IMG/VR virus record: IMGVR_UViG_3300021964_000043
Strand: one strand, 5' to 3'
DNA length: 20,000 bases
Source of the DNA: an uncultured virus (IMG/VR IMGVR_UViG_3300021964_000043)
Taxonomy: Duplodnaviria > Heunggongvirae > Uroviricota > Caudoviricetes
Positions 1 to 20,000 of the stretch are shown here, piece after piece. The notes beneath the pieces were generated by a model that ran no database searches, had not been told where the DNA came from, and was given only the letters and a program-made list of their open reading frames with translations. Position 1 is the first letter of the stretch; the number at the start of each line of letters is the position of its first letter. The position numbers were made by a program, and so were the translations under genes.

Positions 1-72
1 CCATCAGGGTTTGGTAATAGTTGGATGGATGAAAGCAGTGCACAGTAACTTAAAGTTACGGTGGCTGAGAAT

Positions 73-103
73 AAAAAAAGGGAGGGCCGAAACCCTCCCT
101 TTT
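73..103 (-). terminator. Rho-independent terminator after gp32 (possibly bidirectional)
   Basis: Minus strand AAAAGGGAGGGT-TTCG-GCCCTCCCTTTTTTT: GC-rich stem, UUCG loop and U-run directly after the gp32 stop. A short T-run also follows the stem on the + strand. Confidence 0.9.
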
Positions 104-105
104 CC

Positions 106-1026
106 TTAGGCCTGTTGGGCCAATTTAGCGAAGTAGCTCATGGTGTCGTCTTCTTCACCATTGTTATCTGAGCTAGCTCGCTCCTGAATCGATGGTTGAT
201 CCCGCTCTGGAAAGGAAGGAATTGGAGCAGTTTCATCCAAGGATACAGATTCTGCGGTACTCATTGGAGTACCATCCTCACCGAGAACTCTTGCAAGCTT
301 TGCTTTAAGCTCGGCATAGGACTTGTAGTTTTTAGGATCGAGGAATTCCTGCAAACTATAGAGGGTATTATAAACACCTTCTAGTTTAGTATCATCACCA
401 TCATGCAGTGCAGCTGGTGACGCAAACTCCGATTTATCATAATTGCGATAACCTTCAACTTGACGAATCTTGAGTTTGAAGTCCGCACCCTCCCAGAAGT
501 CAAATGGATTTACTGGGTTCTCATCTTGAAACTGAGGCTGCATCAAATCCATAATCTTATCAAAGATCTTCTTACCAAACTTATAAAGGAATACCTTACC
601 TTCATTTGCTGGATTAGACGGATCAGAAACCACCATAACGTTAGTGACATAATGAAGACGACGCTTACGATCTCTCGCAATAGCCTTATCTTCGTCACGG
701 CCAGAGTTCCATAACACAGAGTTCATTTCACCTACCGGATCAGGCTGACCAATAGAGGTCAAGCTATTCTCGATATACCAAAGTCCAGTTGGACCTTTGA
801 ACCCATGATCCCAATAACGAACCCACGGCAGATCCTCGCCCGCGGGTGCTGGAAGAAAGCGGAGTACTGCATAACCATTACCGGCTTTATCAACCGTTGG
901 TTTCCAGAACCGCTCGTCGGCATACGATTTCTTTTCTTGGTTTCCACCACCACCGATAGACTCAGCAGCTGAAACTAGATTGGCGATATCGTTTGCACGA
1001 TTTTGTTTAAGAGCGCTAAATGACAT
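106..1026 (-). CDS. gp32: T4-like single-stranded DNA-binding protein
   Basis: Motifs DERFWKPTVDKAGNGYAVLRFLPAP, WYIENSLTSIGQPDPV, FGKKIFDKI, FDFWEGADFKLKIRQVEGYRNYDKSEF; acidic tail ending DDTMSYFAKLAQQA; SD AAGGAG. Confidence 0.97.
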   Translation of the reverse strand: MSFSALKQNRANDIANLVSAAESIGGGGNQEKKSYADERFWKPTVDKAGNGYAVLRFLPAPAGEDLPWVRYWDHGFKGPTGLWYIENSLTSIGQPDPVGEMNSVLWNSGRDEDKAIARDRKRRLHYVTNVMVVSDPSNPANEGKVFLYKFGKKIFDKIMDLMQPQFQDENPVNPFDFWEGADFKLKIRQVEGYRNYDKSEFASPAALHDGDDTKLEGVYNTLYSLQEFLDPKNYKSYAELKAKLARVLGEDGTPMSTAESVSLDETAPIPSFPERDQPSIQERASSDNNGEEDDTMSYFAKLAQQA

Positions 1027-1093
1027 ATGTATATTCTCCTTGTATTTGCGTATTAGCTGAATTATCCACTTTATTCATTATATAAGTCCTTAT

Positions 1094-1122
1094 ATTATAA
1101 CACATTTTTCTCACTTTGTAAA
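1094..1122 (-). promoter_or_regulatory. Early (sigma70-type) phage promoter for gp32
   Basis: TTTACA (1122-1117) N17 TATAAT (1099-1094), with TGTGT just before the -10; matches five other copies in the window. Confidence 0.8.
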
Positions 1123-1698
1123 TACCTTAGTTACAATATTTGCAAATTTTTTTCTGTCAAAATTAACAAATGTGCTATACTTTCGTATTTTTCGAGATAT
1201 ATCCGGCCATAGGATAGTCTCAGTAATTTGTTTGTTTGCCTTTCTCATAAAGCCAGTAAGCTTATCGAGTATGACCACAGTCTCCAAACAAATGTTTCCA
1301 CTCACATATTCTTTGACAATAAATGGATGAGTGTCTATACTAAACAGATCTTCAAATGACTCTATCTGCTCAGCGAGTTTATTTATATCCTGTTCAAAGG
1401 TGTATGACAGAGACTGATTTCTTTTTTGCCATTCAATGTAGTTATCATCTTCAATCATCATATCACCAACCCATTTTTGGTCCATAATAAACTGAGAGAC
1501 ATAGTAGTTAATTAACTCCGGTGGCTTCTCATATTTACGACCAAGTCGAGCAAAATGAAATTTGTCTTTCCTTTTCCAGAATGATTGTGGTTTAGCCGAG
1601 GTCTTAAAGTTATATTTTATCGCATCATAAGACTCACTCTCAAAGTGGAGCTTGATTGCTAGATAATAACTATAAGCCTCAAATGGTTCCATAAGCAT
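1111..1698 (-). CDS. gp59: T4-like helicase loader
   Basis: FEAYSYYLAIKLHF..YDAIKYN.K...F.KRKDKFHFARL and ICLETVVILD motifs; canonical 33-59-32 order. Start moved to ATG 1698 (AAGGA SD, 7-nt spacing). Confidence 0.9.
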   Translation of the reverse strand: MLMEPFEAYSYYLAIKLHFESESYDAIKYNFKTSAKPQSFWKRKDKFHFARLGRKYEKPPELINYYVSQFIMDQKWVGDMMIEDDNYIEWQKRNQSLSYTFEQDINKLAEQIESFEDLFSIDTHPFIVKEYVSGNICLETVVILDKLTGFMRKANKQITETILWPDISRKIRKYSTFVNFDRKKFANIVTKVFTK

Positions 1699-1727
1699 CT
1701 CATATTCCTTGATCTGATTGAGCTCGT

Positions 1728-1961
1728 TCAAAGTGGTAAAGTATTCCCACCATTATTAACAATCAGATTTAATTCAATAGCCTCAGCCTCTATCTTTTCC
1801 TTGAGGACTGGACCAATAAGGTTACCAATATCAATAGGGTCAAGGTCACGTTCTTCACAGATTCTAAGTACTGCATCCATATATGGCATCTTAGTTTCAG
1901 TTACTTTATCCTCAACTAATTTTGAGAATCGCTTTTTTGTTAGAATAATTTGTTCAATCAT
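1728..1961 (-). CDS. gp33: Late-promoter transcription co-activator
   Basis: FSKLVE...YMDAVLRICEE..IGNLIGPVLKEKIEAEAIELNL...TLPL; immediately upstream of gp59; ATGA overlap with the hydrolase stop gives start 1961. Confidence 0.9.
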   Translation of the reverse strand: MIEQIILTKKRFSKLVEDKVTETKMPYMDAVLRICEERDLDPIDIGNLIGPVLKEKIEAEAIELNLIVNNGGNTLPL

Positions 1962-2488
1962 TGTATTTCCCACCTATAAAAGATGTGGTCACCAATAGTG
2001 ACTGTTTGTGTTTTAGTTGATGCCCATTCAGGCGAAACATAATAAGCATGGTAATGCGTTGCACCATCTGTAATATCATTGCCTTCATCTGCATAGAATA
2101 TTTTGAAGGCCATTGCGGTAATAAGTGAATATAGATCTTCATCAGCTGATGGTATTTCATCTGATTTACCATCGCAATACCATGAGAACTGACAACGATT
2201 TTTTACTGGGTAGTATGTTCCTTTAGTTTTCCAGCTTTCTCTTACTGGTCCTTGTTCAACTACCTCGCAGACTGAATAAGGAAATCTGTCATCAGATACT
2301 CTATTCATAGTAACATATCCAACGGCCAACATTCCTTTTACTGACTGATTTCTAGCTTCCCAATACATATTGTCAGCTAAACAAGTGATTTGATTTTTAT
2401 CGTGTTCAAGATCTAGATTAGGTGGAGTCTCCAACATAGGAGACTCACCAAACATTAAACTAAAGGCGGTAACAGCTTCTTTAATCAT
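1958..2488 (-). CDS. Cell wall hydrolase, SleB/Hydrolase_2 family
   Basis: CLADNMYWEARNQ..GMLAVGYVTMNRV.DDRFPYSVCEVV, CQFSWYCDG, DITDGATHYHA, IGDHIFY. Confidence 0.92.
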   Translation of the reverse strand: MIKEAVTAFSLMFGESPMLETPPNLDLEHDKNQITCLADNMYWEARNQSVKGMLAVGYVTMNRVSDDRFPYSVCEVVEQGPVRESWKTKGTYYPVKNRCQFSWYCDGKSDEIPSADEDLYSLITAMAFKIFYADEGNDITDGATHYHAYYVSPEWASTKTQTVTIGDHIFYRWEIQ

Positions 2489-3624
2489 TTTAGGCCTACC
2501 TTAATAAGAATAGTGTCCTTATTGATTCGAGCATTAGTCGTTCCGGTCTTAGTGGTAAGTGATTCCCAAGCCTTATCAACTTGTTTCACTGTACCACTAA
2601 GAACCTTTGGAAGGAACTCATCAGGCTTACGCAATTTGATTTTACGTGAACTCTCAAGGTCTACATTTTTGACTGTAGATCCACTCACCTCAAATCCATT
2701 TGGAGAACTAGAGAGAAGTTCAGTAAAATCTTTATTCTTGACGTTGAAGGTGTATAACCTAATAGCGCCAGGAATAGTAAGAGGATCGATTGAGGTGATC
2801 TTATAGTTCTTATCCTCTTTTAGGTATTGCAATTTAGAGACTTGCTTATCTGCAGTCTTTACCTTTGGTGCACGTGTTTTACGTGTAGCTTTGGCTGAAG
2901 CTTTGATCTTATCAAGATCCATAAGCATTTCTTCACACGTCTTCATAACTTTACGAAGCTGTGGTCTTGTCATGTGTGAAAAGCCTTCAACAGCCTGATC
3001 ACAACGTTTATGGTAAGCATCAGAATAATCAAGATGCCAACCTTCAACAGTTTTACGAACCATATCGACGGCAGAACCACTTAGTCCATGAGCTTTAAAT
3101 CGATTATAAAGATCTATTGAAGCACCATAATCGCCTTCAATCCATTTATCTTCTACTTCATCTAGCTCAGTCATAATAGTGCTGTTGATTTTGCGAATAA
3201 GTCTTTGTTGTGGTGTAAGTATAATCACATTAGACTTTTGTTTTTCAGCCTGAGTTTTCTCTTTTAGAATTTGTTTGCCAGAATTGATAAGGTCATCAAA
3301 TTTCTTTTTAGCGCATGTAGCGTATCCAGAATATTTTTGATCTAGGTCATCCCAGTTTTTACCAGCATCAGTCCATGCAATCGCAGCAGCGACATGAGAG
3401 TGAGCAGTAAAGTTCCATTCAGGGTTAGCCAATATTGCTTTAGCATCAGCTTTCGAATAATTCTTTTTGACCCAATTTTTACAAATAGCTGAGTACTCTT
3501 TTTTATCTACTTCGATATGAAAGTAAGAAGAGAACGCAAGCCAACTTGTCATTGGAGCTGCTGCAACGCCTGTTCTGGCGCGAGCGCGAATAGTCTTTTT
3601 ACGTGTTCTTTTAGGTATTGCCAT
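2485..3624 (-). CDS. Conserved hypothetical phage protein (379 aa, basic N-terminus)
   Basis: Long ORF with its own early promoter and AAGGA SD; ATGA-type coupling to the hydrolase gene; no catalytic motif recognised. Confidence 0.85.
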   Translation of the reverse strand: MAIPKRTRKKTIRARARTGVAAAPMTSWLAFSSYFHIEVDKKEYSAICKNWVKKNYSKADAKAILANPEWNFTAHSHVAAAIAWTDAGKNWDDLDQKYSGYATCAKKKFDDLINSGKQILKEKTQAEKQKSNVIILTPQQRLIRKINSTIMTELDEVEDKWIEGDYGASIDLYNRFKAHGLSGSAVDMVRKTVEGWHLDYSDAYHKRCDQAVEGFSHMTRPQLRKVMKTCEEMLMDLDKIKASAKATRKTRAPKVKTADKQVSKLQYLKEDKNYKITSIDPLTIPGAIRLYTFNVKNKDFTELLSSSPNGFEVSGSTVKNVDLESSRKIKLRKPDEFLPKVLSGTVKQVDKAWESLTTKTGTTNARINKDTILIKVGLK

Positions 3625-3657
3625 AGTGTTTTCCTTCCTTTTCCATTTGATAGATAT

Positions 3658-3686
3658 ATTCTATCACACTTTTGACCAATTGTAAA
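3658..3686 (-). promoter_or_regulatory. Early phage promoter
   Basis: TTTACA (3686-3681) N17 TAGAAT (3663-3658), TGTGA before the -10, followed by leader AAATGGAAAAGGAAGGA. Confidence 0.8.
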
Positions 3687-3695
3687 GGATTATTT

Positions 3696-4034
3696 TCAAA
3701 TACTTTCCCAAATTTCATGATCAAGGTAGAGAACAGAGTTAACGCAAATGAAAGCGCTTTTATCATAGCCACCAACTGACCACTGCTTATTCTCTTTGGC
3801 TGGAACGCCAGTGCAATAGTCATATATAGTGGCTTTGACTTTTTTCTCGAAGAAATATTCATCTTCAACATCAAATGTCAACTGCCATTCTACAGAAACT
3901 TTACCACTATCTACATGATTAGTAATAGTTGGCTCGCCAAAAGAATGAACTAGGTCATCATAGCTATAATTTACTACACCTTGATTGCAAGAACCAGTAG
4001 AGTCAAAAGCTTTATTGTCCATCATTTTAATCAT
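3696..4034 (-). CDS. Hypothetical early phage protein (112 aa)
   Basis: ORF with GGAG SD and TAATG coupling to the upstream ORF; sequence SYDDLVHSFGEP...KVSVEW...ATIYDY...WSVGG resembles small conserved phage proteins. Confidence 0.8.
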   Translation of the reverse strand: MIKMMDNKAFDSTGSCNQGVVNYSYDDLVHSFGEPTITNHVDSGKVSVEWQLTFDVEDEYFFEKKVKATIYDYCTGVPAKENKQWSVGGYDKSAFICVNSVLYLDHEIWESI

Positions 4035-4210
4035 TATACAATCTCCGCTTTTTTTAAGACTTGATAAGCTTCAGTAACTTTTTGATTTTCGTTAGCATAA
4101 CCAGCTTCACGAAAACTTTTTTCTATTTCATCGGCTAACCAAGCTACAGTCTGACCGTAGAAATTTTCAGCGCGGTCTTTAAAGACCTTTTTTGCAGTTT
4201 CGAGTTTCAT
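4034..4210 (-). CDS. Small hypothetical protein (58 aa; not in ORF track)
   Basis: Translated by hand: MKLETAKKVFKDRAENFYGQTVAWLADEIEKSFREAGYANENQKVTEAYQVLKKAEIV*; AGGAG SD; TAATG overlaps at both ends. Confidence 0.8.
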   Translation of the reverse strand: MKLETAKKVFKDRAENFYGQTVAWLADEIEKSFREAGYANENQKVTEAYQVLKKAEIV

Positions 4211-4374
4211 TATCTAGCTCCTGATTTATCAGCAATTGACCAAACGCCTAGTACTATACCAAGGATAGCGAACGTAAAGGCTAAACCAAAGTTGTCATTT
4301 TCGTAACCAGTTGGACCATCAATAGCTCCAACAGATAAGATCATACAGACCATAGCTAAAGTAAGTCTAATCAT
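4210..4374 (-). CDS. Small two-helix membrane protein (54 aa; not in ORF track)
   Basis: MIRLTLAMVCMILSVGAIDGPTGYENDNFGLAFTFAILGIVLGVWSIADKSGAR*; TAATG coupling on both sides; two hydrophobic segments. Confidence 0.78.
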   Translation of the reverse strand: MIRLTLAMVCMILSVGAIDGPTGYENDNFGLAFTFAILGIVLGVWSIADKSGAR

Positions 4375-4649
4375 TATTTTACACTCCATCCAAAATTTTC
4401 AACTAAGAAGTCGTTGCCTTTATCTTCAGCAATCGCCATGCAAACAGCTTCACGAACGATTGTATCAAGGTTGTTAAGATACTTAGCAGCAGTTGGGATA
4501 TTAACACCATTGCCATCAACGATGAAGTTATATACAACTTCTACGTCGTTAGCATCTTGCTTGTACATATCAGCCATATCTTCTTGGATTGCCCAATCGC
4601 TTTTGGCTTCGTTCTTGTAGCTTTTGATGAGGTTCTTAAGAGTTTTCAT
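4374..4649 (-). CDS. Hypothetical early protein (91 aa)
   Basis: First ORF after the promoter at 4685-4713; start at ATG 4649 (MKTLKNLIK) after AAGGA SD. Confidence 0.8.
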   Translation of the reverse strand: MKTLKNLIKSYKNEAKSDWAIQEDMADMYKQDANDVEVVYNFIVDGNGVNIPTAAKYLNNLDTIVREAVCMAIAEDKGNDFLVENFGWSVK

Positions 4650-4684
4650 TTTGGACTTCCTTTCCTTTTCCATTTTATAGATAT

Positions 4685-4713
4685 ATTATATCACAATTTT
4701 TTCACTTTGTAAA
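4685..4713 (-). promoter_or_regulatory. Early phage promoter with A-rich UP element
   Basis: TTTACA (4713-4708) N17 TATAAT (4690-4685); poly-A/T tracts upstream. Confidence 0.82.
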
Positions 4714-4774
4714 GGAAAAAGTGAAAAAAAGTTTCCAATGATTACAATCACTTGTAATTTTTTTTGAAAAAAGT

Positions 4775-5044
4775 TTAAGCTGTGTGGCTAAACTTAGTCA
4801 CGCTATCAATCAAAAATGATCGCCATTCGTTCTTATCAATATCAACTACACGCAATGCATTGATAGTTTGATCTACGCCATTCCATTCTTCTGAACCAGT
4901 CTTTGGCATAATACTTTCAGGGATTAGTTCCTGCTTAAGAGTGGCTTGCATAATACGCTCTTCGCCATTCTTTTTAATAAATTTGACTTGGCATACTCCA
5001 TTACGAAGCATATCAAGCATTTCAGATCTACTATAACTAGTCAT
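4775..5044 (-). CDS. WYL_2/DUF2693-like SH3/Sm beta-barrel protein
   Basis: L..GVCQVKFIKKNGEERIMQATL ... VVDIDKNEWRSFLIDSV fits the F.K.dG..R....TL / D.....WRSF pattern of this phage family. Confidence 0.75.
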   Translation of the reverse strand: MTSYSRSEMLDMLRNGVCQVKFIKKNGEERIMQATLKQELIPESIMPKTGSEEWNGVDQTINALRVVDIDKNEWRSFLIDSVTKFSHTA

Positions 5045-5253
5045 TACAAATACTCCACGAATGTTGATTTAGATGGGTTGTGTCTCGTCTCTGACGATCT
5101 AGGAAAATAAGTTAAGATTTCTTTTACTACTCTTACGCAGCGATTTCCTGCAGTGTCATACTCAGCATAATACTTAGTATTGACTTCTTTAACGAGCTCT
5201 CGACGGACTCCATCTTCAAACATATCCAGTTGTGATGTTACTCCATTAGGCAT
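5044..5253 (-). CDS. Hypothetical protein (69 aa)
   Basis: GAGGAGG SD, TAATG overlaps with both neighbours. Confidence 0.75.
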   Translation of the reverse strand: MPNGVTSQLDMFEDGVRRELVKEVNTKYYAEYDTAGNRCVRVVKEILTYFPRSSETRHNPSKSTFVEYL

Positions 5254-5627
5254 TAGTTCCTCCTCATTTTTGCGTAGTCCTCAGCTGAGGACCCTCGTCC
5301 AACTGGGACGATGTTTGATTTATGCATTGTTGCGAGTCCGACGATGTAGTCTCCGGAATAGACGTTTGTTGTTTTTTTCGTTGCGATTGGAACGATACGG
5401 TCCGACGTCGGGATTGACTTATAATCTGGTGTAGACCTGCGATATGACTCTTTGGGCGCATATTCTTTAAACTCCCGTTTTTTTGTTTTAAGTTGAGATG
5501 GATGACAACCCATCTTCATCAGCCAAGCGTCATGCTCAGCTTGAGCTTTTTCCCAACCAGGCTGTCTTCGAGTCTTACGCTTTTTAATATTGAGGGATGA
5601 CATCCCTCTTACAAGATGCATAGTCAT
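5253..5627 (-). CDS. Conserved hypothetical T4-like phage protein
   Basis: C-terminal YSGDYIVGLATMHKSNIVPV motif recalled from T4-like phage hypotheticals; likely start MTMHLVRG at 5627, just after the upstream stop. Confidence 0.75.
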   Translation of the reverse strand: MTMHLVRGMSSLNIKKRKTRRQPGWEKAQAEHDAWLMKMGCHPSQLKTKKREFKEYAPKESYRRSTPDYKSIPTSDRIVPIATKKTTNVYSGDYIVGLATMHKSNIVPVGRGSSAEDYAKMRRN

Positions 5628-5628
5628 A

Positions 5629-5916
5629 TTAGTTCCAATCACTATCATAGTCACGTTGATCAGCTACACGCTCACCATAGTGCTCTTGAAGATATTGTGG
5701 GCCATCAGTCCAATGGTTATGATTTTCATCCATACGAGCAATTTCAGCATCAAACTTTTTAGATGCCTTGCGTGTACGTTCAGTGGTATTTGACCACTTA
5801 CGAGCTTCAACGGCACGCTTATTAGCATGCTTTTGAGCTATTTTTTTGATGAGTTGAGCGCGCTTGGTATATTGAAGATCAGTCATACCAGCAACTTTTG
5901 ATTTGAGAATTTTCAT
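5629..5916 (-). CDS. Hypothetical early protein (95 aa)
   Basis: AAGGAAGGA SD directly after the promoter at 5951-5979. Confidence 0.75.
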   Translation of the reverse strand: MKILKSKVAGMTDLQYTKRAQLIKKIAQKHANKRAVEARKWSNTTERTRKASKKFDAEIARMDENHNHWTDGPQYLQEHYGERVADQRDYDSDWN

Positions 5917-5950
5917 AATATAGTCCTTCCTTTAATTATCTAATGTAAAC

Positions 5951-5979
5951 ATTATATCACACTTTTGCGCGATTGTAAA
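5951..5979 (-). promoter_or_regulatory. Early phage promoter
   Basis: TTTACA (5979-5974) N17 TATAAT (5956-5951), TGTGA before the -10. Confidence 0.82.
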
Positions 5980-5988
5980 GGACTTTTT

Positions 5989-6168
5989 TCACTTTTTTTG
6001 AATTTTTTTTAGTTCATCCAGCTCTTTCTGAGCTGCAACATATTTGTCCATATAGTAATGCTTTTCTTTTTCGAGATCAGCAATCATTTGTTTGTATGTC
6101 TGTTCCATAGTCATAATATCTGGTGTTTGGTCATTTGGCGATTTATATGTTGATGATGGTAACTGCAT
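5989..6168 (-). CDS. Small coiled-coil-like protein (59 aa; not in ORF track) directly downstream of the structured RNA
   Basis: MQLPSSTYKSPNDQTPDIMTMEQTYKQMIADLEKEKHYYMDKYVAAQKELDELKKIQKK*; strong GGAGG SD. Confidence 0.7.
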   Translation of the reverse strand: MQLPSSTYKSPNDQTPDIMTMEQTYKQMIADLEKEKHYYMDKYVAAQKELDELKKIQKK

Positions 6169-6179
6169 ATATCCTCCAT

Positions 6180-6608
6180 TTAGAGAGCCTTTTTGCCTCG
6201 TGCTCAGGAGGGGTCCCTTTCTAGTAGTTATGGTAGGATCTTAGCAAGTCTTACTACATCTATTCGTGTGGCTCCTACCAGCGCACGAATTTGAAACCGG
6301 CCGGGGCTAACCGTGGCCCCGGATGCACTTATTTCGGAGTGACCCGCCTTGAATAAACATTCAAGGTTTTTTTATTAAGCAGAGCCAGCAAATAACCGGG
6401 CTGGTTGCAGTTTGCGTTCCTCAATTTTTATCCTGGACGAACGGACCATTTCCAGTTGAGCCTTTCTTATGAGGGCGCTCTATACGTCTCCCACCAGTGT
6501 CTTAATTTTAGAGTCGTTTACTGGCTTAACCGCGTTATGTCGCTCGACTTTAGTTGGGTACGTTCGGCGTGATTGCCAGGCTTTCCCCGTTTGCCTTTTC
6601 CATTTTAT
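6180..6608 (-). ncRNA. Candidate large structured non-coding RNA (or long structured 5' leader), family unrecognised
   Basis: ~430 nt with no ORF of 60 aa or more, GC-richer than the flanks, dedicated promoter, about 10 hand-identified helices and several loop-loop/pseudoknot complementarities. Confidence 0.7.
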
Positions 6609-6614
6609 GATATT

Positions 6615-6643
6615 ATTATATCACAAAACTTTGTCCTTGTAAA
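6615..6643 (-). promoter_or_regulatory. Early phage promoter driving the non-coding region
   Basis: TTTACA (6643-6638) N17 TATAAT (6620-6615), TGTGA before the -10; no SD-led ORF follows for ~430 nt. Confidence 0.82.
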
Positions 6644-6651
6644 GGACTTTT

Positions 6652-6888
6652 TTAGGCTTTTTTCGAAATATATTCGTAAAACTCAGTAGCCTTTTCGATC
6701 ACTTTATTTGGATTGTACATATCAGGAGTGTACGTTTCAAGTGCCTCCTTTACGTTTTGACCATGTTCTTTTGCTTGATCGACCATCTGATACATCATAT
6801 TCATTTGCATATCATATTGTTGGTCCATCATTTCTTTGGCCATTTTGAGAGTTTCGAGTCTGATCTCGAAGGGATTTTTGTTAGCCAT
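6652..6888 (-). CDS. Conserved small T4-like phage protein (78 aa)
   Basis: NPFEIRLETLKMAKEM...VIEKATEFYEYISKK pattern recalled from T4-like phages; perfect AAGGAGG SD. Confidence 0.85.
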   Translation of the reverse strand: MANKNPFEIRLETLKMAKEMMDQQYDMQMNMMYQMVDQAKEHGQNVKEALETYTPDMYNPNKVIEKATEFYEYISKKA

Positions 6889-6919
6889 AGTAGCCTCCTT
6901 TTTGTGTGTTTGTGTGTTT

Positions 6920-7213
6920 GCTACTTTTCTGTTCCAAGGTAAGTAGCCAACCCGTCAGTTTATGCCGCTAGGGCGTAACCTGAAGGTGCAAAGTTATCGT
7001 TTGCATTTGCTTTTGTGCGACTATTACGCGTTCGCCTCCGGTGACCTCCACTTACCTATTAACTACCTGTCGATCCTATTTCGCCCCCATCATAAACACA
7101 CTGCCCGCTTTATCAGTGCGTTCCAGAATTAACTGGAGCAGTGTGTTTATGGTGGAGGCGGCGGGTACTGCCCCCGCGTCCAGTATAGCTTTCGACTTGT
7201 TTCATCGATCACA
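6920..7213 (-). ncRNA. ssrA: Two-piece (circularly permuted) tmRNA, alphaproteobacterial type
   Basis: Acceptor piece ~7213-7150 ends GGACGCGGGGGCAGTACCCGCCGCCTCCACCA. Intervening hairpin 7149-7089. Coding piece starts GGGGGCGAAATAGGATCGAC at 7088. Stem GGGGGCG/CGCCTCC has the G3.U70 Ala determinant. Tag ORF 7004-6960 = ANDNFAPSGYALAA*, followed by a GCTACTT/AAGTAGC hairpin. Confidence 0.95.
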
Positions 7214-7226
7214 AATTATATATACA

Positions 7227-7436
7227 TCAATCAATCTTAACTTGATCAACTGACTTAAAAACTCTTACTTTTTTAGTTTCATCATTTTGACAATATTGTT
7301 CTTCATATGTCTTAATGATAAATTTTTCTACGAGAGGCTCCGAATATTTTGGTCTAGATCCATAGTCTGGAATAAGTGGACCAATATAAATTACTATCCA
7401 TATCCACGATAAAAAAAGTAAGAGCCAACCAACCAT
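7227..7436 (-). CDS. Small membrane-anchored protein (69 aa)
   Basis: N-terminal hydrophobic helix MVGWLLLFLSWIWIVIYIG; TAATG coupling to the upstream ORF. Confidence 0.65.
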   Translation of the reverse strand: MVGWLLLFLSWIWIVIYIGPLIPDYGSRPKYSEPLVEKFIIKTYEEQYCQNDETKKVRVFKSVDQVKID

Positions 7437-7564
7437 TAGTTGCGTCTTTTCTCATTATACATGAGAAGCAATGTAAGACTAATAGTCAAAACTAGTAATA
7501 CAACTGATTGGGCAGCAGCTGCCCAAGCAGCTCCTAAAGCTGTAAGTACATAGTATTTCATCAT
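7436..7564 (-). CDS. Small hydrophobic peptide (42 aa; not in ORF track)
   Basis: MMKYYVLTALGAAWAAAAQSVVLLVLTISLTLLLMYNEKRRN*; exactly fills the gap with TAATG overlaps at both ends. Confidence 0.65.
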   Translation of the reverse strand: MMKYYVLTALGAAWAAAAQSVVLLVLTISLTLLLMYNEKRRN

Positions 7565-8082
7565 TAGAAATTCTCCAACGCTTTATTTGCTTCACTATCG
7601 TCAGTATTGTTAAAAGCGTTATCCACAACTTGACGATTTGTTGGATCTACACTCATCTGAATAAACGTCCGATAGTAAATCCCATCCATAATAACCATAC
7701 GATGTTCGACCGTATAGTTTGAAATATCGACATTCGTAAAACCAGACTTTGCTAGTTTGGTTGACTTACGACTTGATATTCCTTGTCCACCTTTACCACT
7801 ATCAGTAATAAAAGTTTTGACTTCAGCTGAAGTCCTAGCAGCAATTTTATCTCCAAGGCCAACTTTTGCTTCATGCATTGCCTTGTCTATTGAGAATTGC
7901 ATGTCGTCTGAATGTCCAGTTCCAACTGCGTAGATGACAGACTCTTTATCTTCTGGCACAGCGAGAAACCAACTTGGAACATCCATACCTCCTACTTTAA
8001 TAGGAGGCTGTTCTTTTTGTCCAATTGAACTACAAGCACTTAAAGAAAGAGCAGCAACAATTGGTAATACATAGGCTTTCAT
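7564..8082 (-). CDS. Lipoprotein, LPP20-like
   Basis: True start MKAYVLPIVAALSLSAC (lipobox LSAC) at 8082 with GAGG SD; VPSWFL..P...IYAVGTG.S.DMQFSIDKA...AK pattern. Confidence 0.82.
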   Translation of the reverse strand: MKAYVLPIVAALSLSACSSIGQKEQPPIKVGGMDVPSWFLAVPEDKESVIYAVGTGHSDDMQFSIDKAMHEAKVGLGDKIAARTSAEVKTFITDSGKGGQGISSRKSTKLAKSGFTNVDISNYTVEHRMVIMDGIYYRTFIQMSVDPTNRQVVDNAFNNTDDSEANKALENF

Positions 8083-8092
8083 AACAGACCTC

Positions 8093-8398
8093 TTAAAAAT
8101 TGTAGTCGTAAAACTTAACTGGCTTATCACTAAGCGAGTAACGACCACCATATTTGTCTTGCCAACCTTTTTTATTAAGGCGAACACGAAAGACAGGGTT
8201 ATTAACATTAGAAGTAATTTCCCACTTCTGATCTTCTTGATTCGATGTGTGACCAAAGAACCCACCAGGATGAAAATCGCGCTTCCAAGGAAGAGCCTCG
8301 GTATCCATAGCGCGAATTTCAATGGTTTTTTCAGAAATTACCTTAACAACTTCATAAGGACTTACATCTGAATAACCAAGCTGATTAGCATATTTCAT
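8093..8398 (-). CDS. Hypothetical early protein (101 aa)
   Basis: Start MKYANQLGYSDVSPYEVVKV after AAGGA SD, first gene after the promoter at 8434-8462; ends KFYDYNF. Confidence 0.82.
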   Translation of the reverse strand: MKYANQLGYSDVSPYEVVKVISEKTIEIRAMDTEALPWKRDFHPGGFFGHTSNQEDQKWEITSNVNNPVFRVRLNKKGWQDKYGGRYSLSDKPVKFYDYNF

Positions 8399-8433
8399 AT
8401 TTTTATTCCTTCCTTTTTCCATTTTGTACATAT

Positions 8434-8462
8434 ATTATAACACATAAATTTGCGATTGTAAA
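8434..8462 (-). promoter_or_regulatory. Early phage promoter
   Basis: GTTTACA (TTTACA at 8462-8457) N17 TATAAT (8439-8434); A-tract UP element. Confidence 0.82.
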
Positions 8463-8495
8463 CACTTTTTTTCACTTTTTTTATATTTTTTTTCT

Positions 8496-8503
8496 TATAA
8501 ATA
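8496..8503 (+). promoter_or_regulatory. T4-type late promoter
   Basis: Exact TATAAATA at the strand switch, upstream of the + strand small-gene cluster. Confidence 0.7.
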
Positions 8504-8523
8504 ATAGCAGATATGAGAGGGTA

Positions 8524-8694
8524 ATGCTAAAAAAGAAGTTAAAGCGTAAATTTACAACTTCACCACCAAATAGAAGGTGGAAAGAAAAAACATATAAATG
8601 CCCAATCAAAATGCACGGACCAACTAGGTGGGAAACTACCAAAGTAGAAAGGAACGGAAAAGTATACGAGATATGTAATCTCGTGCGATGTTAA
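8524..8694 (+). CDS. Small basic protein (56 aa; not in ORF track)
   Basis: MLKKKLKRKFTTSPPNRRWKEKTYKCPIKMHGPTRWETTKVERNGKVYEICNLVRC*; GAGAGGG SD after the late promoter. Confidence 0.5.
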   Translation: MLKKKLKRKFTTSPPNRRWKEKTYKCPIKMHGPTRWETTKVERNGKVYEICNLVRC

Positions 8695-8754
8695 TGAACT
8701 TCTTTACTATGAGTTTTAAGATGGTTACATAACCACTAACGCCAGAGGAAGTTT

Positions 8755-9243
8755 ATGATCGATCCAATAACAGCATTAGCAACTGCAACCAGTGCATTTA
8801 ATCTTATCAAAAAAGGTTTTGAAGTCGGCCGAGATGTTGAATCTATGGGCTCAGACCTTGGACGCTGGATGGGCGCTATGTCTGACCTCAAGAAGGCAGA
8901 CGAATACGCCAAGAAGCCACCCCTATTCAAAAAAATATTTAACGCTGGTTCAGTCGAAGAAGAAGCCATGGCTGCCTTCATGGCGAAGAAGAAGGCAGAG
9001 GATATGCGTGATGAACTCAAGAAATTGATTTCTTGGACACGAGGGCCTTCTGCATGGGATGAACTTCTACGCATGGAAGCAGAGATTCGTAAGAAGAGAC
9101 AACAAGCAATATACGATCAACAAGAAAGACAGAGAAAAGTTTTTGAAACTATTGCTATCGTGTTGTTGATTGGACTTTGTGCTGGAATTCTTGTTGGTGG
9201 TGCTTGGTGGTTAATAGAGTATAAAGCAAACAGAGGTTACTAA
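8755..9243 (+). CDS. Conserved phage protein with coiled coil and C-terminal TM helix
   Basis: MIDPITALATATSAFNLIKKGFEVGRDVESM...; GAGGA SD; C-terminal IAIVLLIGLCAGILVGGAWWL. Confidence 0.85.
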   Translation: MIDPITALATATSAFNLIKKGFEVGRDVESMGSDLGRWMGAMSDLKKADEYAKKPPLFKKIFNAGSVEEEAMAAFMAKKKAEDMRDELKKLISWTRGPSAWDELLRMEAEIRKKRQQAIYDQQERQRKVFETIAIVLLIGLCAGILVGGAWWLIEYKANRGY

Positions 9244-9431
9244 TGTTAATCGCATTGATTGTTATCACAACATATTTAATTGGTATGTTATTTTATGTAG
9301 CGTGGATGGATGACAAAATACATAATCCACCATATATCCCAGAAACGGAAGCAGAAAAACTTGTTCGTAGTATAAAACTACGAATTGCAGATGCACAATG
9401 GAAGTTTAGAAAAGAACTAGGCGAGTTATGA
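9243..9431 (+). CDS. Small membrane protein (62 aa)
   Basis: N-terminal TM helix; TAATG and ATGA-type overlaps with neighbours. Confidence 0.7.
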   Translation: MLIALIVITTYLIGMLFYVAWMDDKIHNPPYIPETEAEKLVRSIKLRIADAQWKFRKELGEL

Positions 9432-9658
9432 TACACGCATTCATGCTGGTTGTTGTTATGGGAACAGGTGAGTTTCGACAGATACAACCTAATGCAATGA
9501 TATTCAGAAGTATTGATGTATGTCAGTATTACGCTAAGCGTATACCTAGACAGTACGGCAATTATTCATATAGTAGTAGAGTAGACCCTAAAGACAGGGT
9601 TACTGCATATTGTAAACCTGTCTATGTTAAAGACGGGCCTAACATCTACGATCACTAA
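9428..9658 (+). CDS. Small phage protein with Cys pair (76 aa)
   Basis: Hydrophobic N-terminus, FRSIDVC...TAYCKP pattern. Confidence 0.72.
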   Translation: MIHAFMLVVVMGTGEFRQIQPNAMIFRSIDVCQYYAKRIPRQYGNYSYSSRVDPKDRVTAYCKPVYVKDGPNIYDH

Positions 9659-9664
9659 AAGTTA

Positions 9665-12010
9665 TTATTCTGATACTGAAGCTAATCTTGCTGCAGAACT
9701 AGAATTATCTTTAGTTGCCATTGGCAAAACAGTTTGTCCACCACCACCAGAATTAGTAACAGAATTATTAGGTGCATTAACAACTGTTGTATTCCCACCA
9801 TTTTGCATATATTCTCTAGATATCTGTGCAGCAGCAGAGTTTGATCTTTCAAGTATAGTAGCCTGTTGAGCAGAAGATGGTGATACACTGATTGATGCAG
9901 ATTCATATATTCTTTTTGCTTCCTCTTGATTTGGAGCAACCTCAATCTGTCCTTCACCCTTATTATATACATAGTAAAATTTACCATCACTCAATCGTGA
10001 ATATTGAATGGGGTAATCATATGGTGTTGATGGTTCTTTTGCTTGTTGTAGTTTGGCAATTTCACGATCTATTTTATCATCTTCTTTTATTAACTCATCA
10101 AATCGTGCCTGATCTTTTTCATATTGTTTTCTTTGTGAACGACTTTTTGGCCCACCACGACTTTCCATTTTATCCATACGATTAGAGATTTGTTCCATCT
10201 CCATATCATTGAGCATTTTCTGATCGTTGAGTTTTTCTAATTTTTCTTTATTTGGTTCTACTTTTTCTTCATCACCACCACCAAGTCCAACCATAGACTT
10301 AGCGCTTTTCCACCAACTACCAGCAGTATCTTTAACAGATTCCCACCCCTTTGAAATGTTCTCTTTCATGTTGTTTGCAAATTCAGATACCTTTGTCCGT
10401 AAGTCATCAAATGTGGGAACTTCAATACCAGTAAGACTAGTGAAACTTGCACCAATAGAATCGAATGTACCTTTGAGTCCATCTTTGAGCTCAGTTAGAT
10501 TAGTTGGAACATTGAGTCCAGTAAGGTTATTGAATCCTTCTGCAACACTAGTTAAAGTGCCGCCAACCATATCCTTTATTTCAGTTAGATTAGTTGGTAT
10601 ATTCAACCCTGTAAGGTTGTTGAACCCCTCTGCGGCACTGGTTAAAGTTCCACCAACAGTATCAACAATACTTGATGCAGTTGCTTTTACACTATCAGTT
10701 ACAGAACCAATTATGCCACTTGCATTTTGATTCTCATCTTTGATGCCTTCTTCTTCATCACTCCACCAACTAGAGAACCAACCACCTACACTAGAACCAA
10801 TGTTGGACAATCCTTCCATTGCACCACTAGCAAGATTAGTAAATCCATCCCAACCTTTTTTAGCAAAGTCACCAATTGCAGACATACCATTAGAGATAGT
10901 TTCTTGAGATACAAGTCCAAAAGTAATACCAGACAAAGCACCAGCAGTTCCTTCTTTTAATGCACCAACAAAACTACCAGATTCACTATACTCTTTGAAA
11001 CCAGCAGTCAAACCATCAAATAACGCCATACCAGCTGTTACTGCAAGTCCAGCGCCAGGAATAAACTTTGCCGCTTTACCAATTCCTTTTAGTGCAGTGC
11101 CTGCCATTCCACCTGCCGTTTTTACACCCGCCCCAGCAGCAGAAGCGCCGGTACTTAACAGTCCAGCACCAGCAGTTCCAAGTTTTGCAACACCACCAAG
11201 TGACTTTTTGAAGATGTTACCCAAAGCACGACCGCCTGGCAATTTCCTTAGAAGTTTACCAACACCACCAAGTCCACCTTTGAGTGCAAGAACAATTTTT
11301 GTTCCTAAAGCAACTAGTCCGCCCAAAACAGTTGTTCCAAGTGAAACTAAAGCAGCACCTATTGCTGGAATAAATCCTTTAATTCCATCTAAAATTCCAC
11401 CAAGAAATCCTTTAGATTCACCATCTTCTTCAAGTTCAAGATTGTTAATACCATCACCAACACCCTCAACAGCAGATACTAGTCTTTCGTTTGCCCGTCT
11501 ATCTTCTCTTGATTTCTCAACCTCAGCAGCGCTAAGCTCCTGCGTTTCGTTAGCACCAGTAAGTTTTTCAAACTGCTCTGGAGTATATCCAAGCAATTCT
11601 GCAGCATTAAGAAGAGTCTCATTCGCCTCCTTTTGACTTCTTAGAAACTCCTGTTCCTTACGCCTCATTACAACTTCTTGTTTAGTAATACCTAGTCTTT
11701 TTGCAAGATTAGCATCCTCTTTTCTTTGTCGCAATGCAGAAAACATTTTCCCGCCAAGGGTTTTGCCGATTTTTGATATTGCGCCAAATACTGGCATTTG
11801 TTCTAGTTGGTCAATAAAAGAACTAAATCCTGATGCTGAAGATATAAGATTTTCTTTAATAGCTCCACCAACACCTTTCAATGCACCAGATGTTATAGAT
11901 TGTGCCGCAAGCGCAGAGCGATATTGTTCTGTTGCTTTACTGTATTGAAGATTGGTTGATTTTAGTTCGTCTGAAACTTTAGAAAGACTAACACTAATAG
12001 TATCTGCCAT
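9665..12010 (-). CDS. Tape-measure-like / baseplate hub protein (gp29-like)
   Basis: 781 aa, helical, Gly/Ala-rich hydrophobic core, internal repeats, C-terminal TTVVNAPNNSVTN tail; located downstream of gp26/gp51. Confidence 0.7.
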   Translation of the reverse strand: MADTISVSLSKVSDELKSTNLQYSKATEQYRSALAAQSITSGALKGVGGAIKENLISSASGFSSFIDQLEQMPVFGAISKIGKTLGGKMFSALRQRKEDANLAKRLGITKQEVVMRRKEQEFLRSQKEANETLLNAAELLGYTPEQFEKLTGANETQELSAAEVEKSREDRRANERLVSAVEGVGDGINNLELEEDGESKGFLGGILDGIKGFIPAIGAALVSLGTTVLGGLVALGTKIVLALKGGLGGVGKLLRKLPGGRALGNIFKKSLGGVAKLGTAGAGLLSTGASAAGAGVKTAGGMAGTALKGIGKAAKFIPGAGLAVTAGMALFDGLTAGFKEYSESGSFVGALKEGTAGALSGITFGLVSQETISNGMSAIGDFAKKGWDGFTNLASGAMEGLSNIGSSVGGWFSSWWSDEEEGIKDENQNASGIIGSVTDSVKATASSIVDTVGGTLTSAAEGFNNLTGLNIPTNLTEIKDMVGGTLTSVAEGFNNLTGLNVPTNLTELKDGLKGTFDSIGASFTSLTGIEVPTFDDLRTKVSEFANNMKENISKGWESVKDTAGSWWKSAKSMVGLGGGDEEKVEPNKEKLEKLNDQKMLNDMEMEQISNRMDKMESRGGPKSRSQRKQYEKDQARFDELIKEDDKIDREIAKLQQAKEPSTPYDYPIQYSRLSDGKFYYVYNKGEGQIEVAPNQEEAKRIYESASISVSPSSAQQATILERSNSAAAQISREYMQNGGNTTVVNAPNNSVTNSGGGGQTVLPMATKDNSSSAARLASVSE
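10390..10660 (-). repeat. Three 90-nt (30-aa) tandem repeats in the tape-measure-like gene
   Basis: VGGTLTSAAEGFNNLTGLNIPTNLTEIKDM / VGGTLTSVAEGFNNLTGLNVPTNLTELKDG / LKGTFDSIGASFTSLTGIEVPTFDDLRTK; DNA match at 10551 vs 10641. Confidence 0.85.
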
Positions 12011-12021
12011 TTATTTGTATC

Positions 12022-12360
12022 CTACTTCTTTTTATCTGCGTAAGCATTGCCAGCAAAGAATGCAGCGACAATTGCAGCAACAGAAACAAAATATGTTGCG
12101 GCCATATCACCTAGTATCTTTGCAGCATTTTCAAGTCCAATCCAATTTGCAATCACCACTGCAAATGGATATAACAACATACCAAATAACGCAAACCATG
12201 CCATCTGACGCATAGCATCTCTACGAGCATCTGCATCTTCAAGCGCTTTTCTTTTGAATTCCAAATCCATCTCCAATTCTTCTAAAGAAATGTGTCCATC
12301 ACCGTTAGTATCTTTTTTCGCAACCTCTTCATCTACGGTTACTGTTTTTTTCTCTGTCAT
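12022..12360 (-). CDS. EF-hand plus two-TM membrane protein
   Basis: Canonical EF loop DTNGDGHISLEE, then two hydrophobic helices and a KKK C-terminus; GGAGAG SD. Confidence 0.85.
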   Translation of the reverse strand: MTEKKTVTVDEEVAKKDTNGDGHISLEELEMDLEFKRKALEDADARRDAMRQMAWFALFGMLLYPFAVVIANWIGLENAAKILGDMAATYFVSVAAIVAAFFAGNAYADKKK

Positions 12361-12378
12361 AGTTCTCTCCGTATGCTA

Positions 12379-12386
12379 TATTTATT
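12379..12386 (-). promoter_or_regulatory. Possible late promoter variant (AATAAATA)
   Basis: One mismatch to TATAAATA, correctly placed upstream of the SD of 12360. Confidence 0.5.
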
Positions 12387-12582
12387 AACCTTTTTGCATG
12401 GCATGACGAGCTTTCATATTTTCATCTTCAATATGTTGTACCAGAAGAGATACATATATCTCCCTCTCCCATGGCAACATATTTTCAATCTCAGTCAAAG
12501 AGTATTTGTGATGTTGCATCAACCCAAAGTTTAACCTAAAATAGTTTTCTAGGTTGTTATGAGAGAGGGCTATTAGAAAAAA
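12385..12582 (-). CDS. gp51: gp51-like baseplate hub assembly domain, in the -1 frame of gp26 (first ATG only at 12519)
   Basis: Hand translation FFLIALSHNNLENYFRLNFGLMQHHKYSLTEIENMLPWEREIYVSLLVQHIEDENMKARHAMQKG*; MQHHKYSLTEIENM.PWER.IY is typical of the short gp51 of marine T4-like phages. Confidence 0.85.
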   Translation of the reverse strand, partial: FFLIALSHNNLENYFRLNFGLMQHHKYSLTEIENMLPWEREIYVSLLVQHIEDENMKARHAMQKG

Positions 12583-13271
12583 GAGGATAGTCCTTCTAAT
12601 ACAACTTCACTTTCAACTTCAGTATTAGGGTTTTTAACCTTAACACTATGTTTCACTTTAGGCATAGTATCAAAAAAGTTCTGCATCAATAAAAACTGAT
12701 CGTGTGACATAGAATCTAAGAACTCATCCAACTCTTTGTCATCCATGTCAGTTTTTTCGTATACATTTTCTTGGTCATAAATTTGTTTTACACAGTCTTT
12801 AATCACATTAAACGCTGTTTGTGAATCGTCTTCTACGATTATTTTTAAGCTAGTTACTCTAGGATATTGTAGGATAACTCCAATATTTTCGGTAAGTTTT
12901 ATATTGTTGTTATGTCCAACTTCTGTAACACACTTAATATCTTCTAAGTTAATTTTTACTGGAACTTTAGTTTTTCCATCGTCTGGACAAGTTATATTTA
13001 CCTCTACTTGTGCCCCAACCGACTTTGATCTCAATTGAATAAAAATATATTCTAAATCAAACATTGGAAGAGATTTAACATCTAATTTGTTAAAAGTACA
13101 ATCGTCAATAATTGTTTCTACTGCCATAAGAATTTCTTCTTGACCACCAGTAGATTGTGCTATCATTAATACCTTTTCTTCCTTTACAAGAAAAGGTCTA
13201 TATTGAATCTTTTCTCCAGTTGAAGGAAGTGTAAACTCATACTTGGCTGTCGCCAGTTTTGGTAATGCCAT
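12573..13271 (-). CDS. gp26: Baseplate hub assembly chaperone (T4 gp26/gp51 family)
   Basis: MALPKL...YE.TLPSTGEKI.YRPFLVKEEKVL, FDLEYIFIQLRSKSVG, CPDDG, FFDTMPK, LEGLSSFF. Confidence 0.92.
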   Translation of the reverse strand: MALPKLATAKYEFTLPSTGEKIQYRPFLVKEEKVLMIAQSTGGQEEILMAVETIIDDCTFNKLDVKSLPMFDLEYIFIQLRSKSVGAQVEVNITCPDDGKTKVPVKINLEDIKCVTEVGHNNNIKLTENIGVILQYPRVTSLKIIVEDDSQTAFNVIKDCVKQIYDQENVYEKTDMDDKELDEFLDSMSHDQFLLMQNFFDTMPKVKHSVKVKNPNTEVESEVVLEGLSSFF

Positions 13272-13295
13272 AATATTTTCTCCTATTGTGCATTA

Positions 13296-13940
13296 TTAAA
13301 AATCATAATCCAAAGCACCAAATGGTGATAATGGAGTTCTTCTTCTAGAATTAACTCTATCTAAATTGTTTACTTGGGGAATATCTGCACGACTAAGTTC
13401 ATTGCCTTGTGCATCCAATAGGTAGTGTTCTTTAAATGCAAACTCAACAGAAAGAGTTGCAACTTCACCGGCGTCTTGTGCATATTCAATAGGCCCTATC
13501 GTTTTAGGATAACAATTCAAAAGTTTCATTCCAGATATTCTTTTGTCACTTTTATTTAATTGATATAATTCAATTGATCTATTATAGTTATCGTAATATT
13601 CTAAATTATATGTATCTGGTTTGTAAATAAAATCTATCCAATTCAAAAAATATTGACGTTCTCTATGTTCTGCTGACAAATGAAAAGTCATAGATACGGA
13701 CTCTGCATAAGTCAACCCCTGTGCGAGCTCGTAGGTTGGGCCGTATACAGTTTCATTTGTAACAGTTCTAATATTTTTGCCTGGAAATGTTAGTGAAACA
13801 ACTCTATAAGAAACAAATCTATCTATACTAAAATCAGGGTTTGCTTCAAAGGGTGAAATTATTAAACAATCAAATCTATTAAGAAATGCAGGCCCACTGT
13901 ATCTGTTAAAATTTGCTTGAAATTCATCTAAGGTTGGCAT
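13296..13940 (-). CDS. Baseplate tail-tube initiator (gp54-like; tail-tube fold)
   Basis: NRF..II, FPGKNIRT...YGP.Y.....TY.ESVSMTF, ERQYFLNW, LLNCYPKTIG...L.VEFAF; located between gp2 and gp26. Confidence 0.7.
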   Translation of the reverse strand: MPTLDEFQANFNRYSGPAFLNRFDCLIISPFEANPDFSIDRFVSYRVVSLTFPGKNIRTVTNETVYGPTYELAQGLTYAESVSMTFHLSAEHRERQYFLNWIDFIYKPDTYNLEYYDNYNRSIELYQLNKSDKRISGMKLLNCYPKTIGPIEYAQDAGEVATLSVEFAFKEHYLLDAQGNELSRADIPQVNNLDRVNSRRRTPLSPFGALDYDF

Positions 13941-14512
13941 TATAGTCTCCTAGGCTCTTTTGACATTCTTCTTGAATCTGCATAAACTCTATTTTCAATG
14001 CCTTTCGGAACAAATCTTTGCACTGGTAATAGTACTGCCGCCATCATCTCTTCTGCTGTAATCGCACGAAATCTAGATTGTACATGACTTGCAAGATACC
14101 TTTTTACGGTTGGTTTAACAAGTGGATTGCGTTTGATGCGATTCCACGTTAGTCTAATTCTTGTATTTTCGTCCATTCTGCTATCTGTTGAATATTCAGC
14201 AACAATATTTAATAGTTTTAATCTCATAGGTATTGATAGATAATGAAAATTCAATCCAACAAATCCAGTTGATTCTGACTCACCAATAGGCAATACTAAT
14301 GGAAATCTATCATAATATGGTAGTTCGTTTTTACCTTTTGGATCATAAAGGAAAAAATTCATACGTCCAAATTGTGGGCGCTGACTAATCAATCCCTCTC
14401 TAATAAGTTGCTGAGATGGGGGTACGCCTATTTCCCTGATTTGTTTTCTAAACCAAGCAACCGAGCGTTCATTACCGCCTGTTTTTTCTAATAAGTCATC
14501 AAAGTACGTCAT
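13940..14512 (-). CDS. gp2: DNA end protector protein
   Basis: YDPKGKNELPYYDRFPLVLP, GFVGLNFHYL...R.KLL, KRYL.SHV.S, LLPVQRF. Confidence 0.93.
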   Translation of the reverse strand: MTYFDDLLEKTGGNERSVAWFRKQIREIGVPPSQQLIREGLISQRPQFGRMNFFLYDPKGKNELPYYDRFPLVLPIGESESTGFVGLNFHYLSIPMRLKLLNIVAEYSTDSRMDENTRIRLTWNRIKRNPLVKPTVKRYLASHVQSRFRAITAEEMMAAVLLPVQRFVPKGIENRVYADSRRMSKEPRRL

Positions 14513-14517
14513 ACTTC

Positions 14518-14525
14518 TATTTATA
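14518..14525 (-). promoter_or_regulatory. T4-type late promoter for gp2
   Basis: Exact TATAAATA 5 nt upstream of the gp2 ATG. Confidence 0.8.
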
Positions 14526-14528
14526 CGA

Positions 14529-14969
14529 CTAACCTACATGATCCTCAGTGAGAATTTTGAATTCCATGTTTCTATCTTTACACCACTCTATTGCAGCTTC
14601 CCATTTTGCTTTGTTCACACCCCATGTACGAACTTCATTGAGAAACCTTTTAGTCTTGCGTTGGGGTATGGTTGGCGGGCCACATTGTGATTTTGGTTTG
14701 ACTTCAATCAGCATCTTTTTGATTGCGCCGTCTGACTGTTTTACTTTGATGTAGAAATCTGGAAAATATCTATGCACTTTACCATCTAGTGGAGAACGAT
14801 ATGGTATGATTACCTCTTCACTACCCCACTCAATAATAGCATCACTTCTGTCGCAATACAACATAAACCTACGCTCCCAAGAACTACGATATACAATGTT
14901 GTTGTAGTCGCCTCTATATTTCTGTGGTTTATTGGGAACATATCTTCCCTTATGTGGTTTGAATGCCAT
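14529..14969 (-). CDS. gp4: Head completion protein (TnsA-like nuclease fold)
   Basis: KYRGD..NIVYRSSWERRFM, WGSEEVIIPY.SPLD...HRYFPDF, IEVKP, NKAKWEAA, FKILTE; start ATG 14969. Confidence 0.93.
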   Translation of the reverse strand: MAFKPHKGRYVPNKPQKYRGDYNNIVYRSSWERRFMLYCDRSDAIIEWGSEEVIIPYRSPLDGKVHRYFPDFYIKVKQSDGAIKKMLIEVKPKSQCGPPTIPQRKTKRFLNEVRTWGVNKAKWEAAIEWCKDRNMEFKILTEDHVG

Positions 14970-14978
14970 TACAATCCG

Positions 14979-14986
14979 TATAAATA
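14979..14986 (+). promoter_or_regulatory. T4-type late promoter for the gp48 operon
   Basis: Exact TATAAATA upstream of AGGA SD and ATG 15014. Confidence 0.8.
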
Positions 14987-15006
14987 CTTTCATAAGGTTA
15001 TAGGAT

Positions 15007-15014
15007 TATTTATA
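15007..15014 (-). promoter_or_regulatory. T4-type late promoter for gp4
   Basis: Plus-strand TATTTATA = TATAAATA on the minus strand. Confidence 0.75.
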
Positions 15015-15934
15015 TGGCATTACGAACAACAATTAATAGAAAGAATAGTGGAAAGGTCGGGGCCAACTTTTTAAGTTATCCAGATTCTTTAGGAACTCTG
15101 AAACGGCATGACCATTATGTTATGTTCTTTATCAATATGCAAGCTAATTCAACTGCAAAAGTTAATTTTGGACAACGGTATGAAAGCACATATAGACCTG
15201 ATGGTTCAACATTACCAGGCAGTACAAATAAAGAAGCAACAACTCTATCTATTAAAAGAGCACCAACCAAAAGACTTTCACAAGCAATTGCATTGTATAT
15301 GCCAGCTCAGTTATCTTTAAACCACACGGCAAATTATGGAGAACCAGAGATTGGTGCATTGACAGCCTTTGCTATGAGTTCTATAGGAACTATGTCATCG
15401 GATGCATCTGTTGGAGAGATGGTTAAAAAAATAGGTGCTGAGGCAGTGAGTGAAGCAGGCACGGCATTCGGACAAGCGCTGTTGGCGCTGGGTGATGCTA
15501 CCGTTACTCCAGGCGCTAAAGCGGCAGCAGAGATTGCAATGGGGAAAGTTGTAAACAATAGAACAGAGATGTCTTTTGAGGGGATTGGTAGAAGAAGCTT
15601 TTCTTTTTCGTTTAAAATGCTACCAAACAATGCAAAAGAAGCAGAAACTATTGAAGAAATTGTTACAGCATTTAGATTTCATGCAATGCCAGAAATCGAA
15701 GGGGATAATTTGGCGGGGAGAACTATGATCCCACCATCAACATTTGATATCGAATATTTTCCAAACACGCATCTTCACAGAATATCAACATCAGTTTTGG
15801 AATCGGTTGATATAAAATATGGTGGAGAACGAACACAATTTTTCACTGATGATCAGCCAGTAGAAACAGAACTTACACTACAATTTAAAGAACTAGAGAT
15901 TATCACTAAAGAACGTGTATTGGCAGGATTTTAA
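15014..15934 (+). CDS. gp48: Baseplate tail tube cap
   Basis: IALYMP, VVN.R.EM.FEG...RSFSFSFKM.P..AKEA..I.EI...FRFH..P, LTLQFKELEIITK. Confidence 0.88.
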   Translation: MALRTTINRKNSGKVGANFLSYPDSLGTLKRHDHYVMFFINMQANSTAKVNFGQRYESTYRPDGSTLPGSTNKEATTLSIKRAPTKRLSQAIALYMPAQLSLNHTANYGEPEIGALTAFAMSSIGTMSSDASVGEMVKKIGAEAVSEAGTAFGQALLALGDATVTPGAKAAAEIAMGKVVNNRTEMSFEGIGRRSFSFSFKMLPNNAKEAETIEEIVTAFRFHAMPEIEGDNLAGRTMIPPSTFDIEYFPNTHLHRISTSVLESVDIKYGGERTQFFTDDQPVETELTLQFKELEIITKERVLAGF

Positions 15935-15936
15935 GT

Positions 15937-16464
15937 ATGGCATATTTTAGACAATTTCCAAAAGTAAATTATGATGTTCTTGGTAATAGAACTACTACCA
16001 GAATGACAAATTTAACCAGAAGAACTAGGTTTAGAGATTTTGTCAAACTAAACAATGTTTCTTTTGATTTTTATGATATTAAGGCTGGTGAAACCCCAGA
16101 GTATATTGCAAATGAGTTCTATGGTGATTCAGAATTACATTGGTTAATATTGATGGCAAATGACATTGTAGATTATTATACTGAATGGCCCATGAATGTT
16201 CAAATGTTTGAACAGTACATAAAAGAAAAATATGAAGATGTGAATGGAGTTCATCACTATGAAATATTTCAAACATCTGGCGACACAACAAAAACTATAG
16301 AAATTCCTAATGACTCTGCAAACACCATTCCAGTAGATGCGGTTACAATAACAAACTATGAATATGAAGATAGATTGCAAAATAGCAGAAGAAGAATACG
16401 TTTGATTCGTCCAGAATTTATCTCACAGATTAAAAAAGAATTCAGAAGCAAAATGAACGGATAA
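15937..16464 (+). CDS. gp53: Baseplate wedge subunit
   Basis: MAYF.QFPKV.YD, GETPE.IA.EFYGDSELHWLILMAN.IVD...EWP, VHHYE, TNYEYE...Q..RRRIRLIRP. Confidence 0.92.
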   Translation: MAYFRQFPKVNYDVLGNRTTTRMTNLTRRTRFRDFVKLNNVSFDFYDIKAGETPEYIANEFYGDSELHWLILMANDIVDYYTEWPMNVQMFEQYIKEKYEDVNGVHHYEIFQTSGDTTKTIEIPNDSANTIPVDAVTITNYEYEDRLQNSRRRIRLIRPEFISQIKKEFRSKMNG

Positions 16465-16468
16465 TATA

Positions 16469-17911
16469 ATGGCTGAACTAAAATATGCCGGTGAATTTAT
16501 TATTGAAGAGTGTACTTTATGTACAGTTAGTGGTCATCAAATAGACTTAAAAGAACAGTTTACTACCCTTACTATATTTGAAGACATTAATTCAAATTCC
16601 ATTACTGGCAATATTACCTTTGTAGATACCAATAATCTTACTGCAAACCTTTCTATTGTAGGACAAGAAAAACTAAAATTATTGGTTGCAACTCCAAACG
16701 CAGATGATATTTATGAAAGAGATATTTCAGTAAACTTTACTGATAGCCCTTTGTATGTGTATCAAGTTGCAAATAGTTTGAACATGAATGACAGAACCAA
16801 ACTATTTACTTTAAGATTTACAACAGGCGAGTTTGTTAGAAACCAGCACGTTAGAGTTCAACAGTCCTTTACTGGAGAACCATCAGATATTATTAAAAAA
16901 GTTTTACGAGGCGAAGAATATTTAAATTCCAAAAAAGAATTCTTTTACGAAAAAACAACAAATCTATTTAAACTGGTGCCGGCGACAAGAAGACCATTTG
17001 ATTTTATTAATCAACTATCCAAAAGATGTTTGTCAAAAGAATATAATTTTTCTTCATCATTTCGTTTCTATGAAACTTGTGAGGGGTATTTCCTAAGAAC
17101 AATTGATAGCATGATGGATAGAAAAAATCCAAAAATGATATATAGAGAACTGACTCCATCAGCCTCTGATCAGTCAGACAGTGCATTGAATCTTAATAAT
17201 ATCACAAGTTATAATGTTATGGATTCAAGAGATACCGTTCTACAAACAGGTGCCGGTATGTTAGGTTCTAATTATCTAGAAGTAGATACTTTCAATAAAA
17301 CATATACACCATTCCCATACAATTACTCAGAGGACTATGATAATCAAGTTCATGTTGATGAACATAATGGTTATGGTTCACAAAAAGCTATACCATTTTC
17401 TTTGGCAAAAGATGACTACGGAAATATAATATCAGAGTACCCCAATTCTGTTCAGTATCTTCAATACACCCAAAGAAATAAACCATCAGCTGATGGTGGA
17501 TTATTGAACCCAGCATATGATACTGAGGTAGATTATAATGGACACGATATCTGGTTGCAAAGAAGAAGAGCGAGGCAAACGTCTTTAGACACTGCTGTTA
17601 CCTTACAACTAAGAGTTCCTGGCAATACTACAATTCATGCTGGAGATTTGATTGGTGTAGTATTAAAAAATCAAACAGATTCCGAATCAGAACTTGATCC
17701 ATATCTGTCTGGAAAATATCTGATAACAAACATAAGACACGAATTTAAAAATGGTTCTGGTAGAAATATGCACGATTTACATATTGATTGTGTTCGTGAT
17801 TCTTCCCAAATCCAGTATCCTAATGTTGGAGTTTCAATATCAGATAGTGGAAAAAAACTAGAAGCTATTATTCCAAAAGGAGATAGCGATTCAAACGAAA
17901 TAATTTTTTAA
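16469..17911 (+). CDS. Baseplate hub protein (gp27/late-control D-like)
   Basis: IFEDI....ITG.I.FVD..N.....I.GQE, P..RPFDFI..L, F.FYET..G, VPGNT..HAGD.I, LSGKYLIT.IRH; follows gp53. Confidence 0.72.
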   Translation: MAELKYAGEFIIEECTLCTVSGHQIDLKEQFTTLTIFEDINSNSITGNITFVDTNNLTANLSIVGQEKLKLLVATPNADDIYERDISVNFTDSPLYVYQVANSLNMNDRTKLFTLRFTTGEFVRNQHVRVQQSFTGEPSDIIKKVLRGEEYLNSKKEFFYEKTTNLFKLVPATRRPFDFINQLSKRCLSKEYNFSSSFRFYETCEGYFLRTIDSMMDRKNPKMIYRELTPSASDQSDSALNLNNITSYNVMDSRDTVLQTGAGMLGSNYLEVDTFNKTYTPFPYNYSEDYDNQVHVDEHNGYGSQKAIPFSLAKDDYGNIISEYPNSVQYLQYTQRNKPSADGGLLNPAYDTEVDYNGHDIWLQRRRARQTSLDTAVTLQLRVPGNTTIHAGDLIGVVLKNQTDSESELDPYLSGKYLITNIRHEFKNGSGRNMHDLHIDCVRDSSQIQYPNVGVSISDSGKKLEAIIPKGDSDSNEIIF

Positions 17912-17974
17912 GGAGGGCCCTAGACAACAACTCGTTTTGTTATGACAACCATTAACCAAACATAGAGGTAACAG

Positions 17975-18157
17975 ATGACCACAAAACTCAAAAATCGTAT
18001 CAAGAAGATGACATTTCAAAAATCACAGAATAGAGATATTAATATTGAGAATACTGAGGAAACTAAATACTATGAGGAAATGTATAAACAAAAGTCGATG
18101 GAGTTGTTAGGAATAAAACATGAAAACATTTACAGAGTTGCAAGAGGGAGTTTATGA
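17975..18157 (+). CDS. Small hypothetical protein (60 aa)
   Basis: GAGGT SD; overlaps the start of the kinase gene. Confidence 0.5.
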   Translation: MTTKLKNRIKKMTFQKSQNRDINIENTEETKYYEEMYKQKSMELLGIKHENIYRVARGSL

Positions 18158-18786
18158 TCCCAATATTTTTAAAGCAATCTTCCTAGCAGGTGGGCCTGGC
18201 AGCGGTAAATCATACGTTGTCAGGCGTACCACTGGTGGATTAGGTATGAAGATTGTCAATAGTGATGATATCTATGAAAAGATGTTAAATGACGCTGGGT
18301 TGGAAACTACACCAGAAGATATCTTTTCAGACAAAGGACAAGAGATTCGTGTGCGAGCGAAAGGCAGTTACATCCAATATGCAAAAAAACTTCTTGGATG
18401 GTAGACTTGGACTTATTATTGATGGTACTGGTAAAGACTATGACAAGATTGCAAAACAAGTTGCTGGATTAAAAAGTATTGGTTATGAATGTTACATGAT
18501 ATTTGTAAACACATCACTTGACACTGCACAAGAAAGAAACAGAATGAGAAAACGCACCTTGCCAGAAAAACAGGTTGAGGAAATGTGGAAAGGCGTTCAA
18601 CAGAATATCGGCAAGTTCCAAAGACTTTTTGGTACATCAAGTATGATTATCGTTGATAATAATGATGCTGGTGAGGATGTATTTGAAAAGGTATGGAAGC
18701 GAATCGCAATGTTGGTTAAGAAAAAAGTAGCGAATCACGTTGCAAAAAGATGGATTTCACAGGAACTTGCAAAAAAAGCACGATAA
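18120..18786 (+). pseudogene. P-loop kinase/ATPase (zeta-toxin/AAA_33-like) split by a one-base frameshift at ~18360-18364
   Basis: Walker A AIFLAGGPGSGKS and VNSDD in the first ORF; LIIDGTG, YMIFVNTSLDTA.ERN..R.R in the second. The span is 667 nt = 3x222+1. Could be a sequencing error rather than a true pseudogene. Confidence 0.75.
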
Positions 18787-18815
18787 AAACGTAAATAATT
18801 ACAAAAAAAGTAACT

Positions 18816-18844
18816 AAGGCCCTGTTTTTACAGGGTCTTTTTTT
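18816..18844 (+). terminator. Rho-independent terminator
   Basis: AAGGCCCTGT-TTTT-ACAGGGTCTT followed by a T-run. Confidence 0.85.
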
Positions 18845-18855
18845 GTGATTTTCTC

Positions 18856-18884
18856 TTGACATTGTTATTAAAACATGATAGCAT
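18856..18884 (+). promoter_or_regulatory. Sigma70-type promoter
   Basis: TTGACA N17 TAGCAT with a TGn extension, upstream of AAGGAG SD. Confidence 0.65.
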
Positions 18885-18913
18885 GACTATAGAAAGTGAG
18901 AAAAGGAGAGAAT

Positions 18914-19558
18914 ATGTTCTATAGTTCTACAGACGCCTACAAAGCTGCCCTTGCTACTAACAAGATGGGTAACGATCTTGCAAACAAGTATGCGAACTAT
19001 GTTGGTAAGAAGTTGAAACAACAGAAAACTGGCCGGCTTCAGAACTCTTGTGTAGACAGTGGTAAAAACAAAGTCTACAAATCAGAGTGGGCAACTGAAC
19101 GTAAGTTCCCAGAGTGTAAACAGTCAATGACTGAAAAAGAAGTGACTAAGTTTTTCAATCGTGTTATCAAGTCTAAGACTTATCAGACACTATCAGAAAA
19201 GGGGTATTCTAACCCTACACTTGAGTTTATGAAAACGGTGAACTACAATGCTCGAATTGCTGGACAAGCAACCAGTGGTGGACGTATTCGACTGCAACCA
19301 AGTTGTGGAATGAACAAATGGGTTGTGCTCCATGAACTTGCACACACTGCTGGACATATGCACCACGACTTACCGTTCCGACAGGCATTAGTCAAACTGA
19401 TTTCACGGTTCTTAGGAACTGAGGTGGCAAAGGAACTCAAACGACAGTTTCGTGTTCACAAGGTAAAGATGAGTGTTTCTCAGACAATCAAATCGCCTGA
19501 GAGATGGTTACAAGATTATTATAAAATGGCCGCAATGCGGCAGAAAGTGAAGGGATAA
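18914..19558 (+). CDS. HEXXH zinc metallopeptidase-like protein (SprT/Rv0185-like)
   Basis: KVYKSE, WVVLHELAHTAGHMHHDLPF (HEXXH plus downstream His); ATG 18914 after AAGGAG. Confidence 0.75.
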   Translation: MFYSSTDAYKAALATNKMGNDLANKYANYVGKKLKQQKTGRLQNSCVDSGKNKVYKSEWATERKFPECKQSMTEKEVTKFFNRVIKSKTYQTLSEKGYSNPTLEFMKTVNYNARIAGQATSGGRIRLQPSCGMNKWVVLHELAHTAGHMHHDLPFRQALVKLISRFLGTEVAKELKRQFRVHKVKMSVSQTIKSPERWLQDYYKMAAMRQKVKG

Positions 19559-19561
19559 AAT

Positions 19562-20000
19562 ATGACTTTATACTTAGATATGGACGGAGTGATTGCAGAC
19601 TTCTTTACTGCGTTTGCAAATGCAAACAACGTAACACATTGGAAGTCGATTAAGGATAAGGAACGTGCCTTGGTAGAGGCTAGAAACACCGACTTCTTCA
19701 ATCAGATTGATGTTTTCCCAACAACACAAAAACTGATAGACTTTGTTCGTTCTACTGGTGATTGGGGAATCTGTTCTTCACCGCTTCGTGGAGATACGAT
19801 GAACTCTGCATACTGGAAAAGAGTATGGCTAGAACGTCATGGGTTTATGCCTGATGTAGAGAAATGTATCTTTACTGGTAATAAACACAAGTATGCTATC
19901 AATCGTCTAACTGGTAAACCAAACATCCTAGTAGACGATAAACCAGATAACATCAAACGCTGGATTGACGCTGGTGGTATCGGTATTCGTTATCAGGCAG
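19562..20000 (+). CDS. 5'(3')-deoxyribonucleotidase, HAD superfamily (partial, runs off window)
   Basis: MTLYLDMDGVIADFF (HAD motif I), ICSSP, K..WL, NILVDDKPDNI..W..AGGIGI. Confidence 0.9.
   Translation, partial: MTLYLDMDGVIADFFTAFANANNVTHWKSIKDKERALVEARNTDFFNQIDVFPTTQKLIDFVRSTGDWGICSSPLRGDTMNSAYWKRVWLERHGFMPDVEKCIFTGNKHKYAINRLTGKPNILVDDKPDNIKRWIDAGGIGIRYQA

Follow-up and report, generated by a model that had tools for sequence, protein, structure and literature searches.

A predicted pseudoknot-chain RNA gene in the tRNA slot of uncultured marine T4-like phages

What is encoded in a stretch of about 430 nucleotides that lies between two small genes, close to the tmRNA, in an uncultured phage? 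An analysis of the DNA letters (hereafter, the original prediction) had proposed that positions 6180-6608 harbor a single orphan structured RNA with an early promoter of its own. We examined this stretch within the window, that is, the whole 20,000-nucleotide sequence from the virus record IMGVR_UViG_3300021964_000043. The window was assigned to a T4-like myophage because its PHROG matches include gp32, the gp59 helicase loader and the gp2 DNA end protector, along with head closure, tail tube and baseplate proteins. Its DNA is AT-rich. The runs that contain 6180-6608 are labelled as estuary, salt marsh and marine metagenomes. The GC content is 0.487 at 6200-6599 vs about 0.31-0.45 in most of the 400-nt bins of 4000-9000, with 0.465 in the tmRNA bin.

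Table 1. Positions, strands and composition of the features in and around the predicted RNA
Feature	Position	Strand	Description
tmRNA	6917..7249	-	two-piece (permuted, alpha-type) phage tmRNA; Rfam alpha_tmRNA 106 bits, tmRNA_permuted 118 bits
78-aa ORF	6652..6888	-	between tmRNA and RNA
Early sigma-70-type promoter	6615..6643	-	TTTACA, 17-nt spacer, TG-TATAAT; 11 of 12 consensus matches
PK-A (predicted)	6553..6596	-	AGGC/GCCU crossing GGGG/ACCC, hairpin GGC-AAUCAC-GCC within; A4 columns 1-44
PK-B (predicted)	6490..6548	-	GUCG (6545-6548) with CGAC (6513-6516) in the loop of the CCAGU/ACUGG hairpin
PK-C (predicted)	6452..6492	-	stem GGG/CCC; loop GAGC paired to GCUC downstream of the conserved linker UCAUAAGAAAG
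Second PK-C-like knot	6410..6455	-	CUGGA/UCCAG, loop CGUUC with GAACG; read from sequence
Hairpin	6379..6408	-	GCA-CAGC...GCUG-GCUC-UGC
Inserted hairpin	6346..6367		CCUUGAAU/AUUCAAGG; 9 pairs on the plus strand
Two hairpins	6301..6341	-	CACU-CCGAAAUA-AGUG and CCGGGGC-CACGGUUA-GCCCCGG
3' domain	6232..6290	-	hairpin AUUCGUG/CACGAAU; possible pairing of its loop GGUAGGA (6273-6279) to UCCUACC (6232-6238)
Tail hairpin	6185..6205	-	GAGC...GCUC right before the ribosome-binding site; no U-run after
59-aa ORF	5989..6168	-	GGAGGA 5 nt ahead of ATG; 74% identical to the L009 protein
X17 RNA-library contigs	6246-6414, 6389-6554		the first without differences
X18 RNA-library contigs	6154-6358, 6394-6647		
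X19 RNA-library contig	6460-6587		no differences

The locus, its promoter and its transcripts

The presence of a phage tmRNA beside the predicted RNA was borne out by two Rfam tmRNA models, both matching 6917-7249 on the minus strand; the tag, read off the alignment, is ANDNFAPSGYALAA. ARAGORN misses this tmRNA and detects no tRNA in the window. The 78-aa ORF has no PHROG match, and 127 related stretches were identified in IMG/VR, typically located right after a tmRNA.

The consensus early promoter of the original prediction (6643 to 6615, minus strand) was recovered as well, including a TG before the -10 box. Transcription is predicted to start at about 6607-6609, and the -35 box is contained in a small hairpin, GTCCTTTACAAGGAC. 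The same promoter precedes the RNA in the relatives L009, L189, L191, L197 and L219. As a description of the window, a promoter of its own thus stands, but not as a general trait: most relatives carry the core of the RNA directly 3' of tRNA-Trp, and the promoter is a lineage-specific state. A twin of the early promoter is located at 5979 to 5951. Between 6615 and 6168, no promoter-like site exceeds 9 of 12 matches, and there is no minus-strand terminator-like site. Because no terminator separates the RNA from the 59-aa ORF, the RNA is likely the first part of the transcript of this ORF, and the two probably share it.

The proposed lack of any credible ORF was upheld. From 6608 down to the ATG of the 59-aa ORF at 6168, there are short frames only, and the six-frame comparison with L009 yielded no common open frame with a start codon. 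In the longest frame common to the window and L009, about 7 of 10 differences change the residue (counted on the translations). With no shared start-codon frame and mostly residue-changing differences, a protein-coding reading was rejected. A 17-codon AUG frame at the start of the transcript was also discarded, being reduced to 11 codons in L009 and missing where a tRNA precedes the RNA.

Part of 5950-7300 is represented in six RNA-library runs, four of which were compared with the stretch. Metatranscriptome contigs from three runs in three studies fall on 6154-6647 (Table 1), two of them without differences; such contigs show neither ends, strand nor level, and may stem from DNA carry-over. 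One contig extends upstream through the promoter to 6647, so that read-through or DNA carry-over is possible. The gap at 5996-6153 and the other gaps in the RNA-contig cover of 5950-7300 carry no evidential weight. RNA-library contigs at depths of 41.9 and 109 match only 6554-6596 (PK-A) and continue into sequence equal to the L262 variant; thus, these high-depth contigs contain a PK-A-bearing element of another phage.

Relatives of the RNA and its predicted fold

The RNA is not an orphan: the homologue search proposed along with the original prediction returned relatives in IMG/VR and in metagenome contigs. Among the 80 loci around the 78-aa gene that were examined out of the 127 IMG/VR relatives, blastn, nhmmer and a covariance model detected the RNA in L009 only; the remaining loci have genes directly after the 78-aa ORF. 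In L009, the promoter is retained together with a 5' part and, over 162 nt, a 3' part; the middle differs by insertions and deletions. Identity to the window is 89.5% over the 3' part, compared with about 75% for the flanking genes. Two further loci, L109 and L110, were reached through relatives of the 59-aa protein; they have the 5' part, and the 3' domain is missing. A search pattern of 21 letters with 18 specified bases, taken from PK-A in the shared 5' part, retrieved 19 family members among 20 matches in IMG/VR, 27 among 70 in metagenomes (in the other 43, the remainder of the motif is absent) and one among 35 in prokaryote genomes. The latter lies on a 113-kb contig that also carries a phage-type tmRNA and was binned into a Marinovum MAG with a bacterial tmRNA on another contig; we take this as a mis-binned phage contig or a weak hint at a host. 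After duplicates, partial copies and the false match L150 were dropped, 24 full-length cores were left (23 distinct rows), which were aligned with MAFFT over 157 columns (alignment A4); the divergent types L123 and L195 were kept apart. The covariance model R1 scores 132.1 bits (E 5.5e-35, model positions 1-153) on window positions 6452-6596, a sequence included in its seed, and 129.5 bits on L219, which is outside the seed.

The part shared across the family is a predicted 145-nt core (6452-6596, minus strand) of three consecutive pseudoknots, PK-A, PK-B and PK-C. Its eight helices were drawn by eye from the same A4 sequences, which favours the drawn structure over slid controls: standard pairs make up 93.9% of 688 cells vs 27.0-47.0% with partners slid by 1-3 columns. 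In 500 shuffles, the mean was 85.5%, and none reached 93.9%. The check for covariation revealed compensating changes, with both sides altered, at 10 of the 30 core pairs (1-5 when slid; 7.6 on average in 500 shuffles, 20 of which reached 10), and because the sequences fall into three to five clades, the covarying cells represent few independent events. The covariation score is 0.246, compared with 0.030-0.080 for slid and 0.101 for shuffled controls (0 of 500 shuffles reached 0.246). The compensating changes sit in PK-B and PK-C; three helices are invariant and so provide no covariation information. About 60 of the 157 columns are invariant, 18 bases by construction as they were specified in the search pattern, and many invariant bases are unpaired, which suggests a specific partner.

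The family form of PK-A has AGGC/GCCU crossing GAGG/CCUC around an inner hairpin, GGC-AAUNNN-GCC. When the hairpin was left free in a scan, another 9 distinct contigs turned up in which GGC/GCC is replaced by GAC/GUC, and the pair 12-43 is A-U, G-U or G-C across A4. AGGC/GCCU itself is invariant, hence without covariation information; when it was left free, the scan gave three new matches, none with the rest of the motif, and no variant. PK-B (hairpin strands 6520-6524 with 6494-6498) also includes an intervening small GCG/CGC hairpin. The first helix of PK-B occurs as GUCG/CGAC, CCCG/CGGG or UCCG/CGGA, and its main hairpin as CCUGU/GCAGG, CCAGU/ACUGG or CCUAG/CUAGG; both helices (4 and 6) are paired in 100% of the A4 cells. 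Helix 6 corresponds to GCCAGU/ACUGGU of the original prediction, which covaries in the relatives; ACGU-CCCA/UGGG-ACGU, proposed next to it, reaches 60.2% pairing and does not exceed the slid or shuffled controls. In PK-C, the loop pairs with a strand beyond a linker that is conserved in A4 as UCAUNAGAAAG. This second stem differs in almost every lineage and stays complementary (CGUUC/GAACG, GGCAG/CUGCC, GUCGG/CCGGC, UCAGAUC/GAUCUGA). As helix 8, it counts as 67.4% paired, with MAFFT out of register in some rows; despite the misregister, every row has its own complement.

The same alignment points to the strand. G-U pairs occur 12 times at pair 12-43 and 13 times at pair 89-111, and these, together with U-A to U-G changes, fit the minus strand only, which we therefore take to be the RNA strand. 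An RNA on the plus strand has a slightly better folding energy (z = -2.22), but was rejected since neither the G-U pairs nor the one-sided changes are compatible with that strand. Folding below the energy of dinucleotide shuffles was not observed: z is -1.62 for 6180-6608 (minus strand) and -0.58 and -0.44 for 6180-6345 and 6346-6612, no better than chance under a model that scores no pseudoknots. Of the refuting conditions set out with the original prediction, this is the only one that the RNA did not withstand.

Downstream of the core, 6180-6451 is, as read from the sequences of relatives, a series of lineage-specific, exchangeable add-on modules and not part of one 430-nt fold. The second PK-C-like knot has the same loop as PK-C of L113-type relatives and is common only to the window and the near-identical L189; thus, the predicted CUGGA/UCCAG helix is present in the window, but among the relatives only L189 shares it. 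CCAGC/GCUGG fared better: the inner stem of the hairpin at 6379-6408 is CAGC/GCUG in the window, CUAGG/CCUAG in L009 and CUCUC/GGGAG elsewhere (GAGAG in L118), and the hairpin is missing in L126, L137, L143, L160, L174 and L201. The hairpin at 6346-6367, counted as a helix of the RNA in the original prediction, is an insertion confined to the window and L189, with no counterpart in L009 or any other relative; read on the plus strand, it resembles a terminator, a hairpin with TTTTTTT after it. The tertiary pairing CUCUA/UAGAG uses letters that only these two sequences have, and was dropped as well. For the hairpins at 6301-6341, alignment A5 (MAFFT) is out of register, and the pairs were counted by eye instead. 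CACU/AGUG and CCGGGGC/GCCCCGG are kept or covary in the relatives, where the stems are GGUA/UACC and GUGGGGC/GCCCCAC, GUGGAGC/GCUCCAC or CCUGGGC/GCCCAGG and the loops are kept. The 3' domain is present in five distinct sequences, the window and four relatives. Its helix AUUCGUG/CACGAAU is retained, with U-A to U-G in three of the five, and its loop possibly forms an invariant pseudoknot, GGUAGGA/UCCUACC. Neither GUAGU/ACUAC nor CCUC/GAGG is retained in L189, L009, L191 or L197. The tail hairpin is UGAGCA/UGCUCA in L109, L110, L156, L192 and L191 and UGAGUA/UGCUCA in L197.

Altogether, six of the ten helices originally drawn stand and four fail. The comparison argues for a genuine, functional-looking, non-coding RNA gene on the minus strand; what remains of the predicted 430-nt structured RNA is an uncatalogued phage RNA, and what does not is the single fold, in place of which there is the 145-nt core with its exchangeable modules.

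Gene order and possible roles

Members of the family sit in a 'tRNA slot', with the phage tmRNA upstream of them and on the same strand. The commonest order in the relatives is another tRNA, tRNA-Trp, 4 nt and the core. In L109 and L110, tRNA-Trp(CCA) ends 4 nt upstream, as does tRNA-Trp in the L112 type. In L160, a minimal natural form of about 145 nt, the order is tRNA, tRNA (tRNA-Leu), core, tRNA-Trp, and in L118, L137 and L174, the core begins within the stop codon of an ORF. All core-type loci with enough upstream DNA have a two-piece tmRNA ahead of the core on its strand, at a distance of 0.3-2.2 kb; these are the window, L009, L109, L110, L189, L126, L137, G005, G006 and G008:C85. There is none within about 0.9 kb upstream in L160. 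The link between the RNA and the tmRNA is one of conserved gene order only. In a crude test of RNA-tmRNA pairing by duplexfold at four loci, 3, 2, 12 and 18 of 30 mononucleotide shuffles did as well. PK-A also occurs alone, directly after the gene 32 stop codon, in L123, L125, L195 and the 9 GAC/GUC contigs. At these gene 32 sites, a terminator follows PK-A; in L123, the ORF upstream of PK-A is 69% identical to the gp32 of the window. In the divergent gene 32 type, no tmRNA was found on its 37-kb and 105-kb contigs.

We consider the chances about even that this locus of a marine or estuarine T4-like phage encodes a stable RNA, modular and rich in pseudoknots, that is freed by processing nucleases and acts in trans. 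Under this scenario, host RNA polymerase would make the RNA early in infection, at the 5' end of a transcript running into the 59-aa ORF; host nucleases that process tRNA and mRNA (RNase P, E and Z) would cut it free; the freed RNA would survive since its ends are locked in knots; and it would bind a protein or an RNA of the translation or RNA-decay machinery.

Because no terminator follows the RNA, it could instead act in cis, as a leader. Once the upstream tRNAs have been removed, the 5' knots could shield the downstream mRNA, here that of the 59-aa ORF, from 5'-end-dependent decay, or they could insulate neighboring units during processing. The tail hairpin right before the ribosome-binding site would fit such a role, as would the first core helix, which begins only 2-4 nt past the CCA of the tRNA, and the ORF with a ribosome-binding site that comes next in most relatives. 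However, the genes downstream of the core vary by lineage, in L160 a tRNA follows and not an ORF, PK-A is also found 3' of gene 32 ahead of a terminator, and the invariance of more than a third of the A4 columns exceeds what a mere roadblock needs. We therefore regard a leader or punctuation element as unlikely.

The RNA is distributed patchily: none of 25 larger fragments of more distant relatives of the tmRNA region carries it, nor was it found in a complete 283-kb relative with a tmRNA, so that it must be dispensable for such phages. This patchiness, which extends to close relatives, along with modules that are shuffled, duplicated or found singly, would also be expected of selfish or neutral cassettes, that is, stable folds that spread by recombination between phage tRNA regions and are merely tolerated. 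Yet the 3' domain is better conserved than the neighboring genes, the compensating changes imply selection on the fold, the place downstream of the tmRNA is kept, and a PHROG search identified no endonuclease or other mobility gene beside the RNA, all of which makes neutral cassettes quite improbable.

Comparison with known RNAs and implications

In 6180-6608, no Rfam 15 family reaches the gathering score (in the window, only the tmRNA does), and at E values up to 10 there are only scattered, chance-level matches, as also in the L160 and L112 members; the RNA is thus uncatalogued in Rfam 15, as had been supposed. Against 50,697 GenBank phage records, blastn gave only short tmRNA matches for the window, including those in Melnitz phages, and no match for an L112 member, and the literature searched yielded no description of this pseudoknot-chain RNA. 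The motif GAGGAAAGCC resembles CR-I of RNase P RNA; a relationship was rejected as no RNase P model matches and the P4 partner strand is missing.

HDV-like ribozymes, known from behind phage tRNAs, form a nested double pseudoknot (P1, P1.1, P2, P3/L3 and P4, with a catalytic C in J4/2). The double-knot fold of PK-A starts 2-4 nt after the CCA and, by reading, has the strand order of such a ribozyme without P3, so PK-A could be a self-cleaving ribozyme or a processing signal for releasing the upstream tRNA at its 3' end. This appears very unlikely: no Rfam ribozyme family matches at E up to 10, inspection leaves only 3-4 nt between the strands and no room for P3/L3, and the window, L009, L118 and the gene 32 sites keep the element without a preceding tRNA.

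The pseudoknots PK1-PK4 of tmRNA are a chain of small H-type pseudoknots of variable number, and the RNA described here resembles them in this respect. Unlike tmRNA, it has no tRNA-like domain and no tag frame, and 6180-6608 is matched by none of the tmRNA models; these match 6917-7249 only, where the tmRNA is complete on its own. According to PMC9004378, the Methylophilales phage Melnitz carries a glutamine riboswitch in the 3' domain of ssrA, a two-piece alpha-type tmRNA. Both systems combine a structured RNA near such a tmRNA, an early promoter and a marine T4-like myophage, and the two tmRNAs have a 50-nt stretch in common; the size and fold of the riboswitch differ from those of our RNA, and in the window the 78-aa gene lies between tmRNA and RNA. 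A ligand-sensing riboswitch for the downstream gene, for which the Melnitz case (PMC9004378) and the wealth of invariant unpaired bases in the core could be adduced, is extremely improbable given that no riboswitch family matches (including the Rfam glnA and Downstream-peptide models in the window), that the downstream genes vary and L160 has none, and that there is no conserved alternative terminator/anti-terminator pairing.

In its position, the RNA seems analogous to T4 RNAD (species 2, 119 nt) and RNAC (species 1, 139 nt), which lie directly 3' of tRNA-Arg (AF158101 70908-71171), without kinship in sequence or fold. Both are non-coding RNAs of the tRNA region of a T4-type phage. R1 matches nothing in AF158101 68000-76000, and blastn gives no T4 match; by reading, RNAC ends in a T-arm-like hairpin and the pseudoknot-chain RNA does not; and the RNA of the window, unlike those of T4, is preceded by a promoter and not by a tRNA, although most relatives do follow one. 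The small stable RNAs of T4 have been known for decades, with a role that is still unknown, as stated in PMC3014915. A survey of IMG/VR reports 8,495 candidate structured RNAs, some tRNA-like or beside gene 32 (PMC10690425). Six of our sample numbers were not found in 6 of its supplement files, and the pseudoknot-chain family may be among these candidates.

The trans-acting RNA that we favor admits a stronger version, in which a hitherto undescribed class of phage RNAs acting in trans is represented by the three-knot core and particularly by the 44-nt PK-A, a module that many marine T4-like phages also carry behind gene 32. It would have a specific partner in the host translation or RNA-decay machinery, or else be a new small ribozyme; we regard this as improbable. 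If true, such a class might work with the phage tmRNA and tRNAs in keeping ribosomes or tRNAs usable during infection, or might serve as a decoy for a nuclease. As judged from the compared sequences, abundant uncultured marine and estuarine T4-like phages appear to fill their 'tRNA slots', downstream of the tmRNA, with elaborate folds under selection. The family provides a concrete object for experiments, with a 145-nt three-knot core of which nature offers some 24 variants, and with a module of 44 nt that is also found by itself. It would add a pseudoknot-only architecture to the catalogues of RNA, and its partner, once identified, could show by what means phages control translation, tRNA pools or RNA decay in the host.

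PK-A behind gene 32

PK-A, the 44-nt first pseudoknot module of the RNA core, lies directly 3' of the gene 32 stop codon in several marine T4-like contigs among a set comprising L123 (1487-1700), L195, L250, L262, L267, L271, L273, L275, L276, L287 and L291. Across this set, the PK-A hairpin is GAC/GUC, and further knots and a terminator follow PK-A in the gene-32-linked contigs. RNA contigs from two salt-marsh metatranscriptomes, with depths of 42 and 109, contain the L262 variant of the element. By contrast, gene 32 of the window itself is followed by a plain terminator, with no PK-A behind it.

Features of the window, and the family member L219
Feature	Position	Strand	Remark
Plain terminator hairpin GGGAGGG...CCCUCCC with U-run	1-105	-	3' of the window's own gene 32
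Second promoter	5951-5979		Same build as the early promoter; after the 59-aa ORF
Hairpin, then TTTTTTT	6346-6367	+	Reads as a terminator inside the minus-strand RNA gene
Palindrome GTCCTTTACAAGGAC	6633-6647	both	Terminator-like score; encloses the early promoter's -35 box
78-aa ORF	6652-6888	-	No PHROG match
Two-piece (permuted) phage tmRNA	6917-7249	-	Rfam 106-118 bits
L219, RNA family member	G008:C85:61388-61536		On a 113-kb contig

Terminator-like elements

A terminator-like palindrome surrounds the early promoter's -35 box, and a promoter of like build follows the 59-aa ORF; both sites thus resemble terminator-promoter units that separate small early genes. The hairpin preceding the T-run is an insertion found only in the window and in the near-identical L189; it might stop antisense transcription or, alternatively, might be a small mobile hairpin. 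Another hairpin, at 1310-1345 of the L014 contig (GAGGGGC-CAAUGGUUA-GCCCCUC), is followed by a U-run and is terminator-like; its loop is almost that of the window's CCGGGGC-CACGGUUA-GCCCCGG, and this loop type may mark a common hairpin of these phages.

The tmRNA, its neighbor and a possible host

Despite its Rfam score, the tmRNA of the window was missed by ARAGORN. Its tag reads ANDNFAPSGYALAA; tmRNAs of relatives, with ANDNFAPVEYAQAA and similar tags, were detected by ARAGORN. RNA contigs join across 7102-7142, where the permuted gene has its intervening loop. The 78-aa ORF was identified in 127 IMG/VR stretches, usually directly downstream of a two-piece phage tmRNA, and its product may be a tmRNA-linked small protein.

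The contig with L219, which bears the RNA together with a phage-type tmRNA, belongs to a Marinovum (Roseobacter group) MAG bin, the bacterial tmRNA of which is on a different contig. This is probably a phage contig within the bin, and its binning with Marinovum is possibly a hint to the host.
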